Part shown: piece by piece, positions 1 through 64,000 of the stretch
Layout of the letters: each line of letters starts with the position of its first letter
Position numbering within the stretch: the first letter of the stretch is position 1
Assembly: GCA_965223545.1 (NCBI GenBank)
Contig: OZ245006.1
Span: 4,384,001-4,448,000 of the forward strand
DNA: 64,000 nt
Source of the DNA: Planctomycetota bacterium
Lineage (GTDB): Bacteria > Planctomycetota > UBA1135 > UBA2386
Direction of reading: 5' to 3'
Notes under the pieces: model-generated
What the model saw: only the letters and a program-made list of their open reading frames with translations
Database searches by the model: none
Told to the model about the DNA's origin: nothing
Made by a program: the position numbers and the translations under genes

Positions 1-674
1 AGCTGCGCGGCGACGTCGGCCAAACCCGTGTCCCCGCTGCGCAACATCGCACAGGCGCGCGCGATCCGCAGCTGTTGGTGGTAGCGCGTCAGGCTGACGC
101 CGAGGTGCCGGCGCGCGGCGCGTGCCAAGCGCGCGCCGGACACGCCCACTTCCGCCGCGAGGGTGGCAACGGACAACGGGTCGTCCAGCGCCGATTCGAG
201 CTGCTCCAGCACGGCGCGCAGCCACGGCGGCGGTGCGCTCGGGGTCGGCGCCGCGGTGGCGCGGGCCAGCTCGCCGAACAGCTGCAGCGCGAGCCCCTCG
301 GCGGCGAGCGCGGCACCCGGGTCGGTGCGCCGTAGCACGCCGGCCATGGCGAGGGCGATGCCCGGCAGCTCGCCCCCGCCGAAGCGGACGGCAGTGTCGA
401 TCGGTGCGCGGTCCCGCCACACGCGCGCGATCCAGGCCGGCGAGGCCTCCACGGTGATGGCCCACCCGCCGTGGCCGCCGAAGCAACCACCGTGCAGGCT
501 CTCGGGGGGCTGGTAGCGCGCGCTGCCCGCCGCCACCGGGTCACCGTCGCCCGGCCGATCGGCGTGCTCCCCGGCCAGCAAGACGCACAGCTGTCCCCCC
601 CGGTGCCGGTGCTCCCGCAGCAACCCCGGCGGAAACCGGATCTCCTCGACGCACAAGTCCCCAGTGCACAGCAT
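1..674 (-). CDS. AraC family transcriptional regulator (cupin + HTH), 3' end runs off the window
   Basis: Not in the ORF track. Manual translation from ATG 674: MLCTGDLCVEEIRFPPGLLREHRHRGGQLCVLLAG...PPWLRAVLEQLESALDDPLSVATLAAEVGVSGARLARAARRHLGVSLTRYHQQLRIARACAMLRSGDTGLADVAAQL, which is a cupin HxH motif followed by an AraC double HTH. Confidence 0.85.
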   Translation of the reverse strand, partial: MLCTGDLCVEEIRFPPGLLREHRHRGGQLCVLLAGEHADRPGDGDPVAAGSARYQPPESLHGGCFGGHGGWAITVEASPAWIARVWRDRAPIDTAVRFGGGELPGIALAMAGVLRRTDPGAALAAEGLALQLFGELARATAAPTPSAPPPWLRAVLEQLESALDDPLSVATLAAEVGVSGARLARAARRHLGVSLTRYHQQLRIARACAMLRSGDTGLADVAAQ

Positions 675-848
675 GGAACGTACGGTGTCAGACTCGATTT
701 TCTCGCCACAGCGGCGCCCGCAAGAGCCTACCCACTTCCGCGGATTTCGCGCCGCCCACCCAGGGCTTCCGCGACAACCAGGGGTCCGGCCCGTGCCCCC
801 GCGCGCCGGGGTCAGGCGGTATCCTCAAGTCGTCCGCCGCTGTTCGCC

Positions 849-3428
849 GTGCGCCCGCCACAATCGCTCTTTCCGCCGCTCGCCGCCGCGATGCTCGCCT
901 TCTCATCGGCATTGGCCGGTCAGGGGCCTTCGTTCGACGACCGCCGGCCGCGGCTTCCCGGTCGGGTCGGGCCGGGCGGTGGCGCGGTGCTCGCCGACCT
1001 CGACGGGGACCGGGATTTGGACCTGGCGCGGCTCACGCCGGCGGGGGTCGACGTGCTGCTGCAGCAGCCCTGGGGGGCGTTCGAACGCGCGCCAGGCGCG
1101 CCGCTCGGCTTGCGTCTTGCCGCCGGGTCGATCCCGGTGTCGATCGGGGCGGGAGCGCTGCGGCAGGGGGCGCCGGGCCCGGACCTGGTGGTCGGCGTGT
1201 CCGGCAGCGACAGTCTGTGGCTCCGCAACCTCGGCGGCGGGCAGTTCGCGCTGGCCCCGGCTTCGCCGTTTCCGCGGCCGGTCGGGTTCACGGGGGCGAC
1301 CGCGCAGGTCGTGATCGCCGACCTCGACGCGCGCGGCGGTGATGACGTGCTCGTACTGCACGACGGCGCGGCGCCGCAGCTGTTCGTCCAGCAACTCACC
1401 GGCGGCTTCGCGCAGGCGGCGGGTGCGTTCCCGGCGGCCCTGATCCCCCAGTCACCGCAGGTGGCCGCCGACGACTTCAATGGGGATGGCCGGCTGGACC
1501 TGGTCTTGATCCAGCGGGCGACGGTGCTGCCGCCGGTCCTGCTGTTGAATAACGCGCGCGGCGGCTTCACCCCGGACGCGCGGGCGTTCGCCGGCTGGCC
1601 CGCCGGTTACGCGGCCGGTCACGTCCGGGCTGGTGCGATCGACACCGACGGGGTGCCCGACGTGGTGTTCGCCGCCGCCGGCGGTGGCCGGCTGGTAGCG
1701 CTGCGCTTCGTGCGGACCACCGGAGCCTTCGCTTCGGGTCCGTCGGCGCAGTTCGCGGTGCCGGTGTTGGTCGATCTGCGCATCGGCGACTTCGATGGCG
1801 ACGGGGCGGGCGACCTCGTTATCCTCGAGCGCGGTGGTGCCGTGCTGCTGGCGCGCCAACGCGCCGGGGCGTGGCCGGCGACGCGGGCGGTGCTCAGCGC
1901 GGCACCGCGCCGCGCGCTGCTGGTCGACGACCTCGATCGCGACGGCGACGCCGACCTCTACGTGCACGGCGCCTCTACCGAAGACCGACTGCTGCTCGGC
2001 GACAACACCGGTGCCCTGCTCGATACCGAAGAGAACAGCGTGCCGCTCGGCACCCTGCCGGCCCCACAGTGTCTCGCCGTCGTCGATGGCAGCGGCGAGG
2101 GCGACCCCGATCTGGTCGGCTACCGGCGGGACGGCATCGCCCTGGCCTACCTCAACGACGGCGCGGCGCGGTTCCGGGTGACCGGCGGGATGTTGCCGGA
2201 CTTGCCGGGCGCGGTCGTGCGCGATGTCGTGCGCGCGCGGGTCAGCGGCGCGGCCGGTGGCGACTTGCTGCTGCTGTCGACCCCTCCCGGCGGCGGCTTG
2301 CTGACCGGCGTGCGCGTGCTCGCCAACACCGGGGCGGGGTTCCGCGACGAAACCGCGCTCCGCTGGCCGGCCCCGACGGCGCGGAGCTACGAGGAGATCG
2401 CGGTCGCCGAAGTGCAGCCGCGATCGGGAGGACAGAGCGGCGCGGACGATGTCGTCTTGCTCGACAGCGCTGGATTGCTGCATCGCTTCGTCAACACGCA
2501 AGGTACCTATTCCGAGCTCGCGAGCGCGTTCGCCGGCATGGTCCCGATCACCGGCGGCGTCGGCGTCTTGCTCGGCGATCTCAACAACGACGGGTGGACC
2601 GACGTCATCGTGCCGCGGCAGGCGGGGGCTCCCGCGGTCTTTCTGGGCAACGCGTTCGGCAGTCATCGCCCCGTGGCGCAGCCGATCGCCGGCACCTTCC
2701 CGGCGCGGTCGGCGGTGCTCGCCGATTTGGACGGTGACCGCCTCTTGGACCTCGCACTGTTGTCGCCACCCGCGCTCGGCCTGCTGTTCCTGCTGCGGGG
2801 GACCGGCAACGGCGCCTTCATCGACGTCTCGGCCCTGGGGCCCGCGCCCCTGCCGTTGCGGCCCAGCTGTCTCGCCCTGATCGCCGGCCGCGGCGCGACG
2901 CCGGACCTGGCCGTCGGCTCCGACACCGCGGTGGACCGTGTCTACCACCGCAGCTCCGGCCGCTGGGTGGCCGGGCCGCTGCCGCCGCGGGGCGCCGTCG
3001 GCACCGCGCGCTTGATCGCGGCCGATCTCGACCTCGACGGTGACGAAGACCTGCTCGGCCTGCGGGACGCGCACCATCCGCGGCTCTGGTTCCACCAACA
3101 GATGCAGCTCACCCAGCACGGTCCGACCCAGCTGGGCAGGCCGTTGCACCTCTCGCTCCGCGCCCCGACGCCTGGCGTCGGCATCTTTCTGCTGGGGGTG
3201 GGTGGGCGGTTGGCGCTGCCCGGCTACGGCATCCTGCGGCTCAGCCCGTTCGGCCTGGTCGAGCTCGCGCGCGCCCCGCTCGGGCCGACCGGCGAATTCG
3301 CGATCAGCGTGCCCACCTCGCCGGCGTTCCCCGCCACCACGATCGCATGCCAGGCCGTGTGGGCCGACCTGCTCGCCGGCCGCGCGCGGCTCGGCAACCT
3401 CGAGCAAGTGCGACTGGTGCGCTATTGA
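849..3428 (+). CDS. Secreted FG-GAP/VCBS repeat protein with shared C-terminal module
   Basis: Many DxDGDxxxDL repeats. Signal-peptide-like N-terminus from GTG 849 (or ATG 891); start estimated within ORF 471..3428. Confidence 0.85.
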   Translation: MRPPQSLFPPLAAAMLAFSSALAGQGPSFDDRRPRLPGRVGPGGGAVLADLDGDRDLDLARLTPAGVDVLLQQPWGAFERAPGAPLGLRLAAGSIPVSIGAGALRQGAPGPDLVVGVSGSDSLWLRNLGGGQFALAPASPFPRPVGFTGATAQVVIADLDARGGDDVLVLHDGAAPQLFVQQLTGGFAQAAGAFPAALIPQSPQVAADDFNGDGRLDLVLIQRATVLPPVLLLNNARGGFTPDARAFAGWPAGYAAGHVRAGAIDTDGVPDVVFAAAGGGRLVALRFVRTTGAFASGPSAQFAVPVLVDLRIGDFDGDGAGDLVILERGGAVLLARQRAGAWPATRAVLSAAPRRALLVDDLDRDGDADLYVHGASTEDRLLLGDNTGALLDTEENSVPLGTLPAPQCLAVVDGSGEGDPDLVGYRRDGIALAYLNDGAARFRVTGGMLPDLPGAVVRDVVRARVSGAAGGDLLLLSTPPGGGLLTGVRVLANTGAGFRDETALRWPAPTARSYEEIAVAEVQPRSGGQSGADDVVLLDSAGLLHRFVNTQGTYSELASAFAGMVPITGGVGVLLGDLNNDGWTDVIVPRQAGAPAVFLGNAFGSHRPVAQPIAGTFPARSAVLADLDGDRLLDLALLSPPALGLLFLLRGTGNGAFIDVSALGPAPLPLRPSCLALIAGRGATPDLAVGSDTAVDRVYHRSSGRWVAGPLPPRGAVGTARLIAADLDLDGDEDLLGLRDAHHPRLWFHQQMQLTQHGPTQLGRPLHLSLRAPTPGVGIFLLGVGGRLALPGYGILRLSPFGLVELARAPLGPTGEFAISVPTSPAFPATTIACQAVWADLLAGRARLGNLEQVRLVRY

Positions 3429-3466
3429 CGCGCTCAGCGCCCGCCGTCGAGTAGCGTAGCGCCGCG

Positions 3467-5389
3467 ATGGCCCTCCTGACGCTGCAAGACGTCGACTTGA
3501 CCTACGGCGACCGGCAGCTGTTGCGACAGTTGGCGCTGGTGGTGCAGCCGGGAGAGCGGGTCGGGCTGCTGGGGCCCAACGGCTGCGGCAAATCGACGTT
3601 GCTGGGCATCGCCGCCGGCGTGGTGCAGCCCGATGCCGGCCAGCGGACCACGCGCCGTGATCTGCGGATCGCACATCTGCCGCAGGAGCCCGCACTGGAT
3701 GCGCAGAGCACCGTCGGTGAAGCGGTCGTCGCCGGCTTGCAGGGGCGCAGCGACGTGCTGGCGGACTTGTCGCGGGTGCACGATGCGCTGGCGGCGGAGG
3801 ATCTCGAAGGCGCAGCGCTGCGGCGGCTGCTCGACCGGCAGCAAGCCCTCGACGAACGCCTGGAGCAGCTCGGCGGTCACGACGTGGAGCACCGGATCGA
3901 GGAAGTGGTCGGCGCGGTCGGGTTGCGCGACTCCGCCGCCCGCTGCGGAGACCTGTCCGGCGGTGAGCGGCGTCGCGTCGCGCTGGCGCGCGCGCTGCTG
4001 TCGCAGCCGGACCTGCTGCTGCTGGACGAGCCGACCAACCACCTCGACGCGGGGGTCACCGAGTGGCTCGAGGATTGGCTGGTCGACAGCCCGAGCGCGC
4101 TGGTGATGGTCACGCACGATCGCTACTTCCTCGACCGCGTCGTCCAGCGCATCGTCGAGCTCGATCGCGGTCGACTGTTCGACTACGAGGGCGGCTACGC
4201 CGAGTTCTTGCTGGCGCGCGCGGCGCGACTGGATCGCGAGCAAGCGCGCGAGGCGACGCGGCGCAATCTGCTGCGGCGCGAAGCCGAGTGGATGCGCCGC
4301 GGGCCGCCGGCGCGCACCACCAAGGCCAAGGCGCGCATCGGGCGGTACGAGGCCCTGCGCGCGGCCGCGCCCGAGGCCGACGATGCCGAGCTGGCTTTCC
4401 GCATTCCCGACGGCCCGCGGCTCGGTGACCGCGTGCTGGAAGTGCGCGGCCTGACCAAGTCGTTTGCCGATCGGCCCGTGCTGCGCGGGCTCGATCTCGA
4501 GCTCGGCCGCGGCGAGCGGCTGGGCATCGTCGGCCCGAACGGCGCCGGCAAGACGACCCTGCTGCGCTTGTGCGCCGGCGCGCTGCAACCCGACGAGGGC
4601 GCGGTTTCGATCGGTCCGACGGTCGTCTTCGCCGGCATCGACCAGGCGCGGTCGGGGCTGGATCCGGACAAGACCGTGCTGGAGGAGATCGCCGGCGCCA
4701 ACGACTACGTGACCGTCGGTGGGCGCGCGCTGCGGGTCGAGAGCTTTCTCGATTCGATGCTGTTCTCGGGCGCACTGATGCGGACGCGGGTCGGCAGTCT
4801 GTCCGGCGGCGAGCGCAACCGCGTGCAGCTGGCCAAGCTGCTGTCGGCAGGGGGCAACGTGCTCCTGCTCGACGAGCCGACCAACGACCTCGACCTGATG
4901 TCGCTGCGCGTCCTGGAGGAGGCGCTGGTCGCCTTCGCCGGAACGGTCCTGGTCGTCAGCCACGACCGCTACTTCCTCGATCGAGTGGCGACGCGGATCC
5001 TCCACCTGGACGGCAGCGGCGGTGTGCGGCACCACGCCGGCGCGCTGAGCGACCTGCTCGACCGCTTGCGCGCAGAGCACACGGCGCGGGCGGCGCGCCC
5101 CACCCCGCGCCCGCAGCGCGCGGCGCGGCAGTCTGCGGCGGGCGAGGTGCGCCGGCTCAGCACCCGCGAGCGCGAGGAGCTGGCGGCACTGCCCGACCGC
5201 ATTCAGCAACTCGAAGAGCGCGTCGCGGCGGTCGATCGGCGCCTCGAGGACCCGGCGCTGTACGCCGGCGGCACCAGCCCGGAGGTGGCGACGCTGCAGC
5301 AGCAACGCGACAGCGCGCAGACCGAACTCGAGGCCGCCTATGCCCGCTGGGCGGAGCTCGAGGAGGTGGCGGAGCAGGCCTCGAAGTAG
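3467..5389 (+). CDS. uup: ABC-F family ATP-binding protein (Uup-like)
   Basis: Two ABC cassettes (GPNGCGKS/LSGGE/LLLDEPTNHLD and GPNGAGKT/LSGGE/LLLDEPTNDLD), no TM domain, Uup-type C-terminal coiled coil (LSTREREEL...YARWAELE). Confidence 0.85.
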   Translation: MALLTLQDVDLTYGDRQLLRQLALVVQPGERVGLLGPNGCGKSTLLGIAAGVVQPDAGQRTTRRDLRIAHLPQEPALDAQSTVGEAVVAGLQGRSDVLADLSRVHDALAAEDLEGAALRRLLDRQQALDERLEQLGGHDVEHRIEEVVGAVGLRDSAARCGDLSGGERRRVALARALLSQPDLLLLDEPTNHLDAGVTEWLEDWLVDSPSALVMVTHDRYFLDRVVQRIVELDRGRLFDYEGGYAEFLLARAARLDREQAREATRRNLLRREAEWMRRGPPARTTKAKARIGRYEALRAAAPEADDAELAFRIPDGPRLGDRVLEVRGLTKSFADRPVLRGLDLELGRGERLGIVGPNGAGKTTLLRLCAGALQPDEGAVSIGPTVVFAGIDQARSGLDPDKTVLEEIAGANDYVTVGGRALRVESFLDSMLFSGALMRTRVGSLSGGERNRVQLAKLLSAGGNVLLLDEPTNDLDLMSLRVLEEALVAFAGTVLVVSHDRYFLDRVATRILHLDGSGGVRHHAGALSDLLDRLRAEHTARAARPTPRPQRAARQSAAGEVRRLSTREREELAALPDRIQQLEERVAAVDRRLEDPALYAGGTSPEVATLQQQRDSAQTELEAAYARWAELEEVAEQASK

Positions 5390-6468
5390 GCGGCCGCGGT
5401 CGCCGCCGCGGCGTCCTGCCAGCGAAAGCCGGCCGCTCGCTCGGGGCCGCGCGCGCGCAGCGCCGCGCACCGGGCGGGATCGCCCAGCAGCTGTTCCAAT
5501 GCCTCGGCGATCGCGGTGACGGAGAGCTCGGGAAGCTGCACCGCGGCGTCGCCCGTGACCTCGGGCAACGACCCGGCGCGGCTCACGATGGTGGGCACGC
5601 CGGCGGCGAGCGCATCGGCCACCGTGAACCCGAAGCCCTCGTACGCGGACGGGGAGACGAATGCAGCGGCGGTGGCGTAGAACGCCGCCAGGTCGTCGTC
5701 CGAGACTTCGCCCAGCCAGATGGCGGTGTCGTCGCGTTCGATCTCCGCCATCGCCCGTTCGGCAAGCCAGCCGCGCCGGCCGATCAGCACGCAGCGGTGC
5801 GGCAAGCCGCGGGCGCGCACCGCCCGCACCGCCGCCACCAGCAGGTCGACGTTCTTGCGCGCCTGCACCGTGCCGACGTGCAGCACGAACGGCGTTTTGA
5901 CGCCGTAGCGCGCACACACCGCGGCCGCTTGGGCGCGGTCGACCGCGGCCGGCGGGTCGATGCCGTGTAGCGCGACGTGGATCTTCTGCCTGGCCCGCGG
6001 GTAGATCTGCGCCAGGTCGTCGGCGGTGGCCTGCGACGGCACCACGATGCGCGCGGCGCGCCGCACGGCGTCGGCCGTCGCCCGCCGCAGGAACGCGCGC
6101 GACCAGCGGCCAAAGCTCTCCGGGCAGCGGTAGTAGGCCAAGTCGTGCACGGTCACCACCGCCGGCACGCGCAGGCCGAACGGCAGGGCGTTCTTGGTGT
6201 CGTGATAGAGGTCGCAGTCGAGGCGCGACAGCGCGCGCGGCAACGCCCACCACTGCCAGCGCAGGCGGTCGAGCCCGCCCCGCGAGGGCACTCGCAGGAC
6301 CTCGCAGCCGGCGACGCCGGCCTCGGCGTCGGTCACCACCGTGACCCGCAGGTCACCACGCTCGGCGAGCGCGGCGGCCAATCTGAGACCGTAGGTCGCG
6401 GGGCCGCCGGTCGTACCGCAGAGCACGCCGAGAGCGACGTGCAGCGGACGGTCGGCGGGGGCGGTCAC
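5338..6468 (-). CDS. Glycosyltransferase family 4
   Basis: TVHDL, GTVQARKN and PSAYEGFGFTVADALAAG motifs of GT-B/GT4. Confidence 0.9.
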   Translation of the reverse strand: MTAPADRPLHVALGVLCGTTGGPATYGLRLAAALAERGDLRVTVVTDAEAGVAGCEVLRVPSRGGLDRLRWQWWALPRALSRLDCDLYHDTKNALPFGLRVPAVVTVHDLAYYRCPESFGRWSRAFLRRATADAVRRAARIVVPSQATADDLAQIYPRARQKIHVALHGIDPPAAVDRAQAAAVCARYGVKTPFVLHVGTVQARKNVDLLVAAVRAVRARGLPHRCVLIGRRGWLAERAMAEIERDDTAIWLGEVSDDDLAAFYATAAAFVSPSAYEGFGFTVADALAAGVPTIVSRAGSLPEVTGDAAVQLPELSVTAIAEALEQLLGDPARCAALRARGPERAAGFRWQDAAAATAAAYFEACSATSSSSAQRA

Positions 6469-6540
6469 GAGTCGCTCAAGAGACGCCGCGCAGCGGGGAA
6501 ATGCAAGCGGAGCGCCGGCCGACCCGTGACCGATCGACCG

Positions 6541-8175
6541 TCAGAAGTCCATGCCGCCCATGTCGTCCATGTCTTCGCCGCCGCCCTTCTTCTTCTTTTC
6601 GGGGACGACCGACACCAACGCCTCGGTGGTCAGCAGCAGGGTCGCGACCGACGCCGCGTTTTGCAGGGCGGCGCAGGTGACCTTGGTGGGATCGATCACG
6701 CCCGCCTTGATCAGGTCGACGTACTCGTTGGTGGCCGCGTTGAAGCCGTAGCTGGTGGTCTTGTTGCTCTTGACCTCCTGCACGACGATCGAGCCCTCGA
6801 CGCCCGCGTTGCGCGCGATCTGGCGCAAAGGCGATTCGAGTGCGCGCCGCACGATGTCGGCGCCGATCTTCTCGTCGCCGTTGAGCGTCACCTTGTCGAT
6901 CGCGGCCTGCGCGCGCAGCAGGCCGACGCCGCCACCGGGGAGGATGCCCTCCTCGACCGCGGCTCGCGTCGCGTGCAACGCGTCCTCGACGCGCGCCTTC
7001 TTCTCTTTCATCTCGGCTTCGGTCGCCGCGCCGACCAGGATCTCGGCGACTCCGCCGGACAGCTTCGCCAGCCGCTCCTGCAGCTTCTCGCGGTCGTAGT
7101 CGGAGGTCGTGTTGTCGATCTCCGCCTTGATCTGGCCGATGCGGCCCTGCACGTCCTTCGTCTTGCCGGCGCCCTCGACGACGATGGTGTTGTCCTTCGA
7201 GACGACGACCTTCTTGGCGGTGCCGAGGTCGGCCGTGCTGATCGACTCCAGCGAGATGCCGAGGTCCTCGAAGATCGCCTTGCCGCCGGTGAGGACCGCG
7301 ATGTCCTCCATCATCGCCTTGCGGCGGTCACCGAAGCCGGGTGCCTTGACCGCGCAGCACTTGAAGACGCCGCGCAGCTTGTTGACCACCAGCGTCGCCA
7401 GGGCCTCGCCCTCGACGTCTTCGGCGATGATCAGCAACGGCTTGCCCGACTGCGCGATCTTCTCGAGCAGCGGCAGCATGTCCTTGATGTTGCTGATCTT
7501 CTTCTCGTGGACGAGGATCCACGGGTCCTCGAGGGTGCACTCCATCCGGTCGGTGTCGGTGACGAAGTGCGGCGACAAGAAGCCCTTGTCGAACTGCATG
7601 CCCTCGACCCACTGCACGGTGGTGTCGAGGCTCTTGCCCTCTTCGACCGTGATCACGCCGTCGTTGCCGACGCGCTCCATCGCGTCCGACAGGATCTTGC
7701 CGATCTCGTCGTCGTTGTTGGCGGCGATCGTGCCGACCTTGGTGATGTCGTCCTTGCCCTTGATCTTGGTCGAGCGCTTCTTCAGATCGGCGACCGTCGC
7801 CGCCACCGCCTTCTCGATGCCGCGCTTGATGCCCACCGGGTTGGCACCGGCGGTGACGTTGCGCAGACCTTCCTCGAAGATGGACTCGGCCAGAACGGTT
7901 GCCGTCGTGGTGCCGTCGCCAGCGATGTCGGAGGTCTTGGATGCGACCTCCTTCACCAGCTGGGCACCCATGTTCTCGTACTTGCCTTCGAGCTCGATCT
8001 CCTTCGCCACCGTGACGCCGTCCTTGGTCACGGTGGGGCTGCCGAACGACTTCTCTATGATGACATTGCGACCGCGCGGGCCGAGCGTGACCTTCACGGC
8101 GCGCGCCAGCTGGCGGACGCCGTCACGGATGCGCTCGCGCGCTTCTTGGTCATAAGCGATCTTCTTGACTGCCAT
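6541..8175 (-). CDS. groL: Chaperonin GroEL
   Basis: [36 protein letters not shown]-type tail. Confidence 0.99.
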
Positions 8176-8218
8176 GGAACTCTCTCGTTTCTGTGTTTTC
8201 TCTTAGTGCTTCGATCGC

Positions 8219-8524
8219 TCAGTCGATGACGGCCAAGACCTCGTCCTCGCTGAGGATGATGAACTCGTCGCCGTCGATCTTGACCTCGGAGCCGGCGTAG
8301 GACGAAAACAGCACGCGGTCCTTCGCCTTGACGGTCATCGGCGCGCGCTCGCCACTGTCGAGCAGCTTGCCGGAGCCGATCGCGATGACCGTGCCCTCGC
8401 GCGGTTTCTCCTTGGCGGAGTCGGGGAGAATGATGCCACCCTTGGTCTTGTCGTCGGCTTCGACGCGCCGCACGAGAATGCGGTCGCCGAGGGGGGTGAT
8501 CGTGGCCGTCTTGGTCTTGCCCAT
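8219..8524 (-). CDS. groS: Co-chaperonin GroES
   Basis: PLGDRILV...TKGGIILPDSAKEKP; ATG 8524 with upstream AGGAG; directly upstream of groL. Confidence 0.98.
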   Translation of the reverse strand: MGKTKTATITPLGDRILVRRVEADDKTKGGIILPDSAKEKPREGTVIAIGSGKLLDSGERAPMTVKAKDRVLFSSYAGSEVKIDGDEFIILSEDEVLAVID

Positions 8525-8608
8525 AGCTTGCGTTGGCTCCTGTGAATGGCCCCGGAAAGCGGGGCGCTTCGTCATACAAATGTGGTGGTGAACGGGGGGG
8601 GCCGCAGC

Positions 8609-9010
8609 TCAGACGGGGCCGCGGCCGGAAGGATTGTCGAAGTGGTGCCGGATCAGCTGATCCATCGCCTCGCGCAGATGACTCAGGTCCAGCGGCTTGT
8701 GCAGGAACTGGAACACGCCCGAGCTCAGTGCCGCGCTGGTCTCGGCCGGGGTGGCCTGGCCCGACATCATGATCGAGGGCAGCGGCCGGATCTCCTGGGC
8801 GATCGTGCGCAGCACGGTCAGGCCGTCCATGCCGGGCAGGTGCAGGTCGAGCAGACTGAAGTCGATCTGGGTGCGCCGCGCGAGCTGCACCGCGTCCGGC
8901 CCGGTGGCCGAGGTGTGCACCGCCCACCCCTGGGCGGCGAGCAGGTCGCGGAGACAGCGACGCAGGGGATCGTCGTCTTCGACCAGGAGCACTGAGAAGC
9001 GGCGCGACAT
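8609..9010 (-). CDS. Single-domain response regulator (receiver only)
   Basis: VLLVEDD...LLDLHLPGMDG...MMSG...FLHKP; start taken at ATG 9010. Confidence 0.9.
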   Translation of the reverse strand: MSRRFSVLLVEDDDPLRRCLRDLLAAQGWAVHTSATGPDAVQLARRTQIDFSLLDLHLPGMDGLTVLRTIAQEIRPLPSIMMSGQATPAETSAALSSGVFQFLHKPLDLSHLREAMDQLIRHHFDNPSGRGPV

Positions 9011-9046
9011 CGAGCGAGAACTGATGGAGACAGGAGCCTCGCGCGA

Positions 9047-9064
9047 ATGCAAGCGCTGTGCCGA
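9047..9064 (-). promoter_or_regulatory. sigma54 (-24/-12) promoter upstream of response regulator-groES-groEL
   Basis: Minus strand TCGGCACAGCGCTTGCAT, i.e. GG-N10-GC, close to consensus TGGCACG-N4-TTGC. Confidence 0.75.
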
Positions 9065-9106
9065 TTCGGAAAGGAGAATCGTAAGTAGCGCTCGAATAGA
9101 TGTTTG

Positions 9107-9186
9107 TGCCGATCTGCCTCCCCGATTCCAACGGTCCGGCTGCCAGCCTGGCAGCCCCTCCGGCGCGCCGCCCTGCCATCGTGTCA
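9107..9186. promoter_or_regulatory. Three putative activator sites, TGCCA-N3-TGGCA-like
   Basis: TGCCGatcTGCCT (9107-9119), TGCCAgccTGGCA (9141-9153, perfect inverted arms), TGCCAtcgTGTCA (9174-9186); spacing 34 and 33 bp; upstream of the sigma54 site. Confidence 0.55.
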
Positions 9187-9198
9187 CGCGGCCGCGGT

Positions 9199-9516
9199 TC
9201 AGTAGTCGCGCTCGTCCTCGTCGTCGTCGTCGGATTCGTCGTCGAAGTCGGTCTCGAACTCCTCGTCGAGATCCTCGTCCACCTCGTCGAACTCGTCGGG
9301 GTCGTCGCTCCAGTCGTCCTCGTCGTCCTCGTCGTCTTCGCCGGTGGCTTCTTCCTCCTCCTCTTCCTCCCAGGACGCGAGCACGCGGTCCCAATCTGCG
9401 ACCTCGATCGGTGCATTGCACACCAGGCAGATGCTGTCGTTGTCGCGCAACTCCTCGAGGTCGTCGGAGCCGCGATACACCTTGCGACACTCCGAACAGC
9501 GAACGACTTTACCCAT
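9199..9516 (-). CDS. Small zinc-ribbon protein with extremely acidic tail
   Basis: CSEC...CLVC followed by a tail with about 41 of the last 56 residues D/E; codon usage is gene-like. Confidence 0.8.
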   Translation of the reverse strand: MGKVVRCSECRKVYRGSDDLEELRDNDSICLVCNAPIEVADWDRVLASWEEEEEEEATGEDDEDDEDDWSDDPDEFDEVDEDLDEEFETDFDDESDDDDEDERDY

Positions 9517-9703
9517 GGTTCGATGGCTCCGTGGAGGAGGGTGGCGGGGAGGGAGAGGGGGCTTTCGCGGCGGCGATCGAGGCGGATGGACGCTGACCCG
9601 GTTGCACCCATAGCATTTGCGAGCCGGCGCGTGAAGGCCCTTGTGTGGCCGGTCTGGGGGTAGGAGCTTTGGGGGCGCCCCGCAACTTGCCGAAGAGAGG
9701 GGC

Positions 9704-10222
9704 GTGGGACGGAGTCAATACGCCATCCTGGGCATGGGCCTGGCCGCGATGCTGGTCCTGAGTGTCCTGATGAAGTACTTCCTCAACGCCGCCGGCGACC
9801 AGAAGCGTTCGCCGGTCGAGAAAGAGCTGGCCGCCACTTACGGCGATCATCTCGACTCTCCGTCGGAGCTGCGCTTGGTCGACGGCGACGGCGGCCCGCA
9901 GGCCGTGCTGACGATCCACCCGCTGCTGGAGGCGGGATCGGAGCGGTTGGCGCGGGAGATGGGAAACCTGATCTGGCGGCGCATCGGCACGACCCAGCGG
10001 CTGGCTTCGGTCGTCGTCCTCAGCCGGCCCTGGGCGTCGCGCAACGAGACGCGCGTCGACGTGCCGTGTCCGTTCGTGTCGGGCCCGCGCGGGCCGCAGG
10101 GCGGGGCTTCGCCGCCCCGGTCCGGCACTGCCCCCGCGCCGCGACAGGCGACGCCGAAACCGACCGCGAGCCCGGCTCAGCCGGTGAGCGCGGACCCCGC
10201 GAAGCCGCCGCGCAGCGGCTGA
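9704..10222 (+). CDS. Hypothetical membrane-anchored protein
   Basis: GTG 9704 after GAGAGGG; N-terminal hydrophobic helix; Pro-rich C-tail. Confidence 0.7.
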   Translation: MGRSQYAILGMGLAAMLVLSVLMKYFLNAAGDQKRSPVEKELAATYGDHLDSPSELRLVDGDGGPQAVLTIHPLLEAGSERLAREMGNLIWRRIGTTQRLASVVVLSRPWASRNETRVDVPCPFVSGPRGPQGGASPPRSGTAPAPRQATPKPTASPAQPVSADPAKPPRSG

Positions 10223-10253
10223 ACGGCGATGCGGCCGTCCGCCGCCGCGGCTC

Positions 10254-12080
10254 CTACTGCACGCGTACGAACAAGTGGTCGACGGACACCGTGTCCAATG
10301 ACGTGGCGCCGTTCGAGCGATTCGTGTCGACGACGCGGAGCAGCACGTCGCCGCTGAGCGTGTTCGGCAGCGCCACGCTCACGGGATTGCCGAACGCGGT
10401 GTTGGAGATGGTGAGCGCGGTCGTCCAGGACACCTTGCCGCGCTTGTTGGCGGTGCCGTACTCGAACGAGAACTGATCGCCGTCGGCGGACGCCGACTGG
10501 CGGGCCAGCACGAACAAGGTCTTGCTCCCGCTAGTGGGAACGCCGCCGATCACCCACCGATGCTCGAGTTGCGAGGCTTGCTTGCGGCCTCTGCCGGCGT
10601 TGATCTCGGTGACGCTCTGCGACACGCCGTTGGCCGTGTGGGTCGCGGTGAGCCCACCCGCGGCGGTCCCGGTGACCGACTCGTCACTGGTGGCGACGTA
10701 GTCGACGGCGGGGCCGGGCGTCGTCGCCGTGGCGATGTTGGACCACGCGGATGCGCCGATCGCGTTGGCCGCGCGCACCCGGTACCAGAACGTGGTGCTG
10801 CTGGCCAAGCCCGTGTCGATGTAGCTCGTGCTGTTGGGCGGCAGGCTCACCAGCGGCGCGAACACGCTGCCGTCGGTGGACTTCTCCAGCTGGAAGCCGT
10901 CCTCGTTGTTCGAGTTGTCGTCCCAGTCGAGGGCGACCTGGCCGCTGCCGGCCGTCGCCGTCAGATTGGACGGAGCGCTCGGTGCCGAGCTGCCACCGCC
11001 GAGCGCGGCTTGGATCGCCGCCTGCAGGTCGGAGCGGTCGATGCGCGTGCCGTGATTGCCGCCCGACGTGCAACCGGCGTGCGTGTGGATGCCGATCGCA
11101 TTGCCCGTGCCCTCCTGGACGACGGGGGAGCCGGAGTTGCCGCCGGTGGTGTCGGTGATGTAGCGCAAGTACGTCGATGCGATCTGGGTCAGTGCGTCGG
11201 CGTGCGTCTTCTGCACCTGGTTCCACTCCGGAGGCACGGGACTCGACGTGGTGCCGTAGCCGGTGATGCGGATCACCTGTCCCGAGGTGCTGCCGGGCAC
11301 GCTGCCGAGGGCGTACCACGAGCCCTGCGCCTCGCCGGCGTAGAGCCCGGTGTTGCTGTTGCGCACGGTGTTTGCCACCGCCCAGTCGGCGCCGACGCCG
11401 GCGTCGAGCCGCTGCACCGAGCTGGAGTCGTAGGGGTACTGGTCTTCGGGGGCTGGGAAGCGCAGCGAGCCAGAGGACGACGACAACGGCACGTTGAAGT
11501 GGATCTGCTGGTTGGGGTTCGACGTGCAGTGTCCCGCCGTCAGCACCACCGATTCGCTGATCAGCCAGCTGGTGCAGCCGGTGGGATACTGACGCCCCTG
11601 CCGGGGGTCGCTCGACAGCACCCGGTCGTCGGCGCCGCACAGACTGGCGGCCGTGGTCGGGCCGAGCCGGCTGGTTCCGACCCCGACATCGACGCGGGGG
11701 ACGTGCAGGCGGTTGGCGCGGGTGTTGCCGTCGGCGATCAGCTCGATCACCACTTCGTTGCCGTTGAAGTACGCCGACCGGTGGCGATAGTCGGCGAGGC
11801 TGCGCGCGTCGAAGCGCTGGACCGCGCCGTCGGTGGTGGCGACGAGGCGCAGCTCGCTGCCCGGTGGCAGGTTGGTGCCATCCAGGTGCAGGCGGAGCCA
11901 AGCACCGCGGTCGTAGCGCACGACGCCGCGAAACAGCGTCGCTGCGCGAGGACCGTGGTTGGCGAGGTAGCCGGACGAGAGATCGTGAACGCGCGTGTCG
12001 AACACCGCGTCCGCGGTTTGGGCGGGGAGCGTGGCTGCGGCGAGGCAGGCGCCGAGCCCGACGAGGTAGTGCTTTTGCAT
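10254..12080 (-). CDS. Secreted trypsin-like (S1) serine protease with FN3 domain
   Basis: Signal peptide; LTAGHC (His), ADWAV (Asp), GGNSGSP (Ser); FN3 domain PSAPSNLTA...WDDNS...YRVRA. Confidence 0.9.
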   Translation of the reverse strand: MQKHYLVGLGACLAAATLPAQTADAVFDTRVHDLSSGYLANHGPRAATLFRGVVRYDRGAWLRLHLDGTNLPPGSELRLVATTDGAVQRFDARSLADYRHRSAYFNGNEVVIELIADGNTRANRLHVPRVDVGVGTSRLGPTTAASLCGADDRVLSSDPRQGRQYPTGCTSWLISESVVLTAGHCTSNPNQQIHFNVPLSSSSGSLRFPAPEDQYPYDSSSVQRLDAGVGADWAVANTVRNSNTGLYAGEAQGSWYALGSVPGSTSGQVIRITGYGTTSSPVPPEWNQVQKTHADALTQIASTYLRYITDTTGGNSGSPVVQEGTGNAIGIHTHAGCTSGGNHGTRIDRSDLQAAIQAALGGGSSAPSAPSNLTATAGSGQVALDWDDNSNNEDGFQLEKSTDGSVFAPLVSLPPNSTSYIDTGLASSTTFWYRVRAANAIGASAWSNIATATTPGPAVDYVATSDESVTGTAAGGLTATHTANGVSQSVTEINAGRGRKQASQLEHRWVIGGVPTSGSKTLFVLARQSASADGDQFSFEYGTANKRGKVSWTTALTISNTAFGNPVSVALPNTLSGDVLLRVVDTNRSNGATSLDTVSVDHLFVRVQ

Positions 12081-12164
12081 GGGGGACTCCGGCCGTTGCG
12101 GCCAACCGTGACGTTAGGGGCGCGGGTCCGCGGTTTGCATCCGTGGAACCCCGGTGTCGCGGTG

Positions 12165-14600
12165 TCAGCGGGGCACGGCGCCGTCGATGTGCACGGTGTT
12201 GGTGATGCCCGGGCGCAGATCGAGCGGCATGCGGCCGACCTCCTCATGATCTCGGTAGAGCACGAGCTCGGTCGCCAGGTCGGAAGCGCGGTACTCCGGT
12301 GGAGCGGGGGCCACGCGGCCCCGGTGCACGAGGTCTGCGGAGCTGCCCTGACGCACACCGAGATCGTGCGGCGTGCCATCCGCGCGCAAGAGCGCGAACT
12401 CGTCGGCGTGGGTGCCGGCGACGGCGATGTTGCAGGCGCGTCCCACGATCACGCGCAGCGTGCCGTGGTCGCGCAGCTGCCGCGCGACCGTCGCGGCGGC
12501 GACCGAACGAGTGAGAACCCCCTCGCCCATGACCACCAAGCCGACCTCCGCGGCCGGCAGGTCGAGCAGTCGGAAGTTGCCGTCGGCGTCGGTCACCGCC
12601 GGCTCGGTGCCGTGGATGACGAACTCGTGCGTGGTGTCGGCGACGGGGTCGTACATCGTCTCGACCAGCCGGCGGCGGACGACGCGCGCGCCGGCGACCG
12701 GCGCGCCGTGGCGATCGACGATGCCGCCACGGATCGGCGGGTGCGTGGGTTCGGTCCCCGGCGTCAGGACCACCGCGTCGGTGCCGGCGGCGACCGGCCC
12801 GCTGTCGATCAGCGTCATGCGCACGTGATCCAGCGCGCGGATTCGATACTGGCGCGACCGCAGCCCTCGCAGCTCGAACTTCCCGTCGGGTCGGTTGAAG
12901 GTCCGCGGCCACCCATCCGGCGGGTGCCGGACAGCGGCGTACTCCGTGGTGACCGGCTTGCCCTCGACGACGGCGAGCACTTCGAGATCGCGCACCCAGA
13001 TCATCCACTGTCCGCCGCGCTCGGTGGCCTCGACCGTGCCGCGGATGGTCGCGCTCGGCTGCGCCGCCACGAGGGGCGAAAGCACCGGAAGAGCGTCGCC
13101 TCGCCAGCGCAGCGGGGCGCGGCCCGGTGCCGTGACCACGACCTCGTCGCCCGCGGCCGGCCGCGGAATCGAGAACTTGCCGTCGGCGTCGGACGCAAAG
13201 CGCCGGCCGCCACAGAACACCCAAGCTCCACCGATCGGCGAACCCGCCTCGTCGACGAGACGGTTCGACCACGAGTCGATGCCGGTGAGGACGACCTGCA
13301 CGGCCGGTTGTGGGCCCGGCCCGATCGTCGTTTGCCCGGGCGCGTAGCCGCCGCGGTCGACCTCGAGCACGGCGCCGTCGAGATCGGGCGCGCGCGGCCA
13401 CGCGAAGTTGCCGTCGCTATCGGAGTAGGTCTCCGGCTCGCAGGTGAAGGCGTACTCCGCCTCGGTGAGCGGCAAGCTCCAACCGGCCGGCAGTCGCAGC
13501 CGCACGCGCGCCGCCGCGATCCCGATGCCGCGGGAGTCGAGCACGCGGCCGGCGAGGGACCTGCTCTTCGCGACGACGACGCGGGTCGAGTGGGGAGGCG
13601 GCAGCCGGCTGACGACCCCGGCGACCACCGTGACCCAGCGCGGGTCGTCGGCCAGAAGCCAGCCCGACGTCGGCGGCGCGGCGGTCGCGAAGGTGCCGTC
13701 CTCCGCGGTGCTGATCGGGATCGACGCCGGGTCGGGTCCGGCATCCGCCTCGGAGTTGATGAAGCCCGCGGGGCAGCGCTCGGTGAAGCGCAGCTGCAGC
13801 GCGCCGGCGGGGCGACCGCCGAGGTCGATGGCGGTGCCTCGGAACGCCGCCGCAACCGCGGTGACCCCGTCGCTCGCATTGGCGTCCGCGGGCGGCCGGT
13901 CGACCGCCCGGCGCTCGATGCCCTCCGCGCGCGCGGATTCGCGCCCTGGCGTGGACTCTCCGGCGTTCCGTGCCGGGCTGCGGATCGGCGCGCCCGCCGG
14001 CCACGTCATCAGAGTCCCGATCCCCGCCAGCGTGGCCGCCGCCAACGCGCCGAGTGGTGCCCGGCGAGAGCCGGTCGTCCGTCGCCACCACCCGATTGCG
14101 CGCGGTCGCCGTTCGCGGCGGCGGTCGACCCGGCTGCGCAGCCGCACGAGCGCTCGGTAGAGCCTCGACTGCACCGTGCGCACCGGCAGGTCGAGGCGCG
14201 CCGCGATCTGCCGGGGAGGCAAGTCCTGGCGGTAGCGCAGGTCGAGAATCTGCCGGTCCGCGGCCGACAGGCCGCCGCAGGCCTGGGCGATGCGATCGAT
14301 GACATCGTCGTCGGCGCCGCCGCTCGCCGTGGCCGGAGGAGCCATCAGGCGGGCGTAGTCGGTCTCGTGCCGGGTGCGCCGCGCGCGGCTGCGGTGGTGG
14401 CGCGCGGCGATGCGGCGCAAGACGCTGCGCGCCCACGCGACCGCCGCCCGCGGGTTGGTGGGTGGTTGTCGCAGGGCCGCAATCATCAGCTCCTGCGCTG
14501 CCTCGTCGATGGCATCCCGGTCCCGCACGAGCCGCGCCGCGAGCGAGCGATAGTGGCGCCAGGCGGCTTGGCCGTCGTCGTGCGTGGGGGGGATTGCCAT
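12165..14600 (-). CDS. ECF sigma factor fused to a TM helix and carboxypeptidase-regulatory-like (Ig-fold) repeats
   Basis: Region 2 (DEAAQEL...WARSVLRR), region 4 (LRYRQDL...IAARLDLPVRTVQSRLYRAL), hydrophobic segment, then GRVLDSRG/TDADGNF repeats; ATG 14600. Confidence 0.85.
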   Translation of the reverse strand: MAIPPTHDDGQAAWRHYRSLAARLVRDRDAIDEAAQELMIAALRQPPTNPRAAVAWARSVLRRIAARHHRSRARRTRHETDYARLMAPPATASGGADDDVIDRIAQACGGLSAADRQILDLRYRQDLPPRQIAARLDLPVRTVQSRLYRALVRLRSRVDRRRERRPRAIGWWRRTTGSRRAPLGALAAATLAGIGTLMTWPAGAPIRSPARNAGESTPGRESARAEGIERRAVDRPPADANASDGVTAVAAAFRGTAIDLGGRPAGALQLRFTERCPAGFINSEADAGPDPASIPISTAEDGTFATAAPPTSGWLLADDPRWVTVVAGVVSRLPPPHSTRVVVAKSRSLAGRVLDSRGIGIAAARVRLRLPAGWSLPLTEAEYAFTCEPETYSDSDGNFAWPRAPDLDGAVLEVDRGGYAPGQTTIGPGPQPAVQVVLTGIDSWSNRLVDEAGSPIGGAWVFCGGRRFASDADGKFSIPRPAAGDEVVVTAPGRAPLRWRGDALPVLSPLVAAQPSATIRGTVEATERGGQWMIWVRDLEVLAVVEGKPVTTEYAAVRHPPDGWPRTFNRPDGKFELRGLRSRQYRIRALDHVRMTLIDSGPVAAGTDAVVLTPGTEPTHPPIRGGIVDRHGAPVAGARVVRRRLVETMYDPVADTTHEFVIHGTEPAVTDADGNFRLLDLPAAEVGLVVMGEGVLTRSVAAATVARQLRDHGTLRVIVGRACNIAVAGTHADEFALLRADGTPHDLGVRQGSSADLVHRGRVAPAPPEYRASDLATELVLYRDHEEVGRMPLDLRPGITNTVHIDGAVPR

Positions 14601-14826
14601 GACCTCTCTCGCGCTCAGTTCCCGCGGCGACCGGATCCACTGCCCCGAACCCGGCCATTTTTGCCGCGCGGTGGCCGCGGCGGGGGGGCTCGTCGATGGA
14701 CACGCCTGTCCGAACGGCGGACGGTGCGGTGGCTTGGCGATCGCGGTCGACGATGGAGCAACTCGCATACCGCCGGGCGCCAGACGGGTTGAGCGCGGGG
14801 CAGAAGCGGATAGCATCGCGCTGCCA

Positions 14827-16851
14827 ATGAGTGCGGAGGATCTGGCGGGGAAGCAAGCGGCGCTGGCGCGGTTGACGCGGTCGGCGGTGTGGGGGCGCGG
14901 CGATCTCGAGCACGTCCTCCGGGAGATCACCGAGACCGCCGCCGACGTGATCGAGGTCACGCGCGTCGGCGTTTGGCTGTTCGAGGAGGGGCGTTCGGCG
15001 ATCCGTTGCCGTGACCTCTGGCAGCAACCCGAGCGCTTGCACTCGCAGGGCGCGCTGGTCGAAGCCCGTGATTATCCGCGCTACTTCGCGGCACTCGAAG
15101 AGGAGCGGACCATCGCCGCCCACGACGCGCACCGTGATCCACGCACCGCGGAGCTGTCCGCTGGCTACCTGACCGAGTACGGGGTTTCGTCGCTGATCGA
15201 CGCCCCGATCGTCGTCGAAGGTCGTTGCGTCGGGGTCGTCTGCCACGAGCACGTCGGGCCGCCGCGGCGATGGCGGCGCGAGGACGAGTTGCTGGCCGGC
15301 TCGCTCGCCGACGTCGTCGCGCTCGCGCTCGAGGTCTCGCGGGTGCGCTCGGCCGAAGCACGCGCGGGTCGGTTGGCGGAGGAGCTGCGCGTGGCGTTGC
15401 GCGCCGCCGGCATGGGGGTCTGGCGGTGGGAGCTGCGCACCGGTCGGCTCAGCTTCGGTGATGAGGTCGCCGCCATCTTCGAGCGCCAGCCCGACGACAT
15501 GCCGCGCTGCGTGGCCGAGTTCATGGAGCACGTGGAGGCAGCCGATCGCGAGCACCTCGCCCGCATGCTGGATGCAGCCGTGGAAGGCAAGCAGACCGAT
15601 TGTTGGACAGAGTGTCGCATCTCGGCGCCGGATGGCGGAGTGCGTTGGGCGCGGGCGCAGGGCCGGCTCGTGCTCGGCGAGGACGGCCGCCCCGAGCGGG
15701 TGGTCGGGGTGGTCAGCGATGTGACCGAGCGCAAGCTGTTCGACCAGCGGCTGGCGCGGACCCAGCGGCTCGAGGAGGTCGGCCAGCTCGCGGGTGGAGT
15801 CGCGCACGACTTCAACAATCTGCTGACCGTGATCCGCGGCAATCTCTCGCTGTTGCGCGACGGCGATGGGGCGTTGTCGCCGGAGCTGACCGACATCGAA
15901 GACGCGGCGCGCCGGGGCAGTCAGCTGACGTCGCAGCTGCTGTCGTTCGCCAGTCGGCAGCCGGTCGAGCCGCGCGCGATCGACGTCAATGCGCAGATGC
16001 GTGCGGTGTTCGGCATGCTCCACCGGCTGATCGGCGAGCGGATTCGGGTGCGGATGGAGCATTGTGCCGACCCGGCCGTGGTGCGCATCGATCCGGGCCA
16101 ACTCGAGCAGGTGCTGGTCAATCTGGCAGTCAACGCGCGCGACGCCCTGCCCAATGGCGGCGATCTGACCCTGCGCACGTCGGTGTCGGAGCGGCCGCGC
16201 CGGGTGGTGATCACCGTCAGCGACAACGGCATCGGCATTCCGGCCGACGTGCTGTCCCGCGTCTGCGAGCCGTTCTTCACCACCAAGCGCGTCGGGCAGG
16301 GCACCGGCCTGGGGCTGTCGACCTGCTTCGGGATCATCCGTCAAGCGGGCGGCGAGCTGAACATCGAGAGCGAGCCTGGCCGCGGCACTACTGTCGAAGT
16401 CTGGTTGCCACGCATCCTCGAGCCCGCCGATCCCGCCACCCACCGTTCCGGGCGGCGCTCGGTCGAGGAGTTCGGCCGCGGGGTTCGCGTGCTCGTCGTC
16501 GAGGACGAGGACGCGGTGCGGCGTTCGGTCCTGGCAGCTCTGCAGAGCGCCGGCTTCGACGTCGAGGCGGCGAGCGACGGCGATGCCGCTCTCGGCCGCA
16601 TCGATTCCTCGCCGCCGCACATGATCGTCACCGACTGCGTGATGCCAGGAATCGCCGGCCGCGCGCTGGTCGACGAAGTGCGCCGCCGCCTGGGCCGCGA
16701 AGTGCCGGCGCTGTTCGTCTCCGGCTACTCCGACGAGGCGCGCACCGGCGCCGAGAGCGAGCAGTGGCTGGCCAAACCGTTCGATGGCGAGGGGCTGCTG
16801 CGCGCGGTCCGCACGCTGTACGAGCGTTGTGTGCTGGATCCGCGCGGCTGA
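14827..16851 (+). CDS. Hybrid sensor histidine kinase (GAF-PAS-HisKA-HATPase-REC)
   Basis: GAF (YPRYF...DAP...GVVCHEH), PAS, AHDFNNLL, NLAVNARDA, GTGLGL, receiver VLVVEDE...TDCVMPG...AKPF. Confidence 0.95.
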   Translation: MSAEDLAGKQAALARLTRSAVWGRGDLEHVLREITETAADVIEVTRVGVWLFEEGRSAIRCRDLWQQPERLHSQGALVEARDYPRYFAALEEERTIAAHDAHRDPRTAELSAGYLTEYGVSSLIDAPIVVEGRCVGVVCHEHVGPPRRWRREDELLAGSLADVVALALEVSRVRSAEARAGRLAEELRVALRAAGMGVWRWELRTGRLSFGDEVAAIFERQPDDMPRCVAEFMEHVEAADREHLARMLDAAVEGKQTDCWTECRISAPDGGVRWARAQGRLVLGEDGRPERVVGVVSDVTERKLFDQRLARTQRLEEVGQLAGGVAHDFNNLLTVIRGNLSLLRDGDGALSPELTDIEDAARRGSQLTSQLLSFASRQPVEPRAIDVNAQMRAVFGMLHRLIGERIRVRMEHCADPAVVRIDPGQLEQVLVNLAVNARDALPNGGDLTLRTSVSERPRRVVITVSDNGIGIPADVLSRVCEPFFTTKRVGQGTGLGLSTCFGIIRQAGGELNIESEPGRGTTVEVWLPRILEPADPATHRSGRRSVEEFGRGVRVLVVEDEDAVRRSVLAALQSAGFDVEAASDGDAALGRIDSSPPHMIVTDCVMPGIAGRALVDEVRRRLGREVPALFVSGYSDEARTGAESEQWLAKPFDGEGLLRAVRTLYERCVLDPRG

Positions 16852-16920
16852 CTTCCCGGCGGAGTAATTTCGGCTCGGCCTGCTACCTTGGCGGCGGCGT
16901 TTTCTCGGACCTCGCAATCG

Positions 16921-18189
16921 ATGTCTCCCACCCGCAAAGACAGTTCCGCAGCCTGCCGGGCGGGTTCCGGCAGTCCCCTGGTGCACCGCTCGGTCGCCGA
17001 AGTGAACGGCTTGGACCGGCTGCTCGAGTCCTGCCTGCCCAGCTTCGGCGGCGGTTATCTGCGCCGGGTCTTTGCGCTGCTCGACGAGGCGATCGGCAAG
17101 GGCGTGCCGATGACCTTGGCGGTGGCCGGGCCGGTCACGGCGTCGGGCCAGCACCTGGCCTGGCTCAACCCGCTGCTCGACACCGGGTGGTTCTGCTTGC
17201 TGTCGACGACCGACGCCGTCTGCTACCACGACGGTCACCGCGCCCTGGACGACGCGGTGGAGCATCCCTTCCACGAGGTGGCGATCTTCGGTGACGACGG
17301 CGCGCTCCGCGACGAGCGGACCATCCGGATCACCGACGTCGGTTTCGATGAAGACGTGCTGCTCGGCCAGGACCGCTTCATCTCGGCGTGTCTGCGCCAG
17401 CCGGAGTTTCAGCGCAAGATGACCGGCACCGAGATGCGCAACCTGCTCGGTCATCGCTACGCCCGGCAAGAGCGGCGCAACGGGGCGCCGGAGGGGCTGC
17501 TCGCCCTGTGCGCGCGCAAGGCGATCCCGATCTTCGTCGGGGCACCGGCCGACGGCTCGGTCTTCCTCAACTCGATGAAGCTGTGGGCGATGCAGCGCGC
17601 CGGTAGCGCGGCGTTCGACTTCGAGCTGGACCTCAACCGCGAGGTGTTCGAGAGCTGTGCCTACCACTGGTGGGGGCTCCGCCACTCGGACACGCGGGCG
17701 CTCGGCACGCTGGTGCTCGGCGGCGGCGTGCCCAAGAACTTCAACCTGCAGCCCGAGCCGGCGCTGAGCCAGATCCTCGGTCTCGACGAGGTCAGCGGCT
17801 ACCTCTACGACATCCAGATCACCAGTGCGCCGGTCACCGATGGCTCGCTGTCGTCGTGCCCGCCCGCCGAGGCCGTGACTTGGGGCAAGGTCGACAAGGA
17901 CGAGTACCGGCGCACGTGCGAGTCGATGCAGGCCGACTACTCGATGGTGATGCCGCTGCTGACCAAAGCGCTGCTCGAGCGGCGCGCGCGGCTGGCCGCG
18001 CTCGAGGACGAGCTCGGGCGGGAGACGTTGCTCGAGCGCCACCCCGAGGCGGCCGGCTACTTGCGGCCGACGGCCGGCTACCGGCTGTTCGAGCAGCGCG
18101 ACGCGCTGATGCGCGAGCTCGATGGGCAAGTCGCCGCGCACTTGTCGGCGCTGGAGGCGACGTGCGACTACCCGCTCGCCGCCGACTGA
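16921..18189 (+). CDS. Deoxyhypusine synthase-like protein (probable homospermidine synthesis)
   Basis: PIFVGAPADGS, GGGVPKNF, DGSLSSCPPAEAVTWGK (catalytic Lys motif of the DHS family). Confidence 0.9.
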   Translation: MSPTRKDSSAACRAGSGSPLVHRSVAEVNGLDRLLESCLPSFGGGYLRRVFALLDEAIGKGVPMTLAVAGPVTASGQHLAWLNPLLDTGWFCLLSTTDAVCYHDGHRALDDAVEHPFHEVAIFGDDGALRDERTIRITDVGFDEDVLLGQDRFISACLRQPEFQRKMTGTEMRNLLGHRYARQERRNGAPEGLLALCARKAIPIFVGAPADGSVFLNSMKLWAMQRAGSAAFDFELDLNREVFESCAYHWWGLRHSDTRALGTLVLGGGVPKNFNLQPEPALSQILGLDEVSGYLYDIQITSAPVTDGSLSSCPPAEAVTWGKVDKDEYRRTCESMQADYSMVMPLLTKALLERRARLAALEDELGRETLLERHPEAAGYLRPTAGYRLFEQRDALMRELDGQVAAHLSALEATCDYPLAAD

Positions 18190-18221
18190 CGCGGACCGCG
18201 CCCGCCGCGTTGGTGCTCGCG

Positions 18222-20135
18222 ATGGCCGCCGCGGCATGGCCGGTTGTGGGGCAGCAGCCGGTCGAGTTCGAAGTGCAGAGCGCGGCGCCGCTCGCGCGGC
18301 GCGCGGTGGTGCGCGTGTCGCTGCCGTTCGCCCGCGGCGTGTTGCCGTCGGCCGGCGCGGTCGTGCTCGATGTCGACCCGCCGGGCACGCCACCGTGGCC
18401 GGCTCGACCGCTGCTGTGTTGGCCGGACGGTTCGATCGCGGTGTTGCAGGCGCACGTGCGGCTGGAGCTGCCGGCGCGCGGCGTGCTGCACGCGGTCGCG
18501 CGACCGGTGGACCGGGCGCCCGGCTTGCCGGGTCCGCCGCCGCCGGATTCGAGCGGCCCGGCGCTGGTGCCGGTCTGGACCGAAGTCGAGGACCCGTGGG
18601 GGCGGACCTACGTCGCTCGGTGGCCGACCGCGACGCCCGTCGACGACCTCAGCTCGCGCATGGTGCGGGTCTACCGGATCCGGGCGGTGCACGAACGCGA
18701 CGGCGTCGCGTTCCTCGGCCTGACCGGCTTCTGGGTGTCGGTGCCGGCCGAACGGCGGGTCGAGCTGACGCTGGTGCTCGACAACGCCGCCGCCGTGGAC
18801 GCGACCGGACCCGTGCTCGGACCGGTGCGGCTGCGCCGCTTCTCGTTTGCGTGCGGGGCTCGGGACACGGTCATCCGGCCCCGCTTCGCGCGCGCCAACG
18901 CGCTGCGCGCCGGGCCCGCGCCCACCGCCGATGGCCAGCGGCTCGATCTGCTGGGACCGTCCGACCAGATCTACCTCGGCGATCGCACCGGCAAGGCGTT
19001 TCGCGTCGACCTCGACCTGCGCGGGCGTGGGCTCGACCCCGGGGGGCCACTGCGGCCGCTGCCCGCGCTGGCGGCTGTGCGCAGATCGCGCGCGTTCGGC
19101 GCGCACGGCGGTCCCGGCCCGGCCGGTGCGGACGCGGCGGCCACGCGGCCGCCGCGCCAACACGGCGAGGGCGGGACGGGACCGTTCGGCGGCCACGGCG
19201 ATCCGCCCGACGCGGCCGCGCAGGGCACGCCCCGCAATGCCGCGAGCGCGCTGCACAACGTCTTGCGCTGGCGGTCGACCGCGCTGCTCGCGCGCGCAGA
19301 GGCCGCGGTGTTGCAGCAAACGCTGCGCCCGACACCGGGGGCCACGCCGCGGTCGCCGGCGCGCACCGCCCCGCTGCGGGCGGGCCTGACGCAGCGCGCG
19401 GTGCGCCGCCCGCATGGCTTCACCGCGCTCGACTACGAGCACTTCTCCGTCGATCTGCTGTACGACTACTACTGGCTCACCGGCGACCCGCTCGCGCGGG
19501 CCGAGCTGCGCCGCGCGGGCTCCGGCCTGCTGGCCGTGCTCGAGGGTGCCGCGTTTCCGACCTGCCGCGGCGAGGGCTGGTGCCTGCAGGCCGCGGTGCT
19601 GATCGCGCGGGCGACCGGCGACCGCGAGCTGCTGCGCGGCGTGCGCCGCCGCTACGTCGAGCGCATCGCGCCGTCGATCGCGGCGGCACCCGCCGGCACG
19701 GTGCTGCCGCAGCCCGGCCACCCGCGGGCGTTCGGGCCGCTCGAGAGGTTCGACTCCCCGTGGCAGATGGCAGCCCTGGTGCACGGCCTGCACGCGCTTT
19801 GGCGGGAGACTGAAGAGCCGGGCTGTCTTCCTGCGGTCGAGCGATCCGCCGATATCATGGTCGGCTCGGGCTGGCTCGACGGGGTCGGGCCGAAGGCTTT
19901 GGTCAGCGCGGCCGATCCGAGTCGATATACCCTTCCAGTGGGATACGGGTCTTTGGAAGGAACCGCGCTGTTGCAAGCCGGCGGGATGGTGCTGGCCGCC
20001 GAGATGGTCGCCGACCGTTCCACCCGGCGTCGGCTCTGGCGGCGGGCGGATCGCATCGTCGGGGCGGTGGAGGATCCGCACGCCGGCGCCCACCGCTGGT
20101 TGCAGCTCTACTTCGACCGGGCGGAGGCGCGGTGA
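18222..20135 (+). CDS. Secreted hypothetical protein, possibly PcRGLX/YetA-like (lyase-like barrel)
   Basis: N-terminal PFARG...WPDGS motif; C-terminal helical region with DYEH...YYWLTGD...RGEG...PWQ. Start uncertain (18186-18222). Confidence 0.65.
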   Translation: MAAAAWPVVGQQPVEFEVQSAAPLARRAVVRVSLPFARGVLPSAGAVVLDVDPPGTPPWPARPLLCWPDGSIAVLQAHVRLELPARGVLHAVARPVDRAPGLPGPPPPDSSGPALVPVWTEVEDPWGRTYVARWPTATPVDDLSSRMVRVYRIRAVHERDGVAFLGLTGFWVSVPAERRVELTLVLDNAAAVDATGPVLGPVRLRRFSFACGARDTVIRPRFARANALRAGPAPTADGQRLDLLGPSDQIYLGDRTGKAFRVDLDLRGRGLDPGGPLRPLPALAAVRRSRAFGAHGGPGPAGADAAATRPPRQHGEGGTGPFGGHGDPPDAAAQGTPRNAASALHNVLRWRSTALLARAEAAVLQQTLRPTPGATPRSPARTAPLRAGLTQRAVRRPHGFTALDYEHFSVDLLYDYYWLTGDPLARAELRRAGSGLLAVLEGAAFPTCRGEGWCLQAAVLIARATGDRELLRGVRRRYVERIAPSIAAAPAGTVLPQPGHPRAFGPLERFDSPWQMAALVHGLHALWRETEEPGCLPAVERSADIMVGSGWLDGVGPKALVSAADPSRYTLPVGYGSLEGTALLQAGGMVLAAEMVADRSTRRRLWRRADRIVGAVEDPHAGAHRWLQLYFDRAEAR

Positions 20136-21862
20136 TCGAGGCCCTGGTGCACGCCTTCGCCCCGGCGAGCCAACGGCTGGTCGCCGGTGCGGCTCCGCCG
20201 GCGGTGCTCGGCCGGCAGCTGCCCCGGTTGGCGGTTCAGGCCCTCAATGCGGACGGGGACCGCGGTCTGCGCTTCTTTCCTCTGATCGGCCAGCGCGAGG
20301 GCGAGCGGCGATTCGTCGAGCTGGACGGGCTACTGCCGGTCGAGCAGCTGCTCGCGTTGCACGGCGATCAAGTTGCTCCGCGCTTCGTCGTCGACGGATG
20401 TGTCGAGGACGCAAGTTTGCGGCTGCGCATCGTGCGGGTCGAAGGCCAGCGCGTCGTCTTCAACGAGCAAGTGCCCCTCGACCACGCCGCGCCGCTGCCG
20501 GCTCTGTCGCGGCTGTTGTTCGAGCTGATGTCGGTGCTGGGTTGGCAGGGTGCTCCACCGGTGCCGACCCGGCTGCAGGATGGCGTGCTCGCCTGGTTTC
20601 TCTGCGCGCGCGACCATCTGCTCTGCGTCGAGGCCGGGGTGCCGGTGGAGGATCCTTCGGCCTTGCTGATCGCCGGCGAGCGCCTGGTGGAGCGCGCCCC
20701 CGACGACCCCGACGTGCAGCGGCTGCTCTTGGACCTCGGTGGCCGGCTGTTGGCGGACGAGCAGGCCGCGACGCGCGTCGAGCAGATGTTCGGAGCGCTC
20801 GCCGAAGGCATGCTCCGCCGGGCCGCGCCCGAGGCCGCTCGGTCCGGCGGCGCAGTGCTGCAGCAGGCGGCCGCCCTGCTGACCGGGCACGGCCGCGAGC
20901 AGGCCGCCGATGGCCTGTTGCGTAAGGCGGTCGAGATCGAGCCGGGCCACGCCGAGATCGCCTGCCGGGTCGCCCGCCGCGAGCTGATGGAGGGACGGCC
21001 GGAAGACGCCCGGCGGGTGCTGGAGACGGCGCTGAACGAGGGCGGCCGCGATCCGCTCGCCCTCGCCCAGCTGTCGGTGGTGTGCGAACGGTTGGGCGAC
21101 ACGGACGCGCGCCGCCGCTGCGTCGAGGAGCTGCTGCAGCGGCCGACCGACAACGTCATCGTCACCCGCATCGCGGTCGCCTACTTGCTCGACACCGACC
21201 AGCTGACGCGGGCGTTGCAGGTGATCGATGCGGTGCTGGCCAGTCAGCCCGAGCACGCCGGTCTGTGGCTGGACCGAGGTCGGGTTCTGTTGTTGCAAGA
21301 AGAGCCCGAAGCCGCGCGCGAGGCTCTGCAGCGGGGTCTCGACCATGCCTCCGATGCGAACACGCGCCGCGATCTCGAACGCCACTTGGCGCTGGTGGCA
21401 TCCGACAACGCCCTGGCCACGGCGCACCGCGTCGACCGCGCCCTGCGCGACGGCGACGCGGAGGGCGCGCTGCAGCTGGCACGCGCTCTGGTGCGGCGCT
21501 CGCCGCAGCTCGCCGACGGCTGGCTGCTGATCGGCATCGCCCGGCAGCGGCTCGACCAACCGCGCCGCGCGGAGCGCGCGCTGCGCAAGGCGCTGTACAT
21601 CGACCCCGACATGGGCGAGGTCCGCAATCGGTTGGGGATCCTGCTGGTCGCGCGGCGGCGCTATGCGGAGGGCTTCGAACACCTGCGGCGCGCGGTCGGC
21701 CTGTTGCCCAACGAAGCGTCGGTGTGGCTGCATTACGCGCAGGCGTGCCACTTCGTCGGCCGCGAAGACGAGGGGCGCGACGCGCTCGCCCGCGCGGTCC
21801 AGTGCGGTGCCGAGCACGGCGCCGTGGCGGCGGTGCGCGACGCGTTCTTCCCCGGTTCCTGA
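20132..21862 (+). CDS. Tetratricopeptide repeat protein
   Basis: Multiple TPR-like helical repeats; GTGA overlap with the upstream gene. Confidence 0.85.
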   Translation: MIEALVHAFAPASQRLVAGAAPPAVLGRQLPRLAVQALNADGDRGLRFFPLIGQREGERRFVELDGLLPVEQLLALHGDQVAPRFVVDGCVEDASLRLRIVRVEGQRVVFNEQVPLDHAAPLPALSRLLFELMSVLGWQGAPPVPTRLQDGVLAWFLCARDHLLCVEAGVPVEDPSALLIAGERLVERAPDDPDVQRLLLDLGGRLLADEQAATRVEQMFGALAEGMLRRAAPEAARSGGAVLQQAAALLTGHGREQAADGLLRKAVEIEPGHAEIACRVARRELMEGRPEDARRVLETALNEGGRDPLALAQLSVVCERLGDTDARRRCVEELLQRPTDNVIVTRIAVAYLLDTDQLTRALQVIDAVLASQPEHAGLWLDRGRVLLLQEEPEAAREALQRGLDHASDANTRRDLERHLALVASDNALATAHRVDRALRDGDAEGALQLARALVRRSPQLADGWLLIGIARQRLDQPRRAERALRKALYIDPDMGEVRNRLGILLVARRRYAEGFEHLRRAVGLLPNEASVWLHYAQACHFVGREDEGRDALARAVQCGAEHGAVAAVRDAFFPGS

Positions 21863-22053
21863 GGCCACGGCCGTCGCGGGCATCCGGTTTCGCAGATCGG
21901 GTCGATCCTGATCCCGGGGGGAGGGGAGCGAGGCTTGTCCGCGGACGAGTTTCCCAGGTACGCTGCCATCGCGATGTTGGCCGCAAAGGTTGCAACGCGA
22001 GTGTCCTGGGTTGATTCAACCCCGGTCGGTGCTCCGCCACGAGTGGCCCACGC

Positions 22054-22512
22054 GTGACGAGCGGCGGACCGAACCGCCGGTGGTGGTGGCTTCCCTTTGC
22101 CGGGCTCCTTGTCGCCCTTGCGTCGGACGGCTGTTGGCTGATCCTGTTCCCTGCGTTTGCCCTGTTTGCCTGCGCGCGAGCGGGTCTCACTCGTTGGCAA
22201 CGAGTCTTCGCGCTGCTGCTGGTCGCACTCGCGGCCGTGGTCCAGTGGGATCGTCGTTGGATCGGCGCGTGTGTCCGGGTGTGGGTGCACCAGGACGCCT
22301 ACCTCGCCGAGATCCGTCGCTTGAACGCGGCCCCAGACGCTCCGGGGACCGGGCTTGGCCCGCCTTGGATCAGCATCGAGTCGCCTCGCCGGGCGCGCGT
22401 GACGTGGCTTGCTGCACGTGGCGACGAGATCGGTGTGTACTACGACCTCGATCGCAAGCCCGAACTGGGCACATGGCACCTGTTCGGTCCCTGGTTCTTC
22501 TATGCGCACTGA
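22054..22512 (+). CDS. Hypothetical membrane protein
   Basis: Two to three hydrophobic segments followed by a Trp/Tyr-rich soluble tail; fills an intergenic gap. Confidence 0.6.
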   Translation: MTSGGPNRRWWWLPFAGLLVALASDGCWLILFPAFALFACARAGLTRWQRVFALLLVALAAVVQWDRRWIGACVRVWVHQDAYLAEIRRLNAAPDAPGTGLGPPWISIESPRRARVTWLAARGDEIGVYYDLDRKPELGTWHLFGPWFFYAH

Positions 22513-22544
22513 CGGCGCGGGCAGCCTGCGCTACGTTGGCGGCG

Positions 22545-23741
22545 ATGACCGCCGACGACCCGCTGCTCGACTGGCGTGACCGGTTTCCGATCCTCGAGTC
22601 GAGCACCTACTTGATCAACAACTCGCTCGGGCCGATGCCGCGCGCCGCACGCGACGCGATGGCGCGCTTCGCCGACTTGTGGGACCGCCGCGGCGTGCGT
22701 GCGTGGGCCGACGAGTGGTGGGAGAAGCAGTGGGAGTTCTCGCACCTGATCGAGGGCATCCTCGGTGTTGCGCCGGACACGGTGTCGATGCACCAGAACG
22801 TGGCGATGGCGAGTCAGTCGATCCTGTCATGCTTCTCGTTCGATGGGCCGCGCAACCGGATCGTCTACACCGATCTGAACTTCCCGTCGGTGATGTATCT
22901 GTACGAGGCGCAGCGCGACCGCGGCGCGGAGATCGTGCGCGTACCGAGCGACGACGGCATTCACGTCGACCAGCAGCGGCTGCTCGACGCCATCGACGAG
23001 CGCACCGCGTTGGTGCCGATCAGCCATGTGTTGTTTCGCAGCGCGTTCATCCAGGACGCCCGAGCGGTGGTGCGGCGCGCGCGCGAGGTCGGCGCCTTCG
23101 TCGTGCTCGACGTGTTCCAATCGGTCGGCACCGTACCACTGCAGCTGGCCGAGTGGGGCGTCCACGCTGCGGTGGGGGGCGCGTTGAAGTTCCTCTGCGG
23201 CGGACCCGGCAACTGCTTCCTCTACGTCGATCCGGACGAGCGCGCGCGCCTGCGACCGCGGTTCACCGGTTGGGCCGCGCACCGTGATCCGTTTGCCTTC
23301 TCGGCATCCGGTCAGGACTACCGCGACGATGGGGCTCGGTTCCTCAACGGCACACCCAACGTCCCGGCGCTGTACTCCGGGATCGAAGGCGTGCGCACGA
23401 TCGCCGAGGTCGGCGTGGACGCGATCCGCGAGAAGAGCGTGCGGCAGACGGCGCTGCTGATGCGGCGCGCCGAGGCGCACGGCTTCGAGACGACCGCGCC
23501 GAGTGAGCCGGCAGTGCGCGGCGGCACGGTCGCCGTCGACGTGCCGCACGGCTACGCGGTGTGCCAGGCGTTGCTGGCCGAGGACATCGTCGTCGACTAC
23601 CGGCCCAAGGCGGGGATCCGGATCGCGCCGCACTTCTTCACCCGCGACGAGGAGTGCGTGGCGGCGCTCGACCGCATGGCCGAGATCGTCGAGCAGCGCG
23701 AGTACGAGGCGTTCGAACAGCAAGCGAGGCGCCCCGGATGA
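22545..23741 (+). CDS. kynU: Kynureninase (class V PLP enzyme)
   Basis: YLINNSLGPMP, NFPSV, DVFQSVG, GGALKFLCGGPG (PLP Lys), GWAAH; adjacent to kynB. Confidence 0.85.
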   Translation: MTADDPLLDWRDRFPILESSTYLINNSLGPMPRAARDAMARFADLWDRRGVRAWADEWWEKQWEFSHLIEGILGVAPDTVSMHQNVAMASQSILSCFSFDGPRNRIVYTDLNFPSVMYLYEAQRDRGAEIVRVPSDDGIHVDQQRLLDAIDERTALVPISHVLFRSAFIQDARAVVRRAREVGAFVVLDVFQSVGTVPLQLAEWGVHAAVGGALKFLCGGPGNCFLYVDPDERARLRPRFTGWAAHRDPFAFSASGQDYRDDGARFLNGTPNVPALYSGIEGVRTIAEVGVDAIREKSVRQTALLMRRAEAHGFETTAPSEPAVRGGTVAVDVPHGYAVCQALLAEDIVVDYRPKAGIRIAPHFFTRDEECVAALDRMAEIVEQREYEAFEQQARRPG

Positions 23742-24370
23742 CGCGCGTCTACGACATCTCGGAGCCGATCTCGCCGGCGACGGCCGTGTTTCCGGGCGAC
23801 ACACCGTTCTCGCAAGCCTGGGTGATGCGCATGGAGGAGGGCGCTTCGTGCAACGTCTCGACCATGACGATGTCGGTGCACTGCGGAACGCACACGGATG
23901 CGCCGTTGCACTTCGACGTCGATGGGCGCGACATGGCGTCGGTCGCGCTCGATCCATACATCGGTCCATGCCGGGTCGTCGAGGTCACCGGCCGTGGTGC
24001 GCCGGCGCTGGTCGCGGCCGAGGAGCTGGCGGCGGCCATCGACGGAGCCACGCGAGTTCTGTTGCGCACCGCAGCGCGGCACGACGCCGAGCGATTCGAT
24101 CCGGACTTCACTGCACTCGGTCCGGACGCGGCCGCGGTCCTGGTCTCGGCCGGCGTGCGACTGGTCGGCATCGACACGCCGAGCATCGACCACGCCGCCT
24201 CGCAGGATCTGGCGGGGCACCAGGTGCTCTACCGCGGGGGTGTCGCGATCCTCGAGAACATCGACCTGACGGCAGTGCCGACCGGCGAGTACGAGCTGAT
24301 CGCGCTGCCGTTGCGCCTGGTCGGCTCCGACTCGTCGCCGGTGCGCGCAATCCTGCGGGAGCGGTCATGA
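23738..24370 (+). CDS. kynB: Kynurenine formamidase (cyclase family)
   Basis: DISEP...FPGD, HCGTHTDAPLH, GIDTPSID, ILEN, SPVRA; ATGA overlap with kynU. Confidence 0.9.
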   Translation: MTRVYDISEPISPATAVFPGDTPFSQAWVMRMEEGASCNVSTMTMSVHCGTHTDAPLHFDVDGRDMASVALDPYIGPCRVVEVTGRGAPALVAAEELAAAIDGATRVLLRTAARHDAERFDPDFTALGPDAAAVLVSAGVRLVGIDTPSIDHAASQDLAGHQVLYRGGVAILENIDLTAVPTGEYELIALPLRLVGSDSSPVRAILRERS

Positions 24371-24771
24371 GCAAGCGCCCTGTCAACCCGCCTGAGCTGG
24401 CGCCCCCGGTCGGCTTCGCGCACGGCTGGCTGGTCGAGAGCGGGGCCCAGCGCACGCTCTACCTGGCGGGCCAATGCGGCCACGACGCGGCTGGCGTCAT
24501 CGTCGAGCCCGGCGATCTGGTCGCTCAGCTGGACCGGGCGATGGCCAACATCGGCTGCGTACTGCGCGACGCCGAGATGGAGTTCGCCGACGTCGTCCAG
24601 CTCAACTTCTACGTGCGCAGTCGGGACGACTACGACACCGCGCGGCGCGCGTTCGGGGCGGTGTGGAAGCGCCACTGCGGGCGGCACTACCCGGCGATGG
24701 CGATGTTCGAAGTCGTCTCGCTCTTCGACCCGCGCGCGCTGATCGAGATCCAGGGCATCGCGGCGCGTTGA
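24367..24771 (+). CDS. RidA/YjgF family protein
   Basis: GFAHG, LYLAGQ, YPAM, LIEIQGIA; ATGA overlap with kynB. Confidence 0.9.
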   Translation: MSKRPVNPPELAPPVGFAHGWLVESGAQRTLYLAGQCGHDAAGVIVEPGDLVAQLDRAMANIGCVLRDAEMEFADVVQLNFYVRSRDDYDTARRAFGAVWKRHCGRHYPAMAMFEVVSLFDPRALIEIQGIAAR

Positions 24772-24942
24772 CGGCGTGTGGCGATCAAGGTCGGCCACGC
24801 TGTTCGGCGCGATCCCGTTTGGCGTTCAGCTGACCTTCGTGGAGTTGGTCTCGCTCTAGATGCTGCTCAGCGACCGTCGCGAGAACCAGATACGTACACC
24901 TCTCCACAGCCCTGACGACCTATGCGTTGTCAGAGTGTTGAC

Positions 24943-25287
24943 TCAAGAGGAGGACCGACGAGACCCCTGTTCCCCAATCAGTCTTTGGTCTACTTCCGCG
25001 GCGCATTCGGGTGCAAGACTCTCCGGTATCGGAGGGCGTCTGATGGCGAAGTACGGGATCGGGCTGGAGGCGAAGGACAGGACGACCTGGCGGCCAAGCT
25101 CGAGGCGCTCATCCTCGTCCTTGGCCGCGTCGAAGTACATGCAGTCGAAGAGCCAGATCTGGGGCCGAGACGGCAAGACCGCGGCTGGCGACTTGTGGAA
25201 GGTCACGATCAAGTGGCTCTCGAAGCTCCTTACTGGCAGCTGACACAGAAGCGACGAAAGGCCAAGAGCGTTGATTGCCCAACGCAC
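24943..25287 (-). CDS. Hypothetical protein or gene fragment in a lower-GC patch
   Basis: The central part has gene-like codon usage on the minus strand; no recognisable motif. Confidence 0.25.
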   Translation of the reverse strand: MRWAINALGLSSLLCQLPVRSFESHLIVTFHKSPAAVLPSRPQIWLFDCMYFDAAKDEDERLELGRQVVLSFASSPIPYFAIRRPPIPESLAPECAAEVDQRLIGEQGSRRSSS

Positions 25288-25418
25288 GGCCAGACCAGCT
25301 TGATTTGCTCAAGCGCAGTTGTTGAGTCGGGCTCTTGTCGAAACGCCTGGGGGCAACGTCGAGCACGACAAACCAGGACCTTGGCTACGGAAGTCGTTGG
25401 GTGCTAGACTGTTGGGTG

Positions 25419-25670
25419 ATGGGCATCCAGATTGCCCCTGAACTTCAGCGTCAGCTCGAGAGCTTGGCTCGCGAGCAAGGGATGACTGTCGACGAACTGC
25501 TGCGAGACCTTCTGAAGCGTGTTCAGCACGGGGCCGTGAGGAATGGCGCACCAGGCAAGCAGACCTGCTACGAACTCGCCGCCGCTTCAGGTGTCATCGG
25601 AGTGGTTGGGAATGCGCCTTCAGACCTGAGCACGAACCCGGGACATTTCGACGGGTTCGGGCGTGACTGA
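25419..25670 (+). CDS. RHH/CopG-like antitoxin (VapB-type)
   Basis: IQIAPELQRQLESLAREQGMTVDELLRDLL (RHH-like) plus C-terminal DLSTNPGHFDGFG, a tail type seen in antitoxins preceding PIN toxins. Confidence 0.7.
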   Translation: MGIQIAPELQRQLESLAREQGMTVDELLRDLLKRVQHGAVRNGAPGKQTCYELAAASGVIGVVGNAPSDLSTNPGHFDGFGRD

Positions 25671-25821
25671 GACAGCCGCAGTCCAGCGGCAGTTGAAGGC
25701 TGTTGCAGAGGCCACGTGGCTGCGAGCTGCGAACCTCGACTCCGACGCGCCAATTCTCGACCGCCGCGACTTCGCCATCTACCGCACTACCGATGACCGC
25801 GCGCTGACTGTCGTGCCGTAG
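25663..25821 (+). pseudogene. Truncated PIN/VapC toxin remnant
   Basis: 52-aa ORF from GTG overlapping the antitoxin end; ends ILDRRDFAIYRTTDDRALTVVP (PIN C-terminal xLDxxDFxxYR motif); lacks the PIN N-terminal core. Confidence 0.6.
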
Positions 25822-25843
25822 ACTCGGTCGTCGCGCGCCCCCG

Positions 25844-27496
25844 TCAGGAGGCGAGCACGCGCACCGGCGCGCCGGCAGCCCCCAGCAAGTTCACACCACT
25901 GGTCGAGATGTGTACCAGTCGGTTGGCGTTGAGCAGAACGCCGCTCGCTCCGACGGAGAACTCGCGGGCGCCGACCACGGGCACCGGTACCAAGATTCCT
26001 CCGGGCAGCTCGAACACCAGCGCTCCGGCGCCGGCCGGCAGCGCCGCGAGGGACGCCAGGAACACGGCCAGCCCGGAGGCATCGCGGGCGTCGCGGCTGA
26101 TGTGGATGCCGGCGGGGCCGACGAGCTGTGGCGTGAGCGAGAGATCGGCGAACTCGTCGCCGCCGACCCCGGGGATCAGCAGGCGAGGAGCGCTGCCGAA
26201 GCCGAGGCGGGCCGGGGCGCGGAGATCGGGGTCCAGCACGCCGCCGGCGGCGGTGATGGGATCGACCCAGCGCAGCTCGGTGCGGGTGCCGACCGCTTGC
26301 TCGAACACCGTCAAGTTGCTGCGCAGCGTGTAGCCGCGGTCGGGTGCGAGCGTGCCGGCGCCGAACGGCGGCTGTGCGCCGGCGGTGCCGGTCAGGTTGG
26401 TGACGCTCGCCGTCCCGGTCTTCGCCGTGTACAGGTCGAAGGCGCTGGGATCGCCGACGCCGAGCACCAGCGTGTCCTCGAACGCATCCGCCATGAACGA
26501 CGGAAAGATGGAGATGTCGATGTACGGCTCGAAGTTGGCGTCCGAGGTGACGTGCGTCGGCGTCGTTGCCGCGGTCGTGTCCAGCAAGTAGTGCTCTTCC
26601 CGCACGGTCGAGTCGACGTAGAACAGTCGCGTGCCGTCCTGGTTGAGCAGCAGGTGGGGTCCGTTGGGCTCACCGGGCAGGTAGCCGGGATCGTCATAAT
26701 CGGCGGCTGGCGGCGGCAGGACCGCCGCGGCACCGCTCGATCCGAGCAAGTAAAGCCGGACCGACTTGCGCGGGCCGAACAGGAAGACGACGGACTTGCC
26801 GTCACCGGCCATCGCCATCTCGTCCTCGACGGTCGAGCCCACGGTCCCCGAAGGGGTGAGGTTGCTCGGGGTGCTGCCGTCGGTCAGCGCCGTGCGCCAG
26901 ATGCGGCCGTTGTCGGTGACGCAAAACAGGTGGGTGGCCCCGACGCACACTCCGGTGGGCTCGACCGGCGCTGGGAACGAGATCTCGCGGACCGGGGTTC
27001 CGGTCGACGCCCAGTTCTGGCCGTCCAAACGGGCGACGAACAGGCGGCCCGTGCGCGTCACGAACGCCGCGTGCAGGCCGTCGTAGGCGACGCCGATGGC
27101 GTTGGCGAAGGGGTTGTTTCCGCTCACCCCGGGCAGCTCCAGCAACTGCTGCGGATTGCCATTGCCGTCGACCCATACGTAGCCATACCAGCGGTCACTG
27201 TCCCGCGAGTAGTGGAACACCCGGCCGCCGGCCGGAAGCTCGATTCGCACCACCCCGTTGCGGGAGATGCGCCGCGGCCAGTCGTTCCGCACTTCGTGCT
27301 GGTGGGTGCGCAGCATCAGCTCGGGGGCTCTCAACCGGAGACCGCGCAGATGTTCGGTCGGCGCCGCGCTCGGGTTGGCGGCGTCCACGCTGAGCAGGCT
27401 GAGAGCGTTGGCCGCGCCCTCGAAATAGGAGAGGCTCGACTGCGCCGGCATCACCGTCGGCAGGAGTCCGAGAGCAACAAGGGCGGAGATTCTCAT
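25844..27496 (-). CDS. Secreted hypothetical protein, probable beta-propeller
   Basis: Signal peptide MRISALVALGLLPTVMPAQ; xxDGxxxxF blade-like repeats (YDGLHAAF, GDGKSVVF, QDGTRLFY). Confidence 0.8.
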   Translation of the reverse strand: MRISALVALGLLPTVMPAQSSLSYFEGAANALSLLSVDAANPSAAPTEHLRGLRLRAPELMLRTHQHEVRNDWPRRISRNGVVRIELPAGGRVFHYSRDSDRWYGYVWVDGNGNPQQLLELPGVSGNNPFANAIGVAYDGLHAAFVTRTGRLFVARLDGQNWASTGTPVREISFPAPVEPTGVCVGATHLFCVTDNGRIWRTALTDGSTPSNLTPSGTVGSTVEDEMAMAGDGKSVVFLFGPRKSVRLYLLGSSGAAAVLPPPAADYDDPGYLPGEPNGPHLLLNQDGTRLFYVDSTVREEHYLLDTTAATTPTHVTSDANFEPYIDISIFPSFMADAFEDTLVLGVGDPSAFDLYTAKTGTASVTNLTGTAGAQPPFGAGTLAPDRGYTLRSNLTVFEQAVGTRTELRWVDPITAAGGVLDPDLRAPARLGFGSAPRLLIPGVGGDEFADLSLTPQLVGPAGIHISRDARDASGLAVFLASLAALPAGAGALVFELPGGILVPVPVVGAREFSVGASGVLLNANRLVHISTSGVNLLGAAGAPVRVLAS

Positions 27497-27515
27497 GGGT
27501 GTCGCGCACCAGCGA

Positions 27516-27532
27516 AACAAATGACGTGCCGG
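27516..27532 (-). promoter_or_regulatory. sigma54-type promoter for 25844..27496
   Basis: Minus strand CCGGCACGTCATTTGTT (GGCACG-N4-TTGT; GT instead of GC at -12). Confidence 0.55.
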
Positions 27533-27550
27533 TGCGAAGAGGTTGGACCC

Positions 27551-27589
27551 TGTCCGGGGTCCGGGCGGCCCGCGTCCCGGTCTCGGACA
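27551..27589. promoter_or_regulatory. Two TGTCCG-N5-CGGACA-like sites (putative bEBP UAS)
   Basis: TGTCCGgggtcCGGGCG (27551-27567) and CGTCCCggtctCGGACA (27573-27589), 22-bp period. Confidence 0.6.
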
Positions 27590-27680
27590 GTGTCGTGGCC
27601 ATGACGTATTGTTTCCCACCCGGCGAGCGTCGTGTAGGGCATGCGGGCCCCATCTCCCAAGATGCGCTCCGTCGACGTCC

Positions 27681-31559
<3,879 letters not shown>

Positions 31560-31578
31560 GGCCGCCGCGTGCTCAGCC

Positions 31579-32187
31579 TCAGCTGGCGCGCACGTCCTTG
31601 CAGTCGGGGTTGGTGATCGTCAGCGTGCCGGCGTTGTCGAGCAGCACGGCCTGGCTGGTGATCTCGGTGCCGACGAGGGCGGGCAGCGTCGGCATCTGCA
31701 GGTCGAAGCGCCATTGGCCGTTGGCGGCGATGACCCCCTGGTTGATCAGCACGTTGGGCGTGCCGATGACCCAGGTGCCGGCCGCGCCGAAGGGGATGTA
31801 GCCGGCCGAGGCCCGCAGGGAGCCGTAGATCACCGAGAAGGAGCCGGGGGTGCCGAACACTTCCCAGGTCTCGCGGCGGCCGAAGCGGAGGTTGCCCATC
31901 TGGAACATCTCGGGGATCTGCGTCGCCGAGACCACGTCGAGCACCGTCGTCGCGCCGACGCTGACCAGCCGGACCTGCATGGCGTACTCGAAGTTCTGCT
32001 GCTGCGAAGCGGTGTGCAGTGCCGCGAGGCTGACCGTGTTGCTGATCAGCTCGACGCTGTCGGTGCAGTCGAGGAAGAAGCGGTTGGTGCCCCGCTGCTG
32101 ATCGATGTCGCCGCGCACCAACTGGGTTTGCGCGGCGAGCGGAGACAGGCAGAGGGCGGTGACGAGAAGGATCTTGGAGCAGTGCAT
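31579..32187 (-). CDS. Small secreted protein consisting largely of the shared C-terminal module
   Basis: Signal peptide ...LAAQ; C-terminus NGQWRFDLQMPTLPALVGTEITSQAV...ITNP. Confidence 0.85.
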   Translation of the reverse strand: MHCSKILLVTALCLSPLAAQTQLVRGDIDQQRGTNRFFLDCTDSVELISNTVSLAALHTASQQQNFEYAMQVRLVSVGATTVLDVVSATQIPEMFQMGNLRFGRRETWEVFGTPGSFSVIYGSLRASAGYIPFGAAGTWVIGTPNVLINQGVIAANGQWRFDLQMPTLPALVGTEITSQAVLLDNAGTLTITNPDCKDVRAS

Positions 32188-32277
32188 TGCAGTTCGTTGG
32201 TAAGGGCGGTGTCGAGAATCAAAAAACGCCGGCGTGGGCGCCGTCTTGCGTCCTTGCCGCGGTCGGAGGAGCTCATT

Positions 32278-32294
32278 CTCAATCGCCGTGCCAA
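32278..32294 (-). promoter_or_regulatory. sigma54-type promoter for 31579..32187
   Basis: Minus strand TTGGCACGGCGATTGAG (TGGCACG-N4-TTGA). Confidence 0.65.
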
Positions 32295-32314
32295 ACCGCC
32301 GGTCCGCGGCGTCC

Positions 32315-32353
32315 CGTCCGCGCTACCGACAACGGGTGTCTGGAGTCCGGACG
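32315..32353. promoter_or_regulatory. Two TGTCCG-N5-CGGACA-like sites (putative bEBP UAS)
   Basis: CGTCCGcgctaCCGACA (32315-32331) and TGTCTGgagtcCGGACG (32337-32353), 22-bp period. Confidence 0.6.
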
Positions 32354-32366
32354 GTGGTGCCGGGTG

Positions 32367-33650
32367 TCAGTGGGCGCGGGCGCGCGCAGCGCGATGCAAC
32401 CACGCCGTCTGGCACAGGCCGGCCACGGTGAGCGCGCACAGCGTCGCCGGCAGGCCCGGCCACGCACCGGCTCCTACCGCGAGCTGGAGCAACAGTGCGG
32501 CAGTGCCGACGTAGACCAGCACGGCGCCGGTCACCGGTCTGGTGACGTGTGCCTGCACCAACACGCCCTGGTAGTAGTTGATCCAAACCGCGTAGGCCGG
32601 CATCAGCACCCCGAAGCCGACGCCGAACGTCGCCATCTGCAAGACGTCGCCGCGCAGACCCGAGACGGTGCCGAACCAGACCTGGGCGAGCGGTGTGGAC
32701 CAGATCAGCAACAGCGCGCCGCTGGTCGACCATGCCAGCCAATGCGCGAAGCGGCGCAGCGCGCGCGCCCCGTCGGCGGTCGACGAAAGGCGGACGGCGA
32801 CCTCCTGGTAGGCGAAGCCGAACGAGCGCAGCATGAAGATCAAGCCGTAGACGGCGCCCCACGCGGCCAGCGACGGCATGGCGCTCGGCATGCGGTTCAT
32901 CGCCGCCGCGCCGATCGGCTGGAGCGCGAGGGTGAGGAGCGGCGTGATCGCCAGCGGCACGTAGAACCGGCGGAAGCGGCGCCAGGTGAGCGGGGTTGCG
33001 GTGGGGTCGTGCTCGGGCAGGGCGGCGCGGGCTTCGCGCACGGCCCAGGCCGCGTACAGGGCATCGGCGGTGACGCCGGCGGCGATCGCGGCGGCGCCGA
33101 CCGCCGCGCCGCAGTAGCCGCCGTGCAGATAGCCGGCTGTCAGCACGATCGCGTTGGCGCTCAGGCGCAGGCCCGTGCCGATTCCGATGTGGTGCGACCG
33201 CTCGTGGCGAATCAGCAGTCCGTGCTGGAACCGCCGGTAGGCGATCATGCTGGTCCACGGGGTCAGCAGCTGCAGACCGATGCGGCCGGGCTCGATGGTG
33301 TCCGGCGGTGCGCGCATCCAGTCGGCGGCGATCACGTCGTACAGCGGCGTGAACGCGCAAGCGGCGTGCACCGCCGTGAGCACCGCGATGGCGATCCACA
33401 CCGCGCGCGACAGCCACGAGTAGCTGCGACGATCGACGGCGAGGGCGGTCGACGCCGCCAGCAGCATGATGATCGGTCCCTCGATCAGCAGCGCGATCGG
33501 ATAGATGATCGAGGCGATCGCGGCCAGCTGAGCGTCGGGATCCGGCAGCCGAGACACGACGCCGACCACGAGCGGCATCTCCGCCCCCATCAGCAGCCAG
33601 CTGGCCGCCAGCGGCCACCACAGCTCGAGGATCCTGCGCTGCGTGATCAA
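32367..33650 (-). CDS. MOP/MATE superfamily membrane transporter (possibly ANKH-like)
   Basis: About 12 TM segments in two repeats (WWPLAASWLL...SRLP and YVPLAITPLL...NRMP). Confidence 0.75.
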   Translation of the reverse strand: MITQRRILELWWPLAASWLLMGAEMPLVVGVVSRLPDPDAQLAAIASIIYPIALLIEGPIIMLLAASTALAVDRRSYSWLSRAVWIAIAVLTAVHAACAFTPLYDVIAADWMRAPPDTIEPGRIGLQLLTPWTSMIAYRRFQHGLLIRHERSHHIGIGTGLRLSANAIVLTAGYLHGGYCGAAVGAAAIAAGVTADALYAAWAVREARAALPEHDPTATPLTWRRFRRFYVPLAITPLLTLALQPIGAAAMNRMPSAMPSLAAWGAVYGLIFMLRSFGFAYQEVAVRLSSTADGARALRRFAHWLAWSTSGALLLIWSTPLAQVWFGTVSGLRGDVLQMATFGVGFGVLMPAYAVWINYYQGVLVQAHVTRPVTGAVLVYVGTAALLLQLAVGAGAWPGLPATLCALTVAGLCQTAWLHRAARARAH

Positions 33651-33740
33651 GCGGGGATCTTGCCCGTGACCCGGCGTGGCGACAACGGCAGCGGACCCGC
33701 GCGCGCGGTTTTATGAGCCGCTGCGGTGGCAGGGCGTGGC

Positions 33741-34097
33741 ATGATCGACGCCGTGTTCTGTCGGAGTCGTATCTCGCTTTCGGGGGCGGCGCTGTTGCTC
33801 GCGGCCTGCGCGGCGCAGGCGCCGGTCGAAACGGGCGTCGCCGGCGAGCCGACCGAAGTCGTCGTGCTGGACGCCGCGTTCGTCGAGTTCGAAGGCGAGC
33901 GGCGGCCACTGGAGTTCTTCTTGCTCGAGGTCCGGCGGCGGTGTCGGGCGGCCGGTGACGACGAGGATCGGCTGCCGGCGGTGCGGTTGGCGTTTGCCCC
34001 CGCCGCCCAAGAGCTCGGCGGCCAGTGGTTGGATGCGGTGATCGACGAGCTGCGCAAGGCCGGCATCCGCCACCTCAACGTCGGTGGCGACGGTTGA
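33741..34097 (+). CDS. Small lipoprotein, possibly ExbD-like periplasmic fold
   Basis: Lipobox LAAC; C-terminal VIDELRKAGIRHL resembles the ExbD/TolR end. Confidence 0.6.
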   Translation: MIDAVFCRSRISLSGAALLLAACAAQAPVETGVAGEPTEVVVLDAAFVEFEGERRPLEFFLLEVRRRCRAAGDDEDRLPAVRLAFAPAAQELGGQWLDAVIDELRKAGIRHLNVGGDG

Positions 34098-34789
34098 CCA
34101 TCGCGTCGCTGCCGCGTCCGCCACGCCTGTTGATCTTCGACGTCGACGGCACGCTGCAGGACACCTTCCAATGGTGGCCGCGGGTGATCCGCAAAGGTCT
34201 CGCCCGCTTCGCCGCCGTGTATGACGTCGCGATCCCGCCGCCCGACGATGTGGCCGCGTGCGCGGTCGTCGGATTCGCCGACGCCGAAGTATGGGCTCCG
34301 CTGTTGCCAGCGACGCACCGGGACCGCTGGGTGGAGCTGCGCGAGCTGGTGCTTCCGCTCGAGGAGGAGGAGCTCAACGGTGGGCGCGACTACCTCTTCG
34401 CCGGCGTCCGCCCGCTGCTCGCCGGGCTGCGCCGTGCCGGCGTCGCAGTCGCGCTGGCGAGCAACTGCCGGGCGCGCTATTTCGCGGCGGTGTGCGATGG
34501 GCAAGGGCTGCGCGCTCTGTCAGATTGGCAGTTCTGCCTGGACTCGCCCGGTGTCCGCACCAAGGCTGACATGGTCGGGCAAGCGCTGGCGGCGGCCGGG
34601 GTGGAGCCGCGGGCCGCGGTGATGATCGGAGACCGGGAGAGCGATCAATCAGCCGCCGTCGAGCACGGGGTGCCCTTCGTCTGGCGCGTCAACGACCGCT
34701 GCTCGTTGGGCGACGCCGACGGCCAATGGCATGGGCAGGCCGGCGAGCTGCTCGGCCTCCTCGGGCTTCCGGCAAATATCGTAGACTGA
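34094..34789 (+). CDS. HAD family hydrolase
   Basis: LIFDVDGTL, ASNC, K, MIGDRESD; TTGA overlap with the upstream gene. Confidence 0.9.
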   Translation: MTIASLPRPPRLLIFDVDGTLQDTFQWWPRVIRKGLARFAAVYDVAIPPPDDVAACAVVGFADAEVWAPLLPATHRDRWVELRELVLPLEEEELNGGRDYLFAGVRPLLAGLRRAGVAVALASNCRARYFAAVCDGQGLRALSDWQFCLDSPGVRTKADMVGQALAAAGVEPRAAVMIGDRESDQSAAVEHGVPFVWRVNDRCSLGDADGQWHGQAGELLGLLGLPANIVD

Positions 34790-34834
34790 GGGGCGCACTC
34801 GTCCCGCCCGCCAGGACTTTCCGGACCCGAGCCC

Positions 34835-35242
34835 ATGAGCCTAGGTGCACAACTGCCGGTGTTCATCATCGGCATCGTCTTCTTCTTCGTCTATCAGATG
34901 GTGCGCCTCAGCGCCAAGGAGCGCGACGACAAGCGGCGCATCGACCTGGTCGAAAAGGCGATGGAGAAGGGTGATCTCGACGCGGCGACCAAGCGGCAGC
35001 TCGTCCAGGCGGTGGTCGGTGAGTCTCCGCGGTGGTCGCCGCTGTTGGTGATCGGCTGGCTCGGTCTGTGCGTCGGGTTGGGCATGTTGGCGGTGGCCTG
35101 CCTGAGCTATGGCAACGAGCGGATGTTCCAGCAGGCCATTCTGGTGACCTGCGGCGGCTTCGGTTTGCTCTCGCTCCCGATCGCGATGCGCGAGCTCGGC
35201 AAGATGCAGGCCACGCGGTCCGTTTCTGGAGGAGAGTCCTGA
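34835..35242 (+). CDS. Small 3-TM membrane protein (DUF6249-like), paralog 1
   Basis: TM, charged linker (EKAMEKG), two further TMs. Confidence 0.75.
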   Translation: MSLGAQLPVFIIGIVFFFVYQMVRLSAKERDDKRRIDLVEKAMEKGDLDAATKRQLVQAVVGESPRWSPLLVIGWLGLCVGLGMLAVACLSYGNERMFQQAILVTCGGFGLLSLPIAMRELGKMQATRSVSGGES

Positions 35243-35643
35243 TGGGTGCCATCGAGGCAGTCGTGGTCATGGTCGGAATGGGGCTGGCCGGCGTGCTCGG
35301 CTTCACGGTGGTCCGAGGGCGTCTGGCGCTCCAGCGACAGCGCTATCGCGTTGTGGAGATGGCGCTGCAGCACCCGGCCGTCGACCGGGAGACGCAGCGG
35401 CAGCTGCTCGAAGTCGTCGCCCAACCCACGGGTCTCTTCGGCCGGCTGTTCCGGCCGCGCACGGTGGCGACGCTCGGCTGGCTCGGGATGTTCATCGGTT
35501 TGGGGTGCTTGGCCTCGGGCGATCGCGACGCCGAGGCGGCGGGCCCGGTGATCGCGCTGATCAGCTTGGGCGTGCTCAGCCTGCCGCTGGCGCTGCGCGA
35601 GCTCGACGCGCGGCGGCTCGCTTCCAAGTCGTCCGCGAGCTGA
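35242..35643 (+). CDS. Small 3-TM membrane protein, paralog 2
   Basis: TGATG coupling with paralog 1; shares GWLG..GLG and LSLP.A.REL motifs. Confidence 0.75.
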   Translation: MGAIEAVVVMVGMGLAGVLGFTVVRGRLALQRQRYRVVEMALQHPAVDRETQRQLLEVVAQPTGLFGRLFRPRTVATLGWLGMFIGLGCLASGDRDAEAAGPVIALISLGVLSLPLALRELDARRLASKSSAS

Positions 35644-35709
35644 CGCGCCGGGCCGACCGGCCGACAGCCGGGGGTGGTCCAGGCCGGGAGCCGGTCTAAG
35701 CTCTCGGCA

Positions 35710-36594
35710 ATGACGCCCCGCCGCGACCTGTTCGAAGAGATCGTCCGCCTGCGCGCGGAGGGGGTCCCGGCGGCGTTGGCGACCATCGTCGGGACCCGCG
35801 GATCGACCCCCGGGCGCGAGGCGATGCGGCTGCTGGTGCTCGAGGACGGCACGTTTCTCGGCACCGTCGGCGGCGGATGCCTCGAGGCCGAGGTCTACGA
35901 AGCGGCGCTCGAGGTGATCCGCACCGAGCGGCCGCGCTCCCTCCAGTTTCGTTTGACCGAGTTCGAGTCGCCCGATTCCGGCCTGCTGTGTGGCGGGGAG
36001 GTCACCATCTTCGTCGAGCCCATCACCACTCCCGCGCTGTGGATCTTCGGCGGCGGCCACGTCAGTGCGGCCTTGTGCCAGACCGCGGCGATGGCCGGCT
36101 TCCGGGTCACCGTCTGTGACGACCGGCCGGCCTTCGCCAACACCGAGCGCTTTCCCCAGGCCGCCGCCACCCTGGCGGCCCCCTTCGCCGAGGCCGTCGC
36201 CCGGCTCCCTCTCCGGGCAAACACTTATGTGGTGGTGGTCACCCGGGGCCACCAGGAAGACGGCGCCGTGCTGCGCGCGCTGGCCGAGCGCTGGGGCCGT
36301 GGCGAGCGGGCCAAGTTCGTCGGCATGATCGGCTCCAGGGTGAAGCGCGGCGTGCTGTTTCGCGGCCTGCGCGCCGATGGCGTGGCGGAGGAGTTCTTGG
36401 CCGCGGTGCGCAGCCCCGTCGGGCTGTGCGTCGGCGCCGTGACGCACGAAGAGATCGCCGTCGCCGTGGTCGGTGAGCTGATCAGCGTGCGCCGGACCGG
36501 GGTCGACGCGGCCGCAGCCTGGCGCGACTACAAGCGGCGGCGTCCCCGCGGCGAGCCGACACCGCCCTCCGCGGCCGACGCCGATTCGGCCTGA
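35710..36594 (+). CDS. XdhC/CoxI family molybdoenzyme maturation factor
   Basis: GSTP, GTVGGGCLE, CGG, FGGGHV, TRGH, GMIGS, SPVGL, EIAVAV. Confidence 0.92.
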   Translation: MTPRRDLFEEIVRLRAEGVPAALATIVGTRGSTPGREAMRLLVLEDGTFLGTVGGGCLEAEVYEAALEVIRTERPRSLQFRLTEFESPDSGLLCGGEVTIFVEPITTPALWIFGGGHVSAALCQTAAMAGFRVTVCDDRPAFANTERFPQAAATLAAPFAEAVARLPLRANTYVVVVTRGHQEDGAVLRALAERWGRGERAKFVGMIGSRVKRGVLFRGLRADGVAEEFLAAVRSPVGLCVGAVTHEEIAVAVVGELISVRRTGVDAAAAWRDYKRRRPRGEPTPPSAADADSA

Positions 36595-36746
36595 AACGCC
36601 GGGGCCTCGGGCCGCGGCGGCGATGAACCAGGCGGGCAAAGGACCGTTTGGCCGGGTTCGGTTGCGGGCGCCGAACGGTCCTGGCATCATCCTCCGCCCC
36701 CCCGGATCCGTCGCCTTCGGGCGGCGCCCAGCCCATCTCGAGTGCA

Positions 36747-37799
36747 ATGAACAAGGTTGTCGCCGCCGCGGTTCTCGCCGCTTGCCCCTCTCTCGCCGCG
36801 CAGTCGGACCGCATCGTGTGGACGGATGGCACGGTCACCAAGGACGTCCGCGTCACCGATTTCACTTGGAAGGAAGTCACTTGGACCGAGCGCGGCAACG
36901 AGAGCACTCGATCCGCCGACTTGGTCGCCAGTATCGATTGCGAGAAGTGGGCCGATACCTACAAGCGGGCGTTGGCGGCCGGCACGGCCTCCGAGGCGTA
37001 CGACCAGTATCGCCTCCAGCTCGACAAACTGACGGACAAGCCCTTTCTGCAACAGTACGGGTTCATCGAGGGGGCCCGGTTGCTGGTCGGCAACGCCGAG
37101 TACAGCGAAGCGTTCGCGTTGCTCGAGAAGCTGCGCGCCGATTGCCCCAACTCCGGGTTCCTGCCGGACGTGTTTCGCTTCAAGCTCGACTACTACCTCG
37201 GCCTGGGGGCGGAGGGCGCCAACAACGCCAAGACGGTCGCCAAGAAGTACAAGGACACCGCGATCCAAGAGGGCTGGCCGGACGGCTTCGTCGCCGACGC
37301 CAACCTCTACGAGACCATGGCCAAGGCGGCCGCCGGCGAGGCGACCGGGAGTGCGTTGCAAAACGAGCTCAAGGGCCTGGTCAGCCGCACCGAGAGCACC
37401 TACCCCGACGTCGCCAGTCGCGCGCGCGTCCAGTACGGCCACGCGTTGCGCGCGGCGAACGAGCTCGATACCGCGCGCGAGGCCTACGAAGAGGTCTTGA
37501 GCAAGGACGGGATCTCCGAGCGGGTCATGGCGCAGGCGTTGGTCGGGCTGGGCTACACGCACATGGCGACCGGTGATCCGAGCAACACCGAGCCGTACCG
37601 CGACGCGATGCTCGCGTTCCTGCGGGTCTACTTGGCGGCTCCCAACGCGGGCAAGGAGCTGCGCGCCGAGGCGGTGTTCAACGCCGCGGCAGCCGCCGAC
37701 AAGTGGCGCGGGGACGATGCGTCGGCGATGGCGCGCCGGCTGCGGAGCTACCTCCGCCGCGACTTCGCCGACACCAGCTGGGCCGAGAGGCGCACCTGA
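36747..37799 (+). CDS. Secreted TPR-like protein
   Basis: Signal peptide MNKVVAAAVLAACPSLAAQ; helical repeats; AMLAFLRVYL. Confidence 0.8.
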   Translation: MNKVVAAAVLAACPSLAAQSDRIVWTDGTVTKDVRVTDFTWKEVTWTERGNESTRSADLVASIDCEKWADTYKRALAAGTASEAYDQYRLQLDKLTDKPFLQQYGFIEGARLLVGNAEYSEAFALLEKLRADCPNSGFLPDVFRFKLDYYLGLGAEGANNAKTVAKKYKDTAIQEGWPDGFVADANLYETMAKAAAGEATGSALQNELKGLVSRTESTYPDVASRARVQYGHALRAANELDTAREAYEEVLSKDGISERVMAQALVGLGYTHMATGDPSNTEPYRDAMLAFLRVYLAAPNAGKELRAEAVFNAAAAADKWRGDDASAMARRLRSYLRRDFADTSWAERRT

Positions 37800-38512
37800 G
37801 CAGTCGCGCCGCGGAGCCGAACGGCGCGCTCCCACCCGTCACCGAGCTGCCGCCGCCAGGCTGGCTCAACCGCGCGTTCTACGGCGTGCTGTGGGTCAGC
37901 TGCAATCTGCTGTTCCGGGTCTACTTCCGCTACTCGGTGCGCAACGCGCCCCGGCTGCGCGGCCCGTACGTCGTGGTCGCCAACCACACCTCGTTCTTGG
38001 ATCCGTTGTTCTTGTCGGCGGCGCAGCGGCGGCGGGTGTGCTACCTCATGTCGGAGGTCTTCTACCGCAGCCCGCGCGCCTACTGGTTCTATCGGTTCGC
38101 GCGGGCGATCCCGGTCTCGCCGCGCGGCGGCAACCGCCAGGCGATGCGGGCCGCGCGCGACGCGCTGGCGCGCGGCGACGTGATCGGCATCTTTCCGGAG
38201 GGGGGGCTCAGCCGTGACGGTGAGCTCTATCTGGGCCAGCCCGGCGCGGTGTCGCTGGTGCTCTCGTCCGGCGTCCCCGTGGTGCCCGCGGGCATGACCG
38301 GTGCCTATGACGCGATGCCGCCGAGTGGCGGTTGGCCGCGGCCGGCGCGGGTGCGGGTGCGGTTCGGACCACCGCTGACGGCGGACGAGCTGAGCGGGCC
38401 GAAGTCCCCCGACCGCAAGGCCCGTCTGGGCGCTGCGACCCGGCGGATCATGCGCGAGATCGGCGCGCTGACCGAGCAGAGGTCGCGCGAGCAAGTGCTC
38501 GGCCGAGACTGA
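37796..38512 (+). CDS. Lysophospholipid acyltransferase (PlsC-like)
   Basis: NHTSFLD and FPEGG motifs; start uncertain. Confidence 0.9.
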   Translation: MSSRAAEPNGALPPVTELPPPGWLNRAFYGVLWVSCNLLFRVYFRYSVRNAPRLRGPYVVVANHTSFLDPLFLSAAQRRRVCYLMSEVFYRSPRAYWFYRFARAIPVSPRGGNRQAMRAARDALARGDVIGIFPEGGLSRDGELYLGQPGAVSLVLSSGVPVVPAGMTGAYDAMPPSGGWPRPARVRVRFGPPLTADELSGPKSPDRKARLGAATRRIMREIGALTEQRSREQVLGRD

Positions 38513-38569
38513 CCCGGCAAAACCCCGCCGGAATCGCGGGCGCGCGCTCCGTTATCGGCGACGCGCCGG

Positions 38570-39112
38570 TTGGCGCGCGGAGCATTTGTCGTGGTGCACG
38601 AGCGAGAAGAGCTGTCTGCCCGGGTGCTGGGGATCGCGACCCGCTATCTGGCGCGCTGGGCCGATCCGCTGACGCGTTCGTCGGCGGACGATCTGGCCCA
38701 AGAGGTCGCCTGCGAGGTCGTCTACAGTCCGCGGCGCCCGTCGCGCGATCGGCTCGGCAGCTTCGTGCGCACGGTTTCGCGCCGCCGCCGCGGCCGGGCG
38801 ATCCAGCGGCAAGCACGTGAAGAGGCGCTGATCGACGCGCAAGCGCACGTCGCGGAGCAGCGCGGGCCCGCGATGATCGCGATCGGCGACCACTGGATCG
38901 CCCGCGAGGAGTGCTTGGCCGCGCTCGACGCCGCATTGGCCGAGGTCGGCGCGTTCAACGAGCGCCTGCTGCTCGACTACTACCACGGGTTCAGCTGTGG
39001 GGAGCTGGCCGATCGCTACGGGTTGAGCGTCTCGTGCATCAAGGTGCGGCTGCACCGCAGCCGGCGGCGGATCCACGCTGCCCTCTTGAGCCGCCTGCGC
39101 GTCGGCGGGTGA
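38570..39112 (+). CDS. ECF sigma factor
   Basis: DDLAQEV (region 2); ELADRYGLSVSCIKVRLHRSRRR (region 4). Confidence 0.8.
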   Translation: MARGAFVVVHEREELSARVLGIATRYLARWADPLTRSSADDLAQEVACEVVYSPRRPSRDRLGSFVRTVSRRRRGRAIQRQAREEALIDAQAHVAEQRGPAMIAIGDHWIAREECLAALDAALAEVGAFNERLLLDYYHGFSCGELADRYGLSVSCIKVRLHRSRRRIHAALLSRLRVGG

Positions 39113-39180
39113 TCGAATCGGCGCCACCCGCAGCGGGCGGCGCGACCATCGTTTGTCGCAGAATCGAGAAGGAGAACGAG

Positions 39181-40014
39181 ATGTCGGAGAACAGCCGTCG
39201 ATACGAGAATCGAGGCGTGTCGTTGTGGAGGCGGTGGGTCGGCGTGGCCTGCGCCGGCCTCTTGGGTGCATCGCTGTGCGCACAGGGGGGCGAGGACGAC
39301 GCCACCGCCGCCTTGCGCGACGCGTCGCGTCTGGTCAAGGCGATCAAGGGCCTGGAGGGCGACGAGCGAAGCGCGGCAATCGACCGCGCGTTGGCCGCGT
39401 TCGAGGCGATCGGCAATCGGGATCAGGTCGCGGCCGGCCCGCGTGCCAGGGCCTACTACGGGGCCGCCGAGCTGTTGCGGCGCAAGGGCGAGCTGGAGCG
39501 CGCCGCGAACGCCTACGGCAAGGCCGCCGAGCTCGATGCCGACGCATTCGGCGAGCGGGGGCTGAGCGGCCGCGCCCACATGCTGCGGCGACTGCAGCGA
39601 TGGGATGAGGCGTTGGTCCTGTACCGGCGCGTCGGCGCCATGGATCGCCAGACCAATCGCGTGCACGAGGCGCGCTTGTGGGTGGGGCGCTGCCTGCTCG
39701 CCCAAGACGATGTCGAAGCCGCGGTCACCGCGTTCGAGCAGGGCTTGCAGGCGGCGCAGCGGCCGCGGCACCTCATCGAGACGTGCAATTGGTTGGCCAA
39801 GGCCCACCTGGTCCGCGGCGACCTCGGCGCTGCCGACGCGGCGCTGCAGCGCGCGGCCCGCGCGGTGCCCGCCGGGGACTCCGACGAGGCGCGTTCGCTG
39901 CAACGCGCCGTCGACAAGATGTCCGCCCGGCGCGCCCTGCAGCGCGCCAAGGACAAGGCCAACGGCGCGCACGACGACGCCATCGACGTCGAGCGCAGCC
40001 GCCGGCGCGGCTGA
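39181..40014 (+). CDS. Exported TPR protein
   Basis: AAGGAG SD, signal peptide, TPR helices. Confidence 0.8.
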   Translation: MSENSRRYENRGVSLWRRWVGVACAGLLGASLCAQGGEDDATAALRDASRLVKAIKGLEGDERSAAIDRALAAFEAIGNRDQVAAGPRARAYYGAAELLRRKGELERAANAYGKAAELDADAFGERGLSGRAHMLRRLQRWDEALVLYRRVGAMDRQTNRVHEARLWVGRCLLAQDDVEAAVTAFEQGLQAAQRPRHLIETCNWLAKAHLVRGDLGAADAALQRAARAVPAGDSDEARSLQRAVDKMSARRALQRAKDKANGAHDDAIDVERSRRRG

Positions 40015-40257
40015 TCGAGTTGCGGCTCCGCCTCGCGATGCACACGAAAGGGCTTGCCTCCGCCTTCGTGTGTGTCGCGGTGATCGTTCGCCTCTCCGGG
40101 CCCCCACCGGCGACGGCGGGGAGGACGATGCGGGCGAGTTTGGAATCACTACCAAGGATAAGACCGGGAGGACGAGCGTCGCCGCGATCAGTTGCTCGAG
40201 GTCGCGAGTTGGGGTGCCGCCTTGCCGAAAAGCGGCATGATGGAGGAGAATCAGCGA

Positions 40258-41146
40258 ATGGCTGGGCCTTTCGCCACAGAAGCACTCCTCTGGCCTCTGA
40301 ACGAGGTCGAGCGCAAGTACGCGCCTGAGGAGCTTTTTTGTGCTGGCGACACGTTGCTCCTGGCCACCCCGTGCGTCTCTGTGGTCGGCTCGAGGAAGGC
40401 GAGTGCTGAAGGACTTGCTCGAGCGGGACGTTTCGCGCGCCTCCTTGCCGAGCGGGGTGTCACGGTCGTCAGCGGTCTCGCGGATGGCATCGATACGGCG
40501 GCTCACCGAGGTGCCATCGATCACCGCGGTCGAACGATCGCTGTTCTCGGCACGCCTCTCGAGAAGTGCTATCCGGCGAAGAACCGCGGGCTCCAGAACC
40601 TCAGCGCGGCCGGGGCCGCAACCAAACACGGAGCATTCCGCGACCCGAGCGTCGGTCGAGGGTCCCGCGGTCGCCGGCGGCCCGCGCTGAGCCCAGAGGC
40701 CAGTGTTGTCTTCGAGCCTCAGGGAGCTGCGTTGTCGAAGTTCTAGCGGCATCGAGCCTTCCGAGAGGTTGTCGCCGCGCGAAGATTTGCGGACCCTGAG
40801 GCTCATCATGCGAGAGCATCTGGCGATCTCGCAGTTCGCTTCGGGGACCAAGACCGGCCGGCACAGCTTTCCGATTCGAAATCGTGCCATGGCACTGATT
40901 TCCGACGCCACGGTGATTATCGAAGCGGCGGACAACAGCGGGTCGCTGCATCAGGGGTGGGAGGCATTGCGCCTCGGGCGGCAGCTGTTCATCGCGAAAT
41001 CGCTCTTCGACAACCAGGACCTCGAGTTCCCGCACAAGTTCGAAGGTTTCGGTGCTGAGGTTCTCGAGGATGAGGAGTCGGTGGACCTACTCTGCGCCGA
41101 GCTCCCACGGAGTCGCCGTGAACACTCCGCCGAAGTGCCTTTCTGA
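40258..41146 (+). pseudogene. dprA: DprA/Smf-like protein interrupted by a 202-bp insertion
   Basis: 5' half VVGSRKAS...VSGLADGIDTAAH...AVLGT...YPAKNRGLQ; 3' half RLIMREHLAISQF...FPIRNR...EAADNSGSL. Deleting 40598-40799 restores one 228-aa ORF. Confidence 0.9.
40598..40799. mobile_element. 202-bp ORF-less structured insertion (MITE- or intron-like)
   Basis: Precisely interrupts dprA; GA repeated at both junctions (40596-97, 40798-99); sub-terminal 9/10 inverted repeat GGGGCCGCAA (40612-21) / TTGCGGACCC (40787-96); several internal hairpins. Confidence 0.8.
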
Positions 41147-41554
41147 AGTTCGCTTCGCGGCCATCCTCGCCTACTCGACTCTGGCAGACCCAGGAACAGA
41201 GATCTCACGCCAGTCCCAGCTCGTCCGTGATGCCATCAAAAGTAGCCGGGCGAACTATCTGGATCGCTTTGGCGAACGCGCAGCGGAGGCGCATGGCACA
41301 ATCGGGGAGCGAACGGGCCAAGAGGATCCGGAAGAGCGCGTTCCGTCGTCGGGGGCAGGACCGACGACGTCGTGACGCGTGGAGCGCAGCTCGTCGGTGC
41401 CGCGTCGCTGGTTGCCTCGGCGTTCCCCGCGGCCGAGGTTCGGGCACTCGCCGCACTGCGAGCGGTGAGTGGCGAAGAGGTCGCTTCGATCTTCGAACCC
41501 GTTGTCGGCACGATCACGAACGGCGGAAACAACCAGGTGTGGCGCCGGCCCTGA
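41118..41554 (+). pseudogene. Fragmented phosphoribosyltransferase (DprA partner)
   Basis: Three frames: LSEVRFAAILAYS...VRDAIK; ERAKRIRKSAF; DDVVTRGA (PRPP-binding motif)...VWRRP-stop. Overlaps the dprA end. Confidence 0.75.
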
Positions 41555-41575
41555 CAACGTAGAAGCCGGAGCGTC

Positions 41576-42889
41576 CTACTTGGTGCCGATGCCGTAGTAC
41601 TCGAAGCCGACCTTGCGCATGCGGGCCGGCTGGAAGATGTTGCGCCCGTCGAACAGCACGGGGGTCTTGAGCAGGCGCTTGATCTCCTCGACGTCGACCT
41701 GTCGGAACGCGTTCCACTCGGTGACCAGGACCAGCGCATCGGCGCCTTCGACGGCGGCGAGGGCGTTGGCGCTGAGGGTGACCTTGTCGCCGATCTTGTC
41801 GCCGAGCGTGCGCTCGGCCTCGTCGTGCGCTTCCGGATCGAACGCAGACACGGTGGCGCCCGCCGCGAGGAGTGCGTCGATCAGCACCACGCTCGGCGCC
41901 TCGCGCATGTCGTCGGTCTTCGGTTTGAAGGCCAGCCCCCACACCGCGAACCGCTTGCCGGTGAGGTCGCTGCCGAAGTGGTTGGTGATCTTGTCGAAGA
42001 GCACCTTCTTCTGCTCGAGGTTGACCTCTTCGACCGCGTCGATGATCTTCGGCGTGTAGCCGGCCGCCATCGCGGTCTTCTGCAGGGCGCGCACGTCCTT
42101 GGGGAAGCACGAGCCACCGTAGCCGATGCCGGCGAACAGGAAGGGGAAGCCGATGCGCGAGTCGGTGGCGATGCCCTTGCGGACCTCGTTGACGTCGGCG
42201 CCGACGCGCTCGCAGATCTGCGCCATCTCGTTCATGAACGAGATGCGCGTCGCCAACATGGCGTTGGCGGCGTACTTGGTCATCTCGGCCGATGCGGGGT
42301 CCATGCAGAGGATCGGCTTGCCGGTGCGTACGAACGGCGCGTAGAGCTCCTGCATGATCTGGGTCGCGCGTTCGCTGTCGCTGCCGATGACGACGCGGTC
42401 CGGCATCATGAAGTCGTCGATCGCGGCACCCTCTTTGAGGAACTCCGGGTTGCTGACCACGTCGTACTCACCGTCGGTGAACTCGCGGATCTTGTCGCGC
42501 ACCTTGACCTGAGTGCCGACCGGCACCGTGCTCTTGTTGACGACGACCTTGTAGCCGTTCAGCGACTTGCCGATGGCTTCGGCGACGGCCAGCACGTGCC
42601 GCAGATCGGCGCTGCCGTCCTCGTCCGGCGGGGTGCCGACGGCGATGAAGCACACCGTGGCCTTCTCCACCGATTCCTCGACGTCGGTGCTGAAGAACAG
42701 CCGGCCTTCCTCGGTGTTGCGCCCGATCAGCTCTTCGAGCCCCGGCTCGTAGATCGGCACCTTGCCCTGTCGAAGACCCTTGATCTTCTTCTCGTCCACG
42801 TCGACGCAGGTGACTCGATTGCCGGTTTCGGCGAAGCAGGTGCCGACTACGAGTCCCACGTAGCCGGTTCCGATGACGCAGATGTTCAT
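41576..42889 (-). CDS. ugd: UDP-glucose 6-dehydrogenase
   Basis: GTGYVG, NKSTVPVG, NPEFLKEG, GYGGSCFPKD, AFKPKTDDMRE, DGRN. Confidence 0.97.
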   Translation of the reverse strand: MNICVIGTGYVGLVVGTCFAETGNRVTCVDVDEKKIKGLRQGKVPIYEPGLEELIGRNTEEGRLFFSTDVEESVEKATVCFIAVGTPPDEDGSADLRHVLAVAEAIGKSLNGYKVVVNKSTVPVGTQVKVRDKIREFTDGEYDVVSNPEFLKEGAAIDDFMMPDRVVIGSDSERATQIMQELYAPFVRTGKPILCMDPASAEMTKYAANAMLATRISFMNEMAQICERVGADVNEVRKGIATDSRIGFPFLFAGIGYGGSCFPKDVRALQKTAMAAGYTPKIIDAVEEVNLEQKKVLFDKITNHFGSDLTGKRFAVWGLAFKPKTDDMREAPSVVLIDALLAAGATVSAFDPEAHDEAERTLGDKIGDKVTLSANALAAVEGADALVLVTEWNAFRQVDVEEIKRLLKTPVLFDGRNIFQPARMRKVGFEYYGIGTK

Positions 42890-43020
42890 GCCGATCTCTC
42901 TGTACTGCGGCCCGATCCAGACCAATCTAGGTTTCGGGCGGGACGGGACCGTAGCTTGCGCGAATCCGGGGTGCAACACAGGTGCGTGGCGCCGAGGCAC
43001 CCCGCCGCTACCATGGGGAG

Positions 43021-43524
43021 ATGCGATTCGGCTTCTCAGCGCTCGCCGGCACCGTCGCCTTCGCCGGCCTCCTCACCCTGCCGAGCTGCTCGTTTCCCCG
43101 CGTCGTCCATGATTTGCACACTCATGCTCCGCCGGCCGAGCTGGGCCGGCCGGGCTGGGTGCGCGGCGTGGCCCGCTTCGGCTCCTGGGTCGGAGCGGTC
43201 GGCGGGGCTGTCGCCTCGGTCGCGGTCCTGCCGATCACGTACCCGATCTCCCTGTTGGCCGATGAACCACTCGGATACTCGCGCGACGAGTTCCTGTTCG
43301 CCCCCCTGACCGCCGGCGCCTCCACCGGCCACTTCATCCTCGGGGCGCCCGCCGACCTGTTGCACTGGCTGGGGTATCGCGCGTGGGTCGACGAGCCGCG
43401 GCCGACCGGCTACGACTTCGTGCCGATGGCGCCACCGGCCGAGCCGGGTGAGATCCGGCCGGAGGGTGGTGGCGAGGGCGGCAGCGAAGCCGATCGCGCT
43501 GGTGAAAGCCCGCGCGGCGGTTAG
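43021..43524 (+). CDS. Hypothetical lipoprotein/membrane protein
   Basis: Hydrophobic N-terminus ending in LPSC; internal hydrophobic helix. Confidence 0.65.
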   Translation: MRFGFSALAGTVAFAGLLTLPSCSFPRVVHDLHTHAPPAELGRPGWVRGVARFGSWVGAVGGAVASVAVLPITYPISLLADEPLGYSRDEFLFAPLTAGASTGHFILGAPADLLHWLGYRAWVDEPRPTGYDFVPMAPPAEPGEIRPEGGGEGGSEADRAGESPRGG

Positions 43525-43539
43525 CATCGGGCTCCCCGT

Positions 43540-43616
43540 GGGCCCGTAGCTCAGTTGGTCAGAGCGTCTGGTTTACACCCAGAAGGTCCCCCGTTCGAGC
43601 CGGGGCGGGCCCACCA
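43540..43616 (+). tRNA. tRNA-Val(TAC)
   Basis: GGGCCCG/CGGGCCC acceptor stem, TAGCTCAGTTGG D-arm, TCTGG-TTTACAC-CCAGA anticodon arm, GTTCGAG T-loop, encoded CCA. Confidence 0.97.
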
Positions 43617-43638
43617 AGTTCGGGTCGACTCCAGCACG

Positions 43639-46569
43639 TCACCGTTCGGACAGAATCTCGAAGGTGTGCGCGGCGCGCGTCACCGTCCAAACCACGCGGC
43701 TGCCGTCGACCGACCAGCGCGGCAGGTCACCGGTGCCCGGCACCCCGTGCGCGATCACTCGTTGCTCTGTCAAGTCGTAGATGTGCATCGCGTTGGTCTC
43801 CTCTGCGGAGAAGCTGTGGAAGAACAGCGAGCGCCCGTCGGGTGACCAGACGCCGCCGTAGTCCCAGTGATTGGCTTGCTCGAACGCGTGCCGGCTCTGT
43901 CTCTCGCTGGTGAACGCGAAGCGAACCTCGGAGCGCCCCGAATTCGCGGCTCCGACGTAGGTGCAGAACGCCCCCGAGGGATGCCAAGAGAGATTCTCCT
44001 TGTAGGTGTCTTCGGTCGGAGTGAGGCAGACCTGCTGACCGTCGCGAGGATCGATGAGGTAGAGCCGGTTGGTGCTGCCGCCGGGCTGTTGTCGGAGCGC
44101 GGCGAGCAGGCTCGTGCGCGGCGACCAGGCGATCTCGGGATGCCATCTGTGGCCTTCGCCCACGGGTCGGGGCGGCGCCTGCCCGTTCACCGGTGCAATG
44201 AAGAGGGCGCCCTGATCGACGTAGGCGAGGGTGTGGCCGTCGGCTGACCAGCGGGGTACGGCGGGGCCGGTGGTACGGGCGATGATCCGCGCCCGCCCGC
44301 CTGCCACCGGGACGATCCGAACCGAGTGCTCGGTGCCGGTGCGGGCGGCATAGGCGACCGACGCCCCGTCCGGGGACACGTCGTACGAGTAGCAGAAATG
44401 CGCGCCGTCCGCGGGGCCCGTGCCGGGTCCACCGGCCAAGTCCGGCGCGAGCAGGCGGGGGTCGCCGCCGCTGACGGGTACCGCGTGGAGTCCTGGCGTG
44501 CTCGGATCCTCCGCTAGATAGAGGATGGTCTGGCCATCTGGTGACAGGCTGGCGTTGGCCCCGCGAATCACCGAACTGGCGGCGTCGAACGCGTTGTCGC
44601 GGGCGACCAAGACTGTCCTGGACTTGCGCACGACGGCATAGGAGACGCCGGCGCGCGAGGCGACCGGCCGGTGCACGCCCGCGTCTACGTAGTGCGTCAG
44701 CTGCGTGGCCGGTTGCATCGGGCGGCCGGTCTCCGCATCGAACGGCATGCGCCACAGGCTGTTGCCCGCGGATCTGTCGGCGGAATCGGCTGTGTAGAAG
44801 ACGTGTTTGCCGTCGGCGCTCCAGGTGGGGTGGCGCCCGCCGGGCACAGCCAGGGTCGGCGCGGTCTCGTCCGCGCCCGCCGCAATGATCCAGACCCCAC
44901 CGTCCGTTCGCGATCGGACCCCCACCAGCAACCATCGTCCGTCGGCCGAAACGCCACCGAGGGAGAGGGCTTCTCCGGGAGAGGATCGATGCCAACGTTG
45001 CGCACCACTCTCCGCGTCGTGCGCGACGATCCGATCGTCGAGTGCGCAGATCCAGAGCTCTCCGCCGGTCGAGGCGCACAGGTCACGCAGTCGGCCGGTT
45101 ACCGAGAAGACCTCGCGCGGGTGGCCCGTGTCGACATCGAGGCACCGAACCTCCCAGTGGCCAATTCTGTCCTGCCGTTGCACCGCGATCGCGATTGCAT
45201 CTCGTCGCGGCCACCAGCGTGGCAGTCCCCAGATCTCGCCGTCAGCGGCCCGCCCGAGCACATCTGCGGCGGACTTGCGCCGGTCCCAAATGCGCAGCTC
45301 GTCGCCGACGAGGTGGACGATGCGCTGGCCGTCTCGGTCGACATCGAATGCGCGGGCGCGCCCCCCGCCGCTCTCCAGCTGCAACTCGGGAATGTCGACC
45401 AGCGTGCGCAGCCGCGGTGGGTCGTCGGCCGCGGGGTGCAGCGCGAACGCCCACGCAGCAGCGGCCGCGAGCACCGCGCCGGCTGCCGCTCTCGTCGTGG
45501 GTTGCCGCCGCACTCGGCGCCACCAGCGCGTGTGTAGCGTCGACGGCCGCGCCGACACCGATCGGCCCGCGAGCCAGCGGCGCAGATCCTCGGCCAGGGC
45601 CGAGACCGAGCGGTAGCGGTCTTCCCTCTCGACCTCGATCGCCTGCATCACGACATCGCTCAGTGCGCGCGACACCTCCGCGCACGAAGCGGGTGGTGTT
45701 GGTGGAGTGCCGAGCTTGAGCAGTGCCTCGGCCAGGCTGCGGCTGACGCCGAACGGCGGGGCGCCGGTGAGCAGCTCGTAGAGGACGGCGCCGATCGAGT
45801 ACACATCGGCGCGCGCGTCGAGGGCGTCGGCGCCCCGGAGTTGCTCGGGACTCATGTACGGCAGCGTGCCGACGGGCGACGCCAGCATTGTCCGCGACAC
45901 TGCGGCCTGCCCCGTGGCGCGCAGAAAGCGCGCCAAGCCGAAGTCGAGCACGCGGGGCTTGCCGTCGCCATCGACGAGCAAGTTGCCGGGTTTCAGGTCG
46001 AGGTGCAGCACGCCGCGATCGTGGGCGTGGTGTACGGCTTCGGCCACTCGCAGGCAGAGATCGACGCGCCCGTGTACATCGAGTGCGTGCGATTGACAGT
46101 AGCGGTCCAGCGACACGCCTTCGACGAGCTCCATGACCATGTAGAGCTCTCCGTCGTGATCGCCGGCGTCGTGGATGGTGACCAGGCCTACGTGCTGTAG
46201 ACGGCCGAGGGCCTGCACTTCGCGCCGGAACAAACGCGCCGCCCGGTCGCCGCCGACAGACCGCTGCATCACCTTCACCGCGACTCGCCGTCGCGGCTGG
46301 TCTTGTTCGGCCTCGTACACGACGCCCATGCCGCCTTCGCCGATCCGTCGCAGGATCCGGTACGAACCCATCCGGGTCGGCGTGGATTGACCCTTCGGGC
46401 GGCAAACCGACTCGAGGGCCGCGTGCAACCGCGAGAGTTCGCTGAGTCGGTCCGCGCATCGCGTGCAGCTGGAGACATGGCGCTGGAGCACGTCGGTGTC
46501 GGCGGCCGCCGGTTGGTCGAGCATGTCCCAGAGGGCCTCGTCGTCGACGCCGCAGTGGCGCGTGCTCAA
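43639..46569 (-). CDS. Ser/Thr kinase with N-terminal zinc anti-sigma motif, TM helix and TolB/PD40 beta-propellers
   Basis: HVSSCTRC (HxxxCxxC); GEGGMG, VAVK, HLDLKPGN, DFG, YMSPEQ; TM; WSPDG repeats; TTGA overlap with the ECF gene. Confidence 0.92.
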   Translation of the reverse strand: MSTRHCGVDDEALWDMLDQPAAADTDVLQRHVSSCTRCADRLSELSRLHAALESVCRPKGQSTPTRMGSYRILRRIGEGGMGVVYEAEQDQPRRRVAVKVMQRSVGGDRAARLFRREVQALGRLQHVGLVTIHDAGDHDGELYMVMELVEGVSLDRYCQSHALDVHGRVDLCLRVAEAVHHAHDRGVLHLDLKPGNLLVDGDGKPRVLDFGLARFLRATGQAAVSRTMLASPVGTLPYMSPEQLRGADALDARADVYSIGAVLYELLTGAPPFGVSRSLAEALLKLGTPPTPPASCAEVSRALSDVVMQAIEVEREDRYRSVSALAEDLRRWLAGRSVSARPSTLHTRWWRRVRRQPTTRAAAGAVLAAAAAWAFALHPAADDPPRLRTLVDIPELQLESGGGRARAFDVDRDGQRIVHLVGDELRIWDRRKSAADVLGRAADGEIWGLPRWWPRRDAIAIAVQRQDRIGHWEVRCLDVDTGHPREVFSVTGRLRDLCASTGGELWICALDDRIVAHDAESGAQRWHRSSPGEALSLGGVSADGRWLLVGVRSRTDGGVWIIAAGADETAPTLAVPGGRHPTWSADGKHVFYTADSADRSAGNSLWRMPFDAETGRPMQPATQLTHYVDAGVHRPVASRAGVSYAVVRKSRTVLVARDNAFDAASSVIRGANASLSPDGQTILYLAEDPSTPGLHAVPVSGGDPRLLAPDLAGGPGTGPADGAHFCYSYDVSPDGASVAYAARTGTEHSVRIVPVAGGRARIIARTTGPAVPRWSADGHTLAYVDQGALFIAPVNGQAPPRPVGEGHRWHPEIAWSPRTSLLAALRQQPGGSTNRLYLIDPRDGQQVCLTPTEDTYKENLSWHPSGAFCTYVGAANSGRSEVRFAFTSERQSRHAFEQANHWDYGGVWSPDGRSLFFHSFSAEETNAMHIYDLTEQRVIAHGVPGTGDLPRWSVDGSRVVWTVTRAAHTFEILSER

Positions 46570-47129
46570 CGGATGCCGCTCCTCGGGGTCCGCTCCAACC
46601 GCGCCGCGAGCTCGGAGCGGGCCTTCCACAGTCGTCCCTTTACCGCTGCCTCGCTGACTTCGAGCACCTCGGCGATCTTCGCTCGGCTCATGTCCTCGAA
46701 GTAGCGCAGGAACAGCACCTCGGCGTGTGCCTGGGTCAGCGTTTCCATCGCCGCCGCGACCCGTTGCTCGCGGCGGTGACGATCCAGCGACGTTTCCACT
46801 CCCGTGCGGTTGGAGATCGCTTGTGAGGGTCGGAACTCCACGCGCATGCCCAACTTCGAGTTTCGCTTGCACTCGGTGAGGCAGTGGTTGCGCGCGATGC
46901 GGTAGAGCCAGCTGCGCAGCGAGCCGGTCGGCCACGGCGCCGCCGCGGCTTTCGCGATCACCTCCTGGGCCGCGTCCTCGGCGTCGTGATCCGAGCCGAG
47001 ATAGCCCCGACAAAACCCCTGGATGCGAGCGCCGTGCTGCGCCAACAGCTCCATCGCGGCCGCTCGATCCCCATGCCGTGCTCGCGTCGCGAGCTCGTCT
47101 TCGGCGTCGGTTCGCCTCGCGTTGTCCAT
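46566..47129 (-). CDS. ECF sigma factor
   Basis: DAEDAAQEV, SWLYRIARNHC, IAEVLEVSEAAVKGRLWKAR; start 47129 or 47165. Confidence 0.92.
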   Translation of the reverse strand: MDNARRTDAEDELATRARHGDRAAAMELLAQHGARIQGFCRGYLGSDHDAEDAAQEVIAKAAAAPWPTGSLRSWLYRIARNHCLTECKRNSKLGMRVEFRPSQAISNRTGVETSLDRHRREQRVAAAMETLTQAHAEVLFLRYFEDMSRAKIAEVLEVSEAAVKGRLWKARSELAARLERTPRSGIR

Positions 47130-47331
47130 CGGCAGAGAAGTGATGCTATCGCTCCTCTTGAACATGGCCAACCGGCCCCGGCGGACCCGAAAAACCGGGG
47201 AGCTGTCGCGTTCTCTTCGTGGGTCGATTCGCTGGTGGGGGCTGATTTCGCCGGCCGCGTGTCGCGGCGCGGAGTGGGTTGGATGGCGGCGACCGCCGCC
47301 CGTTGTCTTCCCTGGATCCCGGAGGCCCCGA

Positions 47332-49422
47332 ATGCACAGACCCCACCTCATCCGCGCCGCCCTTCTCGGAGCCGGCGCGGGGCTCCTCGCGCTGCCCGTC
47401 GGCGCGCAGATCACCGTTGACTACCTGAACTTCCACGGCGCGACCGAAGGGATCGCCGTCGATGATGCGGGACACGCGTACGTCGTTGGTTTGGCCGGCC
47501 CGCTCGTCGGCAACCCGCCGTGCATACCGAGCGTTGCGACGGATGCGGCCTGGATCGCGAAGTTGGACTTGGATGGTGAGATCCTGTGGTCGCGACGGAT
47601 TGGCGCCTCCCCGTGGGGGATCACCGTCGACAAGGCCGGGCAGAACGTCTACTTCGTCGGCCGCGGCGGGATCCCCAGCCAGTTCCCGCAGCTGGGGTAC
47701 GACCCCACTCCTGCGGGCGGCCGGGATGGGTTCGTCGCGCGGCTGGACGCGACCAACGGTTGCCCGATCTCGATGACCTACTTCGGCGACCGCCCGGACC
47801 CCTTCATCACGACGCCACACGACGTCGCCGTCGACGAGGCCACCGGCCACGTACACGTCGTCGCGACGACGGGGGACGAGACCTACACCCCGACGGCGGT
47901 GTTGGCGGGCTACATCCCCGCCGGGGGGAGCCCCGAGGCGATTGCGGTGGGCTTCGACGCGACGCTGCAGACGCGCAACTACTTCGTCTATCTGCCCGGT
48001 GGCAGCGACCGCGACAACGCGCAGGCCGTCGACGTGGACTCGACCGGCATCTACATCTCCGGCAGCACCGAGTCCACTGACTTGACCTTCTCCCCGCAGC
48101 GCATCGGCCCGGGAGGACGGGGCGACGCGTTCGTCATGAAGCTGGATCCGACTGCCAGCACTCTCCTCTACGCGACGATCATCGGCGGATCACGTGGCGA
48201 ATGCCTGCAGGGGTCCAACGCCGTCGGCTCGCAGAACCAGGGCTCGTGGCTAGCGATCGACGACAGCGGTTGCGTTGCGGTTGCATCGTGGACGGCGTCC
48301 AATGATTTTCCGGTCACGGTCGGTTCGGCCGGCCTTGGGCAGGACGACGTGTTCGTCACCAGGCTGCTCCCCTCCGGTGCCCTGGATTGGTCGCGAGTGA
48401 TTGGCGGCAGCCGCAACGACAACGCGCTGGGGATCGCGAGGGATGCGGCAGCGGGCACCCTCTACGCCGTTGGACAGACGAAGTCGTCCGAGTTCCCGGT
48501 TCCCGGCGGTCTGGTCACCGCACTCGTCGGCAGACGCGATGCGTTCGTGGTCGAGCTCGACGAGGTGAGCGGCGCGTTGATGACCGGGACTCTGCTGGGT
48601 GGATCCGACAACGACGTGGCCAACGGGGGAGTGGCCACCGACGGTCGTGGCGGCGTCTACGTCACCGGCCACGGTTCGGCCGGATTCCAACCCGCGCTCA
48701 CCTCGACGACGTTCACGACCAATGCCTTCGCCGCGAAGCTCCGCTTCGTACCGCCGCCACCGGTGCCCCGCATCGACGTCGCGCCGACGTCCGGACTCGA
48801 AACGACCGAAGGTGGTGGCACGGATGCCTTCGACGTCGTTCTCGGCACGCAGCCGGCCGCGCCGGTTGCGGTCGATTTGTGGAGCAGTGATACCACCGAA
48901 GGCCTGGTTTCGGCGGCGGGTCAGACGCCGACCACGGTCGTCACGCTCGTGTTCGACTCGATCAACTGGAGTACTCCGCAGACCGTGACCGTGCACGGAC
49001 AGCAAGACCCCGACCTCGACGGGGACGTGCCGTACACGGTCGTCACCAATCCCGCGGTCAGCAGCGATCCGGACTACGCCGCGCTCGACGCGACTGATGT
49101 GTCGGTGACGAACATCGACGACGAAGTGGCTCCCGGCATTGCGGTGGACGGCATCTCTCCCGGGTCGATGAACGCAGGAGACTCGGTGGCGGTGACGATC
49201 ACCGGGAGTGGGTTCGCTGTGGGGGCGGCCGTCAGTCTGGAAGCCGGCACGGGACCAGCGCCGGAGGTGACCGGCGTGATCGTCGTCTCTGAGACCACGA
49301 TCACAGCGACGTTTGGCGCGAGTAGCGCCGGTCCTCGCGGGATCCGCACGTGGGACGTGCGGGTGACCAACCCGGATGCATCCACCGGGGTGCTCGCGGG
49401 AGGGTTCCAGGTGATCAAGTAG
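47332..49422 (+). CDS. Secreted SBBP beta-propeller protein with Calx-beta-like and IPT/TIG domains
   Basis: GGAGG SD, signal peptide, DAFVxKL/GGS.xD repeats, TTEGG..F.VVL.TQP Ig domain, ISP...VTITGSGF...VTNPD. Confidence 0.85.
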   Translation: MHRPHLIRAALLGAGAGLLALPVGAQITVDYLNFHGATEGIAVDDAGHAYVVGLAGPLVGNPPCIPSVATDAAWIAKLDLDGEILWSRRIGASPWGITVDKAGQNVYFVGRGGIPSQFPQLGYDPTPAGGRDGFVARLDATNGCPISMTYFGDRPDPFITTPHDVAVDEATGHVHVVATTGDETYTPTAVLAGYIPAGGSPEAIAVGFDATLQTRNYFVYLPGGSDRDNAQAVDVDSTGIYISGSTESTDLTFSPQRIGPGGRGDAFVMKLDPTASTLLYATIIGGSRGECLQGSNAVGSQNQGSWLAIDDSGCVAVASWTASNDFPVTVGSAGLGQDDVFVTRLLPSGALDWSRVIGGSRNDNALGIARDAAAGTLYAVGQTKSSEFPVPGGLVTALVGRRDAFVVELDEVSGALMTGTLLGGSDNDVANGGVATDGRGGVYVTGHGSAGFQPALTSTTFTTNAFAAKLRFVPPPPVPRIDVAPTSGLETTEGGGTDAFDVVLGTQPAAPVAVDLWSSDTTEGLVSAAGQTPTTVVTLVFDSINWSTPQTVTVHGQQDPDLDGDVPYTVVTNPAVSSDPDYAALDATDVSVTNIDDEVAPGIAVDGISPGSMNAGDSVAVTITGSGFAVGAAVSLEAGTGPAPEVTGVIVVSETTITATFGASSAGPRGIRTWDVRVTNPDASTGVLAGGFQVIK

Positions 49423-49562
49423 GCCGCCATCCTGTTTTCGTGTCCGACCCGCTCCATCGGGTGTGCTCGATCATGACGTTCCGGCAATCGCCCCCCTCCG
49501 CCAGCCGCTGCGCTCCGAAACAGAGATCGAGCTGTCGGTCGGGCTCCATCGAGGTTCCCGCC

Positions 49563-51146
49563 ATGCCCAGTGTCCACTCTTCAGCGTTCGAGCCGTTCCT
49601 TCCCCGCTTCGCCGTCGCCACGCTGGCTCTCGTCGGCGCCGTCGCCGCACAGTCCCCCTACGCCACGATTCTCTCGCCCCGATACCCGTTCTTCGGCGAG
49701 GGTGTGGACATCCTGGGCGATCTCGACGGCGATGGGGCCGATGAGTTCATCGTTTCGTCGCGCGTCGAGACCACCATCTTCGACGGGCGCACCGGCGTCG
49801 AGGTGGTCAGCCTCGAGAGTGCTCCGGGCGCTGGCTTCACCTGGGCGAGCGCGGCCGGCGATGCGAATCAGGACGGCGTTCCCGACCTACTGGTGGGCAT
49901 CGACGATCAGGTGGGCCCGGGCGTCGCGATGGTGCTGTTCGGGCCGAGCTGGACCTCGCAGCCATCCCACACTTGGTCGGGCACGGTGAATGGCGAAGGC
50001 TACGGCAGCTACGTCCGCAATGTCGGCGATGTCGATGGCGACGGAGTCGGTGACCTCGGCGTGTGCTCGCCGCAATGGGGTATCCCGCTCCCCGGCTATA
50101 CCGAGATTCGCTCGGGCAAGACCGGTGCGCTGCTCGCGACCTTCACGGGAGGCGCCTACACCATGGGCGGCGTCGGCGACATCGACGGCGACGGGCTCGG
50201 CGACGTGGTCGTCGACGATCCCGCCGCGGGCCGCACCACGCTGTTCTCGGTGGCTCCGCCCGCCGTGTTGCGCGAGTGGCCGATCGCGCGCACCGGCTTC
50301 GGCGACAACCCGGCGGGCGTCGGCGATGTCGACGGCGACGGCGTCAACGACGTCCTGCTCTCCGACGAGCTCTTTGGTTTCTCGGGAGCTTCGCGCGCGG
50401 GGGCCATCCGGGTCTACTCCGGCCAAACCGGAGCCTTGATCAAGGTCTTGCGGGGCACCACGGCGAATCAGAGGTTTGGCCGAACGCTGGACGTCATCGG
50501 CGACCTCAACGGCGACGGCGTCGACGAGATCTGGGTCGGCACCGGTGGTCTGAGCGGAGTGCCGGATACGGTGTTCGTCGTCGATGTCGTGAGCGGCATC
50601 CACTTGTTCAGCGAAACGCGCGCGGGCGTCCGCTTCGGTCATTGGCTGGGAGCGGGCGGCGACGTGAATGGCGATGGGGTCCCCGACGCCATCGCGGGTG
50701 CGCCGCTGACTTCGCTGCCACCCAACGGCTACGCCTACCTGGTCTCCGGAGCCAGATTGTCGCTGGTCACCGACACTCCCTTCCTGCCGATTTCGACGGG
50801 TGGAACCCAGGTGCTCGACGTCAGTGCGGGCGTTGGCCGTGCCGGGCTGCCGTATCTCTTGTTGGGTTCTGCCAGCGGGACGGCGCCCGGCTTCTCGCTG
50901 GGCACCACCGCGGTTCCACTCAACCCGGATGGCTACTTGGCGCACACCGCGCAGTTCCCGAACCTCCCACCGCTCGTCAACTCGGCGGGAATCCTGGACA
51001 GGGTCGGTCAAGCGCAGGCGAGCCTGGTTTTGCCCGCGGGATTGCCGCCGGTGTTGGTCGGCCTCGAGCTCGAGCACGCGTGTGTCGTGCTAGCGACGGG
51101 GGCGCCGTTCGCGACCAACGCAATGCCGTTGACCTTGGTGAACTGA
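49563..51146 (+). CDS. Secreted FG-GAP (integrin alpha-like) repeat protein with shared C-terminal module
   Basis: GDxDGDGxxD repeats with FG motifs; signal peptide. Confidence 0.88.
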   Translation: MPSVHSSAFEPFLPRFAVATLALVGAVAAQSPYATILSPRYPFFGEGVDILGDLDGDGADEFIVSSRVETTIFDGRTGVEVVSLESAPGAGFTWASAAGDANQDGVPDLLVGIDDQVGPGVAMVLFGPSWTSQPSHTWSGTVNGEGYGSYVRNVGDVDGDGVGDLGVCSPQWGIPLPGYTEIRSGKTGALLATFTGGAYTMGGVGDIDGDGLGDVVVDDPAAGRTTLFSVAPPAVLREWPIARTGFGDNPAGVGDVDGDGVNDVLLSDELFGFSGASRAGAIRVYSGQTGALIKVLRGTTANQRFGRTLDVIGDLNGDGVDEIWVGTGGLSGVPDTVFVVDVVSGIHLFSETRAGVRFGHWLGAGGDVNGDGVPDAIAGAPLTSLPPNGYAYLVSGARLSLVTDTPFLPISTGGTQVLDVSAGVGRAGLPYLLLGSASGTAPGFSLGTTAVPLNPDGYLAHTAQFPNLPPLVNSAGILDRVGQAQASLVLPAGLPPVLVGLELEHACVVLATGAPFATNAMPLTLVN

Positions 51147-51153
51147 ACGACCG

Positions 51154-51492
51154 TCAGCCGAGGACGTGCAGGGGCCCGGTGGCGTAGAGGCCATTGGGAA
51201 AGAACGCCTCCCAGACCAATCCGCCCGGCCCCTCGGTGATGATCAGAATGATCCCGGTCGCCGGGTCGAGGAACGTGACCGGCATCACGCCCACCGGCGA
51301 GGTGCGCTTGCCGTTGAAGGAGGCGTTGCCGTTGTTGTCGACGAACGTTCCGGTGCCGTCGGGCTCGCTGTGCGTGAACGTGCCGAGGCTCTGACCGTTC
51401 GCGTCCTGAACGTCGTACTGGACCTGGACTTGTGCGTGGCCGATCGCGCAGAGAACGAAGATGGCGAGGAACGAGAACACTGTGCGTCGCAT
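51154..51492 (-). CDS. Small secreted hypothetical protein
   Basis: Signal peptide MRRTVFSFLAIFVLCAIGHAQ; beta-rich mature part. Confidence 0.75.
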   Translation of the reverse strand: MRRTVFSFLAIFVLCAIGHAQVQVQYDVQDANGQSLGTFTHSEPDGTGTFVDNNGNASFNGKRTSPVGVMPVTFLDPATGIILIITEGPGGLVWEAFFPNGLYATGPLHVLG

Positions 51493-51512
51493 GACAGTGG
51501 CTTTCGAGTAGG

Positions 51513-51578
51513 GGTCGTTGCCGCGCGGAGCGTGCGGGGGCGCGTCGGTGCGCCTCGCAGTGCCGCGTCCCAACGACC
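51513..51578. other. Long imperfect hairpin in the leader of 51154..51492
   Basis: GGTCGTTG (51513-20) pairs with CAACGACC (51571-78); inner arms CGCGG/CCGCG and TGCGGGGGCGC/GCGCCTCGCA. Confidence 0.45.
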
Positions 51579-51746
51579 GGACGCCCTCTTAATCCGCAAC
51601 GTTCGCGCGAAACCGGAGGTGGTTTGCGCAACATCGTCGTCGGCAGCAGGTGCTTCTTGGTTTCTGCGTGACTCCGAGCTGCGAGCTGGTCCTGGACTCC
51701 TCGGGTCAACATCGGCCCGAAGCGACCAGAACAAGGAGTCTTCTCG

Positions 51747-53849
51747 ATGCATCTCGCTACACCCACCGTCCGTACTCAGCCCGCCTCGTTTCTGCGGTCT
51801 GCGGCGGCCGGCGCGGCGCTACTGTGCGGCGCGGCTACCAGCCAGAACCACGTTGTGGGCTGGCAGAACCCGACGACGACGGCCCACACCGCTTGGGTCG
51901 AGATCGCGGTTCCGTACTCCCCCAACAACGCCAACTTCGTCCAGGTAAACACCGGCTCGACACAGCTGCGCGGAGTGAAGATCGCGGACAGCGGGGTCGC
52001 GGCCACCCACTACATGGTGCTCTCGACCATGTCCGCACTCCAGCTGGTTGTCGGCACCATGGCACCCGACCCCGGCGGGGCGGCTTCGACCTTCGTCTTG
52101 CACCCTGACGTCGACTTGAGCCAGGTGTTCCCGTCCACCGTCAGCGTCGTCAATGCCGGCATCGCGACCGATCTGCCGCGCGTCAACATCCAGGGCCAAC
52201 CGTTCGTCGTGCTCGAGTCGAACGAGGTGCGCCTCGTGCTGAAGGCCCGCTACTCGGACGGGAGTCTGCACGGTGACGCGTACGCCTACGTGACGTCGCT
52301 GCATCCGGCGGTGCGGTTTCAGACCGAGATCCACTACTGCGACATCGACGCAGGGGGTGATTGGGTATCGGCGGAGGAAGTCGTGTTCGAATGGCCCGCG
52401 CTGCCCAAGCCCCTCGAGGTCAGCTCGGACCTCGCCCTGGCCAATGGATACGTCTGCGCCGGGACCAAGCTGACCTGGGACCCCCCGTGCACGCCGCTGG
52501 CTCTCTCACCGGGATGCGAGGACGCGACCACCGCGCGATTGGGTTTCGGCGAACGGGCGGTATTCGACGGCATGTTGCTGTTCGGCGATGACCCGAGCCA
52601 GGCCAGCCAGCGCGACGGCGCGCGCGGCGGGCCGATCGTCGGGCTTGCGCTCGGCACGGCGTGGGATGGCCACTGGGGGGCACTCGGCGGCATCCCGCGC
52701 ATGCCGACGAATCCGGATCCGCAGTACACGTTTCACAACCTCGGCAACCTGTACGGCAATCGGCCGCATGCGATGTCGTTCCATCCCCACCAGGGAGGAA
52801 CGCAAGGTGGCTTCGGACAGAACGGCCTCGGCTATGTCGTCCGCCGACAGGTGCCGTCGGACCTGCGCATGGCGCGCTTGATCGTGGAGGACTCGGCATT
52901 GCGGCCGATCTTCGTGCGCCATGCCGACGGGAGTTTCGTCACCAAGGCGGCATCGTACCCGGCCACCAATACTGCCTCCGAGCTGCCGCACGATTCATCC
53001 GCGCGGTTCGGCCGGCCGACTCCCTGGCCAGCACCGCCGCATGTGTCGGGGCGCAAAGGCGCGGACGCGCAGCATGTTCGCCACCGCGATCTGGGTGCGT
53101 ACTTGCAGCTGACCCGCGACTACCAGATGCGCGACGTCTACCGCCAGACGCAGGAGATCGATCTGATGGACCGCAAGATCGTGGGCAACTGGGTCGGCAC
53201 GGCGCGCGCCGAGGGTCGTAGGTTGCTCAACTACGCCCAGGGTTGGCGCGTCTTCTCGGACCCGAGCGAGGACCTCGCATTCGGTGATCAGATGCGGGCC
53301 CAGTTCCTCGTCTTCGAAGGCGGCTGGGTGGGCGGAACCGCCCTGGCGGCGAATCCCAACGCCCGCGAGCTGGTGGTGGACACGCTTGCTACCGTCAACG
53401 GCAATCCCGCGTGGACGCCATGGGAGCTAGCGCGGGCCGCGGCCGGTCTCTACGCCTGTTCGCAGGCCTTGACCGCCATGGGCGACACGGTCAACGGCAG
53501 CTTGATGCAACAGCGCGCCTACGAGTGCGCGCGGACCGCGTGCATGGCGCTCTACCAGGTTGGCAGCGATTGGAAGGTTCCGTATCGCGTCGAGTACGCA
53601 GGCGGTGTCACTCAGATGCCAGCAGGGTGGATTGCCCCGGGGAGCATCCACATCAAGGAGGGATCGTCGGATTGGATCACGTGGTCGACGTCGGCACTCG
53701 ACGTGTTCCGCACTCTCTATCCGGTTGCCCAAACGCATCCCCTCGACGCGGCACTGAAGACGAAGGTCGACACCGTGTGGACATGGTTCTGGGCCAACCG
53801 GCAACCCACGAACTGGTCGCGCGCCCACTGGGCCGCCGAGATCAAGTAG
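51747..53849 (+). CDS. Secreted hypothetical protein, remote paralog of 18222..20135
   Basis: AAGGAG SD, signal peptide; DAQH...YLQLTRD...RAEG...PWE motifs. Confidence 0.75.
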   Translation: MHLATPTVRTQPASFLRSAAAGAALLCGAATSQNHVVGWQNPTTTAHTAWVEIAVPYSPNNANFVQVNTGSTQLRGVKIADSGVAATHYMVLSTMSALQLVVGTMAPDPGGAASTFVLHPDVDLSQVFPSTVSVVNAGIATDLPRVNIQGQPFVVLESNEVRLVLKARYSDGSLHGDAYAYVTSLHPAVRFQTEIHYCDIDAGGDWVSAEEVVFEWPALPKPLEVSSDLALANGYVCAGTKLTWDPPCTPLALSPGCEDATTARLGFGERAVFDGMLLFGDDPSQASQRDGARGGPIVGLALGTAWDGHWGALGGIPRMPTNPDPQYTFHNLGNLYGNRPHAMSFHPHQGGTQGGFGQNGLGYVVRRQVPSDLRMARLIVEDSALRPIFVRHADGSFVTKAASYPATNTASELPHDSSARFGRPTPWPAPPHVSGRKGADAQHVRHRDLGAYLQLTRDYQMRDVYRQTQEIDLMDRKIVGNWVGTARAEGRRLLNYAQGWRVFSDPSEDLAFGDQMRAQFLVFEGGWVGGTALAANPNARELVVDTLATVNGNPAWTPWELARAAAGLYACSQALTAMGDTVNGSLMQQRAYECARTACMALYQVGSDWKVPYRVEYAGGVTQMPAGWIAPGSIHIKEGSSDWITWSTSALDVFRTLYPVAQTHPLDAALKTKVDTVWTWFWANRQPTNWSRAHWAAEIK

Positions 53850-53868
53850 TCGGTCGCGCGCTGCCGCC

Positions 53869-55233
53869 TCAGTTGGTCAAGTGCGGCAGCGCGGCCGACG
53901 CGAACGTCAACGTCAGGAAGAAGCCACACATATCGGTCACGGTGGTCAGCACCGGTCCCGAGGCCAGCGCCGGGTCCAGGCCGAAGCGCCGTAGCAGCAG
54001 CGGCACGGTGCCGCCGATCGAGACCGCGACCACTGTGTTGAGCGCGAGCGCGCCGCCGACCACCAGACCCAGATACGCATTGCTCTTCCACAACCACGCG
54101 GTGAGCGCGATCAGCAGGCCGAGTGCAATCCCGTTGAGGATGCCGACGCCGACCTCCTTCAGCCAGACGCGCGCCGCGTCGGCCGGGGTGATCAAGCCGA
54201 GGCTGAGCTCGCGCATGGTGACGGCCACGGCTTGGTTGCCCGAGCAGCCGCTCATGTCGGAGATGATCGGCAAGAACACCGCCAGCGCGATGGCGGCCTG
54301 CAGCGTGTCTTGGTAGGCCGCGATGACGCTCGCCGCGATCAGGTTGAGGACTACATTGACGCTCAGCCAGGCCAACCGCCGCCGCGACCGCAGTGTGAGC
54401 GGCATGCTGCGCAGCTCCTCGCCGCGGATGATGCCCTGCGACCGCATGTGATCGCGGTCGCTGCGCTCGGCGCGGCTGTCGTCGACCGCGACCCGGTGCA
54501 CCACGCCGATCAAGCGATTGTCGGCGTCGAGGACCGGGACGCCGTAGAAGTTGTGTGCGTTGAAGAACTCGTGCAGCTCGTCGAGGCTGGACGTATCGCG
54601 CACCGCCAGGGGGTCGCGGATCATCAACGTGCCGATGCGCGTCTGCTCGGGTGAGAGCAGCAGGTCGCGCAACCGCAGCACCCCAACCAGCTGTCCTTGG
54701 CGGTTGAGGACGAAGGCGTACTGGACGTCGTAGTCGGCGTAGGTGTCCGCCTTCTCGCGCAGATCGCGAATGACGCCGCCGACGGTCTTCTGCTCGGAGT
54801 ACGCCAGGTACTCCGTCACCATCAAGCCGCCCGCGGTGTCGTCGGGGTACTCGACCAGGGCGCGCACCTGACGCGCGTCGGCGTCGGGGAGCGCGGCGAG
54901 GATCGCCTCGGCGTTCGGCTGCGCCAGGCTGCCGATCAGGTCGGCGCGACTGTCGCTCTTCAGCTCGGTGACGATGCGGGCGGCGTCGTCCGGCTCGAGG
55001 CCTTGGACCACCGTCGTGGCCTGATCGCTGGGCAGCTGCTCGACGACGTCGGCAGCGTCGTCGGGCGCCAGTTTGAGCAGGAGCTGGACTTGCTCGTCGC
55101 GGGACAGTCGCGAGACCGTGCGCAGCACGTCCTTGGCCGGCAGCCCGGTGAGGAAGGCGTCGAGGCCCGGGCGATCGTCGGCCTGGAGCAGCTCGCGGAG
55201 CTTGTCCCAGGGCTCGTGTTGAGACGCGGGCAT
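53869..55233 (-). CDS. mgtE: Magnesium transporter MgtE
   Basis: MgtE N domain, YPDDTAGGLM CBS pair, RRLAWL, P.ISDMSGCSGNQ, DPALASGPVLTTVTD. Confidence 0.95.
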   Translation of the reverse strand: MPASQHEPWDKLRELLQADDRPGLDAFLTGLPAKDVLRTVSRLSRDEQVQLLLKLAPDDAADVVEQLPSDQATTVVQGLEPDDAARIVTELKSDSRADLIGSLAQPNAEAILAALPDADARQVRALVEYPDDTAGGLMVTEYLAYSEQKTVGGVIRDLREKADTYADYDVQYAFVLNRQGQLVGVLRLRDLLLSPEQTRIGTLMIRDPLAVRDTSSLDELHEFFNAHNFYGVPVLDADNRLIGVVHRVAVDDSRAERSDRDHMRSQGIIRGEELRSMPLTLRSRRRLAWLSVNVVLNLIAASVIAAYQDTLQAAIALAVFLPIISDMSGCSGNQAVAVTMRELSLGLITPADAARVWLKEVGVGILNGIALGLLIALTAWLWKSNAYLGLVVGGALALNTVVAVSIGGTVPLLLRRFGLDPALASGPVLTTVTDMCGFFLTLTFASAALPHLTN

Positions 55234-55391
55234 GCACGCAGTGTCGCGGTGGCAGGTCGCGAATCCAGTGCCACCGGTCGTTCACCCTTCGCCCGCCGCC
55301 CCGCCGGGGTGATGGCCGCTGGGCTTTGCGGGCGGGCGACGGTTAGAATCGCCGCGGAATACGGGGAGGGTCCCTCAGCAACTCCTGACTC

Positions 55392-57716
55392 ATGCAATCC
55401 ACTGCTACCCGCCTCGTCAGCTGCGCCGTCGTGCTGGCGCTGGCCTCGTGCTCCGACCACCGCCTCGTCCGCTTCGCCGTGCCGCCGCAGGGAACCGAAG
55501 CCGAGGTCCGGTTCGAGACGCGCGCGGAGATCCGCCTCGGTTCGCCACTGTCACCGGTTGCCGATGCGGCGCTGGCGGACTTGGACGGCGATACCGCCGC
55601 CGATCTCGTGGTCACCCGGCTCAACGGCGAGGTCGAGATCTGGCGCAACCTCGGCGGGCGTGCCCTCGAGCTGGTGCAGAGCCTGGCGGCGCCGTCGTTC
55701 ACCTTCAACGCCAAGACCGGCGACGTCGATGGCGATGGCGACACCGACCTGGTCGTGCTGGGTAGCGACCAGCAGACCGTCTACGTCTTCACGAATGACG
55801 GCAACGCCAACTTCGCCCAGGGAGCGACGATCACCGTCGCGGAAGACGCCGACAGTCTCGCGCTCGGTGACTTCGCCGGACCGGTGAACCCCGGGTCGTC
55901 CGTGCCGGACCTGCCGCCGGACGGTGTGCTCGACATCGCCGTGTCCCACTTCGACAGTCCCGACTTGGATCTGTTGCTGGGCAACGGCGACGGCACGTTC
56001 ACTCCGCTCGCCAATCCGATCCAGCTGTCGGGGACGGCCGCGGGAGTCGTCTTCGCGCCTTCTCAGCCGGGTGGGCGTCTCGACCTCGTGGTCGCGGAGC
56101 AGGACACCGACCGCGTCGTGCTGATCCGCAACGAGCCGGGGCTGCCCGGTTTCGTGCTGTCGCCGTTCGATGTGGGCGACGAGCCGTTGGCAGTCGCCGT
56201 CGGTGACCTCGACAACGACGGCCGCAACGACATTGCCGTCTCCAACAACGGCAGCCGCGACATCACCGTGCTGTTCCAGGACGACCGGTTGATTCCGCAG
56301 CCGAAGTACACGGCCTACACGATCCCGGTCGGCGAGGACGTGGCCAAGATCACGGTGGGCGACGTCTCCGGCGACGGCATCGCCGACTTGGTGCTGTGCG
56401 TGTTCGCCCGCCCGTCGGTCACGGTGTTCCCCGGCCTGCCGGCGCGGCCGGCGGCCGGGCAACCGCCGCTGGGGTCCCCGTACGAGATGCCGGCGACCGG
56501 GTTGCCGTTCGACGCGGAGATCGGTGACATCGACCTGGACGGCCGGCGTGACCTGGTCGTCACCGGCAGCGGTACCGATCGCGTCAACCTCTACTTCGGC
56601 GACGACGGCCGCTTCGGCTTGGAGACGGCCTACAACTACGACACTGGCCACCCGTCGCCGGACAGCGTCGCGGCGGCCGACTGGAACGGCGATGGGCGCG
56701 ACGAGATCGTCGTCGCCGGCGCGGCGTCGAACGAGGTCGTGTTCGTCGGCGTCGATCCCAGCACGCCCGACGATCTGCGTTCGGCGCGGCCGCTGGCCAG
56801 CGTCGACGTCGGCTTCCCGGTGCGCATCGCCTGTCCGCTGGACTTCGACGCCAACGGCCTGCCGGACCTGGCGGTGTCCACCGACCGCGGACTCAAGGTG
56901 TTGATCAACGAGACCGCGCCGGGTGGGCCGCTGCAGTTCCGCCCCGAGCCGGCGGGCAGTGCCATGCTGATCGACGGCAGCAGCCCGTTCCAAGTCACCG
57001 TCGCCGATATCGATGGCGATGGTCTCGACGATCTGGTCGCCAGCGACCCGGTGTCGGAGGCCGTCCTGGTGCGGCTCGGCGGCGGGGCGCAGGCGACGAT
57101 CTCCTATCCGGTGCCAGGGTTGCCCAGCGGTTTGGCCGTCGCCGACTTCGATGGCGATGGCTTTGCCGACGTGGCGTGCGCGGCCAACCGCGCGCAAAAG
57201 ATCGTGTTCCTGCGCAACCAGGGCAACGGCGGCACGCCGGGCGTGTTGATCCCGTGGATCGAAGAGAGCGTCAACGGCACCGCGGCGACCGGCTCCGGCG
57301 TCGGGCCCAGCTACGTGCGGCAGGGCGACTTCGACGGCGATGGCCGGCCCGACCTGGTGGCGTCGGGCAACGTCTCCGACGAGCTCACGGTGTTCTTGAA
57401 TCGCGGTGGCTCGTTCGAAGTGCGCTTCCTGAGCGCCGGCGACGTACCCACCGACCTCGCCGTGCGCGACCTCGATCGCGACGGCAACTTGGACATCCTG
57501 GCGACCTCACTGCGCGCGACCTCGGTGTGCCTGCTGGTCGGCGACGGCGCGGGCGGCTTCTCGCCGGACGTCGGCTTCCCCGCCAGCTACCGGGCGACCT
57601 CGATGGCGCTCGGCGACGTCGATGGGGACGGCTGGCTCGACTTGTCGGTCGCCAGCGCGCGCACCCGCCGTTTCGCGATCTACCGCAACACCAGTTTCCC
57701 GAGGACCGGCTTGTGA
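55392..57716 (+). CDS. FG-GAP/VCBS repeat lipoprotein
   Basis: Lipobox LASC; more than 12 DxDGDGxxDL repeats. Confidence 0.88.
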   Translation: MQSTATRLVSCAVVLALASCSDHRLVRFAVPPQGTEAEVRFETRAEIRLGSPLSPVADAALADLDGDTAADLVVTRLNGEVEIWRNLGGRALELVQSLAAPSFTFNAKTGDVDGDGDTDLVVLGSDQQTVYVFTNDGNANFAQGATITVAEDADSLALGDFAGPVNPGSSVPDLPPDGVLDIAVSHFDSPDLDLLLGNGDGTFTPLANPIQLSGTAAGVVFAPSQPGGRLDLVVAEQDTDRVVLIRNEPGLPGFVLSPFDVGDEPLAVAVGDLDNDGRNDIAVSNNGSRDITVLFQDDRLIPQPKYTAYTIPVGEDVAKITVGDVSGDGIADLVLCVFARPSVTVFPGLPARPAAGQPPLGSPYEMPATGLPFDAEIGDIDLDGRRDLVVTGSGTDRVNLYFGDDGRFGLETAYNYDTGHPSPDSVAAADWNGDGRDEIVVAGAASNEVVFVGVDPSTPDDLRSARPLASVDVGFPVRIACPLDFDANGLPDLAVSTDRGLKVLINETAPGGPLQFRPEPAGSAMLIDGSSPFQVTVADIDGDGLDDLVASDPVSEAVLVRLGGGAQATISYPVPGLPSGLAVADFDGDGFADVACAANRAQKIVFLRNQGNGGTPGVLIPWIEESVNGTAATGSGVGPSYVRQGDFDGDGRPDLVASGNVSDELTVFLNRGGSFEVRFLSAGDVPTDLAVRDLDRDGNLDILATSLRATSVCLLVGDGAGGFSPDVGFPASYRATSMALGDVDGDGWLDLSVASARTRRFAIYRNTSFPRTGL

Positions 57717-58480
57717 TCTCGCGCGTCGTTGTTCTGTCGGTGGTTGGCGCCGCCGGTCTCTTCTCGTGCCAGTCGTCGACGGTGAGCGCCTCCGGGGCGC
57801 TCATGCTGTCGTCGGTCCGCGGCGACATCGGTCTGGAGTCGCCGGGAGGCAACAACCTCGCCAGCCGCAAGTTCAACCTCGACGACGCCAACCTCGAGGA
57901 CGTCGAGGTCCGGCCGACGGCGCGCGTCGATGTCGAGGCCGACCGGGTCGGCTTCGGGATCGTCGGTCTGTACCATTCCGAGGACACCAGCGGCGCGCTG
58001 CCCAATCAGTTCGGCTCCATTGGCCAGGGCACGCAGGCGACCACCGAGACCGAGTTCATCACCGCCCGCGGTTACGTGTCGTACGACGTGGTCGAAGTGG
58101 GTCCGCTGCGCTTGGCGCCGGCGTTCATGCTCGATCTCGTGCTCTACGACTATCAGGTGCGGCCACAGAGCGGGTCGATTCAGCTCGAAGAGGTCAAGCA
58201 CGAGCTGCTGGCGCCGATGCCCGGCTTGATCGCCGAGCTCGACTTCGATCAGTTCGGCGCCATCGTGGAGTTGGGCGGGATGAACGCCGACTACGGTGAC
58301 GGCGAGGGGACCATCGTCGATCTCGACGTGCGCCTGCGCGCGGCCATCAACCAACGCGCCGATCTGGTGCTGGGCTTCCGCTACATGAAGCTCGATCTGC
58401 TCGGCGTTGCCGACGCCAACCCCTACGACTCGGACCTCGACTTCTTCGGCTACTACTTCGGCGGCCGCGTCCACTTCTGA
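57713..58480 (+). CDS. Outer-membrane beta-barrel protein with lipobox-like N-terminus
   Basis: GTGA overlap; LFSC; alternating beta strands; C-terminal YFGGRVHF beta-signal. Confidence 0.75.
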   Translation: MISRVVVLSVVGAAGLFSCQSSTVSASGALMLSSVRGDIGLESPGGNNLASRKFNLDDANLEDVEVRPTARVDVEADRVGFGIVGLYHSEDTSGALPNQFGSIGQGTQATTETEFITARGYVSYDVVEVGPLRLAPAFMLDLVLYDYQVRPQSGSIQLEEVKHELLAPMPGLIAELDFDQFGAIVELGGMNADYGDGEGTIVDLDVRLRAAINQRADLVLGFRYMKLDLLGVADANPYDSDLDFFGYYFGGRVHF

Positions 58481-58481
58481 G

Positions 58482-58500
58482 CGCCAGCGTCCCGCTGGCG
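58482..58500. terminator. GC hairpin between convergent genes (no U-tract)
   Basis: CGCCAGCG-TCC-CGCTGGCG fills the gap between two stop codons. Confidence 0.4.
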
Positions 58501-61500
58501 TCAGTGCGTGGCGATCCAGTCGGTGACCGCTCGGTACTTCGGCGCCGCCGAACGCGGCTGATCGATGTACTCGAGCATGCCCCAGCTGCCGTACTCGTCC
58601 CATGTGCCGCAGAAGTGGAAGTGCGACGCGTGGCCTACCCCGGTGGCCAGCAGCATGTCGAGGTACTCGGTGTAGCGCGTGTACATGCGCGGGTCGCGGT
58701 TGACCTGATGCAGGATGCCGGTGAGCACCGCATCCCCCTCGGCGCCGTTGATGCCGACGAAGTGCTGCCCGGCCTCGTAGCAGATCAGCTCGAGGCCCTG
58801 CACATCGGCGATCGCCTTCTGCGCCAGGACATCGGCCTGCTGGGTGGCGATCGTCTGCGGCGCGACGACGTCGAGCAGGTGTGACACCGTGGGATAGGAC
58901 GGCGCCAGCGGCGGGATCGAGGCGGGAGTCAGCGTCTCGCCGAAGTACGGCGCGATGGCGAGTGCGTCGGGGAGTGCGCCGCTGGGGTTGAGGCGCGGAT
59001 CGCGCAGCGCTGCCAGCCGTTGCTCGGTGATGTCGGTGTTTGCCGACTGCGTCGCCAACACCTTGACCAGGCGCTGGCTCGCGGCGCTGCCGTACTCCTG
59101 CTCGAAGATGGCGAAGATCTCGGCCGAGCGCATGCCGGTGAACTTCTGACCGGCGTTCCAGCGCACCGGATCGAGACCGAGCAGCTGGCCTTGGTCCTGG
59201 ACGTAGGTGGTCTGTGAGAACGCCGCGCCCGGGTTCCAGGTCTCGTTGGAGTACTCGACGAAGAGCCGCTGGCGGGGGTCGAACGTGTCCCGCCACAGCC
59301 GCGCCGTCTGCCGCACGTAATCGTCGTCCGCGGCGTGCGGGATGCAGATCCACGCATCCACGCCGAGCAGGTTGCTGAGCTCGATCATCACCTCGGGGGC
59401 CACGCCTTCATCGCGTGCCTGCGTGTAGCTGTCGGTGCGGGTCCGCTGGTCCCATCGCTGCACGATGCTGCCGTTGGTGCGCATCCAGTTCATGAACCGC
59501 AGATGCGAGAACGGCGCCAGCTGCGCCAAGAACTGCGGGTGGAACCGCGCGCTCGCGTAGGTCGGCAGCATGCCGTGCTGCACCAAGCGAAAGTCGCGCA
59601 AGTGGTTGGGCGGTGGATTGGTGGCGTGGATGAAGAACGCGACGATGGCGCGCGCCGCCGTGGTGGTGAAGTCGTAGGTCCGCGCGCCGCCGGTCGGCAG
59701 CATCGTGAACGTGGCCTCGTGCTGCAGCTCGAGCGTGCCGGTGCCCTGGTAGAAGAAGCGGTATGGGCCGGCCTCGTTGGCGCGGAACACCACCGACAGC
59801 GGGATCTGCGGCAGCACACCGGGGGCCGGCACGAACGGCGCCTGGGTCGGCCATCCCTGCGCGTCGACCGGAGTCCACGGCCCCCAGCCGGTGTTGTTCG
59901 GTCCGGTACCGTTCTGGTTCTTGCTCTTCCAGGGGTGCGCGCGCTGAAAGATGTCCTGGAAGACGAACGCGCTCGACCAATCGGCGAGGGTGTCGAGGTT
60001 GGTGCCGATGCTCATCTTGGCCGCCGGCAACGGCGCAAAGGTCGCGCTCACCGCCGTGTCGCGGCGCATCGCCAAGACGCCCGGGTTGGCGCTGCCGCGC
60101 AGGGCTCCGCCGAAGCCGGCGAACCGAAAGCCCGGCGCCGGCGTCGCCTGCACGGTGACCGCCGCGTTGGCGCCGTACAGCGCCTGGGTTGGCGACGCGG
60201 TCAAGCCACCGCCGGCGCCGGCCGTCAGCGTGAGCGAGAACGCCGGCACGCCGACGGTGACCACCAGGTCGGACAACGCGACCGCGTGCCCGCCGTAGCG
60301 GGCACCGACGCAGTAGATCCGCACCTCGATCGACGAGATGCTGGCGTAGCCCGTGCGCGGCAGCACCGCGGTGAACCGATGCACGCCCATGTCGCCGTTG
60401 TCGAGGGTGGGCGAGGTCAAGACCTCGGCACCGGCGGCGTAGCCACCGACGCTGGTCATCACCACGAACGCGCGCGGCGCGTGGAAGCTGCGGCGCTGCA
60501 CGGCGAACTCGATCTGCGCCTCGCCGAGGTCGAGCGGCGGCCCACTGGCGCCGAGCGAGAACGACGCGTAGTGGTTCTGCGCCAGGGCCTCGGTCAGCGT
60601 CGAGGGATTGGAGCCGGCCGAGATCGAGAAGCCGAACGCGTTGTGGATGCCGGCGTCACCGACCGCGCCGCCACCCAGTGCGACCCCGCCGAACGACACT
60701 TGCGGCGCCAGCACTTTGGTGGCGGTCCACGGTGTGTTGGCACCGGGCGCCGTGCCGGTGAAGTCGCTGTGCACGAGCGTCACCGGCGGCGGCATGCCGA
60801 CGTGCAGGGTGAGTCCGCCCGAGGTGATCCAGCCCGCCGGGGTCGCGCCGCTGGCGGCCGCCCAGGCCTGGGCGTGGACCGCGCGGCCGAGGAGGCCCGT
60901 GTTGGTCGGGATCGGCAGGCTCCAGCGGCCGACGCCGCTGGTGTTGCCGGTGGCGAGCACGGTCAGCTCGCTGCTGTGGTAGAGCCGGCAGCCGGGCATA
61001 CCGATCAGGCCGAGGTCCAGCGGCAGCGGCAGGCCGGCAAACACCGAGCGCGACACACCGAGGCTGATCAGCGCGCCCGGCGCGGTCGCCGGAATGCCCC
61101 GCACCTCGCCGTCGAACGTCGTACCGAGGCTCGGCACGCTGCCGCCGGCCGCATCGATGGTCAACGGTTGCGCCAGCGGGCAGCCCGTGCCGTACTGCGT
61201 TGCCGCGGCGTGCGGGTGCACCGCGCCGAACCACCAGGAGTCGTCCAGCGGTCGGCCGGCGGCATCCGCGCCGCCGACGATTAGCACCGCGGCGTTGGCG
61301 GGGTCGTACGCGGCAGCCCCCGCGGCCCGCGGCGGCGGCGTCGCCAGCGACGACAGTCGGGCCCACTCGGTGCCGTCCCAGCTCCACGTGCCGCCGCCGT
61401 GGGTCGCGTCGCCGAGGAGCACCACGCGCTGCAGCAGCGGGTCGTAGGCCGCGGCGTGGCCGGTGGCGCGCGGTGGATCGCTCGGCAACGTCGGCTGCCA

Positions 61501-62184
61501 ACCGGAGCCATCCCACAGCCAGGTGTCGGCCAAGGCGCGGCCGCCGCCGTCGGTGCCGCCGTGCAGCAAGACGCGCGCCCGAGCCGCATCGTCGACGACC
61601 ACCGCGCCGTGGCGCGGTGGTGGAGCGTTGCCGGCGTGGGCGGTCCAGTCGGTTCCGTCCCAGCTCCAGGTGTCTGCCAGCGGTTGCCCGTTGTCGTCCA
61701 GCCCGCCAAAAAGAATGGAGACTCCGCGCGCGCTGTCGTGGGCGAGCCGTGCTGCACGCCGCCCCGGCGGGCTGGTGGCCGGCGTCGCCTGGCGCCACAC
61801 GGTTCCGTTCCACAGCCAGGTCTCCCGGCTGCCCACCGATCCACCGAACAGCAGGGTTTCGGAGCGAGCCGCGTCGAACGCCATGGCGTGGCCCCAGCGG
61901 GCCGCCGGGCCGCCCGCCGCACGCGGCTGCCAGGTCGCGCCATCGAAGACCCAAGTGTCACCAAGCGCGGTCCCGGTGGCGTCGCGGCCGCCGAACAGCA
62001 CCACCTGGGCACTTCCTGTGTCGGTGACCACCGCGTGGTCGCTGCGGGCCGGCGCCGGCGACCCACCGGGGGCGGGCGCCCATTGTTGGGCGCGGGTTCC
62101 GCCCGACAAGCAGACGATGGCGAGGGTCCAGATCGCGGGCGTCGACCACCCCCTCCGCCGGTTCGAATTCGACAGGCTGTGCAC
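58501..62184 (-). CDS. Secreted Kelch-repeat protein with internal shared module, InlB-B-like repeat and clan GH-A-like glycoside hydrolase domain
   Basis: LFGG...DTWxWDG repeats; PAPGFRFAGFGG B-repeat; LRFMNW...VEYSNETWN...YEAGQH; start estimated at GTG 62184. Confidence 0.85.
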   Translation of the reverse strand: MHSLSNSNRRRGWSTPAIWTLAIVCLSGGTRAQQWAPAPGGSPAPARSDHAVVTDTGSAQVVLFGGRDATGTALGDTWVFDGATWQPRAAGGPAARWGHAMAFDAARSETLLFGGSVGSRETWLWNGTVWRQATPATSPPGRRAARLAHDSARGVSILFGGLDDNGQPLADTWSWDGTDWTAHAGNAPPPRHGAVVVDDAARARVLLHGGTDGGGRALADTWLWDGSGWQPTLPSDPPRATGHAAAYDPLLQRVVLLGDATHGGGTWSWDGTEWARLSSLATPPPRAAGAAAYDPANAAVLIVGGADAAGRPLDDSWWFGAVHPHAAATQYGTGCPLAQPLTIDAAGGSVPSLGTTFDGEVRGIPATAPGALISLGVSRSVFAGLPLPLDLGLIGMPGCRLYHSSELTVLATGNTSGVGRWSLPIPTNTGLLGRAVHAQAWAAASGATPAGWITSGGLTLHVGMPPPVTLVHSDFTGTAPGANTPWTATKVLAPQVSFGGVALGGGAVGDAGIHNAFGFSISAGSNPSTLTEALAQNHYASFSLGASGPPLDLGEAQIEFAVQRRSFHAPRAFVVMTSVGGYAAGAEVLTSPTLDNGDMGVHRFTAVLPRTGYASISSIEVRIYCVGARYGGHAVALSDLVVTVGVPAFSLTLTAGAGGGLTASPTQALYGANAAVTVQATPAPGFRFAGFGGALRGSANPGVLAMRRDTAVSATFAPLPAAKMSIGTNLDTLADWSSAFVFQDIFQRAHPWKSKNQNGTGPNNTGWGPWTPVDAQGWPTQAPFVPAPGVLPQIPLSVVFRANEAGPYRFFYQGTGTLELQHEATFTMLPTGGARTYDFTTTAARAIVAFFIHATNPPPNHLRDFRLVQHGMLPTYASARFHPQFLAQLAPFSHLRFMNWMRTNGSIVQRWDQRTRTDSYTQARDEGVAPEVMIELSNLLGVDAWICIPHAADDDYVRQTARLWRDTFDPRQRLFVEYSNETWNPGAAFSQTTYVQDQGQLLGLDPVRWNAGQKFTGMRSAEIFAIFEQEYGSAASQRLVKVLATQSANTDITEQRLAALRDPRLNPSGALPDALAIAPYFGETLTPASIPPLAPSYPTVSHLLDVVAPQTIATQQADVLAQKAIADVQGLELICYEAGQHFVGINGAEGDAVLTGILHQVNRDPRMYTRYTEYLDMLLATGVGHASHFHFCGTWDEYGSWGMLEYIDQPRSAAPKYRAVTDWIATH

Positions 62185-62276
62185 GCCCCGGAGTGTAGCC
62201 AGTCGTTCGGCTCCAGCCGCGATACAGTGCTGGCCGTCACCGCCTCCGCCATTCACGCAACTCCACCGATCCCGCA

Positions 62277-64000
62277 ATGACCGTGCTCTCCCGTCTCTTG
62301 GTTCCGCTGTTGGCTGCAGGCTTGAGTGCGCAGATCGACCCTCCGGTTTTCCCCGAGGGATCGCCCGTGCCGCGTTCGCTGACCGCGGGCGAAAGCGCAT
62401 GGCTGGCGGTGAATCCTCTCGCGGTGCCGGAGAGCGTCACACCGCCGCCGACCGGCCCGCTGCACTGCGCCGCCGAGTACGAGGCGATGGCGTCGATCCT
62501 GGTCGCCTGGGAGGGGCCGAGCGCATGGCTGCAGCTGTTGGCCAACATGGGCGCCGCGATCACTACCGTCGGTACCGCCGATTTCGTCGTCGTGCTCGAC
62601 AGTGCCGGCGAGGAAAGCGGGGCGCGGTCGCGGATCGCGGCCGCCGGGGCCGACATGGCGCGCGTCCGTTTCGTGGTCGTGCCCACCGACACGATCTGGA
62701 TCCGCGACTACGGTCCACGCTACGTGTTCCAGGGCGACGTGCGCGTGATCATCGATCACACCTACAACCGCCCGCGGCCGAAGGACAACGCCTTCAATGG
62801 CGGCTTCTCCGCGCTGCGCGGCCACCAGCGCTACGAGCTCGGCCTGGTGCACGGCGGCGGCAACTTCCACCTCGATGCGCGCGGCCGTGCGCGCACGACG
62901 CGGCTGATCAACAACGAGAACCCGACGCTCTCCGAGCCCGAGATCCACGACATCTGGCAGCGCTACCAGGCGGTGGACACCCGGTTCTACCAGCCGTTTC
63001 CGCGCAGCGTCGACTCGACCCAGCACATCGACATGTGGATGCAGGTGATCGCCGACGACGCCGTCGTGATCAGCGATTGGCCGTTCAACCCGGGCTCGGT
63101 GCAGGCGCAGATCTGCGACAGCACGGCGCAGGCGATGGCGGCCGAGGGCTACACCGTCCACCGGGTGCCGGCGCGCTCGGTCGGCGGAGTGCACTACACC
63201 TACACCAACGTCGTGCTGTGCAACGGTTTGGTCCTGATCCCGTCGTACACCAACTCCACCGTCTCGCCGCACAATGCGCAGGCACTGGCGGTGTGGCGCG
63301 CGGCCATGCCGAACAAGACCGTCCGGCAGCTCAACTGCCAGTCGATCGTCACCGCCGCCGGCGTCATGCACTGCATCGTCATGCACCAGCCCGGCCACCG
63401 CGGCGGCCTCGACCCGACGGCGTACCTCATCGACCTCAACGGCGGTGAGGTCTTGCAGCCCGGCCAGCCGGTGACCGTGCGGTGGGTGAGTGACGATGAC
63501 GTGGCTGTCGTCGGCGTCGATCTCTGGCTGTCGACCGATGGCGGCGGCACGTTCGCGACCCAGGTCGCCTCCGGGCTGCCGGCCAATGGCGAGTGGCTGT
63601 GGACGGTCCCCGACCTGTGCAGCGGGCAGGCCCGGCTGCGCGTCGTGGCGTCCGACGCGACCGGCGGCGTCGGCACCGACGACAGCGATGCCGATTTCGC
63701 GATTGCCGGCACGGGTTGCGCCGCGGCGGTCGCCAACTACGGCGCCGGCACTCCGGGCACGGCAGGGGTGCCGTCGTTGACTGCGACGCCGCCACGGCTC
63801 GGTGCGAGTGTGCGCTTCGATCTCGGCAGCGCATGGCCGTCGGCGTTGGGAGTGTTGGCGGTCGGTGCCAACTCGGCGTCGGCGCCGGTGCTCGGCGGCA
63901 CGCTCCTGGTGCAGCCGGCCGCGGTGCTGGGCGTCGCCACCGGCGCTGCCGGGACCGCGGCCGTCACCGTGGCGGTTCCCGGTGTCCTGTCGCTCGCCGG
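62277..64000 (+). CDS. Secreted agmatine/peptidylarginine deiminase family protein, 3' end runs off the window
   Basis: Not in the ORF track. Manual translation from ATG 62277: signal peptide MTVLSRLLVPLLAAGLSAQ, AEYE, WIRDYGP, GGGN, HID, YTN, GVMHC, then an Ig-like domain and the shared module. Confidence 0.92.
   Translation, partial: MTVLSRLLVPLLAAGLSAQIDPPVFPEGSPVPRSLTAGESAWLAVNPLAVPESVTPPPTGPLHCAAEYEAMASILVAWEGPSAWLQLLANMGAAITTVGTADFVVVLDSAGEESGARSRIAAAGADMARVRFVVVPTDTIWIRDYGPRYVFQGDVRVIIDHTYNRPRPKDNAFNGGFSALRGHQRYELGLVHGGGNFHLDARGRARTTRLINNENPTLSEPEIHDIWQRYQAVDTRFYQPFPRSVDSTQHIDMWMQVIADDAVVISDWPFNPGSVQAQICDSTAQAMAAEGYTVHRVPARSVGGVHYTYTNVVLCNGLVLIPSYTNSTVSPHNAQALAVWRAAMPNKTVRQLNCQSIVTAAGVMHCIVMHQPGHRGGLDPTAYLIDLNGGEVLQPGQPVTVRWVSDDDVAVVGVDLWLSTDGGGTFATQVASGLPANGEWLWTVPDLCSGQARLRVVASDATGGVGTDDSDADFAIAGTGCAAAVANYGAGTPGTAGVPSLTATPPRLGASVRFDLGSAWPSALGVLAVGANSASAPVLGGTLLVQPAAVLGVATGAAGTAAVTVAVPGVLSLA

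Follow-up and report, generated by a model that had tools for sequence, protein, structure and literature searches.

Within the stretch of planctomycete DNA analysed here (64,000 nt, G000:C1:4384001-4448000, hereafter the window), a DprA-family gene is split by a non-coding insert of 202 nt. Both flanking halves match Pfam PF02481 (the 5' half over model positions 17-119, the 3' half over 123-210), and excision of the protein-less insert restores a 228-aa frame collinear with homologues, as the first-pass annotation of this DNA had proposed. The features of the locus are as follows.

40258..40600, forward strand: 5' half of the DprA paralogue, short, with ShosA as its best PADLOC match; its final base is the C of the CTCA target
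40601..40802, forward strand: the element, 202 nt, left-half type L1 and right-half type R1
40600..40603, forward strand: left CTCA, made up of the target C and the element's own TCA; judging by other families, the crossover would be C^TCA
40601..40626, forward strand: conserved left-end module TCA-GC-GCGGC-N4-GCCGC-AACCAAA, common to several phyla
40606..40610 with 40615..40619, forward strand: short left hairpin within the left-end module
40622..40623, forward strand: insertion site of an 11-copy IS110-family element in other copies, unoccupied here
40682..40691, forward strand: internal segment that pairs with the left end to give the long left hairpin, found only in some families
40714..40724, forward strand: 5' arm of the long right hairpin, whose partner, 40794-40804, is mostly the element's own right end
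40715..40716, forward strand: AG core, insertion site of a 4-copy IS1111-type element in other copies, unoccupied here
40772..40785, forward strand: subterminal right-end hairpin TCGC-CGC-GCGA with a conserved CGAAGA arm, 17 nt before the junction
40802..40805, forward strand: right CTCA, made up of the element's last C and the target TCA
40803..41146, forward strand: 3' half of the DprA/ShosA-like gene
41121..41375, forward strand: first part of the partner gene, which in homologue L444 is PRTase-like

The limits of the unit were set from the ends of its other copies and from contigs of four public runs, which have loose ends before 40600 and behind 40805; together these place it at 40601-40802 (or 40600-40801) in a single CTCA core. 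Two of the public runs contain a joint from 40801 to 40600 at which four letters are common to both sides, as expected of either a tandem junction or a circle. An empty dprA allele was not found among the contigs of the four runs, which is not evidence of its absence. The junctions drawn in the first-pass annotation were thus 2-3 bases off, and the GA repeat reported at both of them is incidental once the ends sit in the CTCA core. With the ends corrected, the empty site would read L-Q-N-L-I-M and not, as had been claimed, L-Q-R-L-I-M; homologues read LQ-x-x-IM, and the proteins alone are compatible with either join.

The interrupted gene is a short DprA paralogue with ShosA as its best match (E 3e-36); the same genome has another DprA-family match, a more distant one, at C1:1456461. 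Intact short-DprA homologues were observed in about ten related genomes. The downstream PRTase-like partner gene diverges from L444 after about 40-50 residues, and on sequence the two-gene unit of dprA and its partner looks decayed. Because the partner gene also seems truncated, the defence pair struck by the insertion was probably dispensable or decaying: on this view the copy in the window would have disrupted an anti-phage-type dprA paralogue that the cell could already do without, and would not be spliced out.

The insert is one of many. A DNA search of the genome with it gave 81 matches and a profile search 229 hits in 162 loci, many of them tandem (one hit falls in the window), while pairing of end motifs yielded 127 candidate units, or 125 complete copies after two false ones were dropped. 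No ORF is present in the unit. The earlier proposal of a non-autonomous mobile element of an uncharacterised family was right. The copy in the window is 96.6% identical to its nearest genomic relatives and, at 202 nt, one base over the usual 201. CTCA stands at the start of 119/125 copies and at the end of 117/125, counts that are biased upward by search motifs which held CTCA with mismatches allowed; the flanks beyond it carry at most 0.33 bits per position, i.e. are random. The element lands in CTCA without duplicating its target. The second contig, G000:C2 (39.6 kb), has no copy; by eye it resembles a phage, with terminase-, portal-, capsid- and tape-measure-like frames. Two further regularities were seen in G000, a net length divisible by three (195, 198 or 201) in 98 of the 125 copies and minus-strand open frames in 110-121 of them, and neither is a rule in G018 or G282.

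Copies are mosaic, three left types being combined with three right types in eight of the possible ways. Neighbours within arrays are under 90% identical in 22/40 cases and at least 97% identical in 10/40, which suggests that arrays grow mainly by insertion of unlike copies and partly by local duplication. Two copies (L069 and L509) hold a duplicated upstream flank inside the element, suggesting template switching during copying. Coding frames are avoided: by a rough heuristic, 3 of 61 arrays (4 including the window) lie in them, as against 169/300 random CTCA sites. The core TCA serves as the stop codon of an opposite-strand gene in 22/61 cases, compared with 120/3000 sites, a placement that purifying selection alone could explain. 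There was no replichore bias (75/162 loci, p=0.39).

The two complementarities that had been reported with exact positions are present, and their interpretation changes with the corrected ends. The 10/10 stem between 40600-40609 and 40682-40691 exists as described, and this long left hairpin retains at least 9/10 pairs in 122/125 copies. The 11-nt complementarity between 40714-40724 and 40794-40804 is likewise there, but the guide role given to it is not borne out, as it is the element's own terminal stem, with GAGCCTCAGGG as the 5' arm. The partner segment CCCTGAGGCTC, said to include host dprA sequence, is mostly element sequence, and 24/125 copies end in it. One position of this right stem co-varies (100 C-G and 12 G-C against 11 mismatches with the same two letters), in counts drawn from related copies that are not independent. 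The match of CCAGAGGC to the empty target arises only under the misplaced junction: CCAGAGGC is present in 34/125 copies, of which the window copy alone has CCAGA in its left flank. The insert had also been said to fold extensively, and it does so only modestly better than shuffles (RNA z -2.06, other strand -0.59; DNA z -1.82 and -1.23).

These segments had led to the suggestion of an RNA-guided or self-splicing element with its own-target segments, e.g. a non-autonomous IS110 derivative. IS110-family recombinases are indeed abundant in G000 (38 matches), and some families have, within the element, a segment complementary to the left 4-mer. However, the interiors of 44 solo copies with 44 different targets matched their own flanks, over a 16-nt target, no better than shuffled ones (9.86/16 vs 10.02 ± 0.10, p=0.95, n=44). 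The middle segment exists in just 8 variants among these 44 copies, i.e. the same interior recurs whatever the flanks, the very outcome named beforehand as speaking against a guide. Rfam gave no real match in the window region (two chance hits only) or at 7 related loci, and the copies avoid coding sequence, which disfavours splicing, since a self-splicing element has no need to avoid genes. The IS110 elements examined have ends of their own; the element is a target into which they insert, and they also occur outside full copies of it. We regard the RNA-guided or self-splicing reading as largely refuted, and very improbable as an account of this insert.

In this genome IS110-family elements are parasites of the repeat. 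The 11-copy IS110-family element sits at GCCGCAAC^CAAA in 11/11 cases (one of them outside any copy) and the 4-copy IS1111-type element at a TTCGAG site in 4/4 cases; IS insertion into REP repeats is known (PMC1525189, in part). The former (G000:C1:6422208-6424148 and 10 other loci) carries an ORF of 500 aa and, on its left, 380 nt of non-coding DNA with segments GGCCGCAA, GCCGCAA and TTTGG, candidate bridge-RNA guides for the repeat's left end. One copy of the repeat (G000:C1:537276-537480) has a few extra bases at the IS110 site, like the remnant of a lost IS110 copy. At L597 in G380, positions 111-1617 of the element are an 11-copy IS1111-type insert lying in a GTCAT hairpin of the repeat body, and insertions of this type were found in 4 copies, in both orientations. 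A look for longer relatives with a DEDD recombinase had been suggested; the long versions in G380 turned out to be such separate IS110 insertions with their own ends.

Outside G000, the element is recognised by a left end of about 25 nt, C^NYA-GCGCGGC-N3/4-GCCGC-AACCAAA. This pattern was found in 6/91 genomes of the host's family and 20/401 sampled from the phylum, as well as at 88 metagenome loci and 28 genome loci (one of the 28 from G345), the latter carrying the titles Planctomycetota, Acidobacteria, Anaeromyxobacter and Verrucomicrobia. A looser pattern was present in 14/14 re-searched genomes (13 without G345), all selected for already having the motif, with reversed controls giving 0-3. 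Upstream bases that the pattern did not constrain follow C-N-Y-A (C in 98/111, A in 98/111). Viral contigs gave no match to the strict pattern and two to the looser one, and a plasmid collection gave four short chance matches only. 

The right end consists of a hairpin, then 17 nt, then the target in 112/125 G000 copies. In other genomes, 259 left ends supplied 325 candidate hairpins, for which an offset of 17 scores 85, compared with 8-25 elsewhere except for 52 at offset 12; in G380 and some G348 copies the spacing is 20 nt. On 25 hand-picked rows (24 of 80 listed candidates plus the window) this hairpin is 74.5% paired, as against 62.4 ± 1.8 when shuffled and 33-46% when slid, and in 6/8 pairs both partners vary, a covariation that supports the stem. 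In some rows, the window's among them, the stem is in a different register, and RNAalifold returned no consensus structure on the 25-row alignment. The internal complement of the left 4-mer (TGAG/CTCA, TGCG/CGCA) is exact in 13/42; it holds in G000 and in some G339, G341 and G350 copies and is absent or mismatched in G018, G282, G342 and G349, and was rejected as a general core guide.

The bodies between the two ends are unrelated, and often contain hairpins with CACAGAG-type arms, which we take to be linked to GxxExxY genes, or other repeat types. The element could be a by-product of hairpin systems of the GxxExxY-nuclease or Ssn type, with arms that it frequently includes or inserts into: many relatives carry, or sit in, CACAGAG/CACGGAG-type arms, and one PDDEXK_3 gene adjoins a copy (L209). 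Yet PDDEXK_3 (PF13366) was found in 0/5 genomes (G000, G018, G280, G282 and G277), GIY-YIG gave one hit each in G000, G018 and G282, in long frames of 621-770 aa, and the G000 copies lack arms of this type, which makes such an origin highly unlikely.

As the first bases of the element vary between families (TCAG, ACAG, GCAG, ATAG), so does the target. Copies starting with TCAG have a TCAG target in G018 (29/30 per position), G282 (11/12) and G341 (5/6), those starting with ACAG an ACRGAG target in G342 (6/6), those starting with GCAG an RCRGAG target in G350 (loosely; 11 rows, one spurious) and those starting with ATAG an ATA target in G380 (36 rows). Where start and target differ, the absence of a duplication can be seen directly: the left side reads CGCA and the right RCRGAG in G350, the left CACA and the right ACRGAG in G342, and in G341 and G280 a left CTCA is paired with an element end GTAGTAGA. 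Repeat periods in the flanks, judged by eye, suggest that the C left of the element is target-derived, and a G282 copy in a Y2 transposase gene becomes collinear with an intact homologue once one core is removed. A weaker form of the guide idea therefore survives, in that the element of each family begins with a copy of the 3' half of its family-wide target; since the target changes with these bases, the system may be re-targetable. A classical, DDE-mobilised MITE was considered and rejected: the ends are not inverted copies of each other, and the junction 4-mers differ within several families.

We conclude that this is a real element, one member of a widespread family that seems not to have been described before, although its general kind is known. 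Starting from what can be observed directly (copy number, ends, target, lack of duplication, end hairpins, mosaic bodies and tandem arrays), we suggest, with a probability of roughly 0.55, that it is a DNA transposon without genes of its own, mobilised in trans by an HUH-type transposase that acts on single strands, and that its two ends differ from each other as those of the IS91 family do. The enzyme would bind both end hairpins on single-stranded DNA, nick immediately interior to the left C and, at the other end, 17 nt beyond the right hairpin, make a circle or rolling-circle copy and join this copy into C^NCA(G) sites resembling the element's own start. Template switching during copying might give rise to the swapped halves and captured hairpins, and since each insertion would recreate the target site at both ends, new copies could stack onto old ones.

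This reading is favoured because the layout matches that of the IS91 family and, in part, group-3 REPs. IS91 has its own tetranucleotide and a palindrome at one end, a palindrome followed by the target tetranucleotide at the other, and makes no duplication (PMC13181058, in part). Like IS91, IS801, IS1294 and mini-IS91, the element has unlike ends with subterminal palindromes, a target-like start tetranucleotide and the target after its other end, again without duplication. It differs from them in having no tnpA, in being about 200 nt long with swappable bodies, and in its target, which is C^NCA(G), not CTTG/GTTC, with a C needed on the far side of the cut; furthermore, no intact Y2 gene was found in G000.

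Several other systems share part of this layout. Non-autonomous IS200/IS605 elements (PATEs) have in common with it hairpin ends, a tetranucleotide target and no duplication, but the element splits its target, and by eye no guide tetranucleotide fits the IS608 rule. Unlike the element, IS200/IS605 show a replichore (lagging-strand) orientation bias (PMC6006769, in part). With IS110/IS1111 bridge- or seek-RNA elements it shares a short core at both junctions and a joint fitting circles or tandem units, and it differs from them in having neither a recombinase nor a flank-tracking segment. Eukaryotic non-autonomous Helitrons start with TC at the 5' end, have a hairpin at constant spacing upstream of the 3' end, make no duplication and contain captured internal sequence; the resemblance is one of layout, as the element is bacterial and no Rep-helicase partner was found for it.

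The search for an enzyme acting in trans yielded no partner. No transposase family was found among 150/161 neighbouring ORFs (69/88 metagenome loci), 1779 frames at 156 loci contained one real HUH gene, and no partner enzyme was found at 40 G380 loci. G000 has just two Y1 HUH types, and neither tracks the element. One type, with 12 copies, was not found in G018, G346, G348 or G349 and is present in G011, G022, G023 and G028, all without the left-end pattern; the other was looked for without success in G280 and G282, and 8/11 genomes of the family have it, most of them element-free. Three Y2 hits in G000 are partial or stop-interrupted, the Y2 loci of G000, G018, G280 and G282 have no ends of the element's type, and the sole Y2 overlap is an element inserted into a Y2 gene. 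As several of the searched genomes are incomplete, these misses carry little weight.

Some of the HUH genes encountered have repeats of their own. The 12-copy mobile Y1 gene of G000:C1 (12 loci, e.g. L035 1207-2100) encodes about 230 aa, falls below RAYT and IS200 cut-offs, and has modular hairpin repeats upstream that are joined at CTCAGC; this mobile unit ends at the stop codon, with no downstream hairpin seen, and its relatives are multicopy in G022, G028, G280 and G282. In G349 (L292, G349:C18), a 343-aa frame with two tandem Y1 domains is flanked by arrays of roughly 60-nt repeats with GTAG. Pairs of an integrase and a Y2 transposase at L238, L239 and L243 are followed by a common GCCGC...GCGGC hairpin, with a GTTCAAC end in two.

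Alternatively, the element may be a REP/BIME-type repeat processed by a domesticated RAYT or TIRYT, its left end being a REP-like hairpin with a CNYA tag in place of GTAG. That left end has the group-3 REP layout of a tetranucleotide, 2 nt and a 5-bp perfect hairpin, and its C^T or C^A junctions recall REP transposases, which cut at C^T, one also at CA, beside 5-bp hairpins (PMC8266576, in part). High copy number, intergenic sites and tandem mosaics are common to the element and to REP/BIME/REPIN systems with RAYT (TnpA-REP) (PMC3116915 and PMC1525189, both in part), and arrays, intergenic sites and IS110 targeting are REP traits (PMC1525189, in part). Moreover, one G018 copy lies 3 nt before the start codon of that genome's only Y1 HUH gene, which could be chance, and a G349 copy lies about 420 bp from a Y1 gene; the adjacency is one-sided and was seen in G018 and G349, with none in G000. 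However, the G018 gene has inverted repeats of its own, its G000 homologues have no element copy nearby, and its close homologues were not found in G280 or G282. The element has no GTAG or CGTC tag, its C-N-Y-A tag varies by family with a target-derived first base, and its ends are not two inverted REPs. No RAYT gene flanked by the element was found, and a single end module spans four phyla. On this evidence we consider a REP origin unlikely.

Another enzyme class or a host process, such as replicative template switching or a reverse transcriptase copying structured RNA, could also be the mover, with the ends as recognition sites. All searches for a co-occurring known partner failed, two copies hold the duplicated upstream flanks described above, and a reverse-transcriptase-like element is present in G000 in 13 copies, its ends being of group II intron type and its family presumably that of the group II introns. 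On the other hand, most copies of the repeat have precise ends, no pattern of 5' truncation was seen, and we think this explanation quite improbable. The 13-copy element itself, with its group II intron-like 3' end, was seen repeatedly at one site in the Y1 HUH-linked repeats, upstream of several copies of the HUH gene (G000:C1, e.g. near 1355541).

HUH-type transposition in trans is our preferred reading. It is possible, though we hold it to be rather doubtful, that the family forms a cross-phylum 'end-only' superfamily, akin to non-autonomous Helitrons, in which an almost invariant left end of 25 nt and a spaced right hairpin would be read by an unrecognised class of transposase, the element's own first bases would set the target and the ends would take up and transport hairpins from other selfish systems. 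A literature search, mainly of open-access main texts, found no description of the element, which supplement catalogues (e.g. PMC3733652, PMC6006769, PMC3372372) could contain; in a motif-based search, none of the matches listed dealt with bacterial repeats.

Guides to its own insertion site, the main attraction of the insert at first sight, are without support. If the reading proposed here is true, a small element whose hosts are mostly uncultured bacteria from at least four phyla moves without a recognisable partner beside it, and this partner-less movement would point to an unassigned transposase activity, for the discovery of which the element would provide two short, defined end substrates. 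IS110-family elements also land at fixed sites in the repeat (two of them in G000, with a third case in G380), and the repeat would thereby offer natural target sets for work on bridge RNAs.
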